DNA from: a virus
Lineage: Duplodnaviria > Heunggongvirae > Uroviricota > Caudoviricetes
Strand: one strand, 5' to 3'
Length of the DNA: 37,974 nt
IMG/VR virus record: IMGVR_UViG_2778261505_000008
Coordinates: 1-37,974 of that record
Part shown: positions 1 to 37,974 of the stretch, piece after piece
How the letters are laid out: each line of letters opens with the position of its first letter
Numbering within the stretch: the first letter of the stretch is position 1
Made by a program: the position numbers and the translations under genes
The notes under the pieces: model-generated
Seen by the model: the letters and a program-made list of their open reading frames with translations, nothing else
The model's database searches: none
Told to the model about the DNA's origin: nothing

Positions 1-1074
1 TCATTTGTCGATTTCAATTTTGTCCCATTCCCGTCCACGGCTGTCCCTATACCGCGCCGCCATTGAGTCTGATTTATGCCCGAGAAGACGTTGAGCAAAC
101 TTATCGCCAATCTGGTTCCGGTATAGCCTCGCTGACAGGCTACGCAGTTCATGGAATGTTGGCGGGTTTCCATCAAATGAGAGTCCAGATGCATTTCTCG
201 CCTTTGTAAAATACTTTGATACTGTTTTCGGGGAAAGCGGATCGTGATGCTTTGATGCGATTATAGTTTCACTGCTGCTGGCCTCCCTGCATTTCTGTAG
301 TGTATCAGCCAATGAGATATTGAGCGCGTCAATCGTTAGCGTTAGCGGAATGGCGAGTTTAGCCCCTGTTTTACTCTGTTCAATGTGAAGATGGTTGTCG
401 TTTATGTCTGACCATTTCATTCTGCACAAATCGCCGACTCTCTGCCCTGTAACGACGGCCAAATCCATCGCCAGCCTTAGCCAGATAGGGAGAGGTTCGG
501 CTGCATGGTAAATCTCGACATACTCATTAGCTGTCAGCCTTGAGCGCCTTACTTCTGACTTTGCTGTACGGGTTGCTGTTACCGGATTCGTTGCCACATA
601 CCCCTCGGCTATTGCTTCACGAAAAACGTCAACAAGGGTTGACCTGATTAATTTTGCGGAAGCTGCTTTACCTTCTGCTACGTAGGTGTTTAGCATTGCT
701 GCCACTTCTTTCGTTGATATGTCAGTGAGCGGTTTGTCCGGCAATTTTCTTCGGATTGCCCTGATTTTGCTGGCGTAGTCGAGTAGAGTTTTCGGCCTGA
801 TCCCCCTTTCGGTGAGGATTGTTTCATATCGGTCAAGCCACACATGAAGAGTGATTGCGTCACCGCCTTTAATTCTGTCTATTAGTGATTTGCGTCCGCT
901 GTCTGAGAGTAACTCAATATTGGCCTGTATTGCTTCAGTAATTGCTATCCTCCTGTCTCTGCCTAATCCGAACTCTTTACCCGTCCTTGGGTCCCTGTAG
1001 CAGTAATATCCATTGTTTCTTATATAAAGGTTAGGGGGTAAATCCCGGCGCTCATGACTTCGCCTTCTTCCCAT
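1..1074 (-). CDS. int: Tyrosine integrase, phage lambda Int-like
   Basis: ORF track 1..1074 (-). Translation MGRRRSHERRDLPPNLYIRNNGYYCYRDPRTGKEFGLGRD... matches my recollection of lambda Int almost throughout. The stop codon is nt 1-3, so the att site lies outside the window. Confidence 0.95.
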   Translation of the reverse strand: MGRRRSHERRDLPPNLYIRNNGYYCYRDPRTGKEFGLGRDRRIAITEAIQANIELLSDSGRKSLIDRIKGGDAITLHVWLDRYETILTERGIRPKTLLDYASKIRAIRRKLPDKPLTDISTKEVAAMLNTYVAEGKAASAKLIRSTLVDVFREAIAEGYVATNPVTATRTAKSEVRRSRLTANEYVEIYHAAEPLPIWLRLAMDLAVVTGQRVGDLCRMKWSDINDNHLHIEQSKTGAKLAIPLTLTIDALNISLADTLQKCREASSSETIIASKHHDPLSPKTVSKYFTKARNASGLSFDGNPPTFHELRSLSARLYRNQIGDKFAQRLLGHKSDSMAARYRDSRGREWDKIEIDK

Positions 1075-1270
1075 TTCTGATCCTCTTCAAAAGGCTACCT
1101 GTTACTGGTCGATTTAAGTCAACCTTTACCGCTGATTCGTGGAACAGATACTCTCTTCCATCCTTAACCGGAGGAGGGAATATCCTGCACTCGCGTACCC
1201 ATCGACGAACTGTTTCAAGGCTTCTTGGGCGTCGCTGGCGAGCGTTCCACTCCTGAAGAGTCAAGTACAT
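1052..1270 (-). CDS. xis: Excisionase, lambda Xis-like (72 aa)
   Basis: ORF track 1052..1270 (-). MYLTLQEWNARQRRPRSLETVRRWVRECRIFPPPVKDGREYLFHESAVKVDLNRPVTGSLLKRIRNGKKAKS matches remembered lambda Xis. Overlaps the int start, as in lambda. Confidence 0.95.
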   Translation of the reverse strand: MYLTLQEWNARQRRPRSLETVRRWVRECRIFPPPVKDGREYLFHESAVKVDLNRPVTGSLLKRIRNGKKAKS

Positions 1271-1375
1271 CGCAAAGTCTCCGCAATTACACGCAAGAAA
1301 AGCTGCATTGATGCAGCAATGGTAGGTCTGGATATCTTGAGAAATGAACAGGCCTCATCGAGTGTGAGACTGTGG

Positions 1376-1720
1376 TTAGTCCTTTCGTAACTCGCTGATT
1401 CTCCTGTAAGTCTCTGGTGCTTTGTTCCCGTACGTCTTCATTTCAGACTTCAACAGAGCAACGAGGGAATCCCATTCATTGAGGATTCCTTTGAATGCCT
1501 GAACGCGCTTTGCAACTTTGTTGAATGAATCTCTGATTTCTGGAATCTGCTCAACAAGTGCAACGCATCGTCTGAAATCGGCTGCGTCATGTGGAGCGCC
1601 GAAGTGATGACCATAGATATTCTTTTTCAGTCCACATGCGATTGAGGCAAGAGTTGCGCTACTAATGCCAACATCGCCAGTCGATTGCCATTTCAAAACC
1701 TTCATAGCCAAATCTGACAT
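1376..1720 (-). CDS. Hypothetical protein (114 aa)
   Basis: ORF track 1376..1720 (-). GGAG about 7 nt upstream of the ATG. Co-oriented in the leftward operon. No family recognised. Confidence 0.55.
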   Translation of the reverse strand: MSDLAMKVLKWQSTGDVGISSATLASIACGLKKNIYGHHFGAPHDAADFRRCVALVEQIPEIRDSFNKVAKRVQAFKGILNEWDSLVALLKSEMKTYGNKAPETYRRISELRKD

Positions 1721-1792
1721 TTCTTGTCTCCATAAAACAAAACCCGCCGTAGCGAGTTCAGATAAAAGAAATCCCCGCGAGTTCGAGGATTG

Positions 1793-2077
1793 TTATTCAT
1801 TGCCGATATTCACCTTTATCGCGAACACCTTTACCGGTTTATCGCCGAAGTGGGGATGTGTGATTGTCTTGATTTCATATCCGTCATACGGGACGTCAAT
1901 TCTGCGGCTGGAATCGTCGCGCTTCGGATATCCCTTTGTGATAATCAGGCGGTCATGCTTACGGTTAACGAGGCGCTTTTTCCAGTAGTCATTAACAAGG
2001 CGATACTCTTCCGTTTTCTCTCCGCGAATCATGGCATCGAAGTATTCACCTTTAACGGCTAGTTGCAGGTTAGCCAC
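1793..2077 (-). CDS. Small ASCH/PUA-like domain protein (about 95 aa), GTG start
   Basis: In-frame GTG at 2075-2077 preceded by AGGAGG with a 6-nt spacer (reverse complement of 2078-2089). The track's longer ORF would overlap the upstream gene by 66 nt. ASCH-like assignment is from sequence pattern only. Confidence 0.5.
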   Translation of the reverse strand: MANLQLAVKGEYFDAMIRGEKTEEYRLVNDYWKKRLVNRKHDRLIITKGYPKRDDSSRRIDVPYDGYEIKTITHPHFGDKPVKVFAIKVNIGNE

Positions 2078-3038
2078 GGTTAACCTCCTGCGGCGGTTCC
2101 GGTAGCGGCATCCAGTGTGACGGCTCACATACCCCCTCAACACCGTTCATGTAAAAGAATTGAAATAACCCTTTACCTTTGTGAAACCCTACCATCTGCT
2201 CTTTTGTGTCTGAACAATAAACCAAAACATCTTCTTCGTTTGGCATTCGCTCACTACAGCTTATCCAACCATCCGGAGTTACCGGATAGTTGCCAGCCAG
2301 TCTACGCAAAACAGCCTTAACCGCCTCAATACGGTCATCATCGCAACTTTCCAGCGTATCTATGCGATCGAGCATGATGATGGCGTTATCAATATCAGGA
2401 TTGCCGGTCCACTCATTACCGCGATTGGATTCGGCAGCCTGGTTGCCGTGTACTGTTTGATTCTCGGCTTTACCCAGTCTGTCGTCGCTGCATGAATGCC
2501 CTTCCAGCCAGGCCAATGCTTGTCGCATGAAATACGCAATATGTTTGCCGTGGTAATCGTCTTCATCGATGTGAAAAGCGATACTGCGGATGTATTCAAT
2601 TGCGTTTTCAATGGCCTCCGGCGTTATCGGCGCTGACATATTTTGATTTTGGAGTGCCAAGACGCGGCTGGCATCCTCAACATCTTTAACTGCATCTGCG
2701 CAGTAGTTATAGCGATTGCACTCCACTAACTTCTGCTTGAGATTTTCAATTGCTTGCGCGACATCAGCCTGTATTACGGGAACTGGCGGAACGGCGTAGA
2801 CCTCAATAATTCCATTATCAATAGGCCATTCTCCATCCTTGAGGTAGTCACTTGTACCGTCAACTTGCTGTTCTGCAATGTGGAATGCACCTATTGGTTT
2901 TGCTTCCAGCGATGCCAGCGCGATACGAAACACATTGGCAAGCAGGCTGTCTGAAGATTGGTTATCGTGCGCCGAGTCGCTCAGGAAACCAGTGATGAAT
3001 GATTTAATTTCCGCGTTTTCTCTGGTAATAGTGGTCAT
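2070..3038 (-). CDS. DUF551-domain phage protein (about 322 aa)
   Basis: ORF track 2070..3128 (-), trimmed to the ATG at 3036-3038 which has AGGAGA 6 nt upstream. C-terminus ...CEPSHWMPLPEPPQ is the hallmark of DUF551 proteins. Confidence 0.6.
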   Translation of the reverse strand: MTTITRENAEIKSFITGFLSDSAHDNQSSDSLLANVFRIALASLEAKPIGAFHIAEQQVDGTSDYLKDGEWPIDNGIIEVYAVPPVPVIQADVAQAIENLKQKLVECNRYNYCADAVKDVEDASRVLALQNQNMSAPITPEAIENAIEYIRSIAFHIDEDDYHGKHIAYFMRQALAWLEGHSCSDDRLGKAENQTVHGNQAAESNRGNEWTGNPDIDNAIIMLDRIDTLESCDDDRIEAVKAVLRRLAGNYPVTPDGWISCSERMPNEEDVLVYCSDTKEQMVGFHKGKGLFQFFYMNGVEGVCEPSHWMPLPEPPQEVNRG

Positions 3039-3039
3039 A

Positions 3040-3258
3040 TCAGTTCTCCTTATACGGATTAATTTTATTGTGCAGTGTGTTGAACGACGCCCATACCACG
3101 TCGTTATACAATTCAATAACTGGCTCAATTATTTTTCCGATTCCCCATACCAGAATTAACGGGGATATCGGTATCAGCAACACGATAAACAGAATGAGAA
3201 ACAGGAATCCTGTTGTTCTACTCCTTCGCGGATAATTTTTCCTGAATAGTGTAGGCAT
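3040..3258 (-). CDS. Small membrane protein (72 aa)
   Basis: Internal ATG at 3256-3258 with GGGAGAG upstream. MPTLFRKNYPRRSRTTGFLFLILFIVLLIPISPLILVWGIG is one strongly hydrophobic helix. Starts 1 nt after the upstream gene's stop. Confidence 0.45.
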   Translation of the reverse strand: MPTLFRKNYPRRSRTTGFLFLILFIVLLIPISPLILVWGIGKIIEPVIELYNDVVWASFNTLHNKINPYKEN

Positions 3259-3259
3259 A

Positions 3260-3835
3260 TCACTCTCCCTTGATGCGAATGCCAGCGGCGCGCTCGGCTT
3301 CACTTTGTTCCCAAAACCACTTGTGAAGCTCCATGAGCTTTTCGTCAATCTGTGCATATTTGCGATTAAAGTAGGCCTGAGCATCTTTCTCAGATTCGTT
3401 CGGCAATTCGCCTGGGCAAAACAGTGTGTTATAAATCCATGCCAGTCCGCTCTTAGCGTCGCCAGTTGCCTGCCATTCGATAATGGCAGCCTGCATGACC
3501 AGAATGTTTTTCCCGATTAATAGGTCCAGTTCTTTATACCGGTTGCGGATGTATGCATTCTCGCTTTGTAATTCAGCGTTGCGCTTCTCTGCTGCTTCCA
3601 GCTTCTTGTAGAGAGCATCCCAACTTGTCGAGTTATCCATAACCAGCTTTGTAACCCGCTCTTCGCGTGATTTGTAATGCTTCAGTTCATCCAGTAGTGC
3701 CAGCACAATGTGTGGCGTTATCAAGGACTCAAATTCGGCAACAGTTTGCTCGCCTCGCTTGTAATTCTTAATCCCACCTAAATTTTTCGCGTTCTGTGCC
3801 GCCTCACGCAGTGCCTGGTAATTAATTTCGCTCAC
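3260..3835 (-). CDS. Ea22-like coiled-coil protein (191 aa)
   Basis: ORF track 3260..3835 (-). N-terminus [21 protein letters not shown] and heptad-rich body resemble the ead/Ea22-like family common in lambdoid b-regions. Remembered similarity only. Confidence 0.55.
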   Translation of the reverse strand: MSEINYQALREAAQNAKNLGGIKNYKRGEQTVAEFESLITPHIVLALLDELKHYKSREERVTKLVMDNSTSWDALYKKLEAAEKRNAELQSENAYIRNRYKELDLLIGKNILVMQAAIIEWQATGDAKSGLAWIYNTLFCPGELPNESEKDAQAYFNRKYAQIDEKLMELHKWFWEQSEAERAAGIRIKGE

Positions 3836-4314
3836 TGGTTTCCTCCTTTGCGAAGCTGGTCGGCGAACAAACGTACACCAGACGCTTCACTGCGTAGAAA
3901 CTTAGCGGCATAATCAAAACCACCTCGTTCTGCGTCGTCTGCTCCGTTGTCGAGGTTATCTGCGTACATCTCTACCCCCTGCGCCCGCACTTCAGCCAGG
4001 AAAGCGTCGGTGGCTGACATATTTCCTGTTGCCTTCATGGCCTTCAAAATAACCAGAACGCCATCTTGCCCAACCAACTCGGAGATAATCTCAGTGTTGT
4101 CGCCAACAACATCACAGAATGCCTGAACAGCTTTACGAGCAAGTGCATTCTCCGCCGCCAGCGCCGCGCACTTGGCCTCCGCTTCAGCAAATTTACGCAC
4201 CAGATATTCAGCGTTTGTTTCGTTAACCTTTAAATCTCGTGGGATGCATTTACCTTTCAGAAATCCATCCATCTCAATTAGTGACATTTGTTTCATTTCT
4301 TCCCACTCCGCCAC
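3832..4314 (-). CDS. Hypothetical protein (160 aa)
   Basis: ORF track 3832..4314 (-). ATGA-type overlap with the downstream gene. Start could instead be at M7 or M10. Confidence 0.5.
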
Positions 4315-4467
4315 ATCGCATTCAGATATTTGTTTTGATTTACTGAAGGAAAAGAATTTCTCTTAAGCAATTCCTCTCTCGATGGCATTGGCTTTACGCG
4401 TTGGCGAATAATCATTTCTGCCGGAAGAATGCCGGGATTGTATGCAAGTCCTCTCATGGTAAATTCC

Positions 4468-4764
4468 TCAGTCATTACTGATAGCGCCATAACGTGAGCG
4501 GTAATTACGCAGGCGCGGGTCGATATATTCAGGGAAGTGGGTATATGTGGCTTTGCGGAATGGTCGGATTGATGTCTGGTAAATTCGCTCGTGTTCTTCT
4601 TTCTCTGCAAGCCATATACAGTGGCGAAATTCCTTTTCCTCTTTCGTTTCCTGCGGTAGAGACATTATTCGATCGTAGTTTTTTCTGAATTTATCCAGCA
4701 CCTCCGATACGGAATTGCCGGAACAGCGGCGCGGGTCATCCGCACCATACAGAGGCGCTGGCAT
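4468..4764 (-). CDS. Hypothetical protein (98 aa)
   Basis: ORF track 4468..4764 (-). ATG at 4762-4764 preceded by AGGAGG with a 5-nt spacer. Lies immediately downstream of ssb. Confidence 0.6.
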
Positions 4765-4777
4765 GATTTCCTCCTGA

Positions 4778-5293
4778 TTAAATTGCGTGAATAGCGTGAC
4801 GAGGGAAGGGGAGAGTTACTGGCGCAAATGGTATATCGTCGTCAAACTCCATAGGTGGTTCGCTGTGATTTCCCTGCTGCTGAGGTTGCTGTCTTTGTTG
4901 CTGACCGTTATTTCGCTGAGGTGAAGACTGTTCATTGCCTCCTTGCTTGCCACCAAGCATTTGCATGGTTCCACCAACGCCCACGATGACTTCGGTAGTG
5001 AACCGATCCTGTCCGCTTTGATCCTGCCATTTTCTTGTCCGCAATTTGCCTTCAAGATAAACATCAGAGCCTTTTCGCAGATATTCGCTGGCAATTTCTG
5101 CCAGTTTCCCGCTCATTACCACGCGGTGCCACTCCGTCTGCTCCTTTTGCTCTCCAGTTTTCTTATCACGCCATTGTTCTGACGTAGCAACGGTAAGGTT
5201 TGCAAATGCCGTTCCTGATGGTGAATATCTGATTTCTGGATCATGCCCAAGGCGACCAATAATGATCACCTTATTTACGCCTCTGCTTGCCAT
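4778..5293 (-). CDS. ssb: Single-stranded DNA-binding protein with a 15-residue extension after the DDDIPF motif
   Basis: ORF track 4778..5293 (-). [16 protein letters not shown]...WHRVV...[12 protein letters not shown] is a canonical SSB OB fold, Gly/Gln-rich linker and acidic tip. The frame continues [15 protein letters not shown] before TAA, verified codon by codon on 4778-4849. Confidence 0.9.
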
Positions 5294-6001
5294 TTATGCC
5301 GCCTGTTTTAGTTCGTTAACTCTGATGTTCATTACCTGAACGCATTTAGCCTGCGCCTCCTCGTTGCCAGCCATTAATTGCCAGTCACGCTGATAACGCT
5401 CGATGAGTTTTTTCTTGTCAGTTTCTGTTGACGCATAATCGCTGAAGTCTTTCAGGATTTGTTCGCAGTCAACCGATGGAGATTTCTGGTTGGTATTTTC
5501 TGGTGATGGTTTGTTATCTGATGCTGGGATTGCCCATCCCGGAAGCGATGGAGGGAGCCAGTAAAATCCTGTTCCATCCTTCAGTTTTGCCCTGTGCCAC
5601 CCCTGCTTTTTATCGAGAGATGTTTGTGCGAAACCTTCCTCAAGGTTATACAGATACCGACCGATTCCCCACTGAACGGCAGCGCGCTTCATTGCACCGG
5701 AACGACCACCTTTGACGGCTTCTACCTGCGTGTTTTCAGCAGCATCCCATTTGGTTACCCATTCGGAATCAATCTTTATTGATATGCCGCATTCAACGCC
5801 GCCGTTGTTGGGAATATCGCGGTATTCATTGCGCCATCCTGCTTTGCCGCAAACATCGTCCAGGCGTTTCATGATTGCCCGGTTCGTGACATAAGCCAGC
5901 ACCATAGCCCACACCTTGCCATCGCGTGTTTTACCGCTTTGCTGTATTCGCCATTCGATATCTTCAGGGCTGAATGGCTCATCGAATTTATTCAAATCCA
6001 T
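5294..6001 (-). CDS. Single-strand annealing protein, Rad52/Sak-like
   Basis: ORF track 5294..6001 (-). Motifs RDGKVWAMVLAYVTNRAIMKRLDDVCGKAGWRNEY and GGRSGAMKRAAVQWGIGRYLY resemble Rad52-fold phage recombinases. Directly upstream of ssb, a typical recombination pair. Confidence 0.55.
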   Translation of the reverse strand: MDLNKFDEPFSPEDIEWRIQQSGKTRDGKVWAMVLAYVTNRAIMKRLDDVCGKAGWRNEYRDIPNNGGVECGISIKIDSEWVTKWDAAENTQVEAVKGGRSGAMKRAAVQWGIGRYLYNLEEGFAQTSLDKKQGWHRAKLKDGTGFYWLPPSLPGWAIPASDNKPSPENTNQKSPSVDCEQILKDFSDYASTETDKKKLIERYQRDWQLMAGNEEAQAKCVQVMNIRVNELKQAA

Positions 6002-6009
6002 AATTCACC

Positions 6010-6198
6010 TCAGAATGGTAATTCGGATGGGGAGGAAAGAAATTCGCGCTCACTCATGCGCTCTCTTTGTGCTTGCCATAAACAAAGTTGTTTCTTTGAT
6101 TTATCTCCCGCTTTACGCCAGTAACGAGCCTCAGCAATGTGATATTCTCTTTTTAATCGACTTAACTCTGGAGTTTTCGCCAGCTCTACCGTAATCAT
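6010..6198 (-). CDS. Hypothetical small basic protein (62 aa)
   Basis: ORF track 6010..6198 (-). Tightly packed between the Kil-like ORF and the annealing-protein gene. Confidence 0.4.
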   Translation of the reverse strand: MITVELAKTPELSRLKREYHIAEARYWRKAGDKSKKQLCLWQAQRERMSEREFLSSPSELPF

Positions 6199-6308
6199 TT
6201 AGACCTCCATTTTCTGTAGGCTTCGACGGCCTCACGAAACATCTTTTCATCGCCAATAAAAGTGGCGATAGTGAATTTAGTCTGAATAGCCATAAGTGTT
6301 TTATCCAT
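6195..6308 (-). CDS. kil: Kil-like small protein (37 aa)
   Basis: ATG at 6306-6308 with AGGAG 9 nt upstream. MDKTLMAIQTKFTIATFIGDEKMFREAVEAYRKWRSK resembles my recollection of the lambda Kil N-terminus. The ATG overlaps the cIII stop. The track's 79-aa ORF 6195..6434 is probably an artefact. Confidence 0.5.
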   Translation of the reverse strand: MDKTLMAIQTKFTIATFIGDEKMFREAVEAYRKWRSK

Positions 6309-6441
6309 TTTTTGGAACTCCTGGCTGATTAAGTACGTCGATGAGTCGTTTCCATCCGTCACGTAATTTACGGGTGATTCGTTCAAGTAAAGATTCGGAA
6401 GGGCAGCCAGCAACAGGCCACCCTGCAATGGCATATTGCAT
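6301..6441 (-). CDS. cIII: CIII (FtsH inhibitor), 46 aa
   Basis: Not in the ORF track. Hand translation of the reverse complement of 6301-6441 gives MQYAIAGWPVAGCPSESLLERITRKLRDGWKRLIDVLNQPGVPKNG, matching remembered lambda CIII. AAGGAG sits 6 nt upstream of the ATG. Confidence 0.7.
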   Translation of the reverse strand: MQYAIAGWPVAGCPSESLLERITRKLRDGWKRLIDVLNQPGVPKNG

Positions 6442-6513
6442 GGTGTGCTCCTTATTTATACATAACGAAAAACGCCTCGAGTGAAGCGTTATTGGTATGC
6501 GGTAACGCCGCGC

Positions 6514-6882
6514 TCAGGCGGCTTTGATAGTCATATCATCTGAATCAAATATTCCTGATGTATCGATATCGGTAATTCTTATTCCTTCGCTACCATCCAT
6601 TGGAGGCCATCCTTCCTGACCATTTCCATCATTCCAGTCGAACTCACACACAACACCATATGCATTTAAGTCGCTTGAAATTGCTATAAGCAGAGCATGT
6701 TGCGCCAGCATGATTAATACAGCATTTAATACAGAGCCGTGTTTATTGAGTCGGTATTCAGAGTCTGACCAGAAATTATTAATCTGGTGAAGTTTTTCCT
6801 CTGTCATTACGTCATGGTCGATTTCAATTTCCATTGATGCTTTCCAGTCGTAATCAATGATGTATTTTTTGATGTTTGACAT
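6514..6882 (-). CDS. ea10: Ea10-like protein (122 aa)
   Basis: ORF track 6514..6882 (-). MSNIKKYIIDYDWKAS...; length and position next to cIII match my recollection of lambda Ea10. Confidence 0.65.
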   Translation of the reverse strand: MSNIKKYIIDYDWKASMEIEIDHDVMTEEKLHQINNFWSDSEYRLNKHGSVLNAVLIMLAQHALLIAISSDLNAYGVVCEFDWNDGNGQEGWPPMDGSEGIRITDIDTSGIFDSDDMTIKAA

Positions 6883-6900
6883 CTATTCATATCCTCACAG

Positions 6901-6927
6901 AAAAAAATCGCCCTCACACTGGAGGGC
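6901..6927 (-). terminator. Rho-independent terminator on the minus strand (tL1-like)
   Basis: Plus strand aaaaaaa-tc-gccctc-acactg-gagggc. On the minus strand this is a 6-bp GC stem, 6-nt loop and a 7-T run. Confidence 0.55.
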
Positions 6928-7050
6928 AAAGAAGACTTCCAATAATCAGAACAAGTCGGCTCCTGTTTAGTTACGAGCGACATTGCTCCATGTATTCACT
7001 CGTTGGAATGAATACACAGTGCAGTGTTTATTAGTATGCCTGTCTTTTAA

Positions 7051-7948
<898 letters not shown>

Positions 7949-8058
7949 CTGGATTCTCCTGTCAGTTAGCTTTGAGTAACGCGCCGTGATGCTTATCTCC
8001 ACGGTTGCTGTCTTGCAGCTGCATTTCGCGCTACTCAAAGCCTTCTGCTTTGAATGCT

Positions 8059-8089
8059 GCCCTTCTTCAGGGCTTAATTTTTAAGAGCA
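8059..8089 (-). promoter_or_regulatory. nutL (boxB hairpin and boxA)
   Basis: Plus 8059-8073 gcccttcttcagggc is the reverse complement of the lambda nutL boxB GCCCTGAAGAAGGGC. Plus 8082-8089 reverse-complements to TGCTCTTA, one mismatch from boxA CGCTCTTA. Confidence 0.8.
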
Positions 8090-8128
8090 TCACCTTCATG
8101 GTGGTCAGTGCGTCCTGCTGATGGCTTA

Positions 8129-8157
8129 AAATTACAAGAAAGATTGTATGTTGTAAA
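8129..8157 (-). promoter_or_regulatory. pL-like promoter
   Basis: On the minus strand, -35 TTTACA (8152-8157), 17-nt spacer, -10 TAATTT (8129-8134). The downstream leader ...CATCAGCAGGACGCACTGACCACCATGAAGGTG matches the lambda pL leader as I remember it. Overlaps the operators. Confidence 0.55.
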
Positions 8158-8201
8158 CAAGAAATATTGTAAAAAGGGGCGTGAAAAACAAACTCCATTG
8201 T
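8134..8201. promoter_or_regulatory. Left operator set, three 434-type 14-bp sites
   Basis: ACAAGAAAGATTGT (8134-8147), ACAAGAAATATTGT (8157-8170), ACAAACTCCATTGT (8188-8201). All fit ACAA-N6-TTGT; the third is the reverse complement of the 434 OL3 sequence as I remember it. Confidence 0.8.
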
Positions 8202-8250
8202 TTTTAAATGAAAAATAGTTTGTTTTTGGTTATCGAGATTGAGGTGGGGA

Positions 8251-9603
<1,353 letters not shown>

Positions 9604-9611
9604 GACATTCC

Positions 9612-9643
9612 CGCTCTTACACATCCAAGCCCTGAAAAAGGGC
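9612..9643 (+). promoter_or_regulatory. nutR (boxA and boxB)
   Basis: boxA CGCTCTTA at 9612-9619. boxB GCCCTGAAAAAGGGC at 9629-9643, identical to lambda nutR boxB. Confidence 0.85.
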
Positions 9644-9667
9644 ATCAAATTAAACCACACCTATGGT

Positions 9668-9687
9668 GTATGCATTTATTTGCATAC
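9668..9687 (+). terminator. tR1-like hairpin
   Basis: gtatgca-tttatt-tgcatac: perfect 7-bp stem, 6-nt loop, between nutR and cII. No strong T-run, so possibly Rho-dependent as in lambda. Confidence 0.4.
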
Positions 9688-9722
9688 ATTCAATCAATTG
9701 TTATTTAAGGAAATACTTACAT

Positions 9723-10016
9723 ATGGTTCGTGCAAACAAACGCAACGAGGCTCTAAGAATCGAGAGTGCGTTGCTTAACAAAATCGCAATGCTTGGAACT
9801 GAGAAGACAGCGGAAGCTGTGGGCGTTGATAAGTCGCAGATCAGCAGGTGGAAGAGGGACTGGATTCCAAAGTTCTCAATGCTGCTTGCTGTTCTTGAAT
9901 GGGGTGTCGTTGACGACGACATGGCTCGATTGGCACGACAAGTTGCTTCGATTCTCACCAATAAAAAACGCCCGGCGGCAACCGAGCGTTCTGAACAAAT
10001 CCAGATGGAATTCTGA
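9723..10016 (+). CDS. cII: CII transcriptional activator (97 aa)
   Basis: ATG at 9723. [97 protein letters not shown] matches remembered lambda CII. The track ORF starts upstream at 9663. Confidence 0.9.
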
Positions 10017-10048
10017 GGTCATTACTGGATCAATCCACAGGAGTCATT

Positions 10049-10195
10049 ATGACAAAACAACTCAGTCCTTACCAGGACAAAATTCACAAACACATACTAC
10101 GTGATCGCTTCCTGTCCAGCTTCAAGCAGCCTGGTCGATTCCGGGCTGAGTTGGAAAAAGTGAAGCTGATGCAGAAGGAGAAAGGTCATGAGTAA
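10049..10195 (+). CDS. Small basic protein (48 aa) between cII and the O-like gene
   Basis: Not in the ORF track. ATG at 10049 with CAGGAG 5 nt upstream. [48 protein letters not shown]. Stop overlaps the ATG of the next gene. Confidence 0.4.
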
Positions 10196-11048
10196 TCTTG
10201 CAACCGTAACACATTTAAGGCCTTCACAACGGCCTGTGGAGCGTCGTGTGGCAGAAGTTGAAGATGGTTATACCCGTCTTGCAAATGCCCTGTATGAAGA
10301 GCTTATCGGCGCAGATTTAACGAAAAATCAGAGCAAGGTTGCCCACGCCATATGCCGTAAAACATACGGCTACGGTAAAAAGATGGATCGCATCTCTGAT
10401 AGTCAGTTAGCTCAAATTACCAGGCTGCCAAGACAGAAGGTAAACAAGGCCAAGAATGAGCTTATCGCGATGAAGGTTATCCTTCGCGAAGGCCAGCAAA
10501 TCGGGCCTAACAAGAACATCGAGGAATGGCAAATCGAAGGGTGTCACTACTCTGGTGATAATGTCACTGCATTGGTGACAAAAAGTGTCACCAAAACGGT
10601 GACAGCCCTGTCACCAAAACAGGGACACACAAAAGAAACTATTACAAAAGAAAAAAGAAATAATAAAAACACTATGTCCGAAAGTGTTCGGACGGAGTGT
10701 GAAAAATCACCTGACCGTCACGAAGAAACCGACAAGGCATTCGAGGAAATATTCTGGTGTGCAGGCATGCGGAAAGCCGGGAAGAAAAACGCAGCTTCGG
10801 CATTCAGAACACAGTTCAGGGAATGGCGTAAAACTACCAGGGGTACGGCAAGCGAGTTTGCCACGATGCTGGCAGAAGACATCGCATGCAGGAATGGTAA
10901 GCAGTTCGGATTCGACAGGTTGTTACCATCGAGCTACCTGAACGGTCAACGCTGGAACGACGAGAAGCCAGAAACTATTCAACCACAATCCAAACCATCA
11001 TCCGCAATCACCGTATCGAAAACTGGCTACGTGTTTTTCGACAGGTGA
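10188..11048 (+). CDS. Replication initiator, lambda O-like N-terminal domain
   Basis: ORF track 10188..11048 (+). N-terminal [68 protein letters not shown] resembles the phage replication protein O N-domain. Origin-like repeats sit in the central linker. Confidence 0.75.
10562..10675. other. Candidate replication origin inside the O-like gene
   Basis: Dyad repeats ggtgaca-aaaag-tgtcacc (10574-10592) and ggtgaca-gccc-tgtcacc (10598-10615), plus tgtcact at 10562-10568, followed by an A-rich stretch at 10622-10675. Same layout as ori-lambda inside O. Confidence 0.55.
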
Positions 11049-11155
11049 ACCATGAAATCAAAAATCAAATCGCTACTGGTCGCTGGTTATAACCACGGTT
11101 GGTTAAGTATTTCGTTTGTCGATTTCTGGTTTAAAAATCTCAATCTGAGGGAATC

Positions 11156-13036
11156 ATGACGCCAAGTGAACTCAGCGACCTGCTTTGGGCGCAGGTTGAC
11201 AGGGTGGCTCCGCACCTGTTGCCAAACGGCAAGAAAGAGGGGCATGAGTGGGTTGCCGGTAACGTCAACGGTGACAAGGGAAACAGCCTTAAGGTCAACC
11301 TTAGCGGCAAGAAAAAATGGGCTGATTTCGCTGAGGGAGACGGCGGTGACATGCTTGATTTGTGGATGGCATGTCGTGGAATTAACCTGCATCAGGCTAT
11401 GCAGGAAGCGAAAGCATTTCTCGGTATCAAGGATGACGATCACCATTTCGATGCCAAACGTGAGAAAAAATTCTCCAGACCTGATCGCAAGAAAATCGCC
11501 CGCTACGTTACCAGAACAGAATCCCATCTTGAGTACCTGCAATCGCGTGGCATATCGCCAGAAATCGTAAAGCGCTACGAGGTTGTCAGCGGCAAGGTGT
11601 GGAATGGAGAACGAGAACTGGATGCCCTGGTGCTTCCGTACAAACGCGATGGTGAGTTGTTGCAGGTCAAGCGAATCAGCACTGAGCGCCCGGACGGGAA
11701 GAAAGTCATTATGGCAGAAGGTGATTGCGAACCTTGTCTGTTCGGATGGCAGGCTCTGGACGCTGGCGTGAGGGCGGTTGTACTTTGCGAAGGCGAAATT
11801 GATTGTATGAGCTATGCGCAATACGGCATCTCGGCGTTATCCGTGCCGTTTGGTGGCGGGAAAGGTGCTAAGCAACAGTGGATTGAGTTTGAGTATCACA
11901 ACCTCGACAGGTTTGAGGAGATATTCATCTCGATGGACGTTGATGATGTTGGTCGTGAAGCCGCAAGGGAAATCGCAAGCCGACTCGGTGAACATCGTTG
12001 CCGTCTTGTTACTCTGCCGTACAAAGACATCAACGAATGCCTGATGAACGGTGTTACCGAGGATGAAATCTGGCAGTACATCGGCATGGCATCCTACTTC
12101 GATCCTGAAGAACTCTACAGTGCGCGAGAGTTTTACCAGGACACTATCAACGCTTTCTACGGCAAGCAGCAGTATCTGTTTAATCCACCGTGGGAATCTC
12201 TGGCAGATAAATTCCAGTTCCGTGAGGCAGAGTTGACGCTGGTCAATGGTGTGAACGGCCACGGAAAAACGGAGGTTGTCGGGCATATGGCACTTGAGGC
12301 AATGCGTCAGGGTGTGAAGACGTGCATCGCGTCACTTGAGCTGAAGCCTGGTATTCTCCTTAAGCGCCTTACCCGTCAGGCGACGTGCTGCAAGATGCCG
12401 CCAGTGCTGGAAATTGACTCTGCATTTAAATTTTATGACGAGAGACTTTGGGTGTTTGGTCTGACCGGAACGGCGAAAGCCGACAGGCTGATCGAAATAT
12501 TCGACTACGCTCGCCGCCGATACGGTATCCAGTTATTCATCATCGACAGCCTGATGAAATGTGGCATAGGCGACGATGACTATAACGGGCAGAAGGCGTT
12601 TGTTGACTCGATTTGCGACTTCAAAAACAAAACAAACTCCCACGTCATTCTCGTTACTCACTCGCGAAAAGGAGACAGCGAAGAAAAACCAACCGGGAAA
12701 ATGGACGTAAAAGGCTCTGGAGCGATAACAGACCTGACAGACAATCTTTTCATCATCTGGCGTAACAAGGCTCGCGAGAGAGCGTTACAGAGAGTTCAGA
12801 GTGGTGAAAAGATGTCAGAGAAGGACGAACAGCTACTGGCATCTCCGGCATCTGTTTTGATGCTTGAAAAACAACGTAACGGCGAAGGTTGGGAAGGTGG
12901 TGTCCCGTTGTTCCTTGACGAGCAATCGCACCAGTTCCTGCAACTTGAATCAGGATCGCCATATAGCTACATCGCTAATATGCCGAAATCGGAATATGAC
13001 GAGGCGTGGCGACAGGAAAACGTGACGGAGTATTAA
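11156..13036 (+). CDS. Primase-helicase fusion: Toprim primase domain plus DnaB-like helicase C-terminal domain (626 aa)
   Basis: ORF track 11156..13036 (+), GAGGGA upstream. Toprim-like VVLCEGEIDCMSYAQYG; Walker A GVNGHGKT and Walker B-like LFIIDSL in the C-terminal half. Occupies the lambda P position. Confidence 0.8.
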   Translation: MTPSELSDLLWAQVDRVAPHLLPNGKKEGHEWVAGNVNGDKGNSLKVNLSGKKKWADFAEGDGGDMLDLWMACRGINLHQAMQEAKAFLGIKDDDHHFDAKREKKFSRPDRKKIARYVTRTESHLEYLQSRGISPEIVKRYEVVSGKVWNGERELDALVLPYKRDGELLQVKRISTERPDGKKVIMAEGDCEPCLFGWQALDAGVRAVVLCEGEIDCMSYAQYGISALSVPFGGGKGAKQQWIEFEYHNLDRFEEIFISMDVDDVGREAAREIASRLGEHRCRLVTLPYKDINECLMNGVTEDEIWQYIGMASYFDPEELYSAREFYQDTINAFYGKQQYLFNPPWESLADKFQFREAELTLVNGVNGHGKTEVVGHMALEAMRQGVKTCIASLELKPGILLKRLTRQATCCKMPPVLEIDSAFKFYDERLWVFGLTGTAKADRLIEIFDYARRRYGIQLFIIDSLMKCGIGDDDYNGQKAFVDSICDFKNKTNSHVILVTHSRKGDSEEKPTGKMDVKGSGAITDLTDNLFIIWRNKARERALQRVQSGEKMSEKDEQLLASPASVLMLEKQRNGEGWEGGVPLFLDEQSHQFLQLESGSPYSYIANMPKSEYDEAWRQENVTEY

Positions 13037-13065
13037 ATGACCATCTACATCACTGAGCTAATAAC

Positions 13066-13097
13066 AGGCCTGCTGGTAATCGCAGGCCTTTTTATTT
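13066..13097 (+). terminator. Rho-independent terminator after the primase-helicase gene
   Basis: aggcctgc-tggtaatc-gcaggcct: 8-bp perfect stem, then ttttatttg. Confidence 0.7.
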
Positions 13098-13113
13098 GGG
13101 GGAGAGGGAAGTC

Positions 13114-13701
13114 ATGAAAAAACTAACCTTTGAAATTCGATCTCCAGCACATCAGCAAAACGCTATTCACGCAGTACAGCAAATCCTTCCAGACCCAACC
13201 AAACCAATCAATCAAATAACTCAGCAGAGACTTAAAGAAGTCCTTCTCTACGATGAGTTAACAGGGAAATTCACATGGAAAGTAAAGAAATGCCAGAGAA
13301 TGAATGCTGGGGATATCGCAGGGCATAAGAGTAGCGAAGGCTACTGGGTAATAAAAGTCGATGGAAAACTTTATAAGGCACACAGGCTGGCGTGGCTCTA
13401 TATGAATGGCAGTCTACCAAAAAGTGATATCGACCACATAAATCTCGTTAGGGATGACAATCGTATAGCAAATCTTAGATTGGCAACTCGATCTCAAAAC
13501 ATCCAAAACGTAAACAAAAAGGCAAATAACAAATCAGGATATAAAGGCGTTTCATGGGATAAGAAATCAAGAAAATGGAGGGCGCAAATCGTAATCAACA
13601 AGAGGAAAGTTAATCTTGGGTTTTACGATGACCCAAAGGAAGCTCATAAAGTATATGCAAATAAAGCGGATGAATGTTTCGGCGAATTTGCGAGGTATTA
13701 A
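13114..13701 (+). CDS. HNH endonuclease with a NinB-like N-terminal segment fused in frame
   Basis: ATG at 13114 with GGAGAGGGAAG upstream. HNH/AP2-type core ...[35 protein letters not shown]...GYKGVSWDKKSRKWRAQI.... The first 32 aa MKKLTFEIRSPAHQQNAIHAVQQILPDPTKPI match my recollection of the lambda NinB N-terminus and are absent from the paralog at 36510-37010. Confidence 0.85.
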   Translation: MKKLTFEIRSPAHQQNAIHAVQQILPDPTKPINQITQQRLKEVLLYDELTGKFTWKVKKCQRMNAGDIAGHKSSEGYWVIKVDGKLYKAHRLAWLYMNGSLPKSDIDHINLVRDDNRIANLRLATRSQNIQNVNKKANNKSGYKGVSWDKKSRKWRAQIVINKRKVNLGFYDDPKEAHKVYANKADECFGEFARY

Positions 13702-13702
13702 A

Positions 13703-14131
13703 ATGAAATGTGTCAAATATCACCTTACTAATGAATCTATAAGATATAACGCCATTCAGTATCTTAGGACATGCGATTTAGACATCATTGTCGAGTTTAA
13801 GCAGCGCAACCGCAGCTTAGACCAGAATCGAAAGCTTTGGGCCTGCTTAGGTGACGTCTCTCGTCAGGTTGAATGGCATGGTCGCTGGCTGGATGCAGAA
13901 AGCTGGAAGTGTGTGTTTACCGCAGCATTAAAGCAGCAGGATGTTGTTCCTAACCTTGCCGGGAATGGCTTTGTAGTAATAGGCCAGTCAACCAGCAGGA
14001 TGCGTGTAAACGAATTTGCGGAGCTATTAGAGCTTATACAGGCATTCGGTACAGAGCGTGGCGTTAAGTGGTCAGACGAAGCGAGACTGGCTCTGGAGTG
14101 GAAAGCGAGATGGGGAGATCGGGCTGCATGA
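13703..14131 (+). CDS. ninB: NinB (Orf-family recombination mediator) with a divergent N-terminus
   Basis: ATG at 13703 with GAGGT upstream, 1 nt after the HNH stop. From ...KQRNRSLDQNRKLWACLGDVSRQVEWHGRWLDAESWKCVFTAALKQQDVVPNLAGNGFVVIGQSTSRM... to the end it matches remembered lambda NinB. The first 28 aa are a diverged version of the NinB N-terminus. Confidence 0.85.
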   Translation: MKCVKYHLTNESIRYNAIQYLRTCDLDIIVEFKQRNRSLDQNRKLWACLGDVSRQVEWHGRWLDAESWKCVFTAALKQQDVVPNLAGNGFVVIGQSTSRMRVNEFAELLELIQAFGTERGVKWSDEARLALEWKARWGDRAA

Positions 14132-14655
14132 CTATCAAATCAAATACGCCAGCACACGACAAGGACTGCTGGCAAACGCCGCTTTGGCTTTTTGATGCAC
14201 TGGATATTGAGTTTGGATTCTGGCTGGATTCGGCAGCGAGCGACAAAAATGCTCTGTGTGCTCACTGGCTAACTGAGGCCGACGACGCGCTCAATTCTGA
14301 GTGGGTAAGCCACGGTGCAATCTGGAATAACCCACCGTACAGCAATATCAGGCCGTGGGTGGAAAAAGCCGCTGAGCAGTGCATACAACAGCGACAGACG
14401 GTAGTTATGCTTGTGCCAGAGGATATGTCTGTCGGATGGTTCAGCAAGGCTCTGGAGAGTGTTGACGAAGTTCGCATTATCACTGATGGACGGATTAATT
14501 TTATCGAACCATCGACAGGGCTGGAGAAGAAGGGAAACAGCAAAGGTTCCATGCTGCTGATTTGGCGACCGTTCATCAGTCCTCGACGGATGTTTACTAC
14601 CGTATCCAAAGCGGCATTGATGGCGATCGGGCAGGGCGTCAGGAGGGCGGCATGA
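14128..14655 (+). CDS. Phage Dam-like DNA N6-adenine methyltransferase
   Basis: ATG at 14128 overlapping the ninB stop. NPPY catalytic motif ([11 protein letters not shown]) and Dam-type N-terminus [13 protein letters not shown]. No adjacent restriction gene, so an orphan methylase. Confidence 0.75.
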
Positions 14656-14834
14656 GGCGACAGCGACGAAGTTTCACCGACATAATCTGCGAAAACTGCA
14701 AATACCTTCCAACGAAACGCTCCAGAAATAAACGCAAGCCAATCCCAAAAGAATCTGACGTAAAAACCTTCAACTACACGGCTCACCTGTGGGATATCCG
14801 GTGGCTTAGAGAACGTGCGAGGAAAACAAGGTGA
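14652..14834 (+). CDS. ninE: NinE (60 aa)
   Basis: ATG at 14652 with AGGAGGG upstream. [60 protein letters not shown] matches remembered lambda NinE. Confidence 0.85.
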
Positions 14835-15001
14835 TTGACCCAAATCGAAGTTACGAACAAGAAAGCGTCGAGCGAGCTTTAACGTGCGCTAACTGCGGTC
14901 AGAAGCTGCATGTGCTGGAAGTTCACGTGTGCTCAGATTGCTGCGCAGAACTGATGAGCGATCCGAATAGCTCAATGTACGAGGAAGAAGACGATGAATG
15001 A
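14831..15001 (+). CDS. ninF: NinF-like Cys-rich small protein (56 aa), GTG start
   Basis: Not in the ORF track. GTG at 14831 overlaps the ninE stop. [56 protein letters not shown]. Stop overlaps the next ATG. Confidence 0.65.
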
Positions 15002-15716
15002 GTTAATAAATGGCAATGTCATCAAAATGACAAGCATTGAAATCGCTGAGTTGGTGGGTAAGCGTCATGACAATGTGAAACGTACCATCGAAACGCTGGA
15101 TAAAAATGGTGTTATCCGGCTTCCTCAAATTGAGGATTGTGGAAGAATCAATGGGTTAGGCTTAAATCAAAGTTTTTGTGTGTATGTATTCGAAGGCGAA
15201 CAAGGAAAGCGAGACAGTATTGTCGTTGTAGCCCAGTTGTCGCCGGAATTCACCGCTCGTCTTGTTGACCGTTGGCGAGAGCTTGAAGAATCTGCGGTTA
15301 ATATCCCAAAAACGCTACCAGAAGCGTTGCGCCTTGCTGCTGACCTTGCTGAGCAGAAAATGCAACTGGAAAACCAGCTCGCAATTGCCGCACCTAAAGT
15401 TGAGTTTGCCGATCGCGTTGGCGAGGCCAGCGGAATTTTGATTGGAAACTTTGCAAAGGTTGTTGGAATTGGTCCAAACAAACTGTTTGCGTGGATGCGC
15501 GATCACAAAATCCTTATTGCTTCAGGTTCCCGGCGCAATGTGCCAATGCAGGAATATATGGATCGCGGCTATTTCACAGTGAAAGAAACAGCGGTCAACA
15601 CAAATCACGGGATACAGATATCGTTCACCACAAAAATCACCGGGCGTGGTCAACAGTGGCTGACCAGAAAGCTTCTCGATAACGGAATGCTGAAAGTAAC
15701 AGGGGAGGCTGCTTAA
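14994..15716 (+). CDS. Rha-family regulator with KilA-C-type antirepressor C-terminal domain
   Basis: ORF track 14994..15716 (+). N-terminus MTSIEIAELVGKRHDNVKRTIETL is Rha-like; the C-terminal half resembles antirepressor KilA-C domains. Confidence 0.75.
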   Translation: MNELINGNVIKMTSIEIAELVGKRHDNVKRTIETLDKNGVIRLPQIEDCGRINGLGLNQSFCVYVFEGEQGKRDSIVVVAQLSPEFTARLVDRWRELEESAVNIPKTLPEALRLAADLAEQKMQLENQLAIAAPKVEFADRVGEASGILIGNFAKVVGIGPNKLFAWMRDHKILIASGSRRNVPMQEYMDRGYFTVKETAVNTNHGIQISFTTKITGRGQQWLTRKLLDNGMLKVTGEAA

Positions 15717-16006
15717 TGGCTAATCTACGCAAAGAAGCACGCGGCAGAGAATGCCAGGTACGTATTTACGGCGTATGCAATGGTAATCCTGAAACTACAG
15801 TTCTGGCACATTACCGGATGGCTGGAATTTGCGGAACGGGAATGAAGCCTGACGACATGATCGGCGCATGGGCTTGTAGCGCGTGTCACGATGAAATCGA
15901 CCGACGCACCCATAATATCGACAACAAAGACGCCAGACTTTACCACCTCGAAGGCGTAATCAGGACGCAGGCGGTATTGCTGAAGGAGGGGAAGGTTAAG
16001 TCATGA
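15716..16006 (+). CDS. DUF1364 (YbcO-like) protein
   Basis: ORF track 15716..16006 (+). MANLRKEARGRECQVRIYGVCNGNPETTVLAHYR...CSACHDEIDRRTH resembles E. coli DLP12 YbcO. Confidence 0.75.
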   Translation: MANLRKEARGRECQVRIYGVCNGNPETTVLAHYRMAGICGTGMKPDDMIGAWACSACHDEIDRRTHNIDNKDARLYHLEGVIRTQAVLLKEGKVKS

Positions 16007-16365
16007 ATGAATATCGGTTTGTGCTTCCATACCCGCCGTCGGTGAACACCTACTGGCGAAGACGGGGAAGCCAATACTACATCAGCGATAAAGGCCAGAA
16101 ATACCGAAAAGATGTACAGCAAATAATCCGCCAACTCAAGTTAGATATTTTCACCAAATCACGACTCCGCATCAAAGTCATCGCAGACGTTCCAGACTCC
16201 CGCCGCCGCGACCTCGATAACATCCTGAAAGGTTTACTCGACTCCCTTATCCACTCCGGATTTGCGGAAGACGACGAGCAATTCGATGACATTCGCGTAA
16301 TTCGTGGCGTGAAAGTACCAGGCGGAAGGCTTGGAATAAAAATCACCGAACTGGAGAACGTATGA
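16003..16365 (+). CDS. rusA: Holliday junction resolvase RusA
   Basis: ORF track 16003..16365 (+). ...DVPDSRRRDLDNILKGLLDSL... and ...VPGGRLGIKITELENV align with E. coli RusA motifs (RRRDLDN). Confidence 0.9.
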   Translation: MNEYRFVLPYPPSVNTYWRRRGSQYYISDKGQKYRKDVQQIIRQLKLDIFTKSRLRIKVIADVPDSRRRDLDNILKGLLDSLIHSGFAEDDEQFDDIRVIRGVKVPGGRLGIKITELENV

Positions 16366-16550
16366 ACGCCACAATTCAAACGATACCAGAGCTTCTTATC
16401 CAGACACGAGGCAATCAGACCGAAGTGGCGAGGATGCTTTCCTGCGCAAGAGGAACGGTGCTCAAGTACAACCGAGACAGCAAAGGCGAACGTCACGTAA
16501 TAGTTAACGGCGTCCTGATGGTCAAACAGGGCAAGAGGGGAAGACGATGA
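16362..16550 (+). CDS. ninH: NinH-like protein
   Basis: ORF track 16362..16550 (+). ...TIPELLIQTRGNQTEVARMLSCARGTVLKY... resembles remembered lambda NinH. Confidence 0.7.
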   Translation: MNATIQTIPELLIQTRGNQTEVARMLSCARGTVLKYNRDSKGERHVIVNGVLMVKQGKRGRR

Positions 16551-17065
16551 GCATAAGAGAACTAAACCTCACCAAAGAACAGCACGATTGGCTGAATGGC
16601 TGGCTTGAACTGTGGGGCGCATGGGTTTATTCAGGTCGTCTGGAAAAGCGCATGAGCAGCGTAATAGCGAAGTTCATGGAGAGCGTAGAGCCGGGAAGAG
16701 TTATGACAAGGCCAATGTGTAATGATGATGATGGAATGTTGATTTCTCAGGTCGTCGATTCCGTCATGTGCATTGACAAGAAAGCCTTTGGCATCCTCCT
16801 CAGCTACTACGCTCATGGTTCATCTAAGCGAGCAATTGCATCCTACTATCACGCGACTGCAAAGCCACGCAAGATGTGTGGACGTGGTGGTGAGGGATGG
16901 AGAAAACCTTCACTGGCAACCTGTAGAAATGAAATTGACGACATCCTGAAAGCGTCGTTATTTGTTTTGTACCAACCAATGCAAAATGCTTTCAAAATGC
17001 GTAAACGTGTTGAGAAAGTTAAGCATGTTGCTGTTAAAAGCCTTGACATGCAATTAGCCATTTAG
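16547..17065 (+). CDS. Q: Late antiterminator Q (phage 21/82 type, not lambda type)
   Basis: ORF track 16547..17065 (+). ...LELWGAWVYSG...RPMCNDDDGMLISQVV... matches the Q-antiterminator family signature remembered from E. coli QuuD. Confidence 0.8.
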   Translation: MSIRELNLTKEQHDWLNGWLELWGAWVYSGRLEKRMSSVIAKFMESVEPGRVMTRPMCNDDDGMLISQVVDSVMCIDKKAFGILLSYYAHGSSKRAIASYYHATAKPRKMCGRGGEGWRKPSLATCRNEIDDILKASLFVLYQPMQNAFKMRKRVEKVKHVAVKSLDMQLAI

Positions 17066-17072
17066 CCATAAT
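17043..17072 (+). promoter_or_regulatory. PR'-like late promoter
   Basis: -35 TTGACA (17043-17048), 18-nt spacer, -10 CATAAT (17067-17072), overlapping the Q 3' end as PR'/qut does in lambdoid phages. Confidence 0.5.
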
Positions 17073-17082
17073 TAGAGGGTAA

Positions 17083-17126
17083 GCTGCCGTTAGTGACTCT
17101 TAAGTTGCAACGGTGGCTTTTTTTAT
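17083..17126 (+). terminator. tR'-like terminator
   Basis: Imperfect stem gctgccgtt...aacggtggc followed by ttttttta (17118-17125), about 45 nt downstream of the putative promoter. Confidence 0.4.
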
Positions 17127-17128
17127 TT

Positions 17129-17203
17129 GGGTCAGTCGTATAAAGGTCATTACGGAAGGCTGTTAACCTTCTTATCGTGGTTCGAGTCCACGCTGTCCCG
17201 CCA
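17129..17203 (+). tRNA. tRNA-Asn (anticodon GUU) candidate, 75 nt
   Basis: Hand fold: acceptor gggtcag/ctgtccc (one U-U mismatch), anticodon stem gaagg/ccttc with loop CUGUUAA, T-arm cgtgg-TTCGAGT-ccacg, discriminator G, encoded CCA. Confidence 0.6.
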
Positions 17204-17208
17204 AATAT

Positions 17209-17284
17209 GCTGGTTTAGCTCCAATGGTAGAGCAGTCGCCTTGTAAGCGAATGGGTAGCGGTTCAAGTCCGTTAACCAGCACCA
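17209..17284 (+). tRNA. tRNA-Thr (anticodon UGU) candidate, 76 nt
   Basis: Hand fold: perfect 7-bp acceptor gctggtt/aaccagc, D-arm gctc-caatggta-gagc, anticodon loop CUUGUAA, T-arm agcgg-TTCAAGT-ccgtt, discriminator A, encoded CCA. Confidence 0.7.
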
Positions 17285-17372
17285 TAACTGAGCCGTAGCC
17301 ACTGGCTATCATGAATTCATCGGTGATAGTTACGCTGCGGCCTTCTACACATGACCTTCGTGAAAGCGGGTG

Positions 17373-17406
17373 GCAAGAGGTTGCGCTAACAACCTCCTGC
17401 CGTTTT
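17373..17406 (+). terminator. Hairpin downstream of the tRNA pair
   Basis: gcaagaggttg-cgctaa-caacctcctgc: 11-bp stem with one mismatch, then cgtttt. Weak T-run. Confidence 0.3.
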
Positions 17407-17506
17407 GCCCGTGCATATCGGTCACGAACAAATCTGATTACTAAACACAGTAGCCTGGATTTGTTCTATCAGTAATCGACCTTATTCCTAATTAAATAGA
17501 GCAAAT

Positions 17507-17522
17507 CCCCTCAATGAAGGGG
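17507..17522 (+). promoter_or_regulatory. Stem-loop occluding the holin Shine-Dalgarno
   Basis: cccct-caatga-agggg. The 3' arm is the SD (aagggg, 17518-17522) for the holin ATG at 17529. Analogous in position to the lambda S sdi structure. Confidence 0.35.
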
Positions 17523-17528
17523 TAGAGC

Positions 17529-17732
17529 ATGTACCGTATGGACAAAATCAGAGAATGGTTCAGTTACAGCTTCGGAGGACTGACTGCGATGGGTGGCATT
17601 CTCTCCCTGAATGACTGGGCTGTCATCATTGGTATTCTTTGTACTGTCGGCACATTTGGCATCAACTGGTACTACAAGCGCAAAGAGCGCGAGGACAGAT
17701 TGAATGGCAATGTCACCGGCACTACGAAATAG
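17529..17732 (+). CDS. Holin (67 aa) with dual-start motif
   Basis: ORF track 17529..17732 (+). MYRMDK... gives Met1 and Met4 with a basic residue between. Two hydrophobic segments, charged C-tail. Immediately precedes the endolysin. Confidence 0.8.
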
Positions 17733-18207
17733 CGTAATAGCGGCGATAAGTGGCGGGGCTATTGCTATAGCATCTGTGTTAATCACTGGACCAAGTGGTA
17801 ACGATGGTCTGGAAGGTGTCAGCTACATACCATACAAAGATATTGTTGGTGTATGGACTGTATGTCACGGACACACCGGAAAAGACATCATGCTCGGTAA
17901 AACGTATACCGAAGCAGAATGCAAAGCTCTCCTGAACAAAGACCTTGCCACGGTCGCCAGACAAATTAACCCGTACATCAAAGTCGATATACCGGAAACA
18001 ACGCGCGGCGCTCTTTACTCGTTCGTCTACAACGTGGGGGCTGGCAATTTCAGAACATCGACGCTTCTTCGCAAAATCAACCAGGGCGATATCAAGGGCG
18101 CATGTGACCAGCTGCGTCGCTGGACATACGCTGGCGGTAAGCAATGGAAAGGGCTGATGACTCGTCGTGAGATTGAGCGTGAAGTCTGTTTGTGGGGGCA
18201 GCAATGA
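17704..18207 (+). CDS. SAR endolysin (T4-lysozyme family), phage 21 R-like
   Basis: ORF track 17704..18207 (+). Signal-anchor-release helix [21 protein letters not shown], then ...[25 protein letters not shown]... matching remembered P21 R. Confidence 0.9.
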
Positions 18208-18671
18208 GCAGAGTCACCGCGATTATCTCCGCTCTGGTTATTTGCATCATCGTCTGCCTGTCATGGGCTGTTAATCATTACCGTGATAACGCCATCGCCT
18301 ACAAAGAACAGCATGATAAAAAAGTCAGTGAGCTGAAGCAGGCGACCGCCACCATTACTGACATGCAACAACGCCAGCGTGCTGCTGATGCACTCGATGC
18401 TAAATACACGAAGGAGTTAGCTGATGCGAAAGCTGAAAATGATGCTCTTCGGCGCAAGCTTGATAATGGTGGTCGGGTGCTCGTCAAAGGAAAATGCTCT
18501 GTGCCATCCTCAGCCGAAACCTCCAGCGCCTCCGGCATGGGCAATGATGCCACCGTCGAACTCTCTCCAGTTGCTGGACGAAACGTTCTCGGTATCCGGG
18601 ACGGAATTATCCGCGACCAAACAGCACTGAGAACGCTTCAGGAATACATCAGGACGCAATGCCTTCGATGA
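18204..18671 (+). CDS. Rz: i-spanin Rz
   Basis: ATG at 18204 with GGGGG upstream, overlapping the endolysin stop. [31 protein letters not shown]... matches remembered lambda Rz. Confidence 0.9.
18424..18630 (+). CDS. Rz1: o-spanin Rz1 lipoprotein, embedded in Rz in the +1 frame
   Basis: ORF track 18424..18630 (+). [22 protein letters not shown]... has a lipobox (VVGC) and a proline-rich mature region. Confidence 0.85.
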
Positions 18672-18844
18672 TAACGATAATTTTACTCATCATCCTTCAC
18701 ATCTGGCTCTGTAGACAGGGTGGTGATCACTTCTGGAGTGAATCCAGATTAAACATCTCATTGCTGATGCTTGATATTGAGCATCTGGCGCGCGGTAAGG
18801 GGCTGCGTTGAGATAAGAGCCAGTCATCACAAACACCAGGATTT

Positions 18845-18869
18845 AGCCTCGCATTCGCGGGGTTTTTTT
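18845..18869 (+). terminator. Rho-independent terminator downstream of Rz
   Basis: cctcgc-attc-gcgggg (6-bp stem including one G-U pair) followed by 7 T (18863-18869). Confidence 0.55.
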
Positions 18870-18893
18870 ATTCCCAACTCCATAGGTAATTTT

Positions 18894-19373
18894 ATGACCC
18901 AGCATATTGGCGTAAAACTGATTAACGCCTTTCCGATGACGAGACAGGCATATAACGATTTTCGTGGCTGGCAGCTTCCTGCCGGAGAAAACGGCGAGGA
19001 CGAAGGCTATCTGGTTGAATATCTGGATGGCGGAAAACCTAACACCGATCGCTTTGATGGCTACGTTAGCTGGAGTCCAAAAGAAGTATTCGAAAAGGCT
19101 TATCGTCCGGTATCAGGGCTAAGTTTCGGCCTTGCCATGGAAGCGTTAAAACAGGGCAAAAGTTTGCAGCGGGCAGGATGGAATGGGAAAGACCAGTTTG
19201 TTTATCTCGTGAAAGGGGAAAAATTAGCGTCTGCGTTGGGTTATGGCTTTGGCGAATATGTTGGCGAGCCAACTTTCAATGACACGCTTGTATTGAAAAA
19301 CTCACAGAACCGCCTTGCTACATGGGTTCCATCCATTGGCGACCTGATGGCTGAAGACTGGCAAATCATTTAA
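18894..19373 (+). CDS. Two-domain protein with C-terminal DUF2829-like domain (160 aa)
   Basis: ATG at 18894; the track ORF starts upstream at 18771 and would span the terminator. C-terminal LSFGLAMEALKQGKSLQRAGWNGKDQFVYLV...WVPSIGDLMAEDWQII fits the DUF2829 pattern as I remember it. Confidence 0.6.
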   Translation: MTQHIGVKLINAFPMTRQAYNDFRGWQLPAGENGEDEGYLVEYLDGGKPNTDRFDGYVSWSPKEVFEKAYRPVSGLSFGLAMEALKQGKSLQRAGWNGKDQFVYLVKGEKLASALGYGFGEYVGEPTFNDTLVLKNSQNRLATWVPSIGDLMAEDWQII

Positions 19374-19676
19374 CCATGTAGGCATTACAAAGCCTATCTA
19401 CGGGTGGGCTTGATAATGAAACCGGAGTTAATTTCTGGTCACTAATTAACGGCAGTACCGCGAAACAACCCAAGCCAGAAAGTGGGGAAATAACACTGGC
19501 AGCCACTGAAAGATGAACCTCCAGCCTTATGGCAAAAAAGATTCTTTGTGGTGGCGGACTGATGGAAAGACATCGGTTATTGCAGATGCCATTCAATGAG
19601 TGGTCTCGACAATGGCTTATACCCTACACGGGATAACTTAACTGATATCCCTTTTAACGGATAAACGGAGCCAACA

Positions 19677-19919
19677 ATGGCAGAGATTATTCCCATGACT
19701 GAAGAACAGAAATTCCAGTTAGAGATTTACAAACTGGTCATGAACCAGAACGCAGCCGCAGAAGAAGCATTTCAATTCATTGGCACTGACGAGCTGAAGC
19801 TTGAGCTATTTAAAATTCACTTCCAGTCAGGCGGCGCTAATTCAGATATCACGACCCGCACAATCGAAGCGGTGCGTAAATCGAAGGAAGCGTTAGACCT
19901 GTTCACCACCGGAGCATGA
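19677..19919 (+). CDS. Hypothetical protein (80 aa) upstream of terminase
   Basis: ORF track 19677..19919 (+). ACGGAG upstream. Acidic, helical. Confidence 0.55.
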   Translation: MAEIIPMTEEQKFQLEIYKLVMNQNAAAEEAFQFIGTDELKLELFKIHFQSGGANSDITTRTIEAVRKSKEALDLFTTGA

Positions 19920-19948
19920 TGCTCAACCTGAAATAACAACTAAGTGAG

Positions 19949-20443
19949 ATGAATATGGTAGCACCAAAGGGCAACCGATTTTGGGAGGCCCGCAGTAGTC
20001 ATGGGCGAAATCCTAAATTCGAATCGCCTGAGGCGCTGTGGGCTGCTTGTTGTGAATACTTCGAGTGGGTAGAAGCTAACCCGCTATGGGAGATGAAGGC
20101 GTTCTCGTATCAGGGGGAAGTGATACAAGAGCCTATCGCCAAGATGCGAGCGATGACCATTACCGGCCTCACTCTGTTCATTGATGTGACGCTTGAAACA
20201 TGGCGCACATATCGCCTGAGAGAAGATTTATCTGAAGTCGTTACGCGAGCAGAACAGGTCATCTACGACCAAAAATTCTCTGGCGCAGCCGCTGACCTTC
20301 TCAACGCTAACATCATCGCCCGTGATTTGGGCCTCAAAGAGCAGTCGCAAGTTGAAGACGTGACACCTGATAAGGGAGATCGCGATAAGCGGCGCTCTCG
20401 TATCAAGGAGCTATTCAACCGTGGAACTGGACGCGATTCTTGA
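19949..20443 (+). CDS. Terminase small subunit
   Basis: ORF track 19949..20443 (+). Directly upstream of and overlapping the large-subunit gene. Basic C-terminus. Assignment by position and size. Confidence 0.7.
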
Positions 20444-21917
20444 TAACCTGAGCGACGAAGAGCAAATCGAATTGCTCGAGCTACTCGAAGAAGAAGAGAA
20501 CTACCGGAACACACACCTGCTATATGAATTTACGCCATACAGCAAACAGCGTGAGTTCATCGACGCCGGGCATGACTATCCAGAGCGATGTTTTATGGCT
20601 GGTAACCAGCTTGGCAAGTCATTTACTGGTGCTGCTGAAGTCGCGTTTCACCTTACCGGGCGTTATCCGGGAACAAAAGGCTATCCGGCTGATGGTAAAT
20701 ATGGCGGGGAGTGGAAAGGTAAGCGTTTCTATGAGCCTGTTGTCTTCTGGATTGGTGGCGAGACAAACGAGACTGTAACCAAAACGACTCAACGCATCCT
20801 GTGCGGTCGTATCGAAGAGAATGGTGAGCCAGGCTACGGTTCCATACCGAAAGAGGACATCATTAGCTGGAAGAAGTCTCCTTTCTTTCCGAATCTTGTT
20901 GATCACCTTCTGGTTAAGCATCACACGGCTGATGGCGTTGAAGATGGCATTTCAATCTGCTACTTCAAACCATACTCGCAAGGCCGTGCTCGCTGGCAGG
21001 GTGACACAATCCACGGCGTGTGGTTTGACGAAGAGCCACCATACAGCATTTATGGCGAAGGGCTTACCCGTACCAACAAATACGGGCAATTCTCAATCCT
21101 GACGTTTACCCCGCTGATGGGGATGTCTGACGTTGTTACCAAGTTCCTGAAGAATCCCAGCAAGTCGCAGAAAGTGGTCAACATGACCATCTATGACGCT
21201 GAGCACTACACCGACGAGCAGAAAGAGCAAATCATCGCATCCTATCCTGAGCATGAGAGAGAGGCGCGTGCTCGCGGTATTCCTACGATGGGTAGTGGTC
21301 GAATCTTCCAGATACCGGAAGAGACTATTAAGTGTCAGCCGTTCGAGTGTCCTGATCACTTCTACGTCATCAATGCAATGGACTTCGGATGGGATCACCC
21401 ACAGGCACATATCCAGCTTTGGTGGGATAAAGACGAGGACGTGATTTATCTCTCTCGCGTCTGGAAGGCCAAACAGAAGAAGGCGACAGAGGCATGGAGT
21501 GCTGTTAAAGCATGGAGCAAAAACACCCCTACGGCTTGGCCTCATGACGGGCATCAGCACGAAAAGGGAGGCGGCGCTCAGCTCAAGGAACAATACGCCG
21601 ACGCTGGGTTCGACATGTTGCCAGAGCATGCAACATGGCCTGATGGAGGTAATGCGGTCGAACCCGGGATAGCAGAGATACGCGACATGATGCTCGACGG
21701 TCGCTTCAAAGTATTCAACACCTGTGAGCCATTCTTTGAAGAGTTTCGCCTGTATCACCGCGATGAGAACGGGAAGATCGTCAAGCTAAATGACGACATC
21801 CTTTCTGCTGTTCGCTATGGCTACATGATGAGGCGTTTTGCAATACAGATGCGAGACATCAAAGATCCTAAAGAGATTGATTACTCAAGCTACAACATAC
21901 CTTGCGGAGTTGGATGA
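20421..21917 (+). CDS. Terminase large subunit
   Basis: ORF track 20421..21917 (+), GTG start. Walker A-like [11 protein letters not shown] in the N-terminal ATPase domain; C-terminal nuclease domain. Confidence 0.9.
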
Positions 21918-24118
21918 TGGCTGATGATAGAAAGATGACTGACTGGCATCGCAAGGTGCTGTGCAACTTTGATAATGCCTGGTCAGCAACGCAGGATATG
22001 CGTGAGCAGATTATTGAGGCTCAACGTTTCGTCAGGGTGTCCGGCGCACAGTGGGAAGGCAGCACAAACGCTGGTTACTCATTTGATGAAGGCAGGTTTG
22101 AGCATTATCCGCGTTTTGAACTGAATAAGATTTCCCGTGAATGTGATCGCATCATTGGCGAGTATCGACAGAATCGCATCAGCGTTAAATTCAGGCCGAA
22201 GGATGACAAGGCATCGGAAGCGTTAGCCGAAAAGATGAACGGCAAATTCCGCGCTGACTATCAGGAAACATCCGGTGGTGAAGCGTGTGACAACGCATTT
22301 GATGATGCTGTAACGGGCGGATTCGGTTGTTTCCGCATGTGTGCCGATTACGAAGATGAAATGGACCCAAGTAACGAGCAGCGACGCATCAGCCTTCTTC
22401 CTGTTTACGACCCGGCGACATGCGTCTTCTTCGATCAGGACAGCAAGCAATATGACCGCTCTGATGCTATGTGGGCTATGGAAATGTTCTCCATGACGCC
22501 TAAAGCGTTCGAGGCTGAATACCCTGATTCCATTGCGGCAAGCCTTTCTCGTGATGACACTGGCACTCAATATGACTGGTCAACGCCTGATGCCATCTAT
22601 GTTGGACGCTACTACGAAGTTCGCATAGAGAAGGTGAAGCTCACAGCATGGCGTAACCCTGTTAGCGGAGAAACGGCAATCTATGATGAAGAGCAAATCA
22701 AAGATATTGTCGACGAGCTGACCGATGGCGCATTCGAACTGATTGGTGAGCGGACAGTGAAGAAACGCCGAGTTTATTGCGGTCTTCTTTCTGGCGCTGA
22801 ATGGCTGGAAGAACCGAAGCGTATTCCGGGCGAACATATTCCTCTCATCCCGGTATATGGGCGTCGCTCATTTGTTGATAATCAGGAGCGAATCGAAGGC
22901 CACGCAGCAAAAGCGATGGATGCACAGCGTCTTGAGAACCTGATGGTTTCCATGATTGCAGATAACGCTACTCAGGCTGGCGGTGATGGCATTCCTATCG
23001 TGGATGTTGATTTCATTCCCGGCCCATTAATGAATCACTGGGCAGAGAGGAATAAGAAAAGACCTGCAGTTCTTCCCATGACCAGCAAGAAGGACAAAAA
23101 CGGAACGGTCATTTCAGAGGCTCAGGTTGCTGGCTGGACACCTCCGACACAAATGCCTCCTGCTCTTGCCGGGCTATTGCAGTACACCGGAACGGCTATT
23201 CAGCAAATTACAGGTGCGTCGCAGCTTGAGAACATGCCGAGCAACGTCGCCACCGATACCGTTGATAGCATTTTTAACCGGATGGACACGCAGTCCTATA
23301 TCTACATGGACAACATGGCTAAATCCATGCGCCGCGCTGGCGTCGTGTGGCTTTCTATGGCTCGTGAAGTCTATGGCAGCGATACGCCAATGCGCATCGT
23401 TAATGAGGATGGCAGCGATGACGTGGCGCTGATGACTGGTGAAGTGGTTGACCGTCAGACAGGACAGGTTATCGCGCTTAATGACCTTTCGCAGGGTAAC
23501 TATGAAGTGACTGTCGATGTTGGTCAGTCGTTCGCTACTCGCCGTGATGCAACGGTTAAGTCGTTACTTTCCATGCTGGCACTTATCCCACCAGGAACGC
23601 CGAAGCACGACCTTGTATCGTCGATGATTCTCGACAATATGGACGGCGAAGGGATGGAGGAACTGAAAGAATACAACCGCAATCAGTTGCTTCTGTCTGG
23701 AGTTATCAAGCCGAGAACACCAGAAGAACAGCAAATGGTTGAGCAGGCGAAACAACAACAGGCCAGTCAGCCAGATCCGGCTATGGTTGCAGCGCAAGGT
23801 CAGCTTCTTGCTGGTCAGGCTGAATTGCAGAAAGCGCAGAACGAACAAGCAGCCATTCAGGTTAAAGCATTCCAGGCACAGACGGATGCTCAGGTTGCAG
23901 CGGCAAATGTTGTGAAAATACTCGCATCTGCCGATAGTCAGCAGAAATCTGATATCCGCGAGGCTCTGAAACTGCTCGGACAGTTCCAGCAACAGCAAGG
24001 AGACAATGCCCGTGCTGATGCAGAGCTTGTCCTGAAAAGTCAGGCACAGGGCCATGCGCAGCGCATGGACATCAGCAGCATCCTGCAAAAATCAACTCAG
24101 CAACAACCACAGCAGTAA
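21914..24118 (+). CDS. Portal protein, P22 gp1-like
   Basis: ATG at 21914 overlapping the terminase stop. ...GEHIPLIPVYGRRSFVDNQERIEG... and C-terminal ...TPEEQQMVEQAKQQQASQPDPAMVAAQGQLLAGQAELQKAQNEQ... parallel the P22 portal including its glutamine-rich barrel. Confidence 0.9.
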   Translation: MMADDRKMTDWHRKVLCNFDNAWSATQDMREQIIEAQRFVRVSGAQWEGSTNAGYSFDEGRFEHYPRFELNKISRECDRIIGEYRQNRISVKFRPKDDKASEALAEKMNGKFRADYQETSGGEACDNAFDDAVTGGFGCFRMCADYEDEMDPSNEQRRISLLPVYDPATCVFFDQDSKQYDRSDAMWAMEMFSMTPKAFEAEYPDSIAASLSRDDTGTQYDWSTPDAIYVGRYYEVRIEKVKLTAWRNPVSGETAIYDEEQIKDIVDELTDGAFELIGERTVKKRRVYCGLLSGAEWLEEPKRIPGEHIPLIPVYGRRSFVDNQERIEGHAAKAMDAQRLENLMVSMIADNATQAGGDGIPIVDVDFIPGPLMNHWAERNKKRPAVLPMTSKKDKNGTVISEAQVAGWTPPTQMPPALAGLLQYTGTAIQQITGASQLENMPSNVATDTVDSIFNRMDTQSYIYMDNMAKSMRRAGVVWLSMAREVYGSDTPMRIVNEDGSDDVALMTGEVVDRQTGQVIALNDLSQGNYEVTVDVGQSFATRRDATVKSLLSMLALIPPGTPKHDLVSSMILDNMDGEGMEELKEYNRNQLLLSGVIKPRTPEEQQMVEQAKQQQASQPDPAMVAAQGQLLAGQAELQKAQNEQAAIQVKAFQAQTDAQVAAANVVKILASADSQQKSDIREALKLLGQFQQQQGDNARADAELVLKSQAQGHAQRMDISSILQKSTQQQPQQ

Positions 24119-24208
24119 TTAACCCATAACGTGCAATGGCTGTCTTTATGAGGCCTGGCACCCTATTGCCTTCCGATGGGCTGAACATCGAGTAAACAGG
24201 GGTAACAA

Positions 24209-25102
24209 ATGGACCAGATGGCAGAAAACACACCAGAAGTTGAAATCGAAACCGACGCGTCAGAGCAGATTCCTGATGATGTCGAACTGGCTGAAGAAGT
24301 CGAAACAGAAGATGGCAGTGAGTCCTCTGGCAATGATGCAGAGGAAGCTACTGAAACTGATGACGACGAATCAGAACAGGAATTCTACTTTGGTGACGAA
24401 AAGCTGGATTCGCCAACCAGCGAAGATAGCGCAGAGCATGGACTGGTAAAACACCTGCGCAAGACGATTAAAGAGAAAGACCGCGAGCTGAAAGAGCTGA
24501 TGCGTCAGTCTCAGAAACCCGTCGAGCAGCAGCCGGTAATCACTCAACCACCGCGAATGCCAAAACTGGACGATGAGGACATCGGTTTCGATGAAGAAAT
24601 CTACCAGCAACGCATGGCTAAGTGGGCAGAGGATAACGGCAAATACCAGGAGCAAGTACGAGAGCGGAAACGAGAGGAAGAGGCGCGTACCGCAACGCTT
24701 CAGCAGAAAGCAGCCAATTACATGCAGAGAGTAAAAGCACTGAAAGTGGCTGGCTACCAGGATGCAGAACAGGCTGTACGCGAAGATGTTCCTGTTCATA
24801 TTCAGGACATGATCCTTCTTGAGTCAGAGAAGCCGGAAATCGTTGTTCTGGCGCTTGGTCGCAACGCTGAACTGCGCAAGCAACTGGCAGAAGCTACCAA
24901 CCCCGTAGCAATTGGTCGTCTGCTGGAACGTATCGAATCTAAGGCCAGAATCATGCCAAAAGCAAAAACCACGGCAGCCACAACCCCGAGAGTTAAGGGG
25001 AGCAACGGCGCAGTAATCAATAACCTCGACAAACTGAAAGCCAAGGCGCTGGAAACTGGTGACTGGACGCCGTATTTCGCCGCTAAAAAGGCAAAAAAAT
25101 AA
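24209..25102 (+). CDS. Scaffolding protein, P22 gp8-like
   Basis: ORF track 24209..25102 (+). Very acidic N-terminus, helical middle, basic C-terminal ...WTPYFAAKKAKK. Position between portal and coat. Confidence 0.8.
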   Translation: MDQMAENTPEVEIETDASEQIPDDVELAEEVETEDGSESSGNDAEEATETDDDESEQEFYFGDEKLDSPTSEDSAEHGLVKHLRKTIKEKDRELKELMRQSQKPVEQQPVITQPPRMPKLDDEDIGFDEEIYQQRMAKWAEDNGKYQEQVRERKREEEARTATLQQKAANYMQRVKALKVAGYQDAEQAVREDVPVHIQDMILLESEKPEIVVLALGRNAELRKQLAEATNPVAIGRLLERIESKARIMPKAKTTAATTPRVKGSNGAVINNLDKLKAKALETGDWTPYFAAKKAKK

Positions 25103-25120
25103 CCTATCGGAGCATTAAGC

Positions 25121-26374
25121 ATGGCTAACCAATTAGCAAAAGACCTTGAAATCATGTTCGAAAACTACGTTGAAGGCTTTGAGGCCGCCTGCGTAGTTTC
25201 CCGTAACGCTAAAAAATTCCGTCCCGGTGATACAGCAATGCAGCGAGCAGGTGATGTTCTGTATCGTCCGCAGCATTACCACATGAACATTGAGGAAGGC
25301 CTAGACCTCAGCGGCAAAACGCCAACAGCACTGGTTCAGCGCCTTGTTCCTTCTGTATTCAAGGAGCCGAAAAACATTCTGTACACTCTGGATGCGCGTG
25401 AAATGCGTGACCCTGAGCATAAAACTGAAGCTGGTCGCGCCGCAGGTATGCGCCTTGCTGCACAGATTGACTCTGACCTAATTTCCATGGTTACGCAGCG
25501 TGCTACTAACGTGATCACAATGGCTGACTCAACCACTGGTTCACAGGGCCGTGATTTGTGGAACTGTGCGGCAGGTATTGATGCCACCATGACGGCGATT
25601 GGTGTACCTCAGGGTATCAACCGTCGCTCTTTCTGGAACCCCTTCAACTACAAAGACCTTGCTGGCGAGCTTGGTCACCGTGCCTATGCTCAGGGCGCAA
25701 CCCTGACAGCATACGAAAAAGCGCAGATCCCTCCGGTTGCGTCCTTTGATAGCTACAAGACCGATATTTCTGGTCGATTACCGAAAGGAAGCACTGAATC
25801 CTTGACAGTATCAGGCCAACCTGAACACAAGGTTGAAGCGAAAGATTCAAATGGTATGCCAGTTGATAACCGACAGGGGACTATTACGGTATCTGCATCT
25901 GGCTTGCAGGTTGGTGATGCGTTCACCATTGCCGGTGTGAATTCCGTACACCAGATCACAAAAGATACCACCGGTCAACCGCAGGTATTCCGTGTTCTGG
26001 CTGTTAGCGGAACTACCGTAACAATTTCTCCAAAGATTCTCCCTGTTGAAAATACTGATGTTGCGAGTCGTCCATATGCAAACGTCGATGCCAAACCGGC
26101 AGAATCAGCAGCAATCACCATTCTCAACAAGAACGCAGCACCTGCTAACCTGTTCTGGGCTGATGGTTCTGTTGAGCTGATGTACGGCAAACTGGCGTTC
26201 CCGACTGGTCAGGGTCCACAGGTAATGACAGCAACCACCGAGCAGGGCGCTACGCTGATCATGTCTTACGCCTTCGACCACATCAAAGGCGTAACCACTG
26301 CGCGTTTCACCACTCTGTACGGTTGCTCTGTACTGGTTCCTGAATATACGGGCATCGTTATTGCCGGGCAGTAA
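25121..26374 (+). CDS. Major coat protein, P22 gp5-like
   Basis: ORF track 25121..26374 (+). Size and position; ...ILNKNAAPANLFWADGSVELMYGKL... parallels a P22 coat segment. Followed by a strong terminator. Confidence 0.9.
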   Translation: MANQLAKDLEIMFENYVEGFEAACVVSRNAKKFRPGDTAMQRAGDVLYRPQHYHMNIEEGLDLSGKTPTALVQRLVPSVFKEPKNILYTLDAREMRDPEHKTEAGRAAGMRLAAQIDSDLISMVTQRATNVITMADSTTGSQGRDLWNCAAGIDATMTAIGVPQGINRRSFWNPFNYKDLAGELGHRAYAQGATLTAYEKAQIPPVASFDSYKTDISGRLPKGSTESLTVSGQPEHKVEAKDSNGMPVDNRQGTITVSASGLQVGDAFTIAGVNSVHQITKDTTGQPQVFRVLAVSGTTVTISPKILPVENTDVASRPYANVDAKPAESAAITILNKNAAPANLFWADGSVELMYGKLAFPTGQGPQVMTATTEQGATLIMSYAFDHIKGVTTARFTTLYGCSVLVPEYTGIVIAGQ

Positions 26375-26378
26375 TTTT

Positions 26379-26404
26379 GGTGGGGCTTCGGCCCCATTTT
26401 TATT
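26379..26404 (+). terminator. Rho-independent terminator after the coat gene
   Basis: tggggc-ttcg-gcccca (6-bp stem, tetraloop) followed by tttttatt. Confidence 0.7.
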
Positions 26405-26415
26405 GGGAGAAGACA

Positions 26416-26604
26416 ATGGCACGAACAATGCTCTATAAGCCTGGCAACATGATCACCTGTGGTCAGTTTGCTGTCGATTACATCATTGTTGATGACGAAG
26501 AAGTTAAATCTCACCTGAAAAAAGGTTGGGTAAAAACTCCTGAAGAAACCGCAACGAAGCAAAAAGTGGCTAAGGCGGAAGAAGATGGCGAAAACGAAGG
26601 GTGA
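26416..26604 (+). CDS. Small hypothetical protein (62 aa)
   Basis: ATG at 26416 with GGGAGAAG upstream. MARTMLYKPGNMITCGQFAVDYIIVDDEE.... The track ORF starts at 26377, inside the terminator. Confidence 0.5.
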   Translation: MARTMLYKPGNMITCGQFAVDYIIVDDEEVKSHLKKGWVKTPEETATKQKVAKAEEDGENEG

Positions 26605-27046
26605 TCTCGTTCTAAAGGCTTTACGAAAAGCCGGGCTGTATTCCAATGCCACGTTGACAGATGCTGACCCTCAGGCAATTGAAGATGCCATTAATGACCT
26701 CGAAGACATGATGGCAGCATGGCAGGCGAAAGGTATCGAGCTTGGATATCAGTTTGCGGATACAGAAAACGGCATCATGCCGTTACCTGACGATGATTCA
26801 GGTATCCCTGCATGGGCAAATGATGGCGTCGCTTTGAAACTCGCTGTGCAAGTGTGCATGGATAACGTCATTCAGCCGTCAGACGCTCTCCTTACCGCTG
26901 CTGACAGTGCATATCAGACAATCTGTATCGCTTTAACCAAAATACCACCACTTGAGCGACGAAATGACATGCCTCGCGGGGCGGGGTTAAAAAGCGCGTT
27001 TACGTGGAATCGGTTTTACATCGAGAAAGATGATCCGAGTACGTGA
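26585..27046 (+). CDS. Head-to-tail adaptor, P22 gp4-like
   Basis: ORF track 26585..27046 (+). MAKTKGDLVLKALRKAGLYSNATLTDADPQAIEDAINDLEDMMAAWQ parallels the remembered P22 gp4 N-terminus. Confidence 0.8.
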   Translation: MAKTKGDLVLKALRKAGLYSNATLTDADPQAIEDAINDLEDMMAAWQAKGIELGYQFADTENGIMPLPDDDSGIPAWANDGVALKLAVQVCMDNVIQPSDALLTAADSAYQTICIALTKIPPLERRNDMPRGAGLKSAFTWNRFYIEKDDPST

Positions 27047-27055
27047 GGTGAATAA

Positions 27056-28474
27056 ATGCCGATTCAGCAACTTCCGCTTATGAAAGGTGTCGGCAAAGAT
27101 TTCAGAAACGCCGACTACATCGACTATCTGCCAGTGAATATGCTGGCTACACCCAAAGAAATACTCAACAGCAGCGGATATCTTCGCTCATTCCCGGGCA
27201 TTGCAAAACGTTCCGACGTGAACGGTGTATCGCGCGGAGTCGAGTACAACATGGCGCAGAATGCTGTTTATCGCGTTTGCGGTGGCAAGTTGTATAAGGG
27301 CGGAAGCGAGGTCGGTGACGTCGCCGGAAGTGGTCGCGTATCAATGGCTCATGGTAGGACATCACAGGCTGTAGGCGTTAACGGGCAACTGGTCGAGTAT
27401 CGCTATGATGGCACGGTTAAAACCGTCTCAAACTGGCCTACAGACAGCGGATTCACGCAGTATGAGTTAGGCTCAGTACGCGACATTACGCGCTTACGTG
27501 GGCGTTATGCGTGGTCAAAAGACGGCACTGATTCATGGTTTATCACTGACCTTGAAGACGAATCACATCCTGACCGATACAGCGCACAATATCGCGCAGA
27601 ATCGCAGCCTGACGGCATCATCGGCATCGGAACATGGCGAGACTTCATCGTCTGCTTTGGTTCATCGACGATTGAATATTTTTCCCTGACTGGTGCAACC
27701 ACTGTTGGTGCCGCTTTGTATGTCGCCCAGCCATCGTTGATGGTGCAAAAAGGAATCGCCGGAACCTACTGCAAAACGCCGTTTGCTGATTCGTATGCGT
27801 TCATCAGCAATCCGGCAACAGGTGCGCCGTCTGTTTACATCATCGGTTCCGGTCAGGTATCACCAATCGCCAGCGCGAGCATTGAGAAAATACTACGCTC
27901 CTACACTGCTGATGAACTGGCTGATGGTGTGATGGAATCGCTGCGATTTGATGCTCATGAGTTGCTGATTATCCACCTTCCGCGCCATGTTCTCGTGTAC
28001 GACGCATCTTCAAGCGCCAATGGTTCGCAATGGTGTGTGTTGAAAACTGGCTTGTATGACGATGTGTACCGCGCTATCGACTTCATTTACGAAGGCAATC
28101 AGATAACGTGCGGCGATAAGCTGGAATCCGTGACCGGGAAATTGCAGTTCGATATCAGCAGCCAGTACGACAAGCAGCAGGAACACCTGCTGTTTACTCC
28201 GTTGTTCAAAGCGGATAACGCCAGAGTTTTCGACCTTGAAGTTGAATCGTCAACTGGAGTTGCGCAGTATGCTGACCGCCTTTTTCTCTCTGCAACCACT
28301 GACGGCATCAATTACGGGCGTGAGCAGATGATTGAGCAGAATGAACCGTTCGTTTACGACAAACGCGTTTTGTGGAAGCGGGTCGGACGCATCAGGAAAA
28401 ATGTCGGCTTCAAATTGCGCGTTATCACTAAGTCACCTGTCACTCTCTCAGGCTGCCAGATAAGGATTGAGTAA
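27056..28474 (+). CDS. Tail hub protein, P22 gp10-like
   Basis: ORF track 27056..28474 (+). [49 protein letters not shown]... is near-identical to remembered P22 gp10. Confidence 0.9.
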
Positions 28475-29175
28475 TGGTTGATTCATCACTGAATGATCCT
28501 GTCGTGGTTCAGGCTACGCGCCTTGATGCTTCAATTTTGCCACGCAATATATTCAGCCAGTCTTACCTGCTGTATGTCATAAATCAGGGAGCTGATGTCG
28601 GTGCAATTGCTGGGAAGGCAAATCAGGCTGGTCAGGGCGCTTACGATGCCCAGGTAAAAAACGATGAACAGGACGTAGAACTGGCTGATCACGACGCAAG
28701 AATCACCGCAAACACAAAAGCGATAAATCTCCTTGAGGTCAGGTTAACAACCGCCGAAGGGAAGATAGTCGTACTGCGTAGCGATGTTGATTACTTGCTG
28801 GATGAGGTTATCGATATTCAGGGGCATCTGGTCACTGTTGACCAAAGACTGGATGACGTAGAAAACGATGTCTCTGGCATTAAGAGTGATTACGTATCGA
28901 AAACCGTAACAGAATTGCAGTCTCTTGCGTCACCGCTGGATGTAAAAACATCATATTCAGTTGATGGAATTCAGGTTGTTGGAGCAAGAAATACCGGATG
29001 GACTGCAGCCACAGGTACACCTCTTCTTGGCTCATTCAACGCTAACCAGTCATACACAGTCGGCACTACGTACACACAATCCGAAGTCGCAGCCCTCGCT
29101 ACAGGTTTGCAGCAGGCGCGGCAGCGTATTCTGGCGCTTGAAACGGCACTTAGATTACATGGGCTGATTGACTGA
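28474..29175 (+). CDS. Tail needle, P22 gp26-like
   Basis: ORF track 28474..29175 (+). N-terminus ...[32 protein letters not shown]... and C-terminus ...[14 protein letters not shown] match remembered P22 gp26. Confidence 0.9.
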
Positions 29176-29630
29176 TGATTACATTCAAACCAACGCGAAA
29201 CATCGACCTGATAGAAGCCGTAGGAAATCACCCTGACATTATCGCCGGGAGCAACAACGGTGATGGATACGACTACAAACCTGAATGCCGTTACTTTGAG
29301 GTGAACGTGCACGGGCAGTTCGGCGGAATTGTTTACTATCAGGAGATTCAGCCGCTGACCTTTGATTGCCACGCCATGTACCTGCCAGAGATTCGCGGCT
29401 TCAGCAAGGAAATCGGGCTGGCGTTCTGGCGATACATTCTGACTAACACCACCGTTCAGTGCGTCACATCGTTCGCTGCACGCAAATTCCGCCACGGGCA
29501 GATGTACTGCGCAATGATTGGCCTTAAGCGTGTAGGAACCATCAAGAAATACTTCAAAGGCGTGGATGACGTGACGTTTTACAGCGCCACACGCGAAGAA
29601 CTAATCGACTTCCTGAAGCACGGGAGATAG
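29175..29630 (+). CDS. P22 gene 14-position protein (151 aa)
   Basis: ORF track 29175..29630 (+). ATGA overlap with the gp26 stop. Called by synteny (26-14-7-20-16). Confidence 0.65.
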   Translation: MITFKPTRNIDLIEAVGNHPDIIAGSNNGDGYDYKPECRYFEVNVHGQFGGIVYYQEIQPLTFDCHAMYLPEIRGFSKEIGLAFWRYILTNTTVQCVTSFAARKFRHGQMYCAMIGLKRVGTIKKYFKGVDDVTFYSATREELIDFLKHGR

Positions 29631-29632
29631 CC

Positions 29633-30325
29633 ATGTTATATGCATTTAAGCTGGGCAGAAAACTGCGCGGCGAGGAACCTTATTGCCCTGAAAAAGGCGG
29701 GAAAGGTGGCTCCGATAAAAGCGCAAAGTATGCAGCAGAAGCTCAGAAGTATGCCGCAGACCTGCAAAATCAGCAGTTCAACACCATCATGAACAACCTG
29801 AAACCGTTTACTCCTCTGGCTGAGAAGTATGTCGGCAGCGTCGAGAACTTATCGTCTCTGGAGGGGCAAGGTCAGGCGCTTAACCAGTATTACAACTCTC
29901 AGCAGTACAAAGACCTTGCAAGTCAGGCTCGTTATCAGAGTCTGGCGGCAGCGGAAGCAACAGGTGGATTAGGTTCCACCGCAACCAGTAATCAGTTAGC
30001 AACAATCGCACCAACGCTTGGTCAGCAGTGGCTGTCTGGTCAGATGAACAACTACCAGAATCTGGCAAATATTGGTCTTGGCGCGCTTCAGGGGCAGGCA
30101 AATGCCGGGCAGACATATGCCAACAACATGAGTCAGATTTCGCAGCAAAGTGCGGCTCTTGCAGCGGCAAATGCCAACAGACCATCAGCAATGCAATCTG
30201 CTATTGGCGGGGCTGCCTCTGGAGCAATTGCTGGAGCACAGCTTGGCAGCATTGTTCCCGGTATTGGTACTGGTATTGGTGCCGCTGTTGGCGGCGGTCT
30301 TGGTCTTCTTGGTTCACTGTTTTAA
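29633..30325 (+). CDS. Ejection protein, P22 gp7-like
   Basis: ORF track 29633..30325 (+). MLYAFKLGRKLRGEEPYCPEKGGKGG...QQWLSGQMNNYQNLANIGLGALQGQANAGQTYANNMSQISQQSAALAAANANRPSAMQSAIGG... near-identical to remembered P22 gp7. Confidence 0.9.
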   Translation: MLYAFKLGRKLRGEEPYCPEKGGKGGSDKSAKYAAEAQKYAADLQNQQFNTIMNNLKPFTPLAEKYVGSVENLSSLEGQGQALNQYYNSQQYKDLASQARYQSLAAAEATGGLGSTATSNQLATIAPTLGQQWLSGQMNNYQNLANIGLGALQGQANAGQTYANNMSQISQQSAALAAANANRPSAMQSAIGGAASGAIAGAQLGSIVPGIGTGIGAAVGGGLGLLGSLF

Positions 30326-30335
30326 GGGTTAATCA

Positions 30336-31685
30336 ATGGCTACGTGGCAACAGGGTATTAATTCTGGTGGTTTTCTGGCTGGCATTGGTGCGCAAAATGA
30401 GAATGCGCCAAAAGCAAGCGACATTAACGCAACGCTTGGTCTGATCCGCGAAAACAATGAGTTGGCTCGCTCAGGTGCAAATAACGTTGGCCTGACCGCG
30501 TTACGTGGTCTGGCTGGAGTTGCTGATATTTACAATCAGGAACAGCAACAGAAAGCTATTAGTGCGTTCAATAAGGTTCACGCTGATGCATGGGCTTCTG
30601 GTGATCCATCGGGACTATTTAAGTTTGCCCAGGAAAATCCAGCGTTTGTTGCACAGGCACAACAGGCGTTTTCAGGTCTTAATGATCAGCAACGCAACGA
30701 TATGGGCGATTTAGCCATGAGAGCTAACGTCGCTCTTTCTCAGGGACCGGAAGCCTACAGTAAATTCATTACTGACAACAAGGACAGGTTAAATCGCGTT
30801 GGCGCTAATGCTGACTGGATGATTCAGACAGGTATCCAGAATCCAGAGCAGCTATCACACATGCTGACTACTATGTCTCTCGGTGCGCTTGGACCAGAAA
30901 AGGCGTTTGCTGTTCAGGATAAGATGGTTGGTCGCCAGCAGGAGCAGCAAAGAATTAACGAAACCATTCGCAATAATGACATGACGAATGCGAGGGCTAT
31001 TAGGGGGCAGGATCTTTCCTATAAGGCTCAAATGGCAAGACTGAATCACGACAAGTATGTGTTTAAGCAGTCACAGGCGGCCCTTGAAAGAGCAGGACAA
31101 CTTCAGGATATGGATGTTTTGTCTCTTAACTCACAGATAGCAGCGACGGGAATTGATCCTCTAACCGGTAAAGCTGCAACGTCAGCCAGAATGTCTCAGG
31201 CTAAGAGATGGCTTGATGGCAACAATAATTACAACAATGCGTTGATTACTGGTGAGCGAGGGATAGAGAAAATTGATTCTTTGCTTGGTAAGAAGGAGCT
31301 TGAAGGTATCGGTCGCTTCGAAGGAAGAAATATAGATGGCTTCACAAGTGCTGAAGGGCTTGCAAACCGTAATGCGATAGAAGAATTAAAGTCGGGTGCG
31401 TTTGTCCAGAACGTGCAGACTATGCGAGGTATGGGTAGCCTCTCCAATGCTGAAGGCCAAAAACTGGAAAACCTGATCGCGAAACTCGATATAACACAGC
31501 CTGAAGAGGTCGTCAGAAAACAGTTATCTGAAATCCGATCGCAATATTCTGTATTTCAAAAGGTTGCAGCAAGGGAGGCTGAATCAATGGGATATAGTTC
31601 ATCAGGTTATGACACATATGTTAGTGAGCGAAAATCAGGAAGCGACAGCAATAAGTCCGGTTTCTCGTCTTTATGGGGTGATTAA
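30336..31685 (+). CDS. Ejection protein, P22 gp20-like
   Basis: ORF track 30336..31685 (+). Synteny plus Gln/Ala-rich composition typical of P22-group gp20. Confidence 0.8.
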
Positions 31686-33844
31686 TGGCTAAAGCATGGA
31701 AAGATGTTATCGCTTCTCCACAGTATCAGGCGTTAACTGAAGAACAGAAAGCACAGGCTCAAGCGCAATATTTTAATGAGGTTGTTGCCCCTAAGGCTGG
31801 TGACAAATGGGCTGAAGCAAGAGATCAGTTTTATGCAGCATACCCTCCGCCTCAGCAGCAGAAAGAAGAACCATCATTGATGCAACAAGCTGGTGATTGG
31901 CTCACAGGTGGTCAAAGTGCAGGGCAAATTGCAGAACAGGCTGGTCGTGGTCTGGTAAACATACCATTTGACGTATTGCAGGGTGGCGCAAGTCTGATTA
32001 ATGCAATCAGCCAGGGGCTTGGCGGCCCCAAGGTTTTGGATGATGTTTATCGCCCTGTCGAGCGACCGACAGACCCTTACGCGCAAGCCGGTGAAACAAT
32101 TGGTGGGTATCTCCTGCCAATTGGCACAGCGGCAAAAGCTGCTGGAGCGACAGCAAAGCTCGCTGGAGATATCGGTTCCGCAGGAAACATGATTGCAGGT
32201 TCTCTTGCTGATGCTGCAAATCAGGAGGGCGACTTTGCACAAAATGCTGCCATTAACGGTGGTATCAATATTGGTGCTCAAGGCGTTCTTTCAGGTGTCG
32301 GGCGCGTTATTGCGCCAAGGGTTTCACAGGCTCTTGGTGGTGCAGCACTGAATTCTGCTAATGATGTTTCCAGGATGGCAAAGTCAGGTGCTGGGCGTCA
32401 GTCAATTGCCAGTCAGGCCGCTAATGTGTCCGAAGATGTAGCAAAAGCGGCTGAGTCTGCTGGAATTGATATAAACGCATTAACACCAGGAATGCGATCT
32501 GGAAGTCGTGGAATTGCACAAGCCGAAGGCGCATTGGCATCAACACCAGGAATTGTTCAGGACGCCCATCAGGCAGCATTTAACGAAATATCATCAAAGT
32601 TAAGTCGAAACCTTGATGAATTTGGGGCCGCATCTGGAACGGCATCAGAAAAAAGTGCGGCTATAAAACAAAGGATTCTTCAAAATCTTGATCAGATGAA
32701 GGATGCCGAGCGCGCGGCATGGGATGACGTGCGGTCAACGATGCCAAATCAAAAAGCAAGAATGCTAAATGGTAATGCCGTTATTCAGGCAGAGCGATCT
32801 GCTGGCATACCGCTTACTCCTGAAATGAAACAGTTTGTTCAGGCAAACAATCAAGGTGGAGTAACATTTGATGGCATGAAAGCATGGAGAGCGAAATTTG
32901 CTGATGCGGAGCAAAAATATAAGCGTAGCGGAGAGGCAAATGCGGCAAGGAGAGCAGGGGAAATACGCCGGGCAATTACTGATGATATGCGCACAATGGC
33001 GGAAAACGGCGGATTTCTTGATGACTGGCAAAAAGCTAATGATCTGTCTAAAGCGAGGTTATCAGCACAAGAGAGTGCAGAGTCTGTTTTCGGGCGTGAT
33101 TTGGCAACAGATGCACTGATTACGAATGGAGTAAAATCCCTTCAATCATCGTCAGCTAAAGGTCTTAATGGTCCTGCTGGATTCCATTCTATGATCCGCG
33201 CGCTGCCAGAATCAGAGCGTGTTCCTGCTATATCATCAATGTTGCAGGATGCCATCTCGCATGGTGTACGTGGTGGCAAAGCTGATGCAGCAGGAATTAA
33301 CCATATCGCAGGGATACTTACCCCACAAAATGTAAAAGCCATTAGCAGATATTCCTCAGATCTCGGAAGAATTGCTGATGCATATGGCACTCTTGCAAGA
33401 GCAGCAGTGAAACCTCAGCAGTATATTGAAAGAACAGGGAGAACTGCCAATGTACTACGCGATCTGGATGCTGGTTTATCCAACGTCACATCAACAGTGT
33501 TAAATGCAATTGCCAACTCAACATCAGGTGCCATTGTTGGTGGCGCTGGAGGGGGCATTGCAGGCGCTGCCGCGGGTGCTTTAGTTGGCGCTGGGTTAAA
33601 AGGCGCTGTATCTAAAATTGCCACCACACGTAGTGGCCGATATGCGATAGAGAAAGCTGTTCAGGAAGCCACCAAAGCAGTAAGAGCAGGCGGAAGCAAA
33701 GAAGCATTAGCGGCTGCGGAACGCAGATTTATAGCAAATAAGGCCGCCGTAAAAGCGATACGTGATGCAGTCGGAAACGAAGAGTTTCAGCGCTTAGCGA
33801 GGGCTGGTATTGTGGCATCGCTAAGCGGAATGGCACAGGAGTAA
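31685..33844 (+). CDS. Ejection protein, P22 gp16-like (719 aa)
   Basis: ORF track 31685..33844 (+). Last of the three ejection genes by synteny. Ala/Gly-rich. Confidence 0.75.
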
Positions 33845-34168
33845 TCAATCATCCATGGATGGATTGAGCTTATCTCGTGTTGATGTGGCGATTTGCCCTA
33901 CATTCCCAAGCCAAGCTTTCAAATCCTTGATGTTGTCATTGATTTCATGAATATCTTCTTTTTTTAATCTGTCAATATCATTGACAATGATTTCAATGGA
34001 TTGCTCAATATCAGATACAGCGAATGATAGTTTGCTCTTCTCATCTTTTATTGACTTTTTAAGTAATTCGTTCTCAGTCTTGAGGTCAGATATCTTTTGC
34101 TTTAAAGATGCCAGTTGGTACTGAACCACAATGAGTGCGATAGCTATCACGATAACTGTTGTATACAC
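33845..34168 (-). CDS. Cassette gene C: N-terminal single-pass membrane anchor plus coiled coil (107 aa), GTG start
   Basis: ORF track 33845..34168 (-). GTG at 34166-34168 with AAGGAG 6 nt upstream. (M/V)YTTVIVIAIALIVVQYQLASL, then Lys/Glu/Asp-rich heptads. AT-rich. Stop abuts the gp16 stop. Confidence 0.55.
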   Translation of the reverse strand: MYTTVIVIAIALIVVQYQLASLKQKISDLKTENELLKKSIKDEKSKLSFAVSDIEQSIEIIVNDIDRLKKEDIHEINDNIKDLKAWLGNVGQIATSTRDKLNPSMDD

Positions 34169-34189
34169 ACAAATCTCCTTAGTTAGTAG

Positions 34190-34525
34190 CTATTTGGTAA
34201 CCAAGGCAATAAACAGCGGAGCAAGGATTGCAGATATCATGAGGGCGATAAGCCACTTCTGATTCTCGTCCATCTTATCTGCTAGGCGACGCTCCATTCC
34301 GTGCATGTCGCCACGGATGCCAATCAACTCTTTTCTAGTTTCTAATATTAGCTTTTCTTGGTTGGCGGCAATCGTTTCAATGCGGGTCATTCTACTGTTC
34401 ATATCTGATCCTCCTCCATTGCCGCCTCCATGTGCTGGCTCTTCTGAGTCTTCAATTCCGATGGGGGCAAATTCGCTATTCGGGAAAGGATTGTCAGCAT
34501 CGTAAGCCAACTTCAACTTAGACAT
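34190..34525 (-). CDS. Cassette gene B: tail-anchored membrane protein with coiled coil (111 aa)
   Basis: ORF track 34190..34525 (-). Soluble N-terminus with Gly-rich linker, helical core, single C-terminal TM WLIALMISAILAPLFIALVTK. Architecture reminiscent of XhlA-like proteins. Start overlaps the gene A stop by 8 nt. Confidence 0.55.
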   Translation of the reverse strand: MSKLKLAYDADNPFPNSEFAPIGIEDSEEPAHGGGNGGGSDMNSRMTRIETIAANQEKLILETRKELIGIRGDMHGMERRLADKMDENQKWLIALMISAILAPLFIALVTK

Positions 34526-34883
34526 TGCTGTTTTTCTCCCTTAGATACCAGCTTAACACAACACCTGTGTTGTACTGCATAATGTATCCGCAATGCTTGC
34601 AAATTACATGATAAGAGTAATTTATTGGGTTGAATGATTCATCTTCGTTTTTTATATATTCACCATAATGGGCATGCCTACCCATGATGTCTTTTCCATT
34701 ATCCTGATTTACAAATTGAACTTGAGGGACAACCATTTCAGACTGCCCGCACATTGGGCATTCGTCTGGAACACCTTTAGCTCTCAAGAAAGAGTCGAGA
34801 ACCTTTGTAGTTATAGACGATAGCGCCTTGCGATATTCACCCTCTCGCAGTTGATCGTCTGAGTATCCTGAATTGTCACTCAT
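34518..34883 (-). CDS. Cassette gene A: zinc-ribbon protein (121 aa)
   Basis: ORF track 34518..34883 (-). Two CxxC pairs (ECPMCGQ and ICKHCGY). ATGA overlap with the mnt-like stop. No TM segment. Confidence 0.6.
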   Translation of the reverse strand: MSDNSGYSDDQLREGEYRKALSSITTKVLDSFLRAKGVPDECPMCGQSEMVVPQVQFVNQDNGKDIMGRHAHYGEYIKNEDESFNPINYSYHVICKHCGYIMQYNTGVVLSWYLREKNSNV

Positions 34884-35131
34884 TTTTCATCCTTACCATA
34901 CATGGTCTTTAGCGTCTCAACATCGCGTTCAAGATCTATCAATCGTGATGCTATAGTTGCAAGGTCTAGTGCTTGAATGTGTTTATTTTTTTCGGTCCAC
35001 GCTTCAAGTGCCGCGACCATCTCAGCATTTAATGAACGAGAATTAGCCTCAGCCAGTTCAATAAGACGTTCCTTTATCTCTACAGGAAGCCTCAGATTCA
35101 CTTGAGGGTTTTTGTACTTACGATCAGACAT
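34880..35131 (-). CDS. mnt: Mnt-like ribbon-helix-helix repressor (83 aa)
   Basis: ORF track 34880..35131 (-). ...VNLRLPVEIKERLIELAEANSRSLNAEMVAALEAW... parallels the remembered P22 Mnt RHH motif. Same length as Mnt, divergent from arc/ant. Confidence 0.8.
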   Translation of the reverse strand: MSDRKYKNPQVNLRLPVEIKERLIELAEANSRSLNAEMVAALEAWTEKNKHIQALDLATIASRLIDLERDVETLKTMYGKDEK

Positions 35132-35236
35132 CGGCGCATCCTGAATAATTTTTTACCACAGGATATGTAGGTATCTATTGACTATCAATGCGTACCTAAA
35201 TACTATGTATGCGTACCACATACAACGGAGGATGCA
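35132..35236. promoter_or_regulatory. Divergent promoter/operator region between mnt and arc-ant
   Basis: 105-bp AT-rich intergenic region with a direct repeat tgcgtacc (35189-35196 and 35210-35217) and several short imperfect dyads. Individual operators not resolved. Confidence 0.4.
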
Positions 35237-35377
35237 ATGAAGGTAAAAACACTGCGTATGCCAGAGAAGCTAGAAAAAATTCTTGAAGAAAAAGCAAAGG
35301 AAGAGTGTCGCTCATTCAGCGCAGAAGTAATTAAACGGGTGCTGGACAGCCTGAGGAGAGAGGGGATAACGGTGTGA
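35237..35377 (+). CDS. arc: Arc-like ribbon-helix-helix protein (46 aa)
   Basis: Not in the ORF track. ATG at 35237 with GGAGG 5 nt upstream, frame verified codon by codon to TGA at 35375-35377. MKVKTLRMPEKLEKILEEKAKEECRSFSAEVIKRVLDSLRREGITV. Confidence 0.6.
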   Translation: MKVKTLRMPEKLEKILEEKAKEECRSFSAEVIKRVLDSLRREGITV

Positions 35378-35475
35378 TTCGCTTGGATGCGGCAAAGAAA
35401 TCAAAACAGTGAAGCCCCAACTGCGGGAACAGTCAGGGCTTCGGTATCGTAAAACCACGCATAGGAATTAACGAC

Positions 35476-36399
35476 ATGAAAAGTATAGCAACAGCAGTAT
35501 CTACTATCAATGTACCATTCCACGGCGCAGAGCTTTATGTTGTCAATCACAACGGCGAACCGTATACCCCAATGAAACCTATCGTTGAGGGAATGGGGCT
35601 AGACTGGAAATCTCAACATAAGAAGATTTCTCAACGCTTCTCGAAGGGTATGGTGGAAATCACCATACCTTCTGCCGGTGGGGTGCAAGCCATGATTTGT
35701 ATGGCTTTACGAAAATTGGCAGCTTGGTTGAACAGCATCAGTCCTAACAAAGTCCGCCCTGAAATCCGCGACAAGGTAATCCAGTATCAGGAAGAGTGTG
35801 ACGATGTGCTCTACGAGTACTGGACTAAAGGCCATGTAGTTAACCCACGCAAAGCTAAAAAGGCGTTGCCGGGTAAAATCACCACTGAACAGCAGGAAGC
35901 CATTAAACAACTCGTCATGAGTCGCGGTCAGTCTCTGCCAAAAGAAAAACAGGCTAAGGCGATGATCACCATGTGGTCGTCACTGAAATCCCATTTTGGA
36001 TGTTCGTACAAAGAAATCAGTGAGGAGCAGTTTACCGAAGCACTATCACTTGCAGCTCGAGTTCCACTTGAAGGTGAGTTCATTGGCAAACAAGAGAAGA
36101 AAACAAACGAGCTTTCTGCAAAAGAAGCAAACAGCCTTGTATGGTTATGGGATTATGCCAACCGCTCACAGGCATTATTCCGCGAACTGTATCCGGCGCT
36201 AAAACAAATTCAATCGAACTATTCCGGCAGATGCTACGACTACGGTCATGAATTCTCGTATGTTATCGGAATGGCGAGAGACGTTTTAATAAACCACACA
36301 CGAGATGTTGATATCAATGAGCCAGATGGACCAACGAATCTTTCCGCATGGATGAGACTTAAGAATAAAGAATTACCTCCTTCAGTACATAACTACTGA
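35476..36399 (+). CDS. ant: Antirepressor Ant
   Basis: ORF track 35476..36399 (+). Size about 300 aa, position after arc, N-terminal antirepressor-like domain. Confidence 0.8.
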   Translation: MKSIATAVSTINVPFHGAELYVVNHNGEPYTPMKPIVEGMGLDWKSQHKKISQRFSKGMVEITIPSAGGVQAMICMALRKLAAWLNSISPNKVRPEIRDKVIQYQEECDDVLYEYWTKGHVVNPRKAKKALPGKITTEQQEAIKQLVMSRGQSLPKEKQAKAMITMWSSLKSHFGCSYKEISEEQFTEALSLAARVPLEGEFIGKQEKKTNELSAKEANSLVWLWDYANRSQALFRELYPALKQIQSNYSGRCYDYGHEFSYVIGMARDVLINHTRDVDINEPDGPTNLSAWMRLKNKELPPSVHNY

Positions 36400-36417
36400 C
36401 AGATAAACAATGCAACG

Positions 36418-36441
36418 ACCCAGCTTCGGCTGGGTTTTTTT
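36418..36441 (+). terminator. Rho-independent terminator after ant
   Basis: acccagc-ttcg-gctgggt (7-bp perfect stem, tetraloop) followed by 7 T. Confidence 0.7.
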
Positions 36442-36509
36442 ATGCCCAAAATTCACCGTAGCCATGCTGCGGCGATTCCTTGCATCTGGAGCAAATTAAA
36501 TGACAGACA

Positions 36510-37010
36510 TTACCTACTCAACAGATGGTCAGCAACCATGTTTGCTGCCTTATAAGCTATAGCCGCTTCATCAATGGTGTTGAATCTCCCAAGGGTTATG
36601 TTTTTACCTGAGACATTTATCTGAGCTTGCCATTGATTTCTGGCTTGACAGAAAGTTACCCCCTTGATTCCAGCATTGCTATTTCGAGGTCCGACATTTA
36701 ATGCATTTACGACTCTGCTGACATCCCTAAGGTTTGAGATTGCGTTATTTCTTCTGTTTCTATCAATGTGGTCAATCTCTTGTTTGGGCCATTCGCCATA
36801 TACATACAGCCAGGCAAGTCTATGTGCAAAATATCTTACGCCATCAATATTAATTGCGTTATATCCATAAGAAATTGTGCCAGCAACTTTCCCAACAGCA
36901 CCTCTGGCGCTTAATTTCTTTTTCCAAGTGAAAATTCCTGTTTCTTTATTGTAATCGAGAACCTCCATAAGGCGCTCCCGAGTTACTACCTCGTGACGTC
37001 TCTTACTCAT
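36510..37010 (-). CDS. HNH endonuclease, paralog of the ninB-associated one
   Basis: ORF track 36510..37052 (-), trimmed to the ATG at 37008-37010 with GGAG 6 nt upstream. ...TGIFTWKKK...[35 protein letters not shown]...[18 protein letters not shown]... is collinear with the 13114-13701 protein. AT-rich. Confidence 0.8.
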
Positions 37011-37032
37011 TATTTTCTCCGGAATGTTTATT

Positions 37033-37974
37033 ATGCCAGAACAATTATACAACGTAGTTGTTTCACAACCAAGTCAGTTATTTACTTTAGCTCGCTCGTT
37101 TAAAGCAAATGCCAATGGCAAAATTTATATCGGTAAAATTGACACTGACCCAGTAAATCCAGAAAACCAGATTCAGGTTTATGTAGAGAACGAAGATGGC
37201 TCTCACGTTCCTGTTTCGCAACCAATCATCATTAACGCTGCTGGATATCCGGTATATAACGGGCAGATTGCCAAGTTCGTTACTGTGCAAGGGCATTCTA
37301 TGGCTGTTTATGATGCATATGGAGCGCAGCAGTTTTATTTTCCGAATGTGCTGAAGTATGACCCGGATCAGTTAAGACAAGAGTTAGCAACAGAGGGTAA
37401 TGAAATACTTGTTGACGACTCCCGTATTGCAGTTAAAAGTGTTCATGTAAATTCAAAACTTAGAACCCAGCACAATAAAAACGCAGAAATAATCACGCCA
37501 AATGATTTTATATCAAATTATGACATGATATCTGCAGCTATTAACTCTGGAGATAGTGCCGCAGTATTTAATTCCAGGTATGCATTCACAATAACAGTTG
37601 GGGAATATGGTAATTTTAAATCTATTAGTGATGCTCTAAACTCGGCTGTTGCACTGCGTCCACTATGGAAAAATGGCATTGACTTTTGCATAATTAAAAT
37701 TCTTTCCGGTTTTGTGCTCAATGAGCAAATAGAAATTTCAGCAGGATGTGACTTATCATGGATTAAAATAATATCAGAAGACTCAGTGGTTTTCTCTGAC
37801 ACTCGTTTGTTTACTAAAACTGTTAGGACGTATTACGAATACAAATATTTATTTTACATTTGCGATGCAGCAAAAAGTCCTGTATTTGCTATTCAGATTG
37901 AAGAAAATAGAGATGATAGCGATGTTTGTGCATTTATTGTAACTCAAAAAGCTGAACTTAATTTCTATCCGTAT
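37033..37974 (+). CDS. Tailspike protein, 5' partial (314 codons, runs off the window end)
   Basis: Not in the ORF track because no stop lies within the window. ATG at 37033, open frame to 37974. N-terminus [97 protein letters not shown]... matches the conserved head-binding domain of P22/Sf6-group tailspikes. Later sequence diverges and is AT-rich. Confidence 0.85.

Follow-up and report, generated by a model that had tools for sequence, protein, structure and literature searches.

An internal docking tip followed by a conserved 15-residue tail in a phage single-stranded DNA-binding protein

Analysis of the window, that is, the whole 37,974-nucleotide stretch of virus record IMGVR_UViG_2778261505_000008, showed that its ssb gene sits in a lambdoid, P22/Sf6-like recombination module, with the gene for a Rad52/Rad22-type single-strand annealing protein upstream and the anti-RecBCD gene abc2 downstream (Table 1). 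A preliminary description of this DNA had reported that the SSB reading frame continues for 15 residues beyond DDDIPF. The extension is real: the minus-strand frame of 171 aa reads EFDDDIPF at 4826-4849, followed by the tail codons and the stop, and the interval originally given for these elements, 4778-4849, was exact.

Table 1. Layout of ssb and its neighbors in the window
Feature	Position	Strand	Details	Basis
ssb gene	4778..5293	minus	171 codons plus TAA stop, ATG start	ORF list, Pfam, phrog_44
OB-fold ssDNA-binding domain	4979..5278	minus	residues 6-105	Pfam SSB match
Short Gln-rich disordered linker	4859..4957	minus	residues ~113-145	entropy, pLDDT <50
Internal SSB-Ct tip, 11 residues	4826..4858	minus	residues 146-156	sequence, alignment, entropy, pN/pS
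Post-tip tail, 15 residues	4781..4825	minus	residues 157-171	sequence, homolog conservation, entropy, pN/pS
TAA stop of ssb	4778..4780	minus	13 nt upstream of abc2 start	sequence, alignment
Intergenic spacer with abc2 Shine-Dalgarno (AGGAGG)	4765..4777	minus		sequence
abc2, anti-RecBCD gene	4468..4764	minus	downstream neighbor of ssb	PF11043, E=2.4e-61
Rad52/Rad22-type single-strand annealing protein gene	5294..6001	minus	upstream neighbor of ssb	PF04098, E=5e-26

The window protein has the features of the SSB family, namely, the OB fold, the disordered linker, and the acidic amphipathic D-D-D-I-P-F tip. The tip Phe of a canonical SSB lies at the extreme C terminus with a free carboxylate; here, 15 residues lie beyond it. 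The Pfam SSB profile (PF00436) matched residues 6-105 (E = 5e-38), phrog_44 matched with E=2.9e-68, and TIGR00621 scored 182.5 bits against a cutoff of 53.95. Identity to the E. coli K-12 SSB was 62%, and the alignment stopped exactly at DDDIPF. For several curated NCBIfam SSB models, among them TIGR00621 and the top-scoring NF006533, the profile runs to its final position at residue 156, the tip Phe, and none of the matching curated models reached beyond that residue, leaving residues 157-171 uncovered. Because annotation pipelines report an ordinary SSB and the matching NCBIfam profiles stop by the tip, the tail is invisible in current annotation. In an AF2 model built with 115 sequences, the OB domain showed beta-barrel strands at low-to-moderate confidence and residues 106-171 had pLDDT values below 50; the C-terminal third of the protein is predicted by this model to be disordered.

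Conservation of the tail across a large group of phage and prophage SSBs supports the earlier suggestion of a specialized phage SSB. The comparison with homologs that had been proposed as a check was made against a collection of 5.8 billion proteins, and the extension was present in 115 of the 120 top-ranking homologs (E. coli, Klebsiella, Citrobacter, and Salmonella; 73-97% identity). The consensus in those 115 homologs was [AS]P[VI]TLPFPRH[AT][IV][HY][AV][IL], followed by the stop codon. At the DNA level, the tail was detected in 402 of 5426 complete E. coli genomes, with 294 representing a contiguous tip and tail within an annotated ssb gene. The SSBs of phages ECP1 and HK75, examined directly, have the identical 15-residue end, and tail DNA lies inside the ssb gene of phages mEp235, mEpX2, epsilon34, g341c, and CP-1639. 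Tail length was constant in 115 proteins, in 102 SSB loci obtained by scanning for a DNA pattern, and in 46 viral contigs. The last figure comes from a census of the 80 closest viral contigs picked by the OB domain alone, of which 46 had the full tail and 34 ended with DDSDIPF directly followed by the stop; shortened or lengthened tails were found in none of the 80. Among lambdoid-type tail matches, 15 residues led to the stop in 128 of 128. No tail-bearing relative examined had a stop codon right after the tip. Since the extension has the same length in every tail-bearing relative examined, it is not a chance read-through. In lambdoid tail carriers, the annealase encoded upstream may be of the Rad52-like, Erf, or Sak4-like type, and identity of the SSB backbone to that of the window may be as low as 33-37%.

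These data also bear on two other origins raised in the preliminary description, a sequencing error and a recently lost stop codon. Apart from where the tip lies, which is unusual, nothing speaks for either, and the probability left to them, or to a misassembly, is negligible. Both are rejected, because the same extension occurs across hundreds of independent assemblies as well as in isolated phages (ECP1, HK75, mEp235, epsilon34, and g341c) and is also found on ssb genes that are synonymously saturated relative to that of the window. Close homologs that lack the extension and differ from the window by the one nucleotide that would have created it were not the pattern seen; the tail-less close relatives carry an HNH gene inserted at the tip/tail junction instead.

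Further analysis of the aligned proteins showed that the tail is conserved like the OB domain and far above the linker. In the set of 115 aligned sequences (the window SSB and 114 homologs), the entropies were 0.34, 0.23, and 0.32 bits per position for the tail, the tip, and the OB domain, respectively, and 0.14 bits for the first ten tail residues, compared to a mean of 1.29 bits for the linker (positions 113-144), the most variable part of the protein. At the codon level, a first set of pairwise dN/dS estimates on the broad family was saturated and noisy and carries no weight here; pN/pS was computed between the window and divergent carriers, region by region, and pooled. For all 15 tail codons, the pooled pN/pS was 0.06; this value is partly biased, as the search pattern had fixed tail residues 1 to 9. 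The five tail codons outside that pattern gave 0.22. The corresponding values were 0.083 for the internal tip and 0.27 for the OB domain, and the internal tip is under strong constraint as well. Approximately 14 lineages have diverged tail DNA, with pS ranging from 0.24 to 0.64 and pN from 0 to 0.09. For many carriers among the E. coli lambdoids, synonymous sites of the OB domain are saturated (pS of ~0.8), whereas the tail has a pS of only 0.08 relative to the window; the tail of these phages belongs, together with abc2, to a mosaic block that was recently exchanged. Because this tail DNA is near-identical, many of the E. coli lambdoid copies are not independent evidence of selection, and the option of counting every lambdoid copy as such was dropped. 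The number of independent tail lineages is modest.

The tail is not confined to lambdoid SSBs. A protein-level search with the last 26 residues matched the tip and tail in 228 phage records out of 50,697, and a DDDIPF-AP-[IVM]-G scan of viral contigs gave at least 121 matches with at least 63 different tails; in all of the matches listed for this broad family, the tail was 14-16 residues long. When the last 33 residues were used as the query against protein representatives, 11 matches were obtained, mostly fragments. The profile of 98 distinct tail peptides is A-P-[IV]-[GT]-L-[PQM]-[FYH]-[PGN]-x-x-x-[IL]-[HYN]-[ACVS]-[ILM]-stop. Two parts of it recur: A-P-[IVM]-[GT]-L straight after ...IPF, and a hydrophobic C terminus of the form [IL]-[HYN]-x-[ILMVF]-COOH. 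The window tail agrees with the family on every point, as it starts with APVTL, is 15 residues long, and ends with I-H-A-I. Other ends are ...APIGLPYGRNFIHCI-stop in Klebsiella phage KpS11, ...APVGLQFGKKFMHVI-stop and ...APIGLQYGRNLLHVI-stop in Vibrio phages, and ...APIGLQYGRNFLHCF-stop in Phapecoctavirus and Justusliebigvirus; GLQYGRNFLHCF is one type of tip-plus-tail peptide, and the SSB of Proteus phage V3 is also a carrier. The hosts of tail-bearing phages, which include phi92 and rV5, are Escherichia, Salmonella, Klebsiella, Vibrio, Aeromonas, Pseudomonas, Acinetobacter, Proteus, and Serratia. The tail is found on at least five scaffold families (phrog_44, 743, 112 [T7 gp2.5-like], 2544, and 4477), and four groups of carriers had no BLAST similarity to one another outside the C terminus. 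A sequence search of the PDB matched the tip and not the tail, and PADLOC returned no match for the SSB, HNH, or Abc2 proteins.

Some relatives lack the tail, and in several of these an endonuclease gene lies next to the tip. The SSB of Sf6 ends with NFDDSDIPF and a stop, encoded by codons that differ from those of the window, and the next gene, gp26, encodes an HNH endonuclease whose own C terminus is encoded by the same 45 nt as the window tail. The Sf6 GenBank record states that gp26 has 14 contiguous residues in common with "E. coli SSB." Phages IME10, N7, Bas106, and Huey showed the same tail-only match as Sf6. HNH relatives elsewhere end soon after ...WHKHNKPIYPE and have no tail, and the phrog_2340 profile ends short of it, which argues that the tail is a property of ssb and that the HNH cassette was inserted between tip and tail. 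The converse, a tail derived from the HNH gene, was rejected since the HNH relatives elsewhere lack it. A second arrangement was found in ES18 and a Salmonella Lederbergvirus, where the gene abutting the tip is another HNH gene, with an annotated similarity to T7 gene 7.7, and the tail is absent. A third was seen in morffagbaw (...DDDIPFASVGLQYGKHRIYAL-stop) and rV5, where the endonuclease ATG lies inside the last tail codons. Bas52, which belongs to the genus of rV5, encodes a near-identical SSB-like protein that ends with ...SFDDDIPF and a stop and has neither tail nor endonuclease. The window itself is the uninterrupted allele, with no endonuclease insert. Since Sf6, IME10, and N7, in which the HNH gene took the tail, and ES18, in which it was lost, are viable without a tail on their SSB, the tail is not essential. 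The arrangements in rV5/Bas52, Sf6, and ES18 further indicate that endonuclease cassettes homing to this site can bring tip plus tail to other scaffolds or delete the tail.

This traffic raises the question of whether the tail is merely a scar or flank left at the 3' end of ssb by homing endonucleases and mosaic exchange, a neutral hitchhiker. All three endonuclease arrangements (the Sf6 gp26, ES18 gp47, and rV5/morffagbaw types) occur right here, rV5 has both tail and endonuclease while its close relative Bas52 has neither, the tail DNA of E. coli lambdoids is a recently shared block, and phages without the tail are viable. Because endonuclease cassettes can carry the tail, as the comparison of rV5 with Bas52 suggests, portability between scaffolds need not mean function. 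However, an endonuclease of these kinds was found at the tail in 0 of 141 distinct carriers with enough downstream sequence. Neither the 128 lambdoid-type and at least 121 broad-family occurrences nor the OB-selected census included a truncated or extended tail, and neutral read-through is disfavored since a tail length that is constant over roughly 250 or more occurrences is not what would be expected had stops and frameshifts been free to accumulate. In addition, the amino acids are kept across synonymous divergence, and the tail-less HNH relatives and phrog_2340 profile speak against an endonuclease origin. Taken together, a neutral hitchhiker is very unlikely, and it is more likely that the endonucleases target the tip/tail site because it is conserved. 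A known parallel is provided by free-standing homing endonuclease genes, such as mobE in T-even-like phages, that interrupt conserved genes or lie directly beside them. The Sf6 arrangement resembles mobE-like homing endonucleases in that the HNH gene sits in highly conserved coding sequence and brings its own replacement of the flanking codons; it differs in that the insertion is in relatives and not in the window.

Conservation could also act on the nucleic acid rather than on the peptide, through translational coupling to abc2, a recombination boundary, or an RNA element. The ssb stop is only 13 nt ahead of the abc2 start, and E. coli lambdoids have a mosaic junction in the tip/tail region, both of which would fit. 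Yet in many loci an exonuclease gene lies between ssb and abc2 and the tail is still on ssb, the wider family has differing or even convergent downstream genes, and the variation falls mainly on synonymous positions in the ssb frame. Searches of the tail DNA found no Rfam family, terminator, promoter, or stable RNA fold (fold z-score of +1.04). Since the downstream gene is not abc2 in many loci, an explanation at the nucleic acid level is highly improbable. Clustering of neighboring genes showed none that was shared by more than 28% of tail carriers, which disfavors a dedicated phage partner encoded beside ssb.

From sequence comparison we infer that the tail may be a protein-protein interaction motif that reprograms partner choice. 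In the reading we favor, to which we assign a probability of roughly 45%, the tail is a genuine translated and selected peptide, and tip and tail together would serve as a composite docking motif. They would form one disordered peptide module of ~26 residues at the protein end, a composite short linear motif that alters which partners, probably host proteins, are recruited to ssDNA. Canonical docking of the host enzymes ExoI, RecO, Pol III chi, PriA, and DnaG should be weakened by the tail, because the host pockets hold the tip by an ionic contact to its terminal Phe. The pockets of DnaG, ExoI, RecO, chi, and PriA have this ionic contact in common, and that of DnaG forms a salt bridge to the Phe carboxyl group (PMC5872125). 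An artificial version of such an internal tip has been made: with GFP placed directly after the tip of E. coli SSB, ExoI binding was undetectable, and attempts to recover the same fusion by plasmid complementation failed, a result that its authors interpret as dominant negativity (PMC7293020). The earlier suggestion that an internalized tip could alter partner binding is reasonable and agrees with this fusion work. A 15-residue peptide may be less obstructive to docking than GFP. The outcome of the composite motif could be twofold. First, host enzymes that depend on the tip, among them the 3'-5' exonuclease ExoI, would be recruited more weakly; less ExoI on 3' ssDNA tails would fit a Rec module that neutralizes RecBCD via Abc2. 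Second, one or more partners would read the extended peptide together with its hydrophobic free end. The internal tip is not simply switched off, given that it is still strongly conserved.

Two alternatives accept a selected peptide and give it a different role. One is self-directed regulation, in which the tail would fold onto the tip of its own or a neighboring SSB and hide it until ssDNA or a partner sets it free (a "caged tip") or raise the cooperativity of ssDNA coating, with no external partner specific for the tail. Except for the HNH-captured copies, the tail is always beside a tip; its length is fixed at 14-16 residues; it begins with a turn-like Pro-x-Gly (A-P-[IV]-G) after the tip; and tail positions 9-10 are basic and might form pairs with the run of Asp residues. 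Any scaffold would suffice for such a role and no conserved neighbor gene would be needed, and the strong constraint on the tip also fits. The lambdoid version, on the other hand, has six prolines in 26 residues and is a poor fit to a hairpin, AF2 shows no confident contact (pLDDT below 50), and the positive charge of the tail is too low to neutralize the tip. On these grounds self-directed regulation appears unlikely. The other alternative is proteolytic control, with the C terminus acting as a degradation tag or with the tail as a propeptide whose removal after Phe156 would uncover a normal tip at the appropriate time. The hydrophobic ends (...AIHAI, ...LHCI, and ...LNCM) after basic residues loosely resemble the signals by which ClpX recognizes the C termini of proteins such as MuA (basic residues, then ...AI-COOH); Ala-Pro is nearly invariant right after the Phe; and the same tail on the Sf6-type HNH endonuclease could keep that nuclease short-lived. 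Against these points, SSB is needed in bulk, so that a degron seems costly, and P22-like phages are not known to have a maturation protease. Proteolytic control is decidedly unlikely. A resemblance to beta-sliding-clamp motifs, for which the binding consensus is QL[SD]LF or QLxLxL, was also considered and downgraded: in a comparison of patterns only, PVTLPF resembles the QLSLPL of Hda but has no Gln, and the match breaks down across the family, where several tails have Lys in place of Leu and E, C, or H may occupy the last position.

The composite docking motif may be part of a broader scheme. Tip plus tail could be a portable phage cassette that rewires the host SSB hub in gammaproteobacteria, with the host-identical tip retained for recognition, ~15 residues switching its specificity, and homing endonucleases shuffling the cassette between scaffolds. 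Such a cassette might, for example, keep ExoI, RecJ, and RecQ off phage ssDNA, or it might bind one host enzyme tightly and thereby hijack or inhibit it. This wider proposal is somewhat doubtful.

The post-tip tail on phage SSBs is apparently undescribed. The tail strings TLPFPRH and PIGLQY were absent from the searchable literature, topic searches for capped or extended SSB tips found no paper describing such an extension, and the DARNA and Hna papers hold nothing about such tails. A 2025 survey of lambdoid Rec modules describes the SSB-1 proteins as experimentally unstudied (PMC12315714). What is new is an SSB with an internal docking tip and a conserved tail after it. More than 12 bacterial genome maintenance enzymes have the SSB tip as their central docking site, and this tip has been treated as necessarily C-terminal; it is also an antibiotic target and governs the performance of phage recombinases in recombineering. 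A large natural family with an internal tip followed by a conserved peptide calls the C-terminal-tip rule into question. The tail may explain how phages protect or redirect ssDNA intermediates, and it could have a bearing on phage defenses triggered by SSBs, for example, the ExoI-linked DRT10 system. Natural variants offer pairs for comparison, namely, window-type SSBs versus those of Sf6 or ES18 and rV5 versus Bas52.

Comparison with known SSBs places the window protein among them as follows. E. coli SSB (...PPMDFDDDIPF-COOH) has a closely similar OB domain, a disordered linker, and the same 11-residue tip except for one position (E for D in the window), but its tip is the end of the protein, whereas the window SSB has 15 more residues and a much shorter linker. 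The acidic, Phe-ended tail of T7 gp2.5 likewise mediates partner binding, and some post-tip-tail carriers are gp2.5-like (phrog_112); the terminal Phe of gp2.5 is its last residue, unlike in the tail carriers, and its deletion reportedly blocks the interaction with T7 DNA polymerase. Bas52_0087, an SSB-like protein with a host-like FDDDIPF motif, was identified as a trigger of the DRT10 defense system in a preprint whose accessible portion discusses the tip and a possible interplay with ExoI (SbcB) and makes no mention of extensions beyond the tip (10.64898/2026.04.29.721553). It shares the scaffold of rV5 ORF214, which bears the tail, but itself ends at a free tip with no tail; a tail-bearing SSB-like protein similar in size to this scaffold is found in Klebsiella phage KpS11 (Vequintavirinae). 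The SSB-C-term-GFP fusion of Dubiel et al. (2020, PMC7293020) resembles the window SSB in that the tip is internalized by residues directly after the Phe, and it differs in that the fusion is artificial and adds a large folded domain, whereas the phage tail is natural, short, conserved, and predicted to be disordered. Finally, the SSB of HK620 (HkaK) is, like that of the window, an SSB of a lambdoid Rec module, and without its C-terminal peptide it does not stimulate its cognate annealase, Sak4 (PMC5928155). It belongs to another fold family, and its NDYPPF tail is terminal and tip-like rather than an extension past a host-identical tip (PMC5928155), but by analogy it is a precedent for phage-specific tails on SSBs.

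Comparison of the tip/tail region of the window (4781-4858), used as the reference, with loci whose ssb has the tail (for example, the phage loci L036, L038, and L048) showed that synonymous divergence from the window is ∼0.8 for the OB domain but falls to ∼0.5 for the tip and to 0.08 for the tail. This drop indicates that a mosaic boundary passes through the end of ssb and that the DNA segment containing the tail came to be shared much later than the ssb body.

The genes on the 3′ side of ssb also varied. First, many relatives (L004 and 25 or more viral loci) have an optional gene between ssb and abc2 that is annotated as a 3′-5′ exonuclease and has been described as DnaQ-type (PMC12315714). 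The tail is retained on ssb in the relatives with this cassette, and the window is without it between 4764 and 4778. Second, in the Erf-type modules (L018, L047, L028, L084, and L127), ORFs of 94 to 109 aa begin ∼10 to 20 nt past the stop of the tail-bearing ssb. These ORFs gave no Pfam match and are only ∼28% identical to the window Abc2. They look like a divergent Abc2 lineage missed by Pfam, because the single ORF tested, that of L018, hit phrog_656 (abc2 anti-RecBCD) with an E value of 4.7e-18. The window itself encodes a 160-aa ORF downstream of abc2 that belongs to no Pfam family. Elsewhere in this phage genome, the tRNA genes Asn-GTT and Thr-TGT adjoin each other.

Some database records were unusual. 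In P0007 (244 aa, ENA), the first 67 residues of Escherichia coli SSB are duplicated, and P0037 (194 aa) is a window-type SSB with a frameshift just before the tip; both look like artefacts or pseudogenes among the database "SSBs." The tip-plus-tail peptide, the last ∼26 residues of the window SSB, was also matched by several records named as Campylobacter phages. This was unexpected, as the peptide was otherwise found only in phages of gammaproteobacteria, and these matches could reflect either mislabelled hosts or real spread.

Positions of loci at or near the end of ssb, each named by the feature noted there, and of other features
Feature	Source	Position	Strand	Remark
HNH endonuclease gene gp26	Sf6 (L002)	2091-2570		Corresponds to window junction 4825/4826
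HNH endonuclease, directly 3′ of ssb tip	ES18 (L278)	1203-1724		
HNH endonuclease, directly 3′ of ssb tip	Salmonella phage 103203_sal5 (L279)	1347-1739		
Endonuclease ORF starting within tail codons	rV5 (L282)	1841-2464		
Endonuclease ORF starting within tail codons	morffagbaw (L277)	1547-1987		
SSB-like protein region without tail or endonuclease	Bas52 (L281)	1082-2308		
3′-5′ exonuclease gene	L004	2132-2680		Between ssb and abc2
160-aa ORF	Window	3832-4314	-	phrog_614 (unknown function), E = 1.8e-51
tRNA Asn-GTT	Window	17129-17203	+	
tRNA Thr-TGT	Window	17209-17284	+	

The end of ssb is also a site of endonuclease genes. In Sf6-type phages, gp26 precisely splits the tip codons from the tail codons; the insert supplies its own tip with different codons (NFDDSDIPF plus a stop), and 14 tail codons of ssb now encode the C terminus of gp26. 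Of the 80 viral contigs that were closest by the OB domain of SSB alone, 34 showed this interrupted state, and the window carries the uninterrupted allele. ES18-type phages have an ssb without any tail, followed immediately after the tip by an HNH gene whose annotation notes similarity to T7 gene 7.7 and which is unrelated to the Sf6-type gp26. This gene represents a second family of endonucleases at this position. In rV5 and morffagbaw, the final codons of the tail contain the start of an endonuclease ORF, which is in the +1 frame, and the two products have in common a Cys-rich N terminus (...KCxKCGxVKxLxEFYKH...). Both the tail and the endonuclease are missing from Bas52, which belongs to the same genus as rV5. 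The SSB-like protein of Bas52, which is the trigger of DRT10, terminates with a free tip.

Follow-up and report, generated by a model that had tools for sequence, protein, structure and literature searches.

The stretch of DNA analyzed here, which we call the window, spans 37,974 nt and holds a complete P22-like lambdoid prophage, from int through the tail genes. The prophage is a podovirus of the CUS-3/P22-like type, and its late genes are of the CUS-3/P22 type. Three landmarks place its early region:

1 to 1074: integrase, at the left end of the window
1052 to 1270: xis, at the left end of the window
8652 to 10016: the cI/cro/cII immunity region

To the right of the immunity region lie genes for an O-like initiator and a primase-helicase, the nin region, Q, and then the late genes. 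The leftward early operon reads N, DUF2528, cIII, kil, orf62, annealase, ssb, and so on as far as xis and int, with the annealase and ssb at the map position where lambda has gam-bet-exo. This gene order, from N to int, bears out the proposal of a first-pass annotation that an annealase and a single-strand binding protein replace lambda Red in a lambdoid early-left operon. Within it we recognize a recombination (Rec) module in the order cIII, kil, orf62, annealase, ssb, abc2, DUF2737, the features of which are as follows:

6471 to 6490, minus strand: hairpin resembling a terminator, upstream of cIII where HK620 and Sf6 have tL2 (consensus scan)
6301 to 6441, minus strand: cIII, the FtsH-inhibitory lysogeny factor, at the upstream edge of the region (PF02061, E = 3e-30; phrog_550)
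6195 to 6308, minus strand: kil, a host cell-division inhibitor of 37 aa (PF06301, E = 6e-21)
6010 to 6198, minus strand: orf62, 62 aa, of the HkaM/ST64T-orf66 family, at the position of P22 arf (phrog_1723)
5294 to 6001, minus strand: predicted Rad52-like single-strand annealing protein, 235 aa (PF04098; AlphaFold2 fold; identity to phage proteins)
5297 to 5533, minus strand: C-terminal region of the annealase (aa 157 to 235), a disordered linker and, after it, the three-helix domain also present in P22 Erf
4778 to 5293, minus strand: phage SSB of the bacterial SSB type ("SSB-1"), 171 aa (PF00436, E = 5e-38; TIGR00621)
4781 to 4825, minus strand: 15-codon extension after the DDDIPF tip of SSB (sequence comparison)
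4468 to 4764, minus strand: Abc2, predicted anti-RecBCD (RecC-binding) protein, 98 aa (PF11043, 204 bits, E = 2.4e-61; phrog_656)
4293 to 4457, minus strand: small DUF2737-family protein, 54 aa, a conserved partner of abc2 (phrog_1117, E = 4e-38)

The module is compact, its genes overlapping or lying no more than 13 nt apart: kil overlaps both cIII and orf62, the annealase stop codon abuts the ATG of ssb, just as the first-pass annotation had placed ssb directly after the annealase, and abc2 begins 13 nt past the ssb stop codon. An annealase with ssb directly after it is far beyond chance. Terminators are annotated at the equivalent site upstream of cIII in HK620, HK75, and epsilon34, and the hairpin is presumably read through under N antitermination.

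Accessory recombination genes lie outside the module, in the nin region:

13703 to 14131, plus strand: NinB/Orf recombination mediator (PF05772, E = 4e-46)
15716 to 16006: YbcO, a putative nuclease preceding RusA (PF07102, E = 3e-44)
16003 to 16365, plus strand: RusA Holliday-junction resolvase (PF05866, E = 1e-16)

The window contains no Chi site against 1.2 expected, a deficit that is not statistically meaningful, and Sf6 and P22 are likewise without Chi. Among the early-left ORFs without assigned function, PADLOC returned a single match, "DpdH" on an Ead/Ea22-like protein, which is probably spurious.

A Rad52-type annealing core with an Erf-type C-terminal domain

The annealase ORF is intact, begins with ATG, and occupies exactly positions 5294 to 6001 of the minus strand. 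It matched the Pfam family Rad52_Rad22 (PF04098) at 91.9 bits (E = 5e-26; gathering cutoff, 20.3 bits), with residues 4 to 136 covering positions 7 to 153 of the 153-position profile, and the scan listed nothing else in Pfam for it up to E = 10. That statement extends to the ERF core (PF04404), against which P22 Erf itself scores E = 4.6e-46; BLASTP aligned P22 Erf with the C-terminal 79 residues only, and the annealase does not belong to the ERF family as that core defines it. Homologues number ~5,600, and PF04098 was present in all 120 of those listed. The protein is 99.6% identical to both Sf6 gp28 and HK75 gp32. NCBIfam gave no model for it, nor for Abc2 or orf62.

Because a sequence search against PDB chains returned just a nonsignificant WW-domain resemblance (Prp40, E = 0.1), a fold comparison was needed to reveal the likeness of the annealase to RAD52 and Mgm101. 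An AlphaFold2 model with 28 homologues as input reached a mean pLDDT of 84, and its best 15 Foldseek matches in the PDB were all yeast Mgm101 or human RAD52 (probability, 0.96 to 1.00; E = 8e-5 to 4e-3; TM-scores modest, at 0.3 to 0.5). A predicted Rad52 N-terminal fold is thereby joined to an above-threshold profile match. The family PF04098 is common to the window protein, human RAD52, yeast Mgm101, and Sak of the lactococcal phage ul36, and the predicted N-terminal fold matches those of RAD52 and Mgm101, but sequence identity to annealases of the Rad52 superfamily is only 12 to 16%, and the window protein, unlike those comparators, carries an added Erf-type C-terminal helical domain. On the strength of the profile and the predicted fold, we consider the placement of this ORF among the Rad52/Rad22-family annealing proteins to be real. 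The first-pass annotation had called it Rad52/Sak-like and staked that call on its profile assignment, which proved to be Rad52_Rad22 and not an unrelated family.

The C-terminal region is a different matter. Residues 157 to 235 are 63% identical to residues 134 to 205 of P22 Erf (71% across the helical part), with predicted helices at residues 179 to 192, 196 to 209, and 214 to 234, whereas the annealing cores of the two proteins differ, PF04404 in P22 Erf and PF04098 here. The annealase is a chimera, in which a C-terminal domain of the P22 Erf type follows a Rad52-type core, and the "Erf-like" labels that PHROGs and GenBank attach to it reflect this shared domain or a grouping at the superfamily level. 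HK97 Erf ends in a more distant copy of the domain (37% identity).

Searched alone, the C-terminal domain returned fragments only from a set of 5.8 billion proteins; it must be considered narrowly distributed, because a set of 1.8 billion representatives gave only 15 matches, with no new host architectures. Its AlphaFold2 model (pLDDT, 80) found only generic three-helix bundles as structural matches (best E = 1.4). Homology to the partner-binding domain of Red-beta was considered and found unsupported, the model having matched neither the Red-beta C-terminal domain nor lambda Orf.

An SSB with an extended tail

The SSB scored 182.5 bits against TIGR00621 (cutoff, 53.95 bits), which places an OB-fold SSB domain in the protein, and is 96 to 97% identical to Sf6 gp27. 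Partner binding by Escherichia coli SSB depends on an acidic DDDIPF tip at the extreme C terminus, with a free Phe carboxylate. The window SSB departs from this bacterial arrangement: its DDDIPF motif occupies residues 151 to 156 and is followed by 15 extra residues, so that the tip is not C-terminal. These residues may change the partner interactions of the protein.

The 45 nt of the extension are 100% identical in HK75, in epsilon34, and at the 3' terminus of gp26, the HNH gene of Sf6, even though the SSB cores of HK75 and epsilon34 are only ~72% identical to that of the window. In Sf6, SSB terminates with DIPF itself, and it is the HNH protein that ends in the 15-aa tail. Such a distribution would be explained either by an HNH gene that homed into the ssb junction or by a scar left when the HNH gene was lost.

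Abc2 and the absence of a phage exonuclease

The first-pass annotation saw neither an exonuclease partner nor a RecBCD inhibitor in this operon, and the two halves of that reading fared differently. The exonuclease half holds: Pfam, PHROGs, and NCBIfam turned up nothing of the lambda Exo/YqaJ, RecE, or Gam type in the early-left ORFs scanned. The Pfam scan covered ORFs between 1793 and 6882; the ORFs at 1376 to 1720 and 4293 to 4457 were covered by PHROGs and, for the former, NCBIfam as well. The locus is accordingly not a module of the lambda Red or RecET kind, which has a 5'-3' exonuclease and, for lambda Red, Gam in addition.

The missing-inhibitor half fails because Abc2 sits among the flanking ORFs. 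The match of ORF 4468-4764 to PF11043 lies far above the family cutoff of 25 bits, and a full-length alignment with P22 Abc2 gives 92% identity and shows conservation of Pro68, the residue through which Abc2 engages host PpiB (PMC9836394). Judged by the protein in PDB 8B1T, to which it is 92% identical, the window Abc2 would bind RecC and abolish the response to Chi (PMC9836394), and this ORF is predicted to supply the anti-RecBCD function of the module. What had been described as small unknown ORFs on each side of the annealase and ssb therefore holds upstream, where orf62 belongs to the orphan HkaM family, and not downstream, where the ORF is Abc2. By the same token, the flanking ORFs contain neither an exonuclease nor a Gam homologue, but they do contain a RecBCD inhibitor that is the functional analogue, not the homologue, of Gam. 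The DUF2737 protein beside it is the equivalent of P22 orf56 (75% identity), HK620 HkaI (100% identity), and HK97 gp38.

Phages that encode Abc2 are without an exonuclease, which co-opted RecBCD would provide (PMC9836394); a phage exonuclease would not be needed, because Abc2 is proposed to turn host RecBCD into a resecting nuclease.

Relatives of the module

The cassette is already known. It is annotated in RefSeq, under the labels "Rad52/Rad22 family DNA repair protein," "ssb," "phage anti-RecBCD protein," and "DUF2737 family protein"; it is present in Sf6, HK75, ES18, epsilon34, and ST64T; and a 2025 survey tabulated modules of its type. The 2.15 kb from 4300 to 6450 have 97 to 98% nucleotide identity to HZ41, CurroJimenez, Sf6, IME10, and N7 and 82 to 88% to the Salmonella phages S137, epsilon34, g341c, and ES18, and annotated gene orders confirm the same cassette. 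At least 80% of the stretch is found in 187 of 5,426 complete E. coli genomes.

The 2025 survey sorted the Rec modules of 325 lambdoid phages by four functions (PMC12315714). Its HK75 class, positive for anti-RecBCD, SSB, and annealase and negative for nuclease, accounts for 27 of the 325, and its ES18 class has the functions of the HK75 class plus a nuclease (PMC12315714). Rec proteins of the Sf6/ES18 type had at that time been the subject of no experimental study (PMC12315714). The window falls into the HK75 class: Abc2, SSB, and annealase genes are contiguous (gaps of 13 nt at most), and no nuclease gene lies between ssb and abc2. Many close relatives differ solely in having an extra gene at that point, for an HNH endonuclease in Sf6 and ES18 and for a DnaQ-like 3'-5' exonuclease in epsilon34.

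HK75 itself has the same order of annealase, ssb, abc2, and DUF2737, with 91% nucleotide identity over 85% of the 4300-6450 stretch; its annealase is 99.6% identical to that of the window, its Abc2 and DUF2737 proteins are each 96% identical, and its SSB tail extension is identical. It differs in its SSB core (only ~71% identical, the window SSB being of the Sf6 type) and in the small ORF upstream of the annealase, which resembles HK022 gp42 in HK75 and HkaM in the window. The Sf6 genes 29/30-28-27-26-25 are also very similar (~98% nucleotide identity; annealase, 99.6%; SSB, 96%; Abc2, 97%), but Sf6 carries the HNH endonuclease gene gp26, absent from the window, directly after the IPF codons of SSB, and its small ORFs upstream of the annealase differ.

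Two further phages offer position-for-position equivalents. P22 (c3-kil-arf-erf-abc1-abc2-orf56) is the experimentally studied prototype and, like the window phage, is without a phage exonuclease; it has abc1 where the window has ssb, and its acidic Arf is unrelated to orf62. HK620 (cIII-kil-hkaM-sak4-ssb-abc2-hkaI) shares with the window the logic of an annealase, a cognate SSB, and Abc2, and its HkaM, Abc2, and HkaI are 95%, 97%, and 100% identical to their window counterparts. HK620, however, has the RecA-core ATPase Sak4 as its annealase and an SSB of the DUF669 type that ends in NDYPPF; neither is homologous to its window counterpart. Lambda Red (exo, bet, gam), at the same map position, likewise pairs RecA-independent single-strand annealing recombination with neutralization of RecBCD. 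Lambda has its own 5'-3' exonuclease and a Gam that blocks RecBCD fully, whereas the window phage, without an exonuclease of its own, would modify RecBCD through Abc2.

Proposed recruitment of RecBCD as the exonuclease partner

We judge it very likely that the locus is a standard lambdoid/P22-like Rec module of the HK75 type in which Abc2 makes host RecBCD the exonuclease partner of the annealase. The analysis itself establishes which genes are present, their order, the predicted annealase fold, and how nearly identical the genes are to those of known phages; the biochemical activities and protein-protein contacts in this scenario are drawn by analogy from P22 and HK620. The module would be transcribed from pL under N antitermination. 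Abc2 would bind the RecC subunit of host RecBCD on its Chi-recognition domains, abolishing the response to Chi, keeping the helicase, and up-regulating degradation of the 5' strand. Phage DNA ends would then no longer be destroyed by RecBCD but would be given 3' single-stranded tails instead, and the host enzyme would in effect become the resecting exonuclease partner of the phage annealase. Phage SSB would coat the single strand, and the oligomeric Rad52-fold annealase would pair it with a complementary single strand, either at a replication fork or at another resected end. The outcome would be RecA-independent recombination, repair, and concatemer formation, and NinB, RusA, and YbcO of the nin region may assist in the later steps. 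In the sister module of HK620, the cognate SSB does stimulate the annealase (PMC5928155).

The nuclease genes that many close relatives carry between ssb and abc2 weigh against this scenario, as do the 15 extra residues after the SSB tip, and in the wider family a nuclease may contribute.

Alternative explanations

The most serious alternative places the action of the annealase and SSB chiefly at replication forks or in replication restart, with no resection of ends, and has Abc2 just shield rolling-circle tails from RecBCD. Oligonucleotide recombineering with the HK620 module, in which abc2 had no effect and ssb was strongly stimulatory (PMC5928155), is what such a role at forks would predict, and the Sak and Sak4 recombinases are reported to be required for Staphylococcus aureus phage replication (PMC5499656). 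The hijack model is, moreover, partly hypothetical, since the step in which Abc2-RecBCD would load the annealase "remains to be tested" (PMC9836394). Yet Abc2-RecBCD is far from inert, as its helicase activity is retained and its 5'-nuclease is up-regulated (PMC9836394), and modules with Abc2 are characteristically without an exonuclease (PMC9836394; PMC12315714, Table 1). We regard an exclusive emphasis on forks as rather unlikely, though worth keeping in mind; annealing at forks and hijacking of RecBCD are not mutually exclusive.

Another alternative, from the first-pass annotation, is that the module lacks an inhibitor devoted to RecBCD and that one of the small ORFs beside it, for example 6010-6198, might have a novel Gam-like anti-RecBCD function. 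The ORF in question, orf62, lends itself to such speculation: it has no match in Pfam, NCBIfam, or PADLOC, its PHROG label, "recombinase," is uninformative, and its family always heads Rec modules, adjoining kil both in modules with Rad52-like annealases (epsilon34, L/ST64T) and in Sak4 modules (HK620, Stx2 phages). Nevertheless, with a bona fide Abc2 two genes downstream, nothing is missing from the module, and Abc2 accompanies the orf62 family at every locus inspected. Orf62 is 95% identical to HK620 HkaM and ~65% identical to the versions in Salmonella phages, including epsilon34 gp37. It produced no BLASTP alignment with P22 Arf at E ≤ 100 and, being basic (pI 9.6), is unlike the acidic DNA-mimic inhibitors Gam and gp5.9 and unlike the strongly acidic Arf (pI 4.05), to whose family neither its sequence nor its charge assigns it. 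In HK620, sak4 and ssb alone gave the oligonucleotide recombineering level of the whole module, hkaM included (PMC5928155). Nothing ties orf62 to RecBCD, and we consider an anti-RecBCD role for it highly improbable.

Equally improbable is a decaying, functionless cassette in a cryptic prophage, as might be read into the absence from the window of the HNH or DnaQ nuclease gene of many relatives and into the noncanonical C-terminal extension of SSB: all ORFs of the module are intact and 96 to 100% identical to those of the plaque-forming phages Sf6, HK75, and HK620, the viable phage HK75 has both the nuclease-less arrangement and the SSB extension, and the P22-like genome in the window is complete, running from int through the tail genes.

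A possible adaptor, and what the module offers

Within the favored scenario of RecBCD recruitment by Abc2, the Erf-type C-terminal domain may be an adaptor, because Abc2 is encoded two genes downstream in all seven inspected phages that have the domain (P22, L/ST64T, epsilon34, Sf6, HK75, the window phage, and HK97 with its distant copy). The domain would then be a portable module that links its annealing core, of whatever type, to Abc2-modified RecBCD or to SSB, and the SSB extension would perhaps follow the same partner-switching logic. We offer this idea tentatively and think it doubtful. Abc2 also pairs with Sak4, which is without the domain; distant Rad52-like relatives carry diverged versions of the domain without Abc2; and the domain, narrowly distributed as it is, has no informative structural neighbor. 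A strict link between domain and Abc2 is itself weakened by the distant relatives in Erwinia, Hafnia, and Superficieibacter, beside whose annealases no Abc2 is encoded.

The survey of lambdoid Rec modules named the "shuffling of partner interaction domains" as outside its scope (PMC12315714). Some practical value remains in the Rad52-type annealase and SSB as a candidate recombineering pair. An Erf-type domain on a different annealing core is, moreover, a clean natural domain swap for studying what couples phage annealases to Abc2-RecBCD or SSB, and if the adaptor reading were true, the C-terminal domain would be the missing physical link of the Abc2 hijack model.

Single-strand-binding protein tail and annealase domains

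The DDDIPF tip is internal in the single-strand-binding protein (SSB) of the window, and 15 more residues lie C-terminal to it, encoded at the following position.

4781-4825, minus strand: 15-residue SSB extension at the end of ssb, past the DDDIPF tip

In phages HK75 and epsilon34 the 45-nt tail segment is 100% identical in nucleotide sequence to that of the window, whereas the SSB cores are only about 72% identical. The same 45 nt, again 100% identical, form the 3′ end of the HNH gene gp26 in Sf6, the SSB of which stops at DIPF. The segment marks either a junction of HNH homing or the scar of a deletion. The extension past DDDIPF may alter the binding of SSB partners.

Region 5297-5533 (minus strand) of the Rad52-like annealase is a domain that has been exchanged naturally between different annealase cores. 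A second stretch of this protein carries a weak WW-like pattern (GW...G.FYW...P..W..P).

5521-5616, minus strand: WW-domain-like stretch, annealase residues about 129 to 160

Three short strands are predicted here, and W148, P151, P154, W156, and P159 are invariant in the family. The match to the Prp40 WW domain is not significant (E = 0.1), and neither Pfam nor Foldseek supports the resemblance.

Accessory genes in the window

13096-14131, plus strand: ninB with an HNH_3+AP2 homing-endonuclease ORF interruption

This ORF splits ninB: the canonical NinB N terminus (MKKLTFEIRSPAHQQNAIHAVQQILPDPTKPI) opens ORF 13096-13701, and from 13703 a complete NinB restarts with a divergent, re-coded N terminus.

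Three further genes stand at these positions.

7129-7632, plus strand: 167-aa Cys-rich ORF, phrog_1244
8251-8655, minus strand: 134-aa protein with a signal-peptide-like N terminus, phrog_2651
3260-3835, minus strand: Ead/Ea22-like protein

The Cys-rich ORF lies inside the pL operon yet on the opposite strand, at the sieB/hkaP position between N and a DUF2528 gene; no Pfam-like, NCBIfam, or PADLOC family could be assigned to it, and it is a possible superinfection-exclusion gene. The 134-aa ORF, at the rex position, shares 4 nt with the stop codon end of cI, has no match in PADLOC, and is probably a lysogen-expressed moron. The Ead/Ea22-like protein matches the PADLOC "DpdH" model (E = 1.4e-35), but that defense-system model has probably swept in a prophage protein, so a genuine Dpd component is unlikely here.

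Chi sites and the abc2 position

Chi (GCTGGTGG) is absent from both strands of the window (1-37974), which is not significant, since about 1.2 sites are expected by chance; the absence agrees with that in other Abc2-encoding phages.

Among distant relatives of the module, an unannotated protein family takes the place of abc2.

L010 (Hafnia prophage locus), 5158-5670: family member
L012 (Superficieibacter prophage locus), 4716-5000: family member

Both proteins share the motifs ILxxL...NxITxFHR...EPYY...PWG...IGGxVYR. The family sits downstream of a Rad52-like annealase, with SSB present or absent, and its members are candidates for an alternative partner or for an anti-RecBCD protein.

Follow-up and report, generated by a model that had tools for sequence, protein, structure and literature searches.

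Gene content of the replication region

The window (the whole 37,974-nt stretch of viral DNA analyzed) carries, between cII and the nin region, four ORFs with the boundaries given in the original prediction: a 48-aa ORF (positions 10049–10195), a 286-aa ORF (10188–11048), a 35-aa ORF (11052–11159) and a 626-aa ORF (11156–13036). All genes and protein domains described here lie on the + strand. The 286-aa ORF encodes a replication initiator with an internal origin and the 626-aa ORF a bifunctional primase-helicase of the T7 gp4/Twinkle kind; with the 35-aa ORF between them, this is the ES18-type order. The labels of initiator, internal origin and primase-helicase can be assigned with confidence. 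The other genes of the prophage are integrase, Erf, SSB, N, cI, cro, cII, nin genes, Q, lysis and head genes, and no polymerase gene is encoded by the phage. An Rfam search of the 9 to 13.5 kb interval gave no matches.

The 48-aa ORF, between cII and the initiator, matched Pfam DUF2740 (E 8.9e-29) and overlaps the initiator start by 8 nt. It also matched PHROG 1913, whose 'tail protein' label is almost certainly wrong. Both small ORFs expected at the module exist, but the DUF2740 ORF does not belong to it: it lies outside the conserved primase-helicase block and is not cassette-specific, ES18 having a different small gene, gp58, at this place. The 35-codon ORF is the equivalent of ES18 gp60 (PHROG 21848, E 4.4e-26), and its stop codon overlaps the primase-helicase start (ATGA). 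In six diverged cassettes it is exactly 35 codons long, with a conserved motif (MK..IK.LL[IV]AGYNHG) and many synonymous differences.

Directly after the primase-helicase gene, a terminator scan found an intrinsic-terminator-like hairpin with a T-run (13066–13095, + strand), composed of an 8-bp stem with 6 G-C pairs followed by TTTTATTT; the fold of the wider segment around it (z -1.3) is not significant by itself. Further downstream, the window differs from phage Sf101 by an extra 587-bp HNH-gene insertion in ninB.

The initiator and its internal origin

In the initiator, a disordered linker separates an O-type winged-helix domain at the N-terminus from a helical domain at the C-terminus. The lambda O-like N-terminus that had been proposed was confirmed: Phage_rep_O (PF04492) matched aa 20–114 (10245–10529) with E 1.2e-37 (128.8 bits vs. 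a cut-off of 28.7), TIGR01610 (phage_O_Nterm) matched with E 1.7e-30 (105.3 bits vs. 45.5), and this origin-recognition domain is 49% identical to lambda O aa 1–155. In the AlphaFold model, which is of moderate quality only (mean pLDDT 60.5), helices and strands occupy aa 21–107, the linker encoded by the origin DNA is predicted to be disordered (pLDDT <50 at aa 115–175), and helices form aa 179–252 (pLDDT 78–91).

The C-terminal helical domain (aa 179–252, 10722–10943) matched PHROG 33384 (E 1.7e-88) and ends in a conserved motif. No Pfam or NCBIfam family was matched by this domain alone, and a PDB sequence search with the initiator found no match. A BFVD fold search returned weak matches only (TM 0.2–0.3), to HTH/RepA-like phage initiators, because the linker is flexible, and was uninformative on the C-domain. 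When the C-domain was the query in word-indexed protein searches, most matches were partial or near-identical proteins, and only a few were distant relatives. The C-domain is presumed to be the partner-recruitment domain.

Four 19-bp dyad iterons, each with at most one mismatch to TGTCAC-N7-GTGACA, start at 10542, 10562, 10586 and 10609 and span 10542–10627 within the initiator gene. The original prediction had placed iterons and A-rich stretch together at 10562–10675, a range that implied about three iterons; their presence stands, but their count does not. The spacing (20/24/23 bp, or about two helical turns) is that of the lambda iterons annotated in NC_001416, and the window iterons keep the register of the lambda-type ones in ES18 (alignment A1). 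When the whole 38-kb window was scanned with up to 2 mismatches, 5 matches were found vs. 1.48 expected, a number that none of 100 shuffles reached, and 4 of the 5 fall within 86 bp. The fifth match, at 11258 with 2 mismatches, is at chance level. Across relatives the iteron sequence varies together with the type of N-domain, and the initiator is predicted to bind the iterons.

To the right of the iterons lies the A-rich tract (10629–10675) that had been noticed inside the initiator gene, with a G+C content of 0.20–0.30 at 10620–10679 and an AT skew of up to 0.79. It aligns with the ES18/lambda A-rich stretch, at the position of the A/T-rich region of lambda ori. By analogy we presume that it is the DNA-unwinding element, where the origin would open.

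The right edge of the origin is marked by a conserved element, TAAAAACAYTWTGTCCGAA-N4-TTCGGAC (10664–10700), which contains a short inverted and direct repeat (inverted repeat I7, arms 10669–10682 and 10687–10700). The element is partly invariant across six cassettes with different iterons, Pantoea and Rahnella included (alignment A7), and is co-inherited with the C-domain and primase-helicase block. Since it also encodes initiator aa 160–171, selection on the DNA and selection on the protein are inseparable here.

The primase-helicase

The original prediction of a Toprim plus DnaB-like fusion holds for the 626-aa protein by sequence and by fold. It matched PHROG 239 'DNA primase/helicase' (E 8.9e-171), and in a phmmer search of the PDB it matched T7 gp4 (E 4.7e-23) and Twinkle (E 2.2e-13). 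The AlphaFold model (pLDDT 94.5) has the overall fold and domain order of gp4. Its top Foldseek matches were T7 gp4 in the replisome entry 5ikn, where the best E (1.4e-26) came from chain G and the best target TM (0.74 over 502 columns) from chain J, and Twinkle 7t8c (E 8.8e-25).

The Toprim catalytic core (aa 207–298, 11774–12049) was identified by Toprim_2 at aa 209–296 (E 3.1e-12, 47.1 bits vs. a cut-off of 22.1). Residues E212, G213, E214, D216, D261, D263, K290, D291 and N293 each reach at least 90% conservation in the family, and the window copy has all of them. The SF4 (DnaB/gp4-type) helicase domain (aa 355–594, 12218–12937) passed with AAA_25 (28 bits vs. 27), whereas DnaB_C, which had been expected to match beside Phage_rep_O and Toprim, fell just under its cut-off (23.8 bits vs. 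27). The domain has Walker A and B, the motif-H3 His and the arginine finger, with Walker A residues G365, G370 and K371, and E395, D464, H502, K505, R536, K572 and R574, retained, and it aligns to gp4D and DnaB structures. All family-conserved catalytic residues of the primase-helicase are present in the window.

The N-terminal region is zinc-ribbon-like (aa 24–65, 11225–11350): TIGR01391 (dnaG) matches aa 26–143, which makes the region a homologue of the DnaG N-terminus, and the model has beta-strands at aa 26–64. There is no Cys4 zinc-binding domain, since Cys or His ligands are absent from the window copy and no column has a conserved Cys or His among 124 family representatives. What is conserved instead is G35, G39, G42, S44, G51, W55, D57, F58, G64 and D65. 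Pfam found no family, and no primase zinc-finger family, in aa 1–205, and NCBIfam gave only weak, sub-threshold DnaG and PRK07078 matches there. Template-directed primer synthesis by T7 gp4 depends on its zinc-binding domain, so a protein without the ligands cannot be taken for granted to be an active primase; we infer primase activity here from the conserved catalytic residues.

In relatives, homing endonucleases and an intein have invaded the cassette; the window cassette has neither. The intein site is the K371/T372 junction (nt 12268/12269). The phi24B 'P' is the same protein with a ~342-aa insert after GHGK, described as an intein (PMC3430580). Residue A565, where D is found in 90% of the family, is common to the enterobacterial relatives checked (L021, L014, Sf101, ES18, L086 and L087), and is therefore no lesion of the window copy. 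M311 is limited to the window, with T in all six relatives compared; among the listed differences L160 differs only from L021, and looks innocuous.

One conserved block is joined to different origin-recognition heads

One conserved block, made up of the short right-edge DNA element, the initiator C-domain, the 35-codon ORF and the primase-helicase, is found joined to at least five different origin-recognition heads, and every head brings its own iterons. In the initiators of the window, ES18 and phi24B, the C-domain is nearly identical although the three N-domains ahead of it are unrelated or diverged (alignment A2), and DNA identity between the window and ES18 picks up again inside iteron 4 (alignment A1). 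The window and Pseudescherichia iterons are TGTCAC..GTGACA, those of ES18 are lambda-type, phi24B has GGGGCAGGAGCTGCCC three times, Pantoea has TTACCCGAATCAGGTAA four times with a spacing of 19/24/23 bp, and the Rahnella origin has two sets of three 11-bp repeats.

The C-domain lies directly upstream of the primase-helicase at 79 of 80 IMG/VR loci, that is, at every one with enough upstream DNA, and the order C-domain, 35-aa ORF, primase-helicase is kept at all of these. The same order was found at 4 of 4 species-level loci, down to 59% primase-helicase identity. Beyond that, a homologous C-domain is present (hmmsearch E 3e-7) in the initiator that precedes a 46%-identical primase-helicase (L089), and the initiator ahead of a 43%-identical one (L090) has a different C-terminus; in both loci the 35-aa ORF is absent and the initiator gene directly abuts the helicase gene. 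An O-C-like domain also occurs in other phages as a free-standing protein of 84–120 aa, with no primase-helicase within reach in 2 of the 3 cases examined (L091 and L092). The free-standing proteins and the different C-terminus of L090 suggest that the role of the C-domain may be more general. It is co-inheritance that points to a possible contact between the C-domain and the primase-helicase.

Relation to known replication modules

By sequence, the cassette is an intact copy of an already annotated replication module of lambdoid phages, the ES18 type, and the module is not new. This type was first annotated in Salmonella phage ES18. Its GenBank record (AY736146) enters gp61 as a "putative primase/helicase; similar to phage T7 gene 4" and gp59 as O-like, and within gene 59 it marks an origin "similar to lambda ori". 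The module is described likewise in PMC2629481 and PMC10307801. Our statements on ES18 are based on this annotation and on subsequent publications in which the ES18 genome paper (J Bacteriol 2005) is cited; no experimental study of the ES18-type module was found in the literature searched. Of the 'hybrid' module in the original prediction, the pairing of an O-like initiator with a primase-helicase stands, but it is not a new hybrid, as AY736146 already has it annotated.

ES18 genes 59-60-61 have the gene order of the window, with an internal origin in the initiator gene, a 35-aa ORF and a 626-aa primase-helicase; protein identity is 94% for the primase-helicase, and 97% each for the initiator C-domain and the small ORF. 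In contrast, the N-domain and iterons of ES18 are lambda-type, whereas the head in the window is of a diverged O type (49% identity across the N-terminal 143 aa) and its iterons are TGTCAC-N7-GTGACA. The ES18 cassette is also found in epsilon34, g341c, SEN22 and vB_SosS_Oslo.

Phages Sf101 (KJ832078), mEp043 (JQ182734) and vB_EcoP-720R6 (ON470605) have the head, iterons and partner of the window, with point differences only in the cassette (98–99% DNA identity over 99–100% of 10000–13100), so that in practice their module is that of the window. Their primase-helicase is labeled 'hypothetical protein' (KJ832078, JQ182734), 'DNA primase protein' (a later mEp043 record) or 'DNA primase/helicase' (ON470605). 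Judged from these near-identical copies in isolated phages, the cassette works in live phages. The reading of a defective remnant was discarded because no ORF is broken and all show 98–99% identity to their counterparts in viable phages. The prophage looks replication-competent. Most of the cassette is present in 168 of 5,426 complete E. coli genomes, and part or all of it in 2,025.

The lambda system shares with the window the O N-terminal family, four intragenic dyad iterons spaced by 20/24/23 bp with an A-rich tract to their right, origin DNA that encodes the interdomain linker, and a position in the early-right operon after cII. It differs in iteron sequence, in the initiator C-domain, for which no similarity to the lambda O C-terminus was detectable, and in the partner: the window has no P, and the next large gene encodes an enzyme that is itself helicase and primase, not a loader for capturing the DnaB of the host. 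The predicted absence of a P-type loader was upheld, for none of the tblastn queries (lambda P, the C-terminus of lambda O, and Ren) had a match in the window (best P E 0.34), and a hidden P-type loader was rejected on this ground.

In P22, genes 18 and 12 also provide a lambdoid phage with an O-like initiator and a phage helicase, not a P-type loader (PMC8022706, PMC10307801). P22 gp12, a DnaB-like helicase, has no primase domain and acts together with host DnaG (Wickner 1984, cited in PMC8022706); the window partner, in contrast, has a Toprim half, and PMC10307801 calls the primase-helicase 'nonhomologous' to gp12. The 'Eru5' replication region of Stx phages Stx2a_F403, phi24B and Min27 (PMC8951638, PMC3430580) is like the window in its C-domain (98% identity), 35-aa ORF variant (71%) and primase-helicase (97–99%). 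It differs in an HTH_36-type N-domain with three GGGGCAGGAGCTGCCC iterons, and in the intein that phi24B has in the helicase Walker A. With T7 gene 4 and mitochondrial Twinkle, the window protein shares a ribbon-like N-terminus, a Toprim RNA-polymerase domain, a linker and an SF4 helicase, with conserved catalytic motifs, but identity is ~21% and the window ribbon is without ligands. The window enzyme, moreover, belongs to a temperate phage without its own polymerase and is paired with an origin-binding initiator, which T7 does not have.

Proposed mechanism and alternatives

The anatomy of the sequence, the identities of domains and folds, and the linkage across relatives are established here; beyond these we propose the following mechanism. 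From the early-right promoter, cII and the DUF2740 ORF would be transcribed together with initiator, 35-aa ORF and primase-helicase as a single unit. The winged-helix N-domain of the initiator would bind the four dyad iterons in the DNA encoding its own disordered linker, and this assembly, like the lambda O-some, would strain the adjoining A-rich tract open. The helical C-domain, possibly with the 35-aa protein, would then recruit the phage gp4/Twinkle-type hexameric primase-helicase, whereas in lambda a different O C-domain recruits the P-DnaB complex. The primase-helicase would unwind the DNA and prime for a host polymerase, presumably Pol III. We consider it probable that the prophage is an intact lambdoid one, P22-like (Lederbergvirus-type), and that its ES18-type replication cassette acts in this way.

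If the repeats at 10542–10627 were a by-product of a repetitive linker peptide, which their location inside coding sequence and the VT-rich repeat they encode might suggest, the true origin would lie elsewhere. Every repeat is a dyad, however, which a peptide repeat does not require; the spacing is that of lambda, in register with the ES18 iterons under the annotated origin; relatives with different N-domains have different repeats at the same place; and the encoded segment is predicted to be disordered, so that weak protein constraint is expected. We consider a by-product extremely improbable. It is less far-fetched, if still quite unlikely, that the 626-aa protein is a replicative helicase only, with host DnaG as the primase and a primase half that is catalytically silent or structural, as was proposed for metazoan Twinkle. 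The ribbon without Cys or His ligands in the window and the 124 representatives, the lack of a Pfam primase zinc-finger family in aa 1–205, and the essential role of the T7 gp4 zinc-binding domain in template-directed priming all fit a silent primase half. Yet E212, E214, D216, D261, D263 and K290-D291-x-N293 are at least 90% conserved, and present here, in a family of 35–62% identity, and the near-invariant motif of the Cys-less ribbon (G35, G39, G42, S44, W55, D57, F58, G64, D65) points to continued selection for function. The helicase domain, being gp4-like, also shows no evident surface on which DnaG could dock as it does on the DnaB N-terminus.

Recruitment by the C-domain is also open to another reading, in which this domain makes no contact with the primase-helicase: either the 35-aa protein is the adaptor or loader, or the C-domain is generic (oligomerization, ssDNA binding or host-protein binding) and the helicase loads itself once the origin is open. 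A gp4-type helicase can load without a dedicated loader, as in T7; free-standing O-C-like proteins occur in phages without an adjacent primase-helicase; and the small ORF is always present, always 35 codons long, conserved in motif and translationally coupled to the primase-helicase. However, both L089 and L090 are without the 35-aa ORF, and L089 nevertheless retains the C-domain; the equivalent position of lambda O is its P-binding part; and the mosaic joints fall exactly between head plus iterons and C-domain plus partner. We judge the absence of contact to be unlikely. Recruitment of the primase-helicase by the C-domain remains our preferred reading.

Implications

The data support the interpretation given in the original prediction, and the finding itself is an ordinary one. 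The cassette is common, and is also found in Stx2 phages of the 'Eru5' type. More tentatively, and with more doubt than conviction, we suggest that the conserved block (edge element, C-domain, 35-aa protein and zinc-less gp4-type primase-helicase) may be a loader-free, plug-in replisome starter that accepts any origin-recognition head, five of which were seen. A T7-type primase-helicase would be recruited straight to a lambda-type O-some and then work with the host Pol III holoenzyme, its primase reading templates without a zinc finger.

If the proposed mechanism is right, replication would be independent of host DnaB, DnaC and DnaG, and the DnaK/DnaJ/GrpE step that releases DnaB from lambda P would also be dispensable. 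The cassette would be a convenient system to learn (i) how an O-type initiator passes its origin to a self-contained primase-helicase instead of P-DnaB; and (ii) how a gp4-like enzyme can prime, and work alongside a polymerase of the host, when it has no zinc ligands.

Results

All four ORFs of the replication module were found at the coordinates of the original prediction, and they belong to a lambdoid early-right operon. A 48-aa DUF2740 ORF (10049-10195) is followed by the confirmed ORFs of a 286-aa initiator (10188-11048), a 35-aa protein (11052-11159) and a 626-aa primase-helicase (11156-13036). PHROG 1913 labels the DUF2740 ORF 'tail protein', which is implausible because the ORF sits between cII and the replication initiator. 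Upstream of the module are a cI-type repressor gene on the minus strand (8652-9284, HTH_3 and Peptidase_S24), a cro-like gene and cII (Phage_CII, E 3e-48), and downstream are NinB and Dam methylase genes. The window also carries integrase, Erf, SSB (phage-encoded, 4778-5293), N, Q-type antiterminator, lysis, terminase and portal genes, and by gene content the remainder reads as a P22-like prophage.

A strong minus-strand terminator-like hairpin with a T-run (9965-9992) lies inside the 3′ end of cII, where the antisense oop RNA of lambda has its terminator; Rfam returned no family there. Genes for tRNA-Asn(GTT) and tRNA-Thr(TGT) (17129-17284, plus strand) separate the Q-type antiterminator gene from the lysis genes. 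Rfam matched the lambda cIII thermoregulator element at 6396-6454 (minus strand, 88.5 bits) and the P22 sar antisense RNA, part of the P22 immI region, at 35408-35474 (minus strand, 76.6 bits). Both matches would fit a P22-like phage bearing a lambda-like early-left region.

The N-terminal part of the initiator proved to be lambda O-like, as anticipated: a Phage_rep_O domain spans aa 20-114 (E 1.2e-37; TIGR01610, E 1.7e-30), and identity to lambda O is 49% over aa 1-155, with no similarity detectable by tblastn beyond that segment. Four 19-bp dyads, TGTCAC-N7-GTGACA, lie inside the initiator gene (10542, 10562, 10586 and 10609). Iterons within the gene had been predicted, in a range that begins at the second dyad. 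When the whole window was scanned for the dyad with up to 2 mismatches, 5 matches were obtained where 1.48 were expected (none of 100 shuffles reached 5), and 4 of the 5 fall within 86 bp. The four annotated lambda iterons have the same spacing (20/24/23 bp). To the right of the iterons the G+C content drops to 0.20-0.30 (10620-10679), which bears out the claimed A-rich stretch, and then at 10669-10700 there is a short repeat, inverted and direct. In the AlphaFold prediction for the initiator (mean pLDDT 60.5), aa 21-107 form a winged-helix N-domain, aa 115-175 are disordered and aa 179-252 (pLDDT 78-91) form a helical C-domain that belongs to no Pfam or NCBIfam family. In this model the segment predicted to be disordered is encoded exactly by the iterons and the A-rich DNA; likewise, in lambda the origin DNA encodes the linker of the initiator.

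The partner gene was expected to encode a Toprim-helicase fusion rather than a P-type loader, and both parts of this expectation held. The domain search gave Toprim_2 (aa 209-296, E 3e-12) and, just over the cut-off, AAA_25, with DnaB_C just under it, and the 626-aa protein matched PHROG 239 'DNA primase/helicase' (E 9e-171). No lambda P homologue was detected in the window (tblastn, best E 0.34), and neither a helicase loader nor a DNA polymerase was found among the ORFs scanned, up to about 24 kb; those further on look like P22-type virion genes by size and position. The best PDB sequence matches were T7 gp4 (E 4.7e-23) and Twinkle (E 2.2e-13). Relatives among 1.84 billion cluster representatives numbered 8,291 at E ≤ 1e-3 and 854 at E ≤ 1e-30. 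In a Foldseek search with an AlphaFold model built from an alignment of 111 relatives (pLDDT 94.5), T7 gp4 and Twinkle came first, followed by DnaB helicases and an Aquifex DnaG zinc-binding and RNA-polymerase fragment; the gp4 matches reached an E of 1.4e-26 and, over 502 columns, a target TM of 0.74 at best.

Every strongly conserved catalytic position in an alignment of 124 family sequences is kept in the window protein, both in the Toprim domain (E212, E214, D216, D261, D263, K290, D291 and N293) and in the helicase (G365, K371, E395, D464, H502, K505, R536, K572 and R574). The sole departure from a ≥90% consensus residue, A565, is common to the enterobacterial relatives checked, including ES18 and loci L086 and L087. 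The ribbon-like region at aa 24-65 is homologous to the DnaG N-terminus (TIGR01391). It has no Cys/His ligands, none is conserved among the 124 sequences sampled, and the region instead carries another near-invariant motif across them; the ribbon-like N-terminal region of T7 gp4 differs in this respect. In a close IMG/VR relative (L021) the protein departs from the window copy by two residues, L160I and M311T, both outside the conserved motifs, and no other relative compared appears to share the M311 of the window.

Across cassettes, the initiator C-domain and the genes that follow it form one conserved block, and the heads and iterons vary. The initiators of the window, ES18 and phi24B have near-identical C-domains and N-domains of three kinds (a diverged O type, the lambda O type and HTH_36, respectively). 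When the window and ES18 are aligned, the lambda-type iterons of ES18 fall in the same register as those of the window, and DNA identity restarts within iteron 4 and extends across and past the A-rich tract. In a set of 80 IMG/VR loci with a primase-helicase identity of at least 99%, about 56 have the window-type head and about 20 HTH_36, and the C-domain and the 35-codon ORF lie directly upstream of the primase-helicase in every locus with enough upstream DNA. A one-genome-per-species scan added four loci (Shimwellia, Pseudescherichia, Pantoea and Rahnella), all with the same gene order, at primase-helicase identities down to 59%. Iteron type varies together with the head: four copies of TGTCAC-N7-GTGACA in the window and Pseudescherichia, four lambda-type copies in ES18, three of GGGGCAGGAGCTGCCC in phi24B (spaced 21/24 bp), four of TTACCCGAATCAGGTAA in Pantoea (spaced 19/24/23 bp) and two sets of three 11-bp repeats in Rahnella. 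According to the classical lambdoid rule, the specificity unit comprises the N-domain and the iterons, and the C-domain pairs with the partner; the head-linked change of iterons, as read from these alignments, fits this rule. The stretch TAAAAACAYTWTGTCCGAA…TTCGGAC (10664-10700) is conserved in all six diverged cassettes compared, their iterons differing, and because it is also coding, the constraint may act on the DNA or on the protein.

The small ORF has exactly 35 codons in the six cassettes, with a conserved motif, MK..IK.LL[IV]AGYNHG, and its stop overlaps or abuts the ATG of the primase-helicase. Synonymous and non-synonymous differences are about equally frequent. By these comparisons it looks like a genuine gene.

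Several insertions were observed in and next to the module. Relative to phage Sf101, a 587-bp insertion (13210-13796) interrupts the 5′ end of ninB (region 13096-14131). In ORF 13096-13701 the initial ~31 residues of NinB are joined to a homing-endonuclease-like protein with HNH_3 (E 1e-16) and AP2 domains. A diverged substitute for the NinB N-terminus comes with the insertion, and ORF 13616-14131 therefore still matches the NinB profile over nearly its full length (E 4e-46). None of the 80 related IMG/VR loci has the HNH segment. The phi24B 'P' gene (L002, HM208303, 2996-5902) encodes the same primase-helicase with an insert of ~342 aa, described as an intein (PMC3430580). It sits in Walker A (GHGK|ACPL…ATHN|TEVV; equivalent window site 12268/12269), and if splicing restores GHGKT, the intein starts with Ala, not Cys, and its class would be non-canonical. 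The split at aa 372 recurs in several family representatives that are 900-1050 aa long; the window primase-helicase has no intein. A gene for a 164-aa HNH-type endonuclease separates the 35-codon ORF from the start of the primase-helicase in L062 (3510-4004), and an HNH gene occupies this junction also in L063, L076 and the E. coli matches H42 and H43, in otherwise near-identical cassettes. The replication module is suggested to be a frequent target of selfish elements, because both the intein and the HNH insertion are found in the module of relatives.

Discussion

The window cassette is a near-identical copy of a module annotated since the ES18 genome. Segment 10000-13100 matches vB_EcoP-720R6 (98.2% identity, 100% coverage), Sf101 and mEp043 (98.6-98.7%, 99%) and Salmonella phage SEN22 (91.5%, 99%). 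ES18, epsilon34 and g341c are 88% identical to the window from about 10615 onward, and Stx2 phages such as phi24B, Min27 and Stx2a_F403 97-98% from about 10664 onward. The cassette is present in several isolated phages and in thousands of genomes: at least 80% of the segment occurs in 168 of 5,426 complete E. coli genomes, and some part of it in 2,025. The ES18 GenBank record lists gp59 as lambda-O-like, places a rep_origin 'similar to lambda ori' within gene 59 and calls gp61 a 'putative primase/helicase; similar to phage T7 gene 4'; gp60 is entered there as unknown. The epsilon34 genes were described as the ES18 replication region (PMC2629481), the phi24B version was reported with Toprim and gp4D domains (PMC3430580), and the Stx-phage version was typed 'Eru5' (PMC8951638). 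No experimental study of the module type was found in the literature searched, the ES18 genome paper itself lying outside that search. The observation behind the original prediction is confirmed and its interpretation supported; what remains of interest is that the module type has apparently never been tested by experiment, and that its primase has no zinc finger.

The evidence presented here consists of domains, folds, motifs and linkage. The best-supported model keeps lambda-type initiation and alters the hand-off: (i) the initiator would bind the four iterons; (ii) the A-rich tract would open; (iii) the C-domain, perhaps with the 35-aa protein, would recruit the phage's own gp4-type primase-helicase; and (iv) this enzyme would unwind the DNA and presumably prime for the host polymerase.

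Two main rivals bear on the last two steps. The primase half of the 626-aa protein may be silent, a reading favored by its missing zinc ligands. Recruitment may also proceed via the 35-aa protein, or the helicase may load itself, instead of relying on the C-domain. The linkage of C-domain and primase-helicase was strict in every enterobacterial lambdoid locus examined, but the C-domain is not exclusive to this partner. In the distant locus L089 a 46% identical primase-helicase is preceded by an initiator with a homologous C-domain (E 3e-7), and in L090 a 43% identical one by an initiator with a different C-terminus. Similar domains are also free-standing in other phage contigs, as 84-120-aa proteins with a …PSTYLNG/QxRWEDE motif (L091, 956-1318; L092, 3501-3854; L093, 3501-3755). 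No primase-helicase was found nearby in L091 or L092, and in L093 the gene immediately downstream encodes an SF4 helicase-only protein of 291 aa.

Lambda requires a DnaK/DnaJ/GrpE step to free DnaB from P. The model of recruitment by the C-domain predicts that replication of phages with this module would be independent of DnaB, DnaC and DnaG, and of that chaperone step.

Follow-up and report, generated by a model that had tools for sequence, protein, structure and literature searches.

Positions 13210–13804 of the window (the whole stretch of viral DNA analysed, 37974 nucleotides) probably form a homing-endonuclease cassette that lies inside the ninB coding sequence and travels with neither an intron nor an intein. 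All features of this locus are on the plus strand. The cassette is 595 nt long in alignments with phages mEp043 and P27. It contains endonuclease codons 33–195, which have no start codon, a stop codon, a Shine-Dalgarno sequence, an ATG and a replacement ninB 5' end. Aligned with uninterrupted ninB, it substitutes for exactly 18 nt of the intact gene, GTAGTAACCATTCAGGAA. An earlier note on this DNA had proposed that an HNH gene was inserted into the 5' end of ninB, with the NinB N-terminal coding segment present twice. Both the sequence and the alignment with empty alleles agree with the invasion and with the two segments, but not with a plain insertion, because the event was a replacement of 18 nt by 595 nt.

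Junctions and putative target island

The junctions (13209/13210 and 13804/13805) are exact and lie on codon boundaries, and they were found at the same nucleotides against two very different empty alleles, those of mEp043 and of Stx phage P27. Since the junctions with uninterrupted ninB are both exact and codon-phased, chance resemblance is excluded. Left of the cassette lies a remnant of ninB codons 1–32 ('type A'; 13114–13209), identical to residues 1–32 of mEp043 NinB; in other loci, the allele of this remnant tracks the upstream flank. The cassette is AT-rich (GC content 0.39 and 0.33, compared to 0.52 in the flank), and this difference in base composition supports a foreign origin of the whole cassette.

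The 18 replaced nucleotides belong to a conserved 60-nt ninB island, in which a left half ending in CAAATCCTTCCAGACCCAACCAAACCAATC is followed by GTAGTAACCATTCAGGAA and CGCAACCGCAGC. The left half (13180–13209) is common to all filled and empty alleles, with 0–1 mismatch in 16 loci, whereas the adjacent positions 13114–13179 differ by up to 21 of 66 nt. It is also identical in the lambda-type and the P27-type empty alleles. The right half, CGCAACCGCAGC, consists of the first 12 nt of the resident ninB body.

The NinB-endonuclease fusion

The ORF at 13114–13701 encodes a fusion of 195 aa, NinB(1–32)::HNH_3-AP2, and ends in the stop codon TAA at 13699–13701. Its residues 1–32, MKKLTFEIRSPAHQQNAIHAVQQILPDPTKPI, occur unchanged in NinB from phage mEp043 and from many E. 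coli prophages, and this exact match with uninterrupted alleles confirms the earlier suggestion that the first 32 codons of the HNH ORF are a NinB N-terminus. The fusion ORF is not an independent intergenic ORF with its own start and ribosome-binding site; it opens at the ATG and ribosome-binding site of ninB, from which it also takes its first 32 codons. The endonuclease lacks its native Met, and the join reads PI|NQITQQ. Free-standing homologues begin 2–5 residues ahead of the ITxxRL motif. Hence, the join coincides with the natural endonuclease N-terminus, and no domain is truncated.

Pfam places an HNH_3 domain (PF13392) at residues 87–129 of the fusion (E 9.3e-17; 60.8 bits against a cut-off of 24.8), with the HNH motif at ~13372–13500 and His108 at 13435–13437. 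The nuclease domain has its catalytic His and Asn residues: D107, H108, N116, N120 and N132 are invariant across 50 homologues. An AP2 domain (PF00847) follows at residues 141–181 (~13534–13656), with E 1e-6 and 29.4 bits, which is below the Pfam gathering threshold of 33.3. Superposition of the AF2 model was positive for this domain, as the model residues fitted the AP2 domains of TEM1 and AtERF1 at 1.3–2.0 Å (probability 1.0). A C-terminal AP2 DNA-binding domain is thus indicated by a sub-threshold Pfam score together with the model superposition. The endonuclease model has a pLDDT of 90; among solved structures it matches I-HmuI best and AP2 domains next. The nuclease-domain model aligned with I-HmuI (PDB 1U3E) over 96 residues at an rmsd of 3.8 Å (probability 1.0; 23% identity). 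This modelled fold suggests a single-metal His-Me finger nuclease, which may nick rather than cut both strands.

The fusion ORF is intact in all 21 other loci, which carry several different N-terminal alleles, every one of them in frame. The same NinB-like N-terminal fusion is kept in a 66%-identical relative from a metagenome (P0002/L004), and comparison with this lineage indicates purifying selection on the endonuclease (pN 0.21, pS 0.74). In L004, a GAGG is present and the TGA is directly followed by the ATG of the next gene, whose start is type-B-like (MKTIRYHLIDES) over the 11–12 codons that are readable before the contig ends. The contigs of this lineage (L004 and L020) end at or inside the element. 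A degenerate DNA pattern designed for the P0002 lineage gave 0 matches in genome contigs, and in metagenome contigs it retrieved the E. coli-type cassette only. The RefSeq (PGAP) annotation of strain TUM1880 shows a pseudo 'HNH endonuclease, missing C-terminus' next to a 164-aa HNH protein starting from ATC at 13207.

The restored ninB gene

A complete chimeric ninB of 142 codons (13703–14131) starts one base (13702) after the endonuclease stop codon, in a different frame. Its Shine-Dalgarno sequence GAGG (13692–13695) lies within the 3' end of the endonuclease gene, 7 nt before the ATG at 13703. The arrangement reported earlier, a complete ninB 1 nt past the HNH stop with its own Shine-Dalgarno sequence and a diverged N-terminus, was recovered here, and the diverged end spans 34 codons. 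The 1-nt spacing between stop and start suggests that translation of ninB is coupled to that of the endonuclease.

The first 34 codons form the replacement 5' end ('type B'; 13703–13804; MKCVKYHLTNESIRYNAIQYLRTCDLDIIVEFKQ), which is part of the cassette, while chimeric codons 35–142 (13805–14131) are the resident lambda-type ninB body by alignment with uninterrupted alleles. The gene product has a full-length NinB domain (PF05772; 157 bits; profile positions 4–131 of 131) and the NinB fold. It matched PDB 1PC6 at E 1.7e-73, its AF2 model (pLDDT 82) has 1PC6 as sole significant solved match, over 141 columns, and the resident body accounts for near-identity to 1PC6 over residues 19–142. From the profile match and the predicted structure, the chimeric NinB would have retained its function.

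According to the earlier note, the second N-terminus was a diverged, recoded duplicate of the first. Our results contradict this. Type B has a GC content of 33%, compared to 52% in the rest of ninB, shares 47% nucleotide identity (59/126) and ~40% amino acid identity with the local type A, and lacks a 4-residue loop that is present in 29 independent NinBs aligned. Judged from these sequence features, the second N-terminus is foreign and part of the mobile cassette. Within the E. coli and phage collections, type B was seen only in linkage with the endonuclease. Distant blastn and tblastn searches against phages found nothing nearer to type B than ordinary NinB (40–42%), and a word-indexed protein search with a 46-aa type-B query returned two self-fragments only. 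An exhaustive HMMER search of 1.84 billion representatives detected one natural relative, P0124 (50% identity; E 2e-4). It is a NinB of a different class, located in a degraded prophage with no HNH gene upstream. Our searches found no donor phage with a free-standing copy of the endonuclease upstream of a full type-B ninB.

Expression signals

The fusion is preceded by the native ninB ribosome-binding region (GGGGGAGAGGGAAGTC; 13098–13113), which is identical in uninterrupted ninB and now serves the endonuclease ORF. Further upstream, a terminator scan identified a lambda tR2-type intrinsic terminator (13066–13099), with a hairpin at 13066–13089 and a T run. The earlier note had rightly located this hairpin, but had considered it a possible expression signal of the element itself. 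It is lambda tR2 and hence host-phage sequence: it lies 120 nt outside the element, also precedes uninterrupted ninB in mEp043, and is present in endonuclease-free phages. A promoter scan of the cassette found one weak sigma-70-like site, inside the HNH gene, which is fewer than in shuffled controls. An own promoter for the element was rejected on this basis.

Distribution and flank shuffling

We found the cassette in 22 loci (E. coli genomes, IMG/VR prophages and metagenomes), where its position is the same to the nucleotide and pairwise identity is at least 98.8%. Its flanks, in contrast, form 11–15 combinations (11–13 clusters for the left 200 nt and 2–7 for the right 300 nt), with ungapped flank identities down to 0.49 and 0.35 over the 22 loci. 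A near-identical element in divergent flanks points to horizontal spread. These combinations include the very different Stx-phage ninB body, and a Salmonella-type ninB body (P0127, P0128) was likewise found in linkage with the cassette. In two loci, L019 and L094, the cassette meets the P27-type body on its right through the 12-nt CGCAACCGCAGC alone, which is more easily explained by break-stimulated repair than by general recombination.

Among 5426 complete E. coli genomes, the site was empty in 1317 and filled in 8, an occupancy of ~0.6%. The element is sporadically present and absent at one homologous site among close relatives, and the endonuclease-free alleles that the earlier note had asked for are abundant. 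No filled site was found in 50,697 phage records. A very efficient homing element should have swept through these sites, which does not fit the low occupancy. In other genomes, several unrelated insertions occur in the interval between the primase gene and ninB (H79, H84).

Related endonuclease genes at other loci

The window contains a second, free-standing HNH_3+AP2 gene on the minus strand (36510–37052; 180 aa), which is 44% identical to the fusion endonuclease. Similarity between the two starts at fusion residue 35. The claim that the HNH paralogue lacks the NinB-derived extension was borne out.

Other HNH_3 genes of the HNH-AP2 type show the same architecture at dam (L097) and ninG (L002), such that an endonuclease-linked 5' replacement is shared by three genes, ninB, dam and ninG. 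Stx phages have a mirror-image version at the 3' end of ninB. An alternative endonuclease-free ninB N-terminus (P0143) was considered as a further case, but rejected because no NinB-derived ORF is found upstream. With three independent cases and the mirror-image arrangement, the evidence tips slightly towards a general and undescribed strategy of HNH-AP2 enzymes of lambdoid phages, 'start capture plus end replacement', that gives access to coding genes without introns or inteins. In 'start capture', in-frame fusion to the first 7–32 codons of the target would supply the endonuclease with its ribosome-binding site and ATG and also with a left homology arm. In 'end replacement', a diverged and cleavage-immune substitute for the gene end, translationally coupled to the endonuclease stop, would keep the host gene functional.

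Possible homing mechanism and alternative explanations

We propose the following mechanism for the ninB cassette. Translation of the endonuclease, which has lost its own start, would begin in frame at the ATG of the resident ninB, using the ribosome-binding site of that gene. NinB(1–32)::HNH-AP2 would be made from the antiterminated pR transcript reading through tR2, with a timing that we infer from lambda biology. The enzyme would then nick or cut endonuclease-free ninB in or near the 60-nt island, presumably in co-infecting phages or resident prophages; the position of the insertion is what points to the island as target. Recombinational repair would copy the cassette from the filled allele, as the population structure suggests, with the ninB remnant and upstream DNA as left homology arm and the ninB body as right arm. 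Full-length NinB would still be made from the Shine-Dalgarno sequence and ATG that come with the foreign, AT-rich 5' end, and hence the cost for the phage should be small. Of the 18 replaced bases, 10 are different in type B, which should make the filled allele immune to cutting. The longest word common to type B and 13114–13209 is 6 nt, and therefore loss of the element by direct-repeat recombination would not be expected.

An alternative explanation might be that the HNH gene and the type-B end are a passive mosaic module, a lambdoid 'moron' that moves wherever short conserved sequences allow general or Red-mediated recombination. In that case, the endonuclease would play no part in the spread, and may be inactive or serve, for example, the attack on competing phages. 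Lambdoid genomes are indeed mosaic at such a scale, the flanks of the cassette are themselves shuffled, and ordinary homologous recombination in these flanks could move the cassette among lambda-type ninB alleles. The low occupancy and the unrelated insertions between the primase gene and ninB in other genomes would also fit. Yet, the boundaries are identical to the nucleotide in 22 of 22 loci and one join has a mere 12 nt of homology; the endonuclease is always intact and under purifying selection; and a module that spreads independently of its nuclease is not expected to recur as an endonuclease-linked 5' replacement at ninB, dam and ninG. We therefore consider passive spread unlikely. Local duplication with recoding, in which the resident ninB 5' end was copied when the HNH gene inserted, and divergence of the downstream copy later removed the cleavage site, is very unlikely. 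Types A and B are homologous NinB N-termini, with M1, K2, an N-A-I motif and an I-x-V pattern in both. However, with 100% identity between the upstream copy and empty alleles, and conservation of the cassette at 98.8% or more, there was no time for two copies of 47% identity to have diverged in place. The copies also differ in GC content (33% versus 42%), the loopless type B is nearer to P0124 (50%) than to type A (40%), and the type-B-like start, as far as its 11–12 readable codons show, was already present in the 66%-identical lineage.

Decaying junk, with the 5' piece as a pseudogene fragment and the HNH gene as a broken or misannotated remnant, is what the PGAP annotation of TUM1880 implies. 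It is a most improbable reading given a 195-codon frame that no stop interrupts, either in the window or in any of 21 other loci with differing N-terminal alleles, a fusion that persists in the 66%-identical lineage, a join at the natural endonuclease N-terminus with no truncated domain, and a native ribosome-binding site ahead of the ATG at 13114. Homing endonucleases within coding genes usually ride introns or inteins (PMC3943268), in which case the insert would be spliced from RNA or protein to give a single NinB. For this locus, we regard the probability of splicing as negligible, and the element resembles neither an intron-encoded nor an intein-encoded homing endonuclease. An Rfam scan of 12800–14400 at E up to 1 found no intron family and only one chance match to a CRISPR repeat, and Pfam detected no Hint/intein domain. 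Moreover, a stop codon closes the fusion ORF, ninB downstream is read in another frame and begins at an ATG with a Shine-Dalgarno sequence of its own, and splicing out the insert would leave 18 bases missing. The homing cassette thus remains the explanation that we favour.

Implications

According to reviews, conserved coding sequence is open to homing endonucleases only by way of introns or inteins, and free-standing ones stay intergenic (PMC3943268). The ninB locus, in a family of classic model phages, would represent a third way, in which the element repairs the interrupted gene with a spare end and is itself translated from the displaced ninB piece. This would show concretely how sharp mosaic joints and hybrid alleles can arise within lambdoid genes. 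It would also explain a recurrent annotation artefact, a pseudo 'HNH' fragment beside an HNH gene with a non-ATG start. The locus provides a simple, testable lambda-based system for intron-less homing and co-conversion, and its target, NinB/Orf, is itself a recombination mediator. If the strategy is general, some of the allelic variation that lambdoid early genes show at their ends would be a by-product of endonuclease traffic.

Comparison with known systems

HNH+AP2 proteins are a described homing-endonuclease family, which includes the 'IPA-HNH' genes of vibriophage ICP1 (PMC10448857, citing Magnani et al., 2004), and we found relatives in ~3800 phage records. As in this family, the ninB endonuclease combines an N-terminal HNH_3 nuclease with a C-terminal AP2 DNA-binding domain. 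Family members are described as free-standing, and a target-derived extension and a replacement gene end fall outside the family description. I-HmuI of Bacillus phage SPO1 is an intron-encoded nicking enzyme with NUMOD/HTH modules, where the ninB endonuclease has AP2.

SegF, SegG and MobE of T-even phages are free-standing enzymes associated with 'intronless homing' (PMC2988022, PMC2790892). Like these, the ninB cassette is a phage endonuclease gene without intron or intein that is variably present among related phages. SegF, SegG and MobE are considered to cleave alleles that lack the endonuclease gene and to spread as this gene is then copied in together with neighbouring DNA; the ninB cassette would do likewise. 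Seg and Mob genes, however, are intergenic, have their own starts, and often direct cuts hundreds of bp away, whereas the ninB cassette lies inside its target ORF, borrows the start codon of the target and carries a substitute target end.

In Salmonella phage epsilon34, gene 31 was noted in a passing remark to have the EaE N-terminus in frame with an HNH endonuclease (PMC2629481). Here too, the resident N-terminus of a lambdoid (P22-like) gene is annotated as fused to an HNH homing endonuclease. In contrast to ninB, epsilon34 has no restored eaE downstream, and the replacement-end half is absent or was lost. Gene 31 was therefore rejected as a full case. Apart from this remark, our literature search found no link between ninB or the nin region and homing endonucleases.

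In Aeromonas phage Aeh1, mobE splits nrdA into 'genes in pieces' (Friedrich et al., 2007, as summarised in PMC2988022). By that summary, an endonuclease likewise sits in a phage coding gene without a splicing element while the function of the host gene is kept, as we expect for ninB. The nrdA gene of Aeh1 is described there as two separately translated halves that reassemble. In the ninB locus, unlike in this account of Aeh1, the gene is made whole by a foreign 5' end, and the displaced 5' piece joins the endonuclease.

Fungal mitochondria have comparable cases, in which LAGLIDADG or GIY-YIG enzymes occupy the 3' ends of genes. In Allomyces (atp6/ORF360) and in Ophiostoma (rps3), an endonuclease ORF is reportedly fused in frame, together with a duplicated or foreign gene end. 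By such accounts, and as in ninB, part of the target gene is carried along, a complete gene persists, the native fragment adjoins, and a hybrid gene arises by horizontal transfer. The ninB cassette differs from these fungal cases, as they are described, in that its enzyme is of the HNH-AP2 type and the invaded end is the 5' end of a phage gene, where the element probably gains its start codon by capture and the restored gene its translation by coupling.

Gene organization at the ninB locus

The window comes from a lambdoid prophage or phage, in which the toprim primase-helicase gene (11156-13036) is followed by a terminator hairpin (13066-13089) with a T run. After the terminator, GGGGGAGAGGGAAGTC-ATG stands directly 5' of a fusion ORF of 195 codons, which extends from 13114 to its stop codon TAA at 13699-13701. 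In Pfam, this ORF (13114-13701) matches HNH_3 (E 9e-17) and AP2 (E 1e-6, slightly below the curated cut-off). The earlier note had read its first 32 codons as ninB, and residues 1-32 are indeed identical to the lambda-type NinB N-terminus of mEp043 and many prophages. It had also placed a complete ninB just past the HNH stop. This is borne out by an ORF of 142 codons (13703-14131) with its ATG 1 base past that stop, its own GAGG Shine-Dalgarno and a match to the complete NinB domain (157 bits); its stop codon and the start of a dam-type methyltransferase gene overlap. A second HNH_3+AP2 gene, 44% identical to the fusion endonuclease, lacks the NinB extension as had been noticed, its similarity starting at fusion residue 35; left unmentioned was its minus-strand location (36510-37052), where it converges with an antirepressor-like gene (35476-36399).

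Alignment of 50 homologues of the endonuclease shows no variation at the catalytic residues D107, H108, N116, N120 and N132, and in none of the 21 other loci is the 195-codon frame interrupted. Divergence from a metagenome lineage with 66% identity (pN 0.21, pS 0.74) indicates purifying selection on the endonuclease. In the AlphaFold model of the fusion protein (pLDDT 90), the HNH-plus-AP2 body is predicted with confidence, and the model's best solved matches are I-HmuI, an HNH homing endonuclease, and AP2 domains from plants; the N-terminal tail is of low confidence and contains one helix, the NinB helix. The chimeric NinB covers the whole Pfam profile and, from residue 19 on, hardly differs from PDB 1PC6, which is also the single significant solved match of its model (141 columns).

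No intron family matched at the ninB-endonuclease locus, and an intein is excluded, as there is a stop codon, the reading frame changes and Hint domains are absent. RefSeq (PGAP) has two genes in place of the fusion ORF of E. coli TUM1880 (L002 2591-3178): a pseudogene labelled 'HNH endonuclease, missing C-terminus', and an HNH gene of 164 aa with a non-canonical ATC start (13207). We regard this as an annotation artefact, because the fusion was not recognised; it is systematic, since the same 'HNH endonuclease x2' pattern occurs in 8/8 E. coli genomes with the cassette.

Junctions and composition of the cassette

Alignment with an HNH-free ninB, which the earlier note had proposed as a check, yielded exact breakpoints. 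We used mEp043, which has the same primase, terminator and methyltransferase and an uninterrupted ninB. The two sequences are identical up to 13209, the final base of codon 32, and identity returns at 13805, the first base of the CGC codon for Arg39 of lambda NinB. Hence, 595 nt (13210-13804) stand where intact ninB has 18 nt (GTAGTAACCATTCAGGAA, residues VVTIQE), which makes the event a replacement. The proposed invasion of the ninB 5' end by an HNH gene thus stands, but not as a plain insertion.

The cassette consists of the endonuclease from its second codon onward, the endonuclease stop codon, the GAGG Shine-Dalgarno (13692-13695), an ATG, and 34 codons of a differing NinB N-terminus (type B). 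Free-standing homologues of the endonuclease begin 2-5 residues ahead of the ITxxRL motif. GC content is 0.39 in the endonuclease body and 0.33 in the type-B segment, against 0.52 in the remaining ninB and 0.47 in the window. On sequence grounds, the cassette is a discrete, foreign, mobile unit. The suggestion that the element carries its own expression signals next to a strong terminator fared less well: the tR2-type hairpin also precedes uninterrupted ninB and lies 120 nt outside the cassette, within which we found no credible promoter.

Origin of the replacement N-terminus

The earlier note interpreted the second N-terminus as a recoded duplicate of the first. Our results contradict this. 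Type B and the resident N-terminus (type A) agree at only 59/126 nt, and their longest shared word within the window is 6 nt. At the protein level, type B is ~40% identical to ordinary NinB N-termini and lacks a 4-residue loop that is found in all 29 independent NinBs aligned. Moreover, the cassette is conserved at 99% and the remnant beside it matches empty alleles at 100% identity, so that local divergence after duplication cannot explain type B. Overall, the earlier sequence observations hold, as does the HNH invasion, but not the duplicate or the separate expression signals.

When 1.84 billion representative proteins were searched exhaustively, P0124 (50% identity) was the single relative besides type B's own fragments. 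It is a NinB in truncated form, from a decayed prophage, with no HNH gene upstream; its locus (L096 4001-4258, GCA_030134465.1) adjoins two DNA polymerase III theta-like genes. Wherever type B occurred in the E. coli genomes and phage records, the endonuclease accompanied it. The 66%-identical metagenome endonuclease, P0002, also opens with a NinB-like N-terminus (MRKQTFEIRTPLVQQNAIRTIQQLYPDLGKEI), and the gene directly after it starts MKTIRYHLIDES, which is type-B-like over the 11-12 codons readable to the contig end. Because this lineage shares both features, the arrangement of remnant, endonuclease and replacement end seems to be an old, inherited design.

Distribution and proposed mechanism

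The cassette is absent from all 50,697 phage genome records searched. It occurs in 8/5426 complete E. coli genomes with at least 99% identity, and further copies are found in IMG/VR prophages and metagenome contigs. HNH-free alleles, whose absence would have spoken against the earlier note, are common in comparison: the intact 60-nt island, a conserved ninB site, is present in 1317/5426 E. coli genomes. Over 22 loci, pairwise identity of the cassette is at least 98.8% and the same nucleotides are occupied every time. In the flanks of these loci there are 11-13 clusters of the left 200 nt, 2-7 of the right 300 nt and 11-15 combinations of left and right. The captured ninB remnant changes along with the upstream flank: in the remnant allele MRKRTFELRSPIHQQNAIQAIQQ... 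21/66 bases differ in 13114-13179, and the adjoining cassette differs by 0-1 base. On the right, the cassette is joined to a Salmonella-type ninB body and, in loci L019 and L094, to a very different Stx-phage body (RNRS|IRQNARLHAML...). The latter join rests on the 12-nt CGCAACCGCAGC only; with regard to the 18 nt and the 60-nt island, the uninterrupted Stx-phage allele (P27) does not differ from lambda-type alleles.

In the main rival explanation, which is less likely, the cassette is a mosaic module that is shuffled passively; this would fit its low occupancy. The most likely reading is a homing endonuclease cassette that captures the start of its target gene and replaces the gene end, for which cleavage and biased inheritance are predicted. 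The homing endonuclease would be translated from the ninB start on the delayed-early transcript reading through tR2, and would nick or cut empty ninB alleles close to the island. Repair would then copy the cassette from the filled allele, with homology arms provided by the remnant on one side and the ninB body on the other. Being translationally coupled to the endonuclease stop, the replacement 5' end would maintain NinB production and also take away the target sequence, as 10/18 homologous bases differ. Remnant and replacement would be too dissimilar for direct-repeat recombination, which would prevent loss of the cassette. Plausibly, the cassette originated in an AT-rich phage, as a free-standing endonuclease with a type-B ninB just 3' of it. 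In a first jump into a lambda-type ninB, the broken target end may have been joined to the second codon of the endonuclease, and the resulting in-frame fusion would be homologous to lambda-type alleles on both sides.

Recurrence at other genes

As judged from sequence comparison, the start-capture and end-replacement design recurs at dam and ninG, and in mirror image at the ninB 3' end. In the dam case (L097 2935-3989, E. coli GCA_026260335.1, matching window 14128-14170), an HNH_3 gene 34% identical to the window endonuclease, with no AP2 domain by Pfam, opens with MTIKSNTPA, the first 9 dam codons. It is followed by an ATGA overlap and dam with a new N-terminus (MIKHKSETPKEVR), such that 537 nt take the place of 10 nt (window 14154-14163). 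This cassette occurs in 34/5426 E. coli genomes and in none of the phage records searched. The dam gene of match H203 (E. coli PK12, NZ_CP074031.1 1579704-1579779) matches only the replacement 5' end, with no HNH annotated; it could be a natural source allele or an endonuclease-loss derivative.

In the ninG case (L002 4471-5614, E. coli TUM1880; empty allele L005 6221-6826), an HNH-AP2 gene opens with MAKPARR, the first 7 ninG codons, and the ninG that follows has ~30 diverged, AT-rich first codons. GC is 0.39 in the endonuclease, 0.35 in the replacement end and 0.51 in the rest. The mirror image is found in Stx phages (P27, KU238067, L090 1387-2398) and in L019 (3590-4589), where an I-HmuI-like NUMOD4-HNH gene 3' of ninB ends in ...KARWGDRAA, the last ~9 residues of lambda-type NinB. 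Here 855 nt (a diverged ninB body plus NUMOD4-HNH) replace 284 nt of lambda-type ninB, and in L019 endonucleases flank ninB on both sides.

A free-standing HNH-AP2 gene of 203 aa (L003 1670-2281, E. coli LWY24; L098 1628-2239) is inserted immediately before the tR2 hairpin, with an intact ninB further downstream. The interval between primase and ninB is a hotspot for insertions, with other inserts in matches H79 and H84 and an IS element in H8. An endonuclease-free ninB, P0143 (L097/L098 2501-2938), combines another N-terminus (MKQIYMLRNEAIRNNAIDAILSLPIDDKSPHEVHIKEPKRSNPQNR) with a lambda-type body. It is predicted to be endonuclease-resistant, because the 60-nt island is absent, and may have arisen as an ordinary mosaic or be what is left of another cassette.

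Comparison with known systems

We found no link of ninB or the nin region to homing endonucleases in the literature searched. The only published hint found within lambdoid phages concerns gene 31 of Salmonella phage epsilon34, remarked on as an in-frame EaE::HNH fusion (PMC2629481). This minus-strand gene (L100 5664-6356) is annotated as EaE N-terminus::HNH, 'possibly defective'. A restored eaE is absent downstream, where the next gene differs, so that epsilon34 has half of the design only. Start capture combined with gene-end replacement is recurrent and can easily be tested in lambda.

The cassette enzyme belongs to the HNH+AP2 proteins, a described family of homing endonucleases (PMC10448857). 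The cassette resembles the T-even Seg and Mob genes in its intronless homing lifestyle; it differs from them in that the endonuclease gene is not intergenic and its own start is missing (PMC2988022). It also differs from mobE of Aeh1, where the host gene stays split. Fungal mitochondria reportedly have endonuclease ORFs in fusion with host genes of which one end is duplicated or foreign, as in Allomyces atp6 and Ophiostoma rps3, and these fusions are the nearest conceptual relatives of the ninB cassette.

Follow-up and report, generated by a model that had tools for sequence, protein, structure and literature searches.

A tRNA-Asn/tRNA-Thr pair in the late leader of a P22-like Escherichia coli phage as a probable substitute for nuclease-cleaved host tRNAs

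Results

Two tRNA genes precede the late operon

The window, i.e., the whole 37,974-bp stretch of DNA analysed here, is a mosaic P22-like E. coli phage with tRNA genes in the 5' leader of its Q-dependent late operon (Table 1). ARAGORN finds exactly two such genes in the entire window, one with anticodon GUU and one with anticodon UGU, and Rfam agrees. The first-pass annotation had arrived at the same two genes and anticodons by folding cloverleaves by hand and had named ARAGORN as a check. Scores against Rfam family RF00005 amount to 55.3 bits (E 2e-9) for tRNA-Asn and 61.5 bits (E 4e-11) for tRNA-Thr, both above the gathering score of 29. These covariance-model scores decide the matter, the cloverleaf folding energy being uninformative (z = -1.7 for both tRNAs). 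The terminal CCA is encoded by either gene, as first noted by eye and now seen in the cmscan alignment and the ARAGORN drawing.

Each gene is 100% identical to its copies in phage 21 and Sf6. The tentative first-pass suggestion that Sf6-like phages carry such a pair at this locus proved correct, as tRNA-Asn and tRNA-Thr stand in this place in the annotation of Sf6. The authors of the SfI genome obtained the same anticodons with tRNAscan-SE (PMC3636060), and the two tRNA genes of phage 21 have been annotated with ARAGORN and tRNAscan-SE (PMC9119081). According to PGAP annotation, 369 of 5,426 complete E. coli genomes (~7%) contain the pair. These are genuine phage tRNA genes that have already been catalogued, and as gene calls they offer nothing new.

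Table 1 Features of the Q-tRNA-holin region (positions in the window)
Feature	Position	Strand	Details
Late-gene antiterminator Q	16547..17065	+	172 aa, Sf6 gp59 / phage-21-Q-like; phrog_943 'anti-termination protein Q-like', E = 4.4e-93
Late promoter PR'	17043..17072	+	-35 TTGACA 17043-17048, -10 CATAAT 17067-17072; 11/12 matches, promoter scan
tR' terminator, late leader	17081..17128	+	hairpin 17081-17119, U-run 17120-17128; -20.2 kcal/mol, z = -5.15
tRNA-Asn(GUU)	17129..17203	+	75 nt including CCA; ARAGORN; Rfam RF00005
Inter-tRNA spacer	17204..17208	+	5 nt, AAUAU; pi 0.10, highest polymorphism in the region
tRNA-Thr(UGU)	17209..17284	+	76 nt including CCA; ARAGORN; Rfam RF00005
Long imperfect hairpin	17292..17341	+	travels with the tRNA module; without U-run; common to phage 21 to ~17346
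Second hairpin	17366..17412	+	upstream of the lysis genes; fold; weak covariation
Holin, first late protein gene	17529..17732	+	67 aa; phage-21-type pinholin position; ORF

The open reading frame preceding the tRNA genes is also annotated as Q among its BLAST matches. The late promoter, described in the Sf6 record as 'nearly identical to phage 21 late promoter', overlaps the 3' end of this gene. Its hexamers are spaced by 18 nucleotides and enclose the direct repeats ATTAGCCA (17053-17060) and TTTAGCCA (17061-17068). A Q-binding element is annotated at the equivalent place in phage 21, and by analogy the repeats are a putative element of this kind. Homology with phage 21, whose identity with the window begins at 17080, puts the transcription start at ~17079. 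A terminator and a qut region are annotated here in the Sf6 and phage 21 records, and tRNA-Asn begins right after the tR' U-run of this phage-21-type late leader, in line with the placement of the pair next to PR'/tR' in the first-pass annotation. A comparative paper on pR' makes no mention of tRNAs (PMC6266700).

On the 3' side, the tRNA-bearing leader is limited by the holin gene, which directly follows the tRNAs in the phage 21 and Sf6 records. The intervening RNA (17285-17420) folds with -53.4 kcal/mol (z = -4.3), and the match to phage 21 ends at query position 297. In the first hairpin, one-sided changes are mostly pairing-neutral and both-sided changes are absent. The second hairpin is also present in P22, which lacks tRNAs (75% identity to P22 38075-38189). 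RNAalifold found practically no covariation that would mark the two downstream hairpins as conserved RNA (term +0.18, one both-sided change). Some relatives carry a tRNA-Gly(UCC) gene at +159; a decayed third tRNA at 17285-17420 was considered and rejected, because the region forms a plain hairpin unlike the Gly gene.

The order of the genes suggests how the tRNAs would be expressed. RNA polymerase would start at PR' and, in the absence of Q, stop at tR'. With Q, the terminator would be read through and both tRNAs would be transcribed before the genes for lysis and the virion, after which RNase P and 3' trimming would free the mature tRNAs. CCA addition would not be needed, because CCA is encoded. 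In the BTP1 transcriptome, two central tRNA genes were left out of the list of genes above 100 TPM, and the lytic operon starts directly after them (PMC7067206).

The tRNA block is a mosaic unit among lambdoid phages

The phage 21/Sf6 module has the same gene order as the window (promoter-qut-terminator-tRNA-Asn-tRNA-Thr-holin) and the same downstream hairpin, and modules of that kind also occur in SfI, BTP1, SPN9CC, HK446, mEp506 and Kapi1. A literature search on the BTP1 tRNA-Asn returned nothing relevant. The spacer, AACAU in phage 21 and Sf6 as opposed to AAUAU in the window, is the sole difference within the pair region. While the Q gene, promoter and leader of Sf6 match those of the window, the Q gene and promoter of phage 21 do not, homology beginning only at the transcription start (17080). 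For HK446, mEp506 and Kapi1, it begins at ~17119. From these differing start points it follows that the tRNA block is a mosaic unit that has been joined to various Q/PR' types.

Related arrays occupy the same slot elsewhere. Phage L has tRNA-Asn and a 'Leu(UAA)' between Q and the lysis genes, and Klebsiella phage Mulock has an Asn-Phe-Thr-Arg array. The Asn genes of phage L/ST64T and of Mulock are homologous to that of the window, but the tRNA content of the arrays differs, and the second tRNA of ST64T is remodelled and escapes ARAGORN. The Stx phage 933W has ileZ-argN-argO between Q and stx, tRNAs that read rare Ile and Arg codons. The arrays of phage L, Mulock and 933W are presumably likewise dependent on Q.

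Asn(GUU) and Thr(UGU) also co-occur in P1, N4, T5 and, as part of the larger array, in Mulock. In the temperate coliphage P1 they keep this order and are separated by 2 nt, but the sequences differ from those of the window (about 80% identity for Thr, no blastn alignment for Asn), and the P1 genes lie in the repressor-controlled, early ban operon, whereas the window pair lies in the late leader.

Structure and constraint of the two tRNAs

Inspection of the cmscan alignment and the ARAGORN drawing corroborated the first-pass description of tRNA-Asn: the acceptor stem is Watson-Crick paired apart from a U4·U69 mismatch, and the D stem is reduced to 3 bp because of a U13·U22 mismatch. The tRNA thus fails to form the 7-bp acceptor and 4-bp D stems, both of which are fully paired in tRNA-Thr, for which a perfect acceptor stem had correctly been reported. 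The Asn anticodon arm (GAAGG-CUGUUAA-CCUUC) has five Watson-Crick pairs plus a possible G26·U44 in the ARAGORN drawing, the variable loop has 4 nt and the discriminator is G73. All conserved tertiary nucleotides are in place (U8, A14, G18-G19, T-loop UUCRA). E. coli AsnRS relies on G34, U35, U36 and G73 as identity elements, and all of these can be read intact from the gene.

The first-pass annotation had missed two departures in tRNA-Thr: position 14 is C where A14 is usual, and a G27·A43 mismatch shortens the anticodon stem to 4 bp (arm GUCGC-CUUGUAA-GCGAA). Of the tertiary nucleotides, U8, G18-G19 and UUCAA are present, while position 14 is C, or U in six loci. The identity elements of E. 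coli ThrRS, G1-C72, C2-G71, G35 and U36, are likewise all found in the sequence.

Single stem mismatches occur in real tRNAs, and those of tRNA-Asn recur from copy to copy. The first-pass annotation had suggested that U4·U69 could mark either a degenerating tRNA or a phage-specific identity. Degeneration is not supported. Among 121 copies from phages of E. coli, Salmonella and Shigella, 113 have the U·U pair. It is retained in Mulock, where the pairs 6:67, 7:66 and 28:42 have each been altered on both sides. The complete Asn sequence of the window is shared by 92 of 123 IMG/VR loci in addition to phage 21 and Sf6, and some phages (L014, L087, ST64T) have tRNA-Asn without tRNA-Thr. Position 69 is the stem position that changes most often, from U to C in five copies and from U to G in one. 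Judged by this comparison, U4·U69 appears to be an ancient, stable and tolerated trait and no mark of decay.

Nucleotide diversity points in the same direction. In the IMG/VR sample, Asn has a pi of 0.0065 and Thr one of 0.0117, ~3-6x below the 0.039-0.042 of the adjacent non-coding DNA. Note that the IMG/VR loci were gathered with an exact pattern over Asn positions 26-43, a sampling choice that by itself makes the Asn anticodon arm invariant and explains some of the low Asn diversity; when these 18 sampling-fixed positions are dropped, Asn is still ~5x less diverse than its flanks. Stem substitutions among homologues maintain pairing not only in the Mulock Asn but also at Thr 5:68 and 49:65, where G5-C68 is replaced by U5-A68 in five loci and A49-U65 by G49-C65 in one. 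Several other Thr stem changes yield G·U, and among 106 copies a pair is broken only in two singletons.

Codon usage of the late genes

The codon comparison proposed in the first-pass annotation bore out an enrichment in late genes for ACA but not for the Asn codons. ACA makes up 15.5 per 1000 codons in the late genes of the window (81 codons), compared with 2.2 in highly expressed and 10.2 in 25 ordinary K-12 genes, ratios that are approximate as the K-12 samples are small (4,113 and 7,318 codons); yeeJ, which distorted the reference (ACA 26.9 per 1000), is left out of the figures used. For SfI, 17.3 has been reported against 7.1 in its host (PMC3636060), and thrU is the sole UGU tRNA gene in MG1655 (PMC12445682). 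AAC and AAT together account for 44.8 per 1000 codons in the late genes, 47.3 in the early genes and 37.5 in the K-12 sample without yeeJ, and K-12 has four asn tRNA genes (asnT, asnW, asnU, asnV) within one 36-kb stretch. In the coat gene, 15 of 18 Asn codons are AAC. The codon most enriched over the host is AGA, and the window has no tRNA-Arg(UCU). The late genes of P22 contain 12.9 ACA per 1000 codons without any tRNA genes. From this near-equal use of ACA we conclude that neither nuclease evasion nor a codon benefit is obligatory.

Sites recognized by Toprim tRNA nucleases are altered

The Toprim nuclease P2 Old severs the anticodon arm from host tRNA-ThrU; Asn(GUU) and Lys(UUU) of the host are slower substrates than Thr(UGU) (Govande et al. 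2025, PMC12445682). The tRNA-Thr(UGU) of phage 21, termed tRNA-Thr21 in that study, has the same sequence as the window Thr. It guards against P2-OLD, rescues cells and is partially resistant in vitro, which the authors ascribe to a shorter anticodon stem together with changes such as C28U/G42A (PMC12445682). In the tRNA-ThrU background, motif changes alone gave no resistance and shortening of the stem was needed as well; the UGU anticodon is required for rescue, as shown with tRNA-Thr6 (PMC12445682). The experiments relied on expression from plasmids and on in vitro transcripts; the rescue by phage tRNA-Thr, seen with plasmid expression, was partial, with colonies still small (PMC12445682).

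The anticodons of the window pair match those of host tRNAs cleaved by Old, UGU being that of the primary target ThrU and GUU that of the slower substrate Asn. Within the paired CNG motif (28-30/40-42), host thrU has CUG/CAG and the window Thr UCG/CGA, while host asnT has CGG/CCG and the window Asn AAG/CUU. With U28, A42 and G27·A43, the window Thr combines alterations on both CNG strands with a shortened stem; the Asn stem is not shortened. From the loss of the cleavage motifs we infer that the window Asn may be a second nuclease-resistant substitute.

A second nuclease of interest is AriB of the PARIS system, which targets host Lys(UUU), Thr(UGU) and Asn(GUU) and nicks them between positions 40 and 41, with U39, A41 and U16 as cleavage determinants (Belukhina et al. 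2025, PMC12409363). Lambda is restricted by PARIS (PMC9122126). The Lys(UUU), Thr(UGU) and Asn(GUU) tRNAs of T5 neutralise AriB (Burman et al. 2024, PMC11464382; PMC12409363); the T5 variants of all three targeted tRNAs rescue, and T5 tRNA-Lys is required for bypass of B185 PARIS (PMC12409363). At the determinant sites, host thrU has U39/A41/U16 and asnT U39/C41/U16, as opposed to G39/G41/A16 in the window Thr and C39/U41/A16 in the window Asn. Positions 36-41 as a whole read UAAUCA in thrU and UAAGCG in the window Thr, UAAUCC in asnT and UAACCU in the window Asn. The T5 tRNAs (Thr UAAGCA, Asn UAAGUU) resemble the window pair in having a nucleotide other than U at 39 and no U16 in the D loop. 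T5, however, is virulent and has about two dozen tRNA genes, whereas the window phage is temperate and has two in the late leader. The window shares two of the three T5 isoacceptors and lacks the one for the primary AriB target: ARAGORN finds no tRNA-Lys(UUU) in the whole 37,974 bp. The pair alone would therefore be unable to defeat B185 PARIS, and a full PARIS bypass was rejected as an explanation. In the literature searched, no paper linked AriB to lambdoid tRNAs in a relevant way.

Several observations call for caution. The window tRNAs are 62% and 71% identical to their host counterparts, with differences throughout, so that changes at nuclease sites do not in themselves constitute evidence of selection for escape. 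P1 provides a counter-example: its Thr has G39 like that of the window but keeps CUG/CAG, and its Asn keeps a host-like UAAUCA. P2 Old is activated upon inhibition of RecBCD, and the window encodes the anti-RecBCD protein Abc2, a point in favour of defence evasion. Timing is a difficulty, as the late, Q-dependent tRNAs come after the early RecBCD inhibition that triggers Old.

Discussion

Taken together, the pair is probably best explained as functional tRNAs that replace host tRNAs cut by nucleases, with ACA supply as a secondary role and U4·U69 as a tolerated feature, a reading to which we assign a probability of roughly 70%. The main benefit would be that the phage tRNAs stand in for host tRNAs destroyed by OLD-family Toprim nucleases. 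Extra decoding of ACA, which is common in the late genes and read in E. coli only by the thrU product, is a plausible secondary contribution of tRNA-Thr.

It could be argued that the pair serves codon supplementation alone, chiefly of ACA, with host nucleases uninvolved. The ACA excess of the window and of SfI, the dependence of MG1655 on thrU alone for a UGU anticodon and the preference for AAC in the coat gene, which echoes an argument made for phage L, all favour such a role. We nevertheless regard it as unlikely to be the whole explanation. Asn codons are not enriched, and the host has four asn genes; the SfI authors themselves called the significance of this gene "not clear" (PMC3636060). 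Codon supply alone does not account for the missing tRNA-Arg(UCU) given that AGA is the most enriched codon, or for P22, which reaches a similar late ACA frequency without tRNAs. An anti-nuclease phenotype has also been demonstrated for the identical Thr sequence.

Two further explanations are both very improbable. If tRNA-Asn were decaying or non-functional and merely carried along by linkage to a useful tRNA-Thr, its two non-Watson-Crick stem pairs, its lower Rfam score and the variability of position 69, suggestive of little constraint on the 4:69 pair, would find a ready explanation, and our literature search found no experiment on this gene. A decaying gene would, however, be hard to reconcile with one sequence prevailing in three quarters of the IMG/VR loci (92/123) as well as in phage 21 and Sf6, with the ~5-fold lower diversity that persists after correction for sampling, with intact AsnRS identity elements or with the phages that hold Asn without Thr. 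The Mulock gene, in which three compensatory changes accompany a retained U4·U69, likewise behaves like a functional, structure-constrained tRNA. As for the cloverleaves acting mainly as processing punctuation, at which RNase P would cut off the leader and terminator and define the 5' terminus of the late mRNA, with decoding incidental, the start of tRNA-Asn right at the end of the tR' U-run would suit such a role, and the strong, module-linked hairpin after tRNA-Thr could be a protective 5' structure once the transcript is processed. Yet late-operon expression in P22 and further lambdoid phages proceeds without a tRNA in this place, and conserved anticodons, identity elements and CCA would be needless in a pure processing signal. 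The dependence of the tRNA-Thr6 rescue on its UGU anticodon (PMC12445682) also speaks against it.

Replacement of nuclease-cut tRNAs can be extended to the pair as a unit. On sequence grounds, tRNA-Asn and tRNA-Thr may together constitute a minimal cassette against OLD-family Toprim tRNA nucleases (P2 Old, PARIS-like AriB variants) in which Asn is no passenger, a proposal that we advance tentatively and rate somewhat below even odds. If the two did form such a cassette, it is conceivable, though again not quite an even bet, that the site in the late leader keeps the synthesis of virion and lysis proteins going once the nucleases have cleaved Thr(UGU) and Asn(GUU) of the host. With similar reserve, the same selection might lie behind the repeated co-occurrence of Asn(GUU) and Thr(UGU) across unrelated coliphages, namely those with the lambdoid module, P1, N4 and T5.

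The sequences as such were known before, from the annotation of phage 21, of Sf6 and of E. coli prophages numbering in the hundreds. It is the context that is different now: the pair was left unexplained by authors for two decades, and the literature now provides a function for tRNA-Thr. Should the pair be a counter-defence cassette, the module, present in ~7% of the complete genomes of E. coli, would be a sign of lambdoid phages being in conflict with P2/P4-type elements and would predict which temperate phages are able to spread in P2-lysogenic or PARIS-positive populations. U4·U69 and A16 of tRNA-Asn as well as C14 and A16 of tRNA-Thr could also aid escape, because AriB reportedly reads determinants outside the anticodon arm.

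Gene calls and setting of the tRNA pair

ARAGORN called exactly two tRNA genes in the 37,974-nt window, at the positions and with the anticodons GUU and UGU that the first-pass annotation had read by eye, and both score well above the gathering score of the Rfam tRNA model (29). The other details given in that annotation are borne out by the cmscan alignment and by the structures that ARAGORN draws, i.e., a U4·U69 mismatch in the acceptor stem of tRNA-Asn, a D stem of 3 bp owing to U13·U22, a perfect acceptor stem in tRNA-Thr and an encoded CCA in both genes. However, tRNA-Thr is not the clean tRNA it was taken for: C14 replaces the near-universal A14 (U14 in six IMG/VR loci) and a G27·A43 mismatch leaves an anticodon stem of 4 bp, both of which had been overlooked. 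The D loop reads A15-A16-U17 versus G15-U16-A17 in host thrU. In E. coli, AsnRS recognizes G34, U35, U36 and G73, while ThrRS recognizes G1-C72, C2-G71, G35 and U36, and all these bases are present in the respective window tRNA. Folding energy did not set either tRNA apart from shuffled sequence (z about -1.7) and is uninformative alone, so that the evidence for the tRNAs comes from the covariance model and from their relatives. The tRNA genes and leader hairpins are also overlapped by mechanically derived ORFs (46-54 aa; 17150-17302 (-), 17172-17312 (-) and 17311-17475 (+)), which almost certainly do not represent genes but could lead automatic annotation astray.

Features of the window that bear on the tRNA pair
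Feature	Position	Strand	Evidence and remarks
Abc2 anti-RecBCD homologue	4468-4764	-	phrog_656, E = 2.7e-56; adjoins genes for an Erf-like annealing protein and SSB
Lambda cIII thermoregulator	6396-6454	-	Rfam full-length match, 88.5 bits
Q antiterminator gene	16547-17065		phrog_943, E = 4e-93
Near-consensus promoter	17043-17072		promoter scan
Terminator hairpin and U-run	17081-17128		fold z = -5.2
tRNA-Asn(GTT)	17129-17203	+	ARAGORN; Rfam tRNA model 55.3 bits, E = 2e-9
tRNA-Thr(TGT)	17209-17284	+	ARAGORN; Rfam tRNA model 61.5 bits, E = 4e-11
Long hairpin downstream of Thr	17292-17341		moves with the tRNA module; common to phage 21
Second hairpin	17366-17412		75% identity to P22 38075-38189, ahead of gene 13; GUUUUG follows the hairpin
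Holin gene	starts 17529
P22 sar antisense RNA	35408-35474	-	Rfam full-length match, 76.6 bits

The window represents an E. coli prophage of mosaic make-up that is P22-like (Lederbergvirus-type). Overall, it is matched best by P22-like and lambdoid phages of E. coli, Shigella and Salmonella, none of which spans more than 54% of its first 24 kb, and the matches to the cIII thermoregulator and sar RNA point to mixed lambda/P22 ancestry. Homologues of the promoter and terminator elements are labelled PR', qut/Q-binding region and tR' in the Sf6 and phage 21 records, and tRNA-Asn begins at the first base past the tR' U-run. With tR' upstream and the holin gene downstream, the tRNAs lie in the late-operon leader, past a terminator overridden by Q, and this order of elements would make expression of the pair Q-dependent. 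The Q stop codon (17063-17065) sits within PR'. Between the -35 and -10 elements, the promoter carries direct repeats ATTAGCCA/TTTAGCCA (17053-17068) at the same site as the phage 21 Q-binding element ATTGAGCA/AATGAGCA, which suggests that the window encodes a Q of related type with another DNA specificity. The two strong hairpins in the stretch from tRNA-Thr to the holin gene (z = -4.3 for the region) each give a weak covariation signal. In the transcriptome of the BTP1 lysogen, the two central tRNA genes were left off the list of highly expressed genes, and the start of the lytic operon was placed directly 3' of them (PMC7067206). For phage L, excision of the tRNAs from the late mRNA was stated as not known (PMC8022706).

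A known pair in a recombining slot

Neither the pair nor its exact sequence is new. Megablast matched 17050-17350 to 92 phage records, and in many of these, including Sf6, phage 21, SfI, BTP1, SPN9CC, mEp506 and Kapi1, tRNA-Asn and tRNA-Thr are annotated beneath the match. Sf6-like phages do carry such a pair, as the first-pass annotation had suggested: both genes of Sf6 and phage 21 equal those of the window base for base, the 5-nt spacer being the sole difference. Among complete E. coli genomes, 369 out of 5,426 have the pair, annotated by PGAP. For SfI, tRNAscan-SE gave the anticodons GUU and UGU, a bias for ACA was found and the significance of the Asn gene was called "not clear" (PMC3636060). 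The phage 21 pair has been described in a genome announcement (PMC9119081). Homology begins at the transcription start (17080) in comparison with phage 21 but at about 17119 with HK446, mEp506 and Kapi1, which shows that recombination exchanges the tRNA block separately from the Q/promoter type.

The slot itself is recombinationally active, and host tRNA genes take part. Asn-Thr'-Gly(UCC) arrays occur about +80 to +234 from the tRNA-Asn start in the IMG/VR loci L106, L011, L032, L077 and L078. In L106, Thr' joins 26 nt of the phage 5' end to 50 nt of 3' sequence that do not differ from E. coli thrU, while its Gly matches E. coli glyT at 74 of 75 positions. Thr' and Gly have diverged slightly further in L011 and L032 (71/75 for the L011-type Gly), and ARAGORN no longer calls Thr' of L011-type copies. 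These arrays look as if the phage module had recombined with the thrU-tyrU-glyT operon of the host and tyrU had been lost. In L038 and L041, the GGTTCGA T loop common to both genes links the 5' two-thirds of tRNA-Asn with the 3' end of Gly(UCC), the tRNAs in between are deleted and the chimera is not called by ARAGORN. The second tRNA of ST64T (NC_004348; locus L130, 981-1052), likewise not called, keeps Thr-type acceptor and T arms around a remodelled D/anticodon region that is 4 nt shorter; its phage L equivalent was reported as Leu(UAA) (PMC8022706).

The Asn and Thr isoacceptors also co-occur in the unrelated coliphages P1, N4 and T5 and in Klebsiella phage Mulock. P1 (AF234172, 69348-69501) has them adjacent in the order of the window, 2 nt apart, but in the C1-controlled ban operon, while the arrays are Asn-Ser-Thr plus Pro in N4 and Asn-Phe-Thr-Arg(UCU) in Mulock. 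G39 is shared by all the phage Thr(UGU) genes inspected, as opposed to U39 in host thrU.

No support for a degenerating tRNA-Asn

An exact pattern of the Asn anticodon arm gathered 120 IMG/VR loci, and inclusion of the records for phage 21 and Sf6 brought the set to 123. The pattern fixes Asn positions 26-43, which the diversity figures allow for; the Thr sequence played no part in collecting. The Asn copy is identical to that of the window in 92/123 loci, and pair 4:69 is U·U in 113 of 121 copies (U·C 5, G·U 2, U·G 1). Nucleotide diversity, calculated over 46 haplotypes whose flanks are homologous, is 0.0065 for Asn (about 0.0086 over the 57 positions outside the fixed pattern) and 0.0117 for Thr, compared with 0.10 for the spacer and 0.039-0.042 for the non-coding DNA that directly follows the genes. 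Stem substitutions in Thr keep pairing (G5-C68 to U5-A68 in five loci, A49-U65 to G49-C65 in one, G·U in several cases), and only two singletons break a pair. The Asn homologue of Mulock is changed on both sides at 6:67, 7:66 and 28:42, while U4·U69 and the entire D arm are unchanged. The suggestion that the mismatch marks decay finds no support in this near-uniform U·U, the low diversity and the two-sided changes in Mulock. By these comparisons, U4·U69 is old and tolerated, and the gene behaves like a structure-constrained, functional tRNA. No stem site of tRNA-Asn varies more than position 69, and the mismatched pair may therefore be under little constraint.

Proposed roles: resistance to tRNA-cleaving defence nucleases and codon supply

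The Thr half of the pair has a published mechanism. Host tRNA-ThrU(UGU) loses its anticodon arm to P2 Old, the effector of P2-lambda interference, which makes cuts after C28 and C40 in a paired CNG motif; Old acts more slowly on host Asn(GUU) and Lys(UUU) (Govande et al., 2025, PMC12445682). Phage tRNA-Thr(UGU) genes rescued cells from Old, and that of phage 21, tRNA-Thr21, "also protected against P2-OLD", being partially resistant in vitro because of its shorter anticodon stem and changes such as C28U/G42A (PMC12445682). The window gene has the same sequence, with U28, A42 and G27·A43 all present. PARIS AriB cleaves host Lys(UUU) and Thr(UGU), with host Asn(GUU) as a secondary target, at the bond that joins positions 40 and 41, and U39, A41 and D-loop U16 are determinants of cleavage (Belukhina et al., 2025, PMC12409363). 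T5 variants of the Lys, Thr and Asn tRNAs together neutralise PARIS (PMC12409363), which restricts lambda (PMC9122126). We compared the window tRNAs with fetched K-12 and T5 genes. Position 16 is A16 in both window tRNAs versus U16 in the host tRNAs.

Nuclease target regions of host and phage tRNAs
tRNA	Positions 36-41	Motif 28-30 / 40-42
E. coli thrU	UAAUCA	CUG / CAG
Window Thr	UAAGCG	UCG / CGA
T5 Thr	UAAGCA	UUG / CAU
E. coli asnT	UAAUCC	CGG / CCG
Window Asn	UAACCU	AAG / CUU
T5 Asn	UAAGUU	CAU / UUG

An anti-Old role of tRNA-Thr is established for the identical sequence and is likely to be relevant in the native context, while tRNA-Asn, judged from its altered sites, might be a second nuclease-resistant substitute in the same role. 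The joint carriage of Asn(GUU) and Thr(UGU) by P1, N4, T5 and Mulock, G39 in the phage Thr genes, the restriction of lambda by PARIS and the Abc2 gene of the window fit a defence role. Several points limit this reading. Rescue from Old was partial and achieved from plasmids rather than from the native late leader, and on the ThrU backbone a changed motif did not suffice without a shortened stem (PMC12445682). The anticodon stem of window Asn is not shortened, P1 Asn retains a host-like site, and late expression of the pair comes after the early trigger of Old. Furthermore, window and host tRNAs are only 62% and 71% identical with differences spread everywhere, so that differences at nuclease sites are partly expected by chance. 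Codon supply is a plausible function for Thr, although not an obligatory one, and a weak explanation for Asn. ACA reaches 15.5 per 1000 codons in the window's late genes (81 codons) compared with 2.2 in highly expressed K-12 genes, 10.2 in 25 ordinary K-12 genes (yeeJ left out) and 7.1 in S. flexneri (PMC3636060), and thrU is the sole UGU tRNA gene of MG1655. Yet P22 late genes use ACA almost as often (12.9 per 1000) without any tRNA gene, and the codon most enriched over the host, AGA, has no matching tRNA in the window. Asn codons are not enriched, and several asn tRNA genes exist in the host, four of them within a single 36-kb stretch of K-12.

Inhibition of RecBCD is reported to trigger P2 Old, and the window's own Abc2 belongs to the function class whose action activates Old.

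Follow-up and report, generated by a model that had tools for sequence, protein, structure and literature searches.

A conserved lambdoid late leader, probably read on both strands, precedes a dual-start class II holin gene

Introduction

A gap of 244 bp separates the tRNA-Thr gene from the holin gene in the window analyzed here, the whole stretch of 37,974 nucleotides of a Caudoviricetes record (IMGVR_UViG_2778261505_000008), and raises the question of what a segment directly 5' of the lysis genes does. A preliminary description made from the sequence had reported several inverted repeats in this gap and proposed that they control the timing of lysis at the RNA level. We estimate a probability of about 75% that this segment represents the late-operon leader conserved among lambda-like phages and is read on both strands.

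Results

Organization of the late region

The window is a lambdoid late region, in which the genes and signals around the gap are as follows.

16547-17065, plus strand: Q antiterminator gene (Pfam PF06530, 1.5e-25)
17043-17072, plus strand: pR'-like late promoter, TTGACA-18-CATAAT, near-consensus (11/12 match), at the end of the Q gene
17082-17124, plus strand: tR'-like intrinsic terminator, AGCTGCCGTT...AACGGTGGCT then TTTTTTT, read from the sequence
17129-17203, plus strand: tRNA-Asn
17209-17284, plus strand: tRNA-Thr
17529-17732, plus strand: class II holin of 67 aa (Pfam PF16080, Phage_holin_2_3; annotated as a class II holin in relatives)
17704-18207, plus strand: endolysin (Pfam PF00959, 1e-45), overlapping the end of the holin gene
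18192-18671, plus strand: Rz (Pfam PF03245, 6e-29), after the endolysin

The segment with the pR'-like promoter is common to the 'bsq4' element of CUS-3, and the hairpin with its seven Ts lies where tR' is expected; this terminator is identical in the Salmonella prophage BTP1, and its P22 equivalent is annotated as t-late. The holin matched the HP1 family PF16080 well above the curated cut-off (E = 4.4e-21; 75.1 bits against 28.8) and the P21 holin family PF04971 weakly, below the Pfam cut-off (E = 0.001).

Between Q and the holin the window holds the tRNAs and neither a toxin gene nor another ORF, a 54-aa frame at 17311-17475, the only one present, having been rejected (no Pfam match; lambda and BTP1 have CTG in place of its ATG). 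The site is the Q-to-holin slot, and the remark in the preliminary description that a toxin-gene position is here without a toxin was borne out. A scan against Rfam returned tRNA-Asn and tRNA-Thr as the only matches, and no covariance model matched the block described below in the window, lambda, P22, ES18 or the related locus L183 on either strand (E ≤ 1-10).

The tRNA-to-holin block is shared with lambda and its relatives

The gap is almost entirely occupied by one conserved block.

17286-17524, strand not assigned: lambdoid late-leader block, equivalent to lambda 44945-45181 and to the 'bsq3; boundary sequence' of CUS-3

It is 94.6% identical to the lambda stretch, which ends 4 nt 5' of S, and 96.2% identical to the CUS-3 element over 237 bp, while the entire stretch from pR' through the tRNAs and leader to the holin shares 98% identity with BTP1. 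The block is mosaic, with some phages matching at 17285-17346 only and many at 17356-17524; the break points lie near 17356 and, at the right-hand junction, within the loop of the hairpin that precedes the holin. The tRNA-to-holin stretch is the conserved leader of the lysis genes in lambda and its relatives, a well-known lambdoid module that the preliminary description had missed.

Scanning viral contigs with sequence patterns yielded over 220 loci, among them P22-like phages and a far more diverged group, and a genome scan indicated that the true hosts are Enterobacterales. The patterns used for collecting homologs fixed CTTCGTGAA, TCACGNACAAA or GGATTTGTTC, so that the invariance of these motifs is partly ascertainment, and each was also invariant in a set that left it free.

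The Shine-Dalgarno hairpin and the dual-start holin

The right-hand end of the block carries a hairpin over the ribosome-binding site of the holin gene.

17507-17522, plus strand: hairpin CCCCT-caatga-AGGGG sequestering the Shine-Dalgarno (SD) sequence, -22 to -7 of the holin ATG, counterpart of the lambda upstream S-gene stem-loop

The primary papers name the lambda structure 'sdi'. The hairpin ends 6 nt 5' of the ATG at 17529, and its AGGGG (17518-22) is the SD for Met1. The holin begins MYRM, giving two starts (Met1 ATG at 17529, Met4 ATG at 17538) with Arg3 between them, a motif seen in at least 19 related loci. A purine-rich UAGAG (17523-27), resembling the lambda UAAG, lies between the hairpin and the first AUG, and a small hairpin is predicted over 17530-17544, where the codons are constrained anyway.

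Taken alone, the SD hairpin is not exceptional against shuffles (z = -1.8; 9/200), and its support therefore comes from conservation in relatives and not from single-sequence fold statistics. The collected loci contain about 50 distinct versions with compensating stem changes, in which a stem of 4-6 bp covers a G-rich SD (among them CCCC/GGGG, CCCCT/AGGGG, CCCCA/TGGGG, CCTCAC/GTGAGG, CCTCAC/GTGGGG and CCTCC/GGAGG), the loop has 3-14 nt and the predicted fold lies between -6.5 and -10.4 kcal/mol. Wherever the holin gene follows directly, the hairpin is 5-8 nt 5' of the first AUG of a dual start (MKM, MYRM, MKKM, MKNM, MFRM, MNRM, MNKM, MIRM, MTRM, MRM or MHKM), except that the second start is TTG in locus L224; nine loci have a different element after the hairpin in place of a directly following holin gene.

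In lambda S, four elements are reported to set the antiholin:holin ratio jointly by partitioning starts between Met1 and Met3: a GGGGG SD (-12 to -7) for Met1, UAAG for Met3, an upstream stem-loop (-21 to -7) that limits access to GGGGG, and a downstream stem-loop (+31 to +47). Dual starts are described for lambda (S105/S107) and phage 21 (S21 68/71). The claim that the hairpin hides the SD of a two-start holin is thus supported by its lambda-like position, the homology of the block and its recurrence in relatives; control of lysis timing at the RNA level stands for the hairpin, but not as a new device, since it is established lambda biology. This part of the preliminary description holds and was already known, being the lambda mechanism joined to a class II holin.

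Folding of the plus-strand leader

The plus-strand RNA of 17285-17560 has a predicted folding energy of -92.3 kcal/mol, compared with -68.1 ± 4.7 in shuffled sequences (z = -5.1; 0/200), and the earlier characterization of the region as noncoding and strongly structured was confirmed. The elements that had been listed were all found in place, including the repeats A (17426-34), A' (17458-66), B (17436-42) and B' (17471-77). The reported 11-bp stem is present, although its length is 12 bp with one A.C mismatch (17372-17383/17390-17401). A third copy, A'', had been missed; it pairs with A' over 13 nt (17457-69/17496-508). Besides the SD hairpin, four plus-strand or strand-neutral structures enter the argument.

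17292-17341, plus strand: long hairpin directly 3' of tRNA-Thr, followed by CCTTCTACAC; candidate read-through stop
17366-17412, plus strand: outer stem (17366-71/17407-12) around the 12-bp stem
17426-17466, strand not assigned: A:A' hairpin, GAACAAATC / GATTTGTTC, whose apical part varies (dyad search and folding)
17457-17508, plus strand: helix A':A'', GGATTTGTTC / GAGCAAATCC, adjacent to the SD hairpin, with a 2-nt overlap

The long hairpin contains G.U pairs on the plus strand, where it folds at -25.1 kcal/mol (z = -4.1) versus -16.9 (z = -1.05) on the minus strand. Its loop is the 10-bp palindrome ATGAATTCAT (17311-17320) of the preliminary description, which we rejected as a conserved element; it corresponds to the lambda EcoRI site with flanks, and neither lambda nor BTP1 preserves the palindrome. 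The stem at 17366-17412 (z = -4.3) is closed further out by TCGTGA/TCACGA (17358-63/17422-27), and the A:A' hairpin reached z = -3.5. A sigma-54 promoter in the TGGCA...TGC of the 12-bp stem was also considered and set aside on inspection of the sequence, the spacing being one base short.

A 7-bp core of A:A' is invariant in all homologs, with group-specific extensions; neither A:A' nor the TCGTGA/TCACGA helix ever varies, so covariation speaks neither for nor against them. A':A'' is an alternative to A:A' and shares C17507-C17508 with the SD hairpin. RNAalifold on the plus strand returned TCGTGA:TCACGA, the outer stem and A':A''.

Strand-specific conservation of helices

Pair types were counted for each helix in an alignment of 69 representative homologs, with the following outcome.

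17366-71 / 17407-12: outer stem, 99.5% paired on the plus strand and 76% on the minus strand
17457-66 / 17499-508: A':A'', 99.9% paired on the plus strand and 93% on the minus strand
17372-83 / 17390-401: 12-bp stem with a 6-nt loop, 85.7% paired on the plus strand and 97.2% on the minus strand
17404-13 / 17423-32: helix M1, UUUGUUCGUG / CACGGGCAAA, from RNAalifold on the minus strand, 74.5% paired on the plus strand and 99.9% on the minus strand

CG, UA and UG pair types covary in the outer stem, which has 96 G.U cells against no A.C, and in A':A'' U.G occurs at five positions (46 cells) versus one A.C. The sequences are tied by descent and recombination, so all such cell counts overstate the number of independent events. 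The 12-bp stem has compensatory changes at 11 of its 12 pairs, and its mismatches are A.C on the plus strand, hence G.U on the minus strand; its 115 unique variants comprise 1142 Watson-Crick, 172 A.C, 15 G.U and 49 other pairs. The diverged group keeps the structure with entirely different stem sequences. M1 is also present in the minimum free energy fold of the antisense RNA described below, and the polymorphic positions 17409 (C/T) and 17411 (G/A) take only states that pair both in the outer stem on the plus strand and in M1 on the minus strand.

A mutational strand bias behind the A.C excess was ruled out by the substitution spectrum over the block, which is symmetric (G>A 16, C>T 15, A>G 14, T>C 12), so the pairing asymmetry reflects selection and not mutation bias. 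These comparisons of sequence indicate that the outer stem and A':A'' fit the plus strand whereas the 12-bp stem and M1 fit the minus strand. That the 12-bp stem appears to be selected on the opposite strand is a point absent from the preliminary description.

A putative antisense RNA homologous to STnc6010

The minus strand of the locus matches a transcript annotated in BTP1.

17166-17485, minus strand: STnc6010 homolog, position transferred by alignment from BTP1 (98% identical) with the coordinates in the S2 Table of Canals et al. (2019)

In strain D23580 that table places STnc6010, of 320 nt, at 386640-386959 on the minus strand, with Q at 386021-386539, tRNA-Asn and tRNA-Thr at 386604-386756 and holin S at 387004-387207, all on the plus strand (Canals et al. 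2019). The sRNAs of BTP1 were annotated from RNA-seq and previously defined transcription start sites, and promoter and terminator regions were checked; STnc6010 rests on this RNA-seq/dRNA-seq annotation and lies outside the BTP1 sRNAs validated by northern blot (Canals et al. 2019). Our literature search found no paper that discusses STnc6010, and none on its conservation in lambda, HK97/HK022, P22-like or more distant phages or on strand-specific covariation.

Carried over to the window, its start site falls at 17485, equivalent to about lambda 45140 and 6 nt after TTTAAT, the -10 element (reverse complement of 17491-17496), which is situated in the loop between A' and A''. The start site is 44 nt upstream of the holin start codon; in BTP1 an additional base makes this distance 45. 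The antisense -35 matches consensus poorly here (TTCATT, 3/6), lambda lacks one, and no minus-strand sigma-70 promoter at a position conserved across all groups was found; the groups have their own minus-strand candidates, such as TTGTCT-17-TATGGT and TTGATA-16-TACACT, in which the spacer contains A'.

A canonical minus-strand terminator, a hairpin with TTTTCTTTT directly beyond CTTCGTGAA, is present in 125 of 223 related loci, those of diverged phages and of the HK97/HK022 and P22-like types among them. The stems of this terminator covary (CCAGC, CCCGC, CCCAGC, CCCCGC), and the implied RNA is about 160 nt long; weak Rfam matches to terminator-like Leu/Trp leaders on the minus strand of L183 are in line with a terminator. 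The hairpin and U-tract left of CTTCGTGAA are absent from the window, lambda and BTP1, which have the plus-strand-specific hairpin 17292-17341 in their place.

The opposite strand of the leader thus appears to encode a little-studied antisense RNA that matches STnc6010, and the strand signatures of the 12-bp stem and M1 would support it independently of the STnc6010 annotation.

Proposed mechanism and alternative explanations

In the proposed mechanism, Q-modified polymerase from pR' would read through tR', the tRNAs and the leader hairpins into holin, endolysin and Rz. The 5-bp SD hairpin would occlude AGGGG for Met1, so that most ribosomes would start at Met4; by analogy with lambda S107/S105 and phage 21 S71/S68, the longer product, with the extra N-terminal Arg3, may be the antiholin and the shorter one the holin, and their ratio may tune the time of lysis. 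For this class II holin the step is suggested by homology and conservation. A':A'' is predicted to stack on the SD hairpin and to compete with A:A', and could modulate exposure of the SD, as wobble-preserving variation suggests.

On the other strand, the promoter with its -10 at 17491-96 would start an antisense RNA at about 17485 that is predicted to fold into M1 and the 12-bp hairpin. Here it would continue through the tRNA genes, as the 320-nt STnc6010 does, and in many relatives it would end at the canonical terminator after about 160 nt. The antisense RNA would most plausibly serve the lysogen as a safeguard against late read-through transcripts, by pairing or colliding with them, the least certain of our inferences.

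In BTP1 lysogens the tRNA pair is highly expressed while the lysis genes are low, and silent in most cells. From this difference we infer that the hairpin at 17292-17341, and possibly the stem at 17366-17412, probably stop unmodified polymerases that have passed through the tRNA genes in the lysogen. The same observation favors an alternative to which we give somewhat less than even odds: the main function of the upstream hairpins (17292-17341, followed by a U-rich tail, and 17372-17401, followed by GUUUUG) would be to terminate or insulate plus-strand transcription in tandem, as a backup to tR' that Q-modified polymerase ignores, and the minus-strand signals would be incidental. Both have U-containing tails after GC-rich stems, 17292-17341 is clearly specific to the plus strand, and Luk and Szybalski reportedly described tandem terminators in the lambda late operon in 1983. 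However, a scan for consensus terminators flags neither hairpin on the plus strand. The tail of the 12-bp stem, GTTTTGCC, has 4 U where the criterion is at least 5 U in 8, and it is lost in the P22-like and divergent groups (TGATCTG, ATCTTG); moreover, the mismatches in that stem weaken the plus strand specifically.

A broader proposition, which we hold tentatively and consider doubtful at present, is that the block of about 170-240 bp before lambdoid holins, lambda's included, is a two-strand RNA module, in which a structured sense leader and a conserved family of functional antisense sRNA regulators (STnc6010-like) have overlapping folds that constrain the same nucleotides. Such an antisense RNA could keep the holin silent in lysogens in the manner of an antitoxin, or could, in trans, target the leader that superinfecting heteroimmune lambdoid phages have in common with the prophage.

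It is unlikely, in our judgment, that the block is a boundary sequence at the DNA level, a linker solely providing homology for recombination between the Q/tRNA/moron module on the left and the holin module on the right, with no RNA function beyond the SD hairpin. The annotation of bsq3 in CUS-3 suggests as much, as do the identity of about 95% between phages with different Q genes and holin families and the sharp break points at query positions 62/72 and 225-240, the latter within the hairpin loop. Yet deeply diverged homologs keep the helices though the linker is largely replaced, with 11 of the 12 pairs of the 12-bp stem compensated; the wobble patterns differ by strand and helix, which selection for DNA homology cannot yield; and an annotated transcript, STnc6010, comes from the minus strand. 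A role in recombination may exist beside the RNA functions of the block.

An H-type pseudoknot of A:A' and B:B' that, together with the SD hairpin, would switch lysis timing at the RNA level, as had been suggested, is highly improbable: both repeat pairs exist here and A:A' is kept in all homologs, but B:B' is paired on the plus strand in 46% of cells across the 69 homologs, no better than in slid controls with the partner shifted by 1-3 columns of the alignment (31-44%), the P22-like and divergent groups lack it, the minimum free energy fold places B within the A:A' hairpin, and a 4-nt A'-B' connector spanning a 9-bp stem seems geometrically implausible.

Occlusion of the SD by a hairpin before a dual-start holin is textbook knowledge from lambda, found here with a class II holin, and in itself matters little. 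The part of possible wider interest is the antisense RNA with its overlapping sense and antisense folds: the comparative data point to a conserved antisense RNA in the lysis-gene leader of the best-studied phage family, with the same bases apparently selected for both folds. If it regulates holin expression or exclusion between phages, it would add a layer to the control of lysis and lysogeny.

Comparison with known systems

The antisense arrangement has counterparts of several kinds. PasA and PasC (EcOnc51/52) of EPEC/EHEC lambdoid prophages are Hfq-bound RNAs encoded opposite the late operon, directly 5' of the holin-lysozyme genes, with an intrinsic terminator; they differ in their location, flanked in Stx-type prophages by an esterase gene and a different holin, and have no sequence similarity to the block, for which reason homology was rejected despite the same niche and strand logic. 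Two further candidates were discarded: DLP12 IpeX (the nmpC-essD intergenic region has nothing in common with the block) and the RIL-seq candidate 'E2348C_2757.EST5UTR' of E2348/69 PP10, which is a different locus. Type I toxin-antitoxin pairs of the hok/sok kind offer an analogy in combining a small membrane-lethal protein, a structured leader and an antisense RNA in the leader region; unlike in those pairs, the antisense RNA here starts 44 nt upstream and overlaps neither the holin SD nor the start codons, and we claim no membership. STnc6010 of BTP1 lies at the same locus on the same strand, with Q, tRNA-Asn, tRNA-Thr and an MYRM holin as neighbors, as here.

On the plus strand, lambda S has a homologous leader, 94.6% identical up to the 5' arm of the hairpin. 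The hairpins occupy -21 to -7 in lambda and -22 to -7 here, both with a G-run SD in the 3' arm; the loop has 6 nt (caatga) here versus 5 (ttatt) in lambda, the stem here gains a U:A pair, and UAGAG replaces the UAAG of lambda between the hairpin and the first AUG. In both holins two in-frame starts enclose a basic residue (Met1-Lys2-Met3 in lambda, giving the S107 antiholin and the S105 holin), although the starts are three codons apart here (MYRM) versus two in lambda, and the proteins are unrelated, lambda S being a class I holin of 107 aa and the holin here a class II holin of 67 aa (PF16080).

The phage 21 pinholin (S21 71/S21 68) and P22 13/13', class II or small holins, have the Met-x-x-Met dual start found here, and the endolysin of the window, like those of the phage 21 and P22 systems, has an N-terminus that looks like the signal-anchor-release (SAR) type. 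The leader of phage 21 has only the stretch 17285-17346 in common with the one described here, whereas P22 has the same leader core, with a covarying hairpin, CCTCAC/GTGAGG.

Variation within the conserved late leader

Homologous loci gathered by pattern scans (L-numbers) vary in several parts of the lambdoid late leader, the block at 17286-17524 between tRNA-Thr and the holin gene. In three of them, L151:204-377, L158:4760-4931 and L167:2552-2723, the equivalent of the 12-bp stem hairpin at 17372-17401 is flipped, with loops of TTAGCG, TTGACG or TTCGAG in place of CGCTAA, CGTCAA or CTCGAA, and in L167 the hairpin arms are also swapped. These flipped hairpins point to template switching or to DNA-level inversion at the palindrome. 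A single base pair of the same stem, 17376/17397, is a polymorphism hot spot among otherwise near-identical lambda-type blocks. All six combinations of G, A or T at 17376 with C or A at 17397 were seen, G/A and T/C included, which are unpaired on either strand.

The apical part of the A:A' hairpin (17426-17466 in the window) carries a conserved perfect palindrome, CGTCTGATCAGACG, in the diverged group L181-L224, and a GATC (Dam) site lies inside this palindrome. Next to the palindrome, the minus strand reads TTGTCT-17-TATGGT or TTGATA-16-TACACT, a motif that resembles a promoter and has the invariant GAACAAATCC as its spacer.

A genome scan (L233-L291) also detected the lambda-type block in Pseudomonas, Bacillus, Flavobacterium, Cohnella, Veillonella and other unrelated assemblies, where the contigs bearing it were ~3.5 kb or ~48.4 kb in size. 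The block in these assemblies is almost certainly residual lambda control or spike-in DNA.

Holin start and endolysin

The CCCC/GGGG hairpin, which in relatives corresponds to the SD-sequestering hairpin at 17507-17522, is present without a holin start after it in L185, L189, L211, L126, L162, L178, L191, L193, L200 and L205; in these loci the hairpin leads into a different conserved element (TCGCTAATATGCGGCCTGGTAGTCTCATGCC...). The N-terminus of the homolog at L224:10028-10203 is MKL (ATG AAG TTG), so that the second start of a putative dual start would need to be TTG.

The endolysin ORF overlaps the 3' end of the holin gene by 29 nt (17704-17732) and opens with a hydrophobic stretch (17704-17800). 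This stretch looks like a signal-anchor-release (SAR) domain, and such a SAR-like N-terminus would be consistent with a pinholin-type partner.

Promoter-terminator segment and tRNA neighborhood

The related prophage at L230:1761-2273 (an E. coli E2348/69 derivative) carries the same tRNA-Asn/tRNA-Thr pair as the window, and an HNH endonuclease gene is inserted between tR' (the terminator-like hairpin) and these tRNAs. In the window, the predicted start of the late promoter pR' is only ~45 nt from tR' (segment 17043-17124). Lambda 6S RNA is 194 nt, far longer than this distance, whereas the short spacing resembles that of P22 (TSS at 37887, terminator at 37917-45), and the 17043-17124 segment corresponds to 'bsq4' of CUS-3.

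What the first reader, a model, noticed from the sequence alone, without database searches (positions are those of the whole stretch)
33845..35131. Coupled three-gene cassette (zinc-ribbon protein plus two opposite-topology membrane coiled-coil proteins) downstream of the Mnt-like repressor, in the sieA slot
Between the gp16 stop and the mnt/arc/ant region, where P22 carries sieA, there are instead three tightly coupled minus-strand genes downstream of the Mnt-like gene. The overlaps are ATGA (mnt/A), 8 nt (A/B) and a 21-nt gap with AAGGAG-GTG (B/C). A has two CxxC pairs and no membrane segment. B is tail-anchored with one C-terminal helix. C has one N-terminal helix followed by heptad repeats. 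The block is clearly AT-rich relative to the flanking structural genes, so it looks horizontally acquired. Coupling to mnt implies expression in the lysogen, which fits a superinfection-exclusion or abortive-infection role. I recognise no described family for A or C.
Basis: partly seen in the sequence, partly recalled or inferred. Interest (0 to 1): 0.8.

Follow-up and report, generated by a model that had tools for sequence, protein, structure and literature searches.

The report
Repressor-coupled zinc-ribbon and membrane-anchor gene pair
Behind a repressor gene of a P22-like prophage lies a conserved, uncharacterised gene pair (a zinc-ribbon protein and a membrane-anchored coiled-coil protein), plus the separate known gene hkcB; the pair is a good untested candidate for a system that protects the lysogen from other phages.

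Summary
The block is not one three-gene cassette, though.

- **Gene C is hkcB.** It is a named but uncharacterised gene of HK620, epsilon34 and CUS-3. It travels with the gene 16 type and occurs without A and B.
- **Genes A and B are an obligate pair.** A is a 121-aa zinc-ribbon protein and B a 111-aa XhlA-like protein with a C-terminal membrane anchor. In 102 of 104 loci that carry A, a B-like gene follows directly on the same strand.
- **The pair is widespread.** It occurs in P22-like podoviruses, lambdoid siphoviruses and P2/HP1-like myoviruses.
- **It sits behind repressor genes.** Here it follows mnt. In Enterobacter phage ENT1 it follows a cI-like repressor and ends at a terminator, laid out like lambda cI-rexA-rexB. 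In epsilon34 a B-like protein with a different partner follows the c2 repressor.

This supports expression in the lysogen. My best reading is a Rex-like two-part exclusion or abortive-infection module with a holin-like membrane effector. That function is inferred, not shown. PADLOC gave no significant match, the fold of A matches nothing known, and no paper found here describes the pair.

The parts
35160..35206 (.). Overlapping divergent promoter-like sites. The Pmnt-like site is on the minus strand (35188..35160, TTGATA-17-TATCCT). The Pant-like site is on the plus strand (35178..35206, TTGACT-17-TACTAT).
   Evidence: Consensus scan. The layout matches the annotated Pmnt/Pant of epsilon34. 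These are consensus matches only.
34880..35131 (-). mnt-like ribbon-helix-helix repressor gene (83 aa). It is the first gene of the leftward unit.
   Evidence: Pfam Arc PF03869 at 3.1e-10, 40.2 bits against a cut-off of 20.4. PGAP names it 'Arc family DNA-binding protein' in 98%-identical prophages.
34518..34883 (-). Gene A: a 121-aa cytoplasmic zinc-ribbon protein (CPMC...CKHC). Its start overlaps the mnt stop in ATGA.
   Evidence: - ORF and phrog_4293 at 8.7e-31.
- The four Cys, P53, Y91 and W112 are invariant in 37 homologues.
- AF2 model with pLDDT 81.6 and pTM 0.71.
- No TM segment.
- No fold relative.
34190..34525 (-). Gene B: a 111-aa tail-anchored protein. It has an N-terminal peptide, a Gly-rich linker (HGGGNGGGSDM), a coiled coil and a C-terminal TM helix. 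It overlaps A by 8 nt.
   Evidence: - ORF and phrog_6324 at 2.3e-29.
- phrog_689 'holin' at 8.8e-6.
- Pfam XhlA below threshold: 19.4 bits here and up to 28.7 in relatives, against a cut-off of 34.7.
- TM at about 89-111.
- Found next to A in 102 of 104 loci.
34185..34883 (-). Extent of the exchangeable A-B insert. Similarity to epsilon34, CUS-3 and SEN22 stops at 34184, 5 nt past the stop of B. On the other side the insert starts at the mnt stop codon.
   Evidence: The megablast matches cover query positions 3-340, which is window 33847-34184. In other prophages the mnt-proximal side carries different cargo.
34175..34180 (-). AAGGAG ribosome-binding site, 6 nt upstream of the GTG start of C.
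   Evidence: Read directly from the sequence. It lies within the stretch shared with epsilon34 and CUS-3.
33845..34168 (-). Gene C = hkcB: 107 aa, with an N-terminal TM helix and a coiled coil. It is a separate resident gene that abuts the gene 16 stop codon.
   Evidence: - phrog_5962 at 5.5e-54.
- 94-97% nucleotide identity to SEN22, epsilon34 gene 14 and CUS-3 hkcB.
- It occurs without A-B, and its type follows the gene 16 type.
35237..36399 (+). Context: the rest of the immI region. arc is at 35237..35377 and ant at 35476..36399. A sar-like antisense unit has a promoter-like site at 35510..35482 and a terminator-like site at 35442..35411, both on the minus strand.
   Evidence: ORFs, the consensus scan, and the annotated epsilon34 immI region for comparison.

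Best explanation
The region holds two independent things.

(1) Genes A and B are a mobile, obligately paired two-gene module that has replaced other cargo directly downstream of mnt. In this phage it is most likely transcribed from Pmnt and translationally coupled to mnt, so it is made in the lysogen.

Proposed mechanism (inferred):
- B sits in the inner membrane by its C-terminal helix, with nearly all of the protein in the cytoplasm. It is a latent, holin-like, oligomerising effector.
- A is a soluble zinc-ribbon protein that binds or gates B, possibly through the short N-terminal peptide of B ahead of the glycine linker.
- Infection by another phage is sensed. The pair then either collapses membrane integrity, as in Rex-type abortive infection, or blocks the incoming DNA-delivery conduit at the membrane.

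(2) Gene C is hkcB, a small bitopic inner-membrane protein that belongs with gene 16. Here it merely rides on the same transcript. Its own role is unknown. A SieA-like exclusion role is a guess from its position only.

Shown: the gene structure, the strict A-B pairing, the modularity, and placement behind three kinds of maintenance repressor.
Inferred: expression in the lysogen, an A-B interaction, and the defence function.
For: - **Pairing.** 102 of 104 loci with A have a B-like ORF directly downstream on the same strand. The two exceptions are a contig end and a degenerate copy. Distant A homologues in P2-like and HP1-like prophages and on metagenome contigs also have an overlapping B-like gene.
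- **Independence of C.** hkcB is alone in epsilon34 and HK620 and follows other genes in CUS-3. A'-B' occurs with either an hkcB-like gene or a 75-aa 2-TM gene, according to the gene 16 type. That 75-aa gene also occurs without A-B.
- **Repressor-operon placement.**
  - mnt-A overlap in ATGA, with no promoter-like or terminator-like site before the end of C.
  - In phage ENT1 the order is cro-like gene (divergent), cI-like HTH+S24 repressor, A, B, then a strong terminator.
  - In epsilon34 the order is c2, gp45, then the B-like gp44. The epsilon34 authors listed genes 44 and 45 among those expected to be prophage-expressed and likened them to rexAB (PMC2629481).
- **Orientation.** The genes are antisense to the late operon.
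- **Known exclusion slots.**
  - sieA lies between genes 16 and 9 (PMC10883804).
  - The HK97 gene 15 exclusion moron lies between the tail chaperone gene and the tape-measure gene (PMC3594210). The siphovirus A-B copies sit between DUF6246 and the tape-measure gene.
- **Variable cargo in the same slot.** CUS-3 carries a YafO-toxin-family gene there. E. coli AST240 carries another 'small protein + tail-anchored coiled coil' pair.
- **B resembles XhlA / SPP1 gp24.1.** These are single-TM components of two-part holins (PMC6316719).
- **Sporadic distribution.** The whole block is in 9 of 5,426 complete E. coli genomes, and its GC is 0.41 against 0.497 for the late operon. Both fit accessory cargo.
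Against: - There is no experimental or expression evidence.
- PADLOC gives nothing significant for A, B or C. The only hits are weak, non-significant ones to Cas10 for A and to coiled-coil models for C.
- Among 148 neighbour representatives PADLOC matches only HTH models plus a homing endonuclease and two candidate families, PDC-S22 and PDC-S05.
- In most siphovirus loci A-B is co-oriented with the late tail genes, often just after an antirepressor gene. No consensus promoter is seen upstream. Expression there could be lytic.
- The XhlA link is below Pfam's threshold and weak by hhalign, at 13% probability.
- A and the coiled-coil/TM part of B are freely shuffled. Near-identical A proteins pair with B cores of 17-19% identity. 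A specific A-B contact, if any, is therefore limited to the N-terminal peptide of B. That correlation (rho 0.63) could be physical linkage alone.
- The fold of A gives no functional clue.
Confidence: 0.45

Rival explanations
1. A-B is an accessory of the phage's own lysis programme. B would be an XhlA-type holin partner and A its regulator, tuning lysis timing or acting as an antiholin, rather than excluding other phages.
For: - The only studied relatives of the B architecture (XhlA, SPP1 gp24.1) act in lysis together with a 2-TM holin (PMC6316719, PMC5589764).
- B hits phrog_689 'holin' at 8.8e-6 and Pfam XhlA.
- In siphoviruses and myoviruses A-B is co-oriented with late genes.
Against: - A-B is never next to a holin or endolysin cassette in the loci examined.
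- Here it is antisense to the late operon and coupled to mnt. In ENT1 it lies in the cI operon.
- It is present in only a small minority of otherwise similar P22-like prophages, so it is dispensable for lysis.
Confidence: 0.17
2. A-B belongs functionally to the immI / antirepressor circuit. For example, it could tether or titrate a regulator at the membrane, or modulate induction and the lysis-lysogeny choice.
For: - 21 of 44 distinct A sequences have a KilA-N, Bro-N/P22_AR_C, ORF6N or P22 Ant gene within 4 kb. 18 of 44 have a Mnt-, Arc- or cI-type gene.
- The association recurs on both podovirus and siphovirus backbones.
- A is a zinc-ribbon protein, a domain common in nucleic-acid-binding and regulatory proteins.
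Against: - 17 of 44 groups show no such neighbour. These include the P2-like and HP1-like copies.
- The orientation relative to ant differs between backbones.
- Moron hot spots accumulate unrelated cargo (PMC2629481), so clustering is a sufficient explanation.
- epsilon34 gp44 keeps the B architecture with a partner that has no zinc ribbon.
Confidence: 0.1
3. All three genes (A, B and hkcB) form one functional complex, with two oppositely anchored coiled-coil proteins bridging the membrane.
For: - There is tight spacing and an apparent single transcription unit from Pmnt.
- The same mnt-A-B-hkcB order occurs in E. coli genomes and IMG/VR contigs.
- Both B and C are membrane-anchored coiled coils.
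Against: - hkcB occurs without A-B in epsilon34, HK620, CUS-3 and many of the 333 E. coli genomes with any match to the block.
- A-B occurs with a different third gene or none in about 95 other loci.
- The third gene follows the gene 16 type.
Confidence: 0.07
4. A-B is a membrane-acting lysogenic-conversion factor with a host-directed role unrelated to phages, such as envelope stress, vesicle release or virulence.
For: - Morons have diverse host-directed roles (PMC3594210).
- PBSX xhlAB-xlyA drives vesicle formation in Bacillus (PMC5589764).
- There is no defence-database hit.
Against: - Nearly all of B is cytoplasmic, and A is cytoplasmic.
- The module is confined to prophages and sits in repressor operons, a pattern typical of exclusion genes.
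- No secretion signal is present.
Confidence: 0.12

Closest known systems
Lambda rexA-rexB (two-gene abortive-infection/exclusion system co-transcribed with the cI repressor)
   Same: - Two small genes sit immediately downstream of a maintenance repressor. Here that is mnt. In ENT1 it is a cI-like repressor, followed by a terminator.
- One product is soluble and one is in the inner membrane.
- The genes are sporadic accessory cargo.
   Different: - There is no sequence similarity (PADLOC, Pfam and PHROG searches).
- B has a single C-terminal TM helix, not the polytopic topology of RexB (own knowledge).
- A is a 121-aa zinc-ribbon protein, far smaller than RexA.
- The phenotype is untested.
XhlA (PBSX) / gp24.1 (SPP1), Pfam PF10779: single-TM component of two-part holins
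   Same: - A coiled coil is followed by an 'E-N-x-x-W' motif and a single C-terminal TM helix.
- The B-family HMM aligns colinearly with gp24.1 (14 bits).
- Relatives of B reach 28.7 bits on PF10779 and are named 'hemolysin XhlA family protein' by NCBI.
   Different: - The score is below Pfam's gathering threshold, and hhalign probability is 13%.
- No XhlB-type holin or endolysin lies next to it.
- B has an extra N-terminal peptide and a poly-Gly linker.
- It is paired with a zinc-ribbon gene.
- It is found in Gram-negative temperate phages, in repressor or moron slots.
P22 SieA (superinfection exclusion; blocks DNA delivery through gp16/gp20)
   Same: - The genomic slot between genes 16 and 9 is the same, and so is the leftward orientation.
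- The products are in the inner membrane.
- Expression is from the prophage (PMC10883804).
   Different: - No homology was found: none of the Pfam, PHROG or PADLOC hits of A, B or C is to a superinfection-exclusion family.
- SieA is a single polytopic protein. Here there are single-pass proteins plus a soluble partner.
- The target is unknown.
HK97 gp15 moron (small inner-membrane superinfection-exclusion protein)
   Same: - It is a small membrane protein encoded in a moron between the tail chaperone gene and the tape-measure gene (PMC3594210).
- The siphovirus copies of A-B sit between DUF6246 and the tape-measure gene.
   Different: - The sequences are unrelated.
- gp15 is one gene, not two.
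- That DUF6246 is the chaperone is my inference.
HkcB of HK620 / epsilon34 gp14 / CUS-3 hkcB (phrog_5962)
   Same: Gene C is a member. It matches at 5.5e-54, shows 94-97% nucleotide identity to the epsilon34, SEN22 and CUS-3 copies, and holds the same position abutting gene 16.
   Different: Nothing differs structurally. Here it lacks the upstream region it has in epsilon34 and appears to depend on read-through from mnt-A-B. The family has no known function.

Membership tests
XhlA family (Pfam PF10779), for B | Score at or above Pfam's gathering threshold (34.7 bits) | tested here: not met
   B scores 19.4 bits. The best of 10 diverse family members scores 28.7 bits at E 1.6e-6, covering profile positions 2-61 of 67.
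XhlA family (Pfam PF10779), for B | Architecture: cytoplasmic coiled coil followed by one C-terminal TM helix | tested here: met
   Hydropathy and heptad scan. All B-family members show the same layout. The SPP1 gp24.1 sequence was read for comparison, and its layout is described in PMC6316719.
XhlA family (Pfam PF10779), for B | Encoded in a lysis cassette with an XhlB-type 2-TM holin and an endolysin | tested here: not met
   The neighbours are mnt, A, hkcB and gene 16 here. Elsewhere they are tail, antirepressor or repressor genes.
XhlA family (Pfam PF10779), for B | Profile-level homology to a studied member (SPP1 gp24.1) | tested here: inconclusive
   The B-family HMM against gp24.1 gives 14.1 bits, colinear. 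hhalign gives 13% probability over 14 columns.
Lambda Rex-type system, for A-B | Two genes co-oriented with, and immediately downstream of, a prophage maintenance repressor | tested here: met
   mnt/A overlap in ATGA. ENT1 has cI-like repressor, A, B, then a terminator. epsilon34 has c2, gp45, then the B-like gp44.
Lambda Rex-type system, for A-B | Sequence homology to RexA/RexB or any catalogued defence protein | tested here: not met
   PADLOC gives 0 families for B and only a chance-level Cas10 hit for A.
Lambda Rex-type system, for A-B | Exclusion or abortive-infection phenotype with membrane depolarisation | not testable with these tools
   This needs expression and a phage challenge.
SieA superinfection exclusion, for A/B/C | Homology to SieA types A-C (polytopic inner-membrane protein with the FxRYPxEAxxFNK motif) | tested here: not met
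   - None of the Pfam, PHROG or PADLOC hits of A, B or C is to a superinfection-exclusion family.
- B and C each have a single hydrophobic segment and A has none.
- The motif is absent from the three translations.
- The motif and topology are taken from PMC10883804.
SieA superinfection exclusion, for A/B/C | [quoted passage not shown] | tested here: met
   Gene 16 ends at 33844. The tailspike starts near 37030.
HkcB (phrog_5962), for C | Full-length profile match and the conserved position abutting the 3' end of gene 16 | tested here: met
   phrog_5962 at 5.5e-54 over residues 1-107. 94-97% nucleotide identity and the same position in epsilon34, SEN22 and CUS-3.
Mnt/Arc ribbon-helix-helix repressors, for the upstream gene | Arc-like DNA-binding domain above the Pfam threshold, divergent from arc-ant | tested here: met
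   PF03869 at 40.2 bits against 20.4. arc and ant lie divergently with overlapping promoter-like sites.
Moron (independently expressed cargo inside a phage operon) | Present or absent between conserved flanking genes, with deviant GC | tested here: met
   The cargo between mnt and the gene-16-proximal gene differs among prophages. GC is 0.41 against 0.497.
Moron (independently expressed cargo inside a phage operon) | Own promoter and terminator | tested here: not met
   No promoter-like or terminator-like site lies between mnt and the end of C. The pair borrows Pmnt. In ENT1 it borrows the cI operon and does have a terminator.

The most novel reading that the evidence does not exclude
B-type proteins could be a shared suicide or gate effector of a previously unrecognised class of prophage immunity modules. 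Each has an N-terminal peptide, a poly-Gly hinge, a coiled coil and a C-terminal membrane anchor, and is distantly XhlA-like. In this reading the upstream partner is an interchangeable sensor. Three partners were seen here: the zinc-ribbon protein A, epsilon34 gp45, and the 92-aa phrog_4231 protein. The class would be a holin component turned into a Rex-like abortive-infection switch. It would be spread across podo-, sipho- and myovirus prophages and usually embedded in repressor operons.
Probability: 0.3. Interest if true: 0.75.

Novelty: new variant of a known kind. Interest (0 to 1): 0.55.

Why it matters
If A-B excludes phages, it adds a compact two-gene system, about 700 bp long, to the list of prophage-encoded immunity. 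Both protein families are undescribed in that role, and the effector architecture is borrowed from holins.

The system would also explain a recurrent pair of 'hypothetical' genes:
- genes 44 and 45 of epsilon34;
- the cargo behind mnt in E. coli P22-like prophages;
- the genes ahead of the tape-measure gene in Klebsiella and Salmonella siphoviruses.

It bears on phage-therapy host range in Enterobacterales. It also gives a tractable case of sensor and effector shuffling at a glycine-linker joint.

Even without a function, the result corrects the picture. hkcB is a gene-16-linked resident, and the slot behind mnt is an exchange point for cargo.

Tried and rejected
- **PDB sequence searches.** There were no hits for A or C, and only generic trimeric coiled coils for B.
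- **Domain-fusion clues for A.** The search of 1.84 billion representatives found 140 clusters. All but two weak 4-stretch matches (658 and 993 aa) are small stand-alone proteins.
- **Proving XhlA homology.** hhalign against SPP1 gp24.1 was weak.
- **Defence-island association.** PADLOC on 148 neighbour representatives gave essentially only HTH hits.
- **Promoter search upstream of A in siphoviruses.** No consensus site was found.
- **Literature.** No paper found on hkcB function, or on XhlA-like proteins in defence.
- **Rejected: epsilon34 gp45 or the L095 151-aa protein as relatives of A.** BLASTP found no similarity between those two, and neither has CxxC pairs. The L095 protein looks like an RHH repressor beside a truncated remnant of B.
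Full report
**1. What is in the sequence**

The window is a P22-like prophage. On the minus strand, between the stop of gene 16 (33844) and the divergent arc-ant genes, lie four ORFs:
- an Mnt-like repressor, 34880..35131, 83 aa (Pfam Arc 40.2 bits against a cut-off of 20.4);
- A, 34518..34883, 121 aa;
- B, 34190..34525, 111 aa;
- C, 33845..34168, 107 aa, with a GTG start.

The junctions are as reported. mnt and A overlap in ATGA. A and B overlap by 8 nt. B and C are separated by 21 nt that hold AAGGAG, 6 nt, then GTG.

The protein features also hold. A has Cys42/45 and Cys95/98 and no hydrophobic segment. B has one C-terminal segment at about 89-111. C has one N-terminal segment at about 1-23, followed by heptads. 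GC is 0.41 for the block against 0.497 for the late operon.

A consensus scan finds overlapping divergent Pmnt-like and Pant-like sites at 35160..35206 and a sar-like promoter and terminator.

**2. Gene C is hkcB, and it is not part of the A-B unit**

- The C gene and 16 nt upstream (33847-34184) are 94-97% identical to SEN22, to epsilon34 gene 14 and to CUS-3 hkcB. They are about 82% identical to part of HK620 hkcB.
- C matches phrog_5962 at 5.5e-54.
- In epsilon34 and HK620, hkcB stands alone beside gene 16. In CUS-3 it follows two unrelated genes behind mnt.
- In other E. coli prophages a diverged A'-B' pair is followed either by an hkcB-like gene or by an unrelated 75-aa two-TM gene. Which one appears depends on the type of gene 16.
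- That 75-aa gene also occurs with the same gene 16 type but without A-B.

So the gene that abuts gene 16 travels with gene 16.

The cargo between that gene and mnt is exchangeable:
- A-B, as here;
- a 199-aa gene plus a YafO-toxin-family gene in CUS-3;
- a 105-aa protein with an apparent N-terminal signal peptide (my reading of its sequence) in strain ET734;
- a 92-aa protein plus a 186-aa coiled-coil protein with a TM helix near its C-terminus in strain AST240.

This is the 'ant moron', whose rapid flux was described in 2008 (PMC2629481). The whole mnt-A-B-hkcB block occurs at about 98% identity in only 9 of 5,426 complete E. coli genomes.

**3. A and B are an obligate pair found far beyond P22-like phages**

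A matches phrog_4293 and B matches phrog_6324. Both families have unknown function.

tblastn and locus scans found A-like genes in several settings:
- Klebsiella, Salmonella and Enterobacter siphoviruses;
- species-representative genomes of Yersinia, Brenneria, Pectobacterium, Serratia, Buttiauxella, Citrobacter and Pseudocitrobacter;
- P2-like and HP1-like prophages and metagenome contigs, reached through a full HMMER search of 1.84 billion representatives. That search returned 140 clusters. All but two weak long matches are small stand-alone proteins.

With family HMMs, 102 of 104 loci holding A have a B-like ORF immediately downstream on the same strand, usually overlapping it. The two exceptions are a contig end and a degenerate copy. 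Gene callers often miss A or truncate B.

All B proteins share one layout:
- a short N-terminal peptide ending in an aromatic-Pro-x-His motif;
- a Gly-rich linker;
- a coiled coil;
- a C-terminal TM helix with almost no periplasmic tail.

**4. What the proteins resemble**

*Protein A.*
- The four cysteines, P53, Y91 and W112 are invariant in 37 homologues.
- The AF2 model (pLDDT 81.6, pTM 0.71) shows two N-terminal helices, a small beta-sheet that carries the CxxC pairs, and a C-terminal helix.
- It has no PDB sequence relative.

*Protein B.*
- It gives sub-threshold but recurrent, nearly full-length hits to Pfam XhlA. B itself scores 19.4 bits, and relatives reach 28.7 bits, against a cut-off of 34.7.
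- It hits a PHROG annotated as holin.
- NCBI names 70%-identical relatives 'hemolysin XhlA family protein'.
- A B-family HMM aligns colinearly with SPP1 gp24.1, but hhalign is weak.

XhlA and gp24.1 are the single-TM components of two-part holins. Alone they are harmless. Together with the 2-TM holin partner they kill the cell immediately (PMC6316719). I therefore call B XhlA-like in architecture and leave family membership unproven.

**5. Where the pair sits, and why that matters**

Three independent placements put a B-type gene pair directly behind a maintenance repressor:
- Behind mnt in this window, with start and stop codons overlapping.
- Behind a cI-like repressor in Enterobacter phage ENT1 and its relatives. 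The layout there is a divergent cro-like gene, then the HTH+S24 repressor, a 30-nt gap, A, a 3-nt gap, B, and a strong terminator. This is the layout of lambda cI-rexA-rexB (own knowledge).
- Behind the c2 repressor in epsilon34. There gp45 is a different, cysteine-poor partner, and gp44 is B-like with HGGGNGGGDDM, a coiled coil and a C-terminal TM helix. The epsilon34 authors had likened genes 44 and 45 to rexAB (PMC2629481).

In this window the genes are also antisense to the late operon. Together these points support expression in the lysogen.

In siphoviruses the commonest context is: tail terminator, tail tube, DUF6246, an antirepressor-type gene (KilA-N, Bro-N/P22_AR_C or ORF6N), A, B, further genes, then the tape-measure gene. 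This corresponds to the slot of the HK97 gene 15 exclusion moron (PMC3594210). There, however, A-B is co-oriented with the late genes and shows no consensus promoter upstream. Expression in the lysogen is not shown for those copies.

**6. Modularity inside the pair**

- Near-identical A proteins (97-98%) are paired with B coiled-coil/TM regions of only 17-19% identity. Identical B cores are paired with A proteins of about 51% identity.
- Identity in A tracks identity in the 16 residues of B before the Gly run (Spearman 0.63). It barely tracks the rest of B (0.14).

A recombination joint therefore lies at the glycine linker. This fits the N-peptide being the docking site for A, but physical linkage alone could also produce it.

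**7. Best explanation and rivals**

The best-supported reading is that A-B is a lysogen-expressed two-part module of the Rex kind. A is a soluble zinc-ribbon sensor or gate. B is a tail-anchored, oligomerising, holin-like effector. The pair acts at the inner membrane, either to abort infection or to block entry. hkcB is a separate gene-16-linked membrane protein that here shares the transcript.

The structural parts of this statement are well supported: two units, strict pairing, and placement in repressor operons. The defence function is inferred, and I put it at about 0.45.

Evidence against:
- PADLOC gives nothing significant for A, B or C.
- Known defence genes are not enriched among neighbours.
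- The siphovirus copies are oriented with the late genes.
- The XhlA link is weak.

Rivals:
- An accessory of the phage's own lysis programme (0.17).
- A host-directed conversion factor (0.12).
- A component of the antirepressor circuit (0.10). This is suggested by antirepressor-type neighbours for 21 of 44 distinct A sequences.
The gene distribution largely refutes it.

**8. Novelty and verdict**

The variable ant moron and hkcB are known. A and B are catalogued only as unknown-function PHROGs. The searches of the held literature found no paper describing them.

Three points appear to be new:
- the strict A-B pairing across three phage morphotypes;
- the recurrent placement in repressor operons;
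- the apparent reuse of a B-type effector with different partners.

These make a concrete, testable candidate for a new variant of prophage immunity. It is interesting but not extraordinary until a phenotype is shown. Interest is 0.55.

Noticed in passing
window 36510..37052 (-), with the tailspike starting near 37030 (+): A 180-aa HNH-type homing-endonuclease-like ORF lies between ant and the tailspike gene and overlaps the tailspike start. PGAP calls its counterparts 'HNH endonuclease signature motif containing protein'. The tailspike head-binding domain runs off the end of the window. Some otherwise similar prophages appear to lack the insert, judging from two-piece matches.
   Followed up: partly
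window 35411..35510 (-): A sar-like antisense unit lies between arc and ant. It has a promoter-like site at 35510..35482 (TTGATA-17-TATACT) and a 14-bp-stem terminator at 35442..35411. The immI region therefore looks complete.
   Followed up: partly
L090:1960-2728 (epsilon34 genes 45 and 44): epsilon34 gp44 is a B-type protein with HGGGNGGGDDM, a coiled coil and a C-terminal TM helix. It is paired with an unrelated 156-aa partner (gp45, phrog_5893) directly behind the c2 repressor. In 2008 these genes were reported as having no database matches.
   Followed up: yes
L012:3975-5730 (Enterobacter phage ENT1): A-B forms an operon-like unit with a cI-type HTH+S24 repressor, divergent from a cro-like gene, and ends at a strong terminator (CCCGGCATTGCCGGG followed by a T run). 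The record is unannotated.
   Followed up: yes
L002:4345-5348 (CUS-3 ECRS218_0008 and ECRS218_0007): The cargo behind mnt in CUS-3 includes a YafO-toxin-family gene (PF13957, 3.2e-11) preceded by a 199-aa gene. This may be a toxin-antitoxin-like pair in the same slot.
   Followed up: partly
L101:2784-3630 (E. coli AST240): This is another 'small soluble protein + coiled-coil protein with a TM helix near the C-terminus' pair behind mnt. It consists of a 92-aa protein (phrog_4231) and a 186-aa protein with a weak CCDC90-like hit. The B-family HMM matches the 186-aa protein only marginally.
   Followed up: partly
L007:3127-3354; L100 and L101:2528-2755: A 75-aa two-TM protein gene overlaps the end of the 707-aa gene 16 type and travels with it, whatever cargo lies upstream. 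hkcB and P22 sieA hold the same position. All three are inner-membrane proteins next to the ejection-protein gene.
   Followed up: partly
B family, at the Gly-rich linker (window B residues ~32-41; 34403..34432): A recombination joint lies at the glycine linker. The N-terminal peptide of B co-varies with A (rho 0.63), while the coiled-coil/TM part is swapped freely (rho 0.14).
   Followed up: yes
L009-L011:5652-6011; P0056, P0072, P0085: Automated annotation often leaves the A gene uncalled. It also often starts B at an internal Met, giving 66-77 aa products, so the pair is under-reported in databases.
   Followed up: partly
L095-L098 (E. coli P22-like prophages): A truncated remnant of B lacks the Gly motif and the conserved Trp. 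It sits behind a 151-aa protein whose N-terminus looks RHH-like and next to a divergent PerC-family gene. A has been lost.
   Followed up: partly
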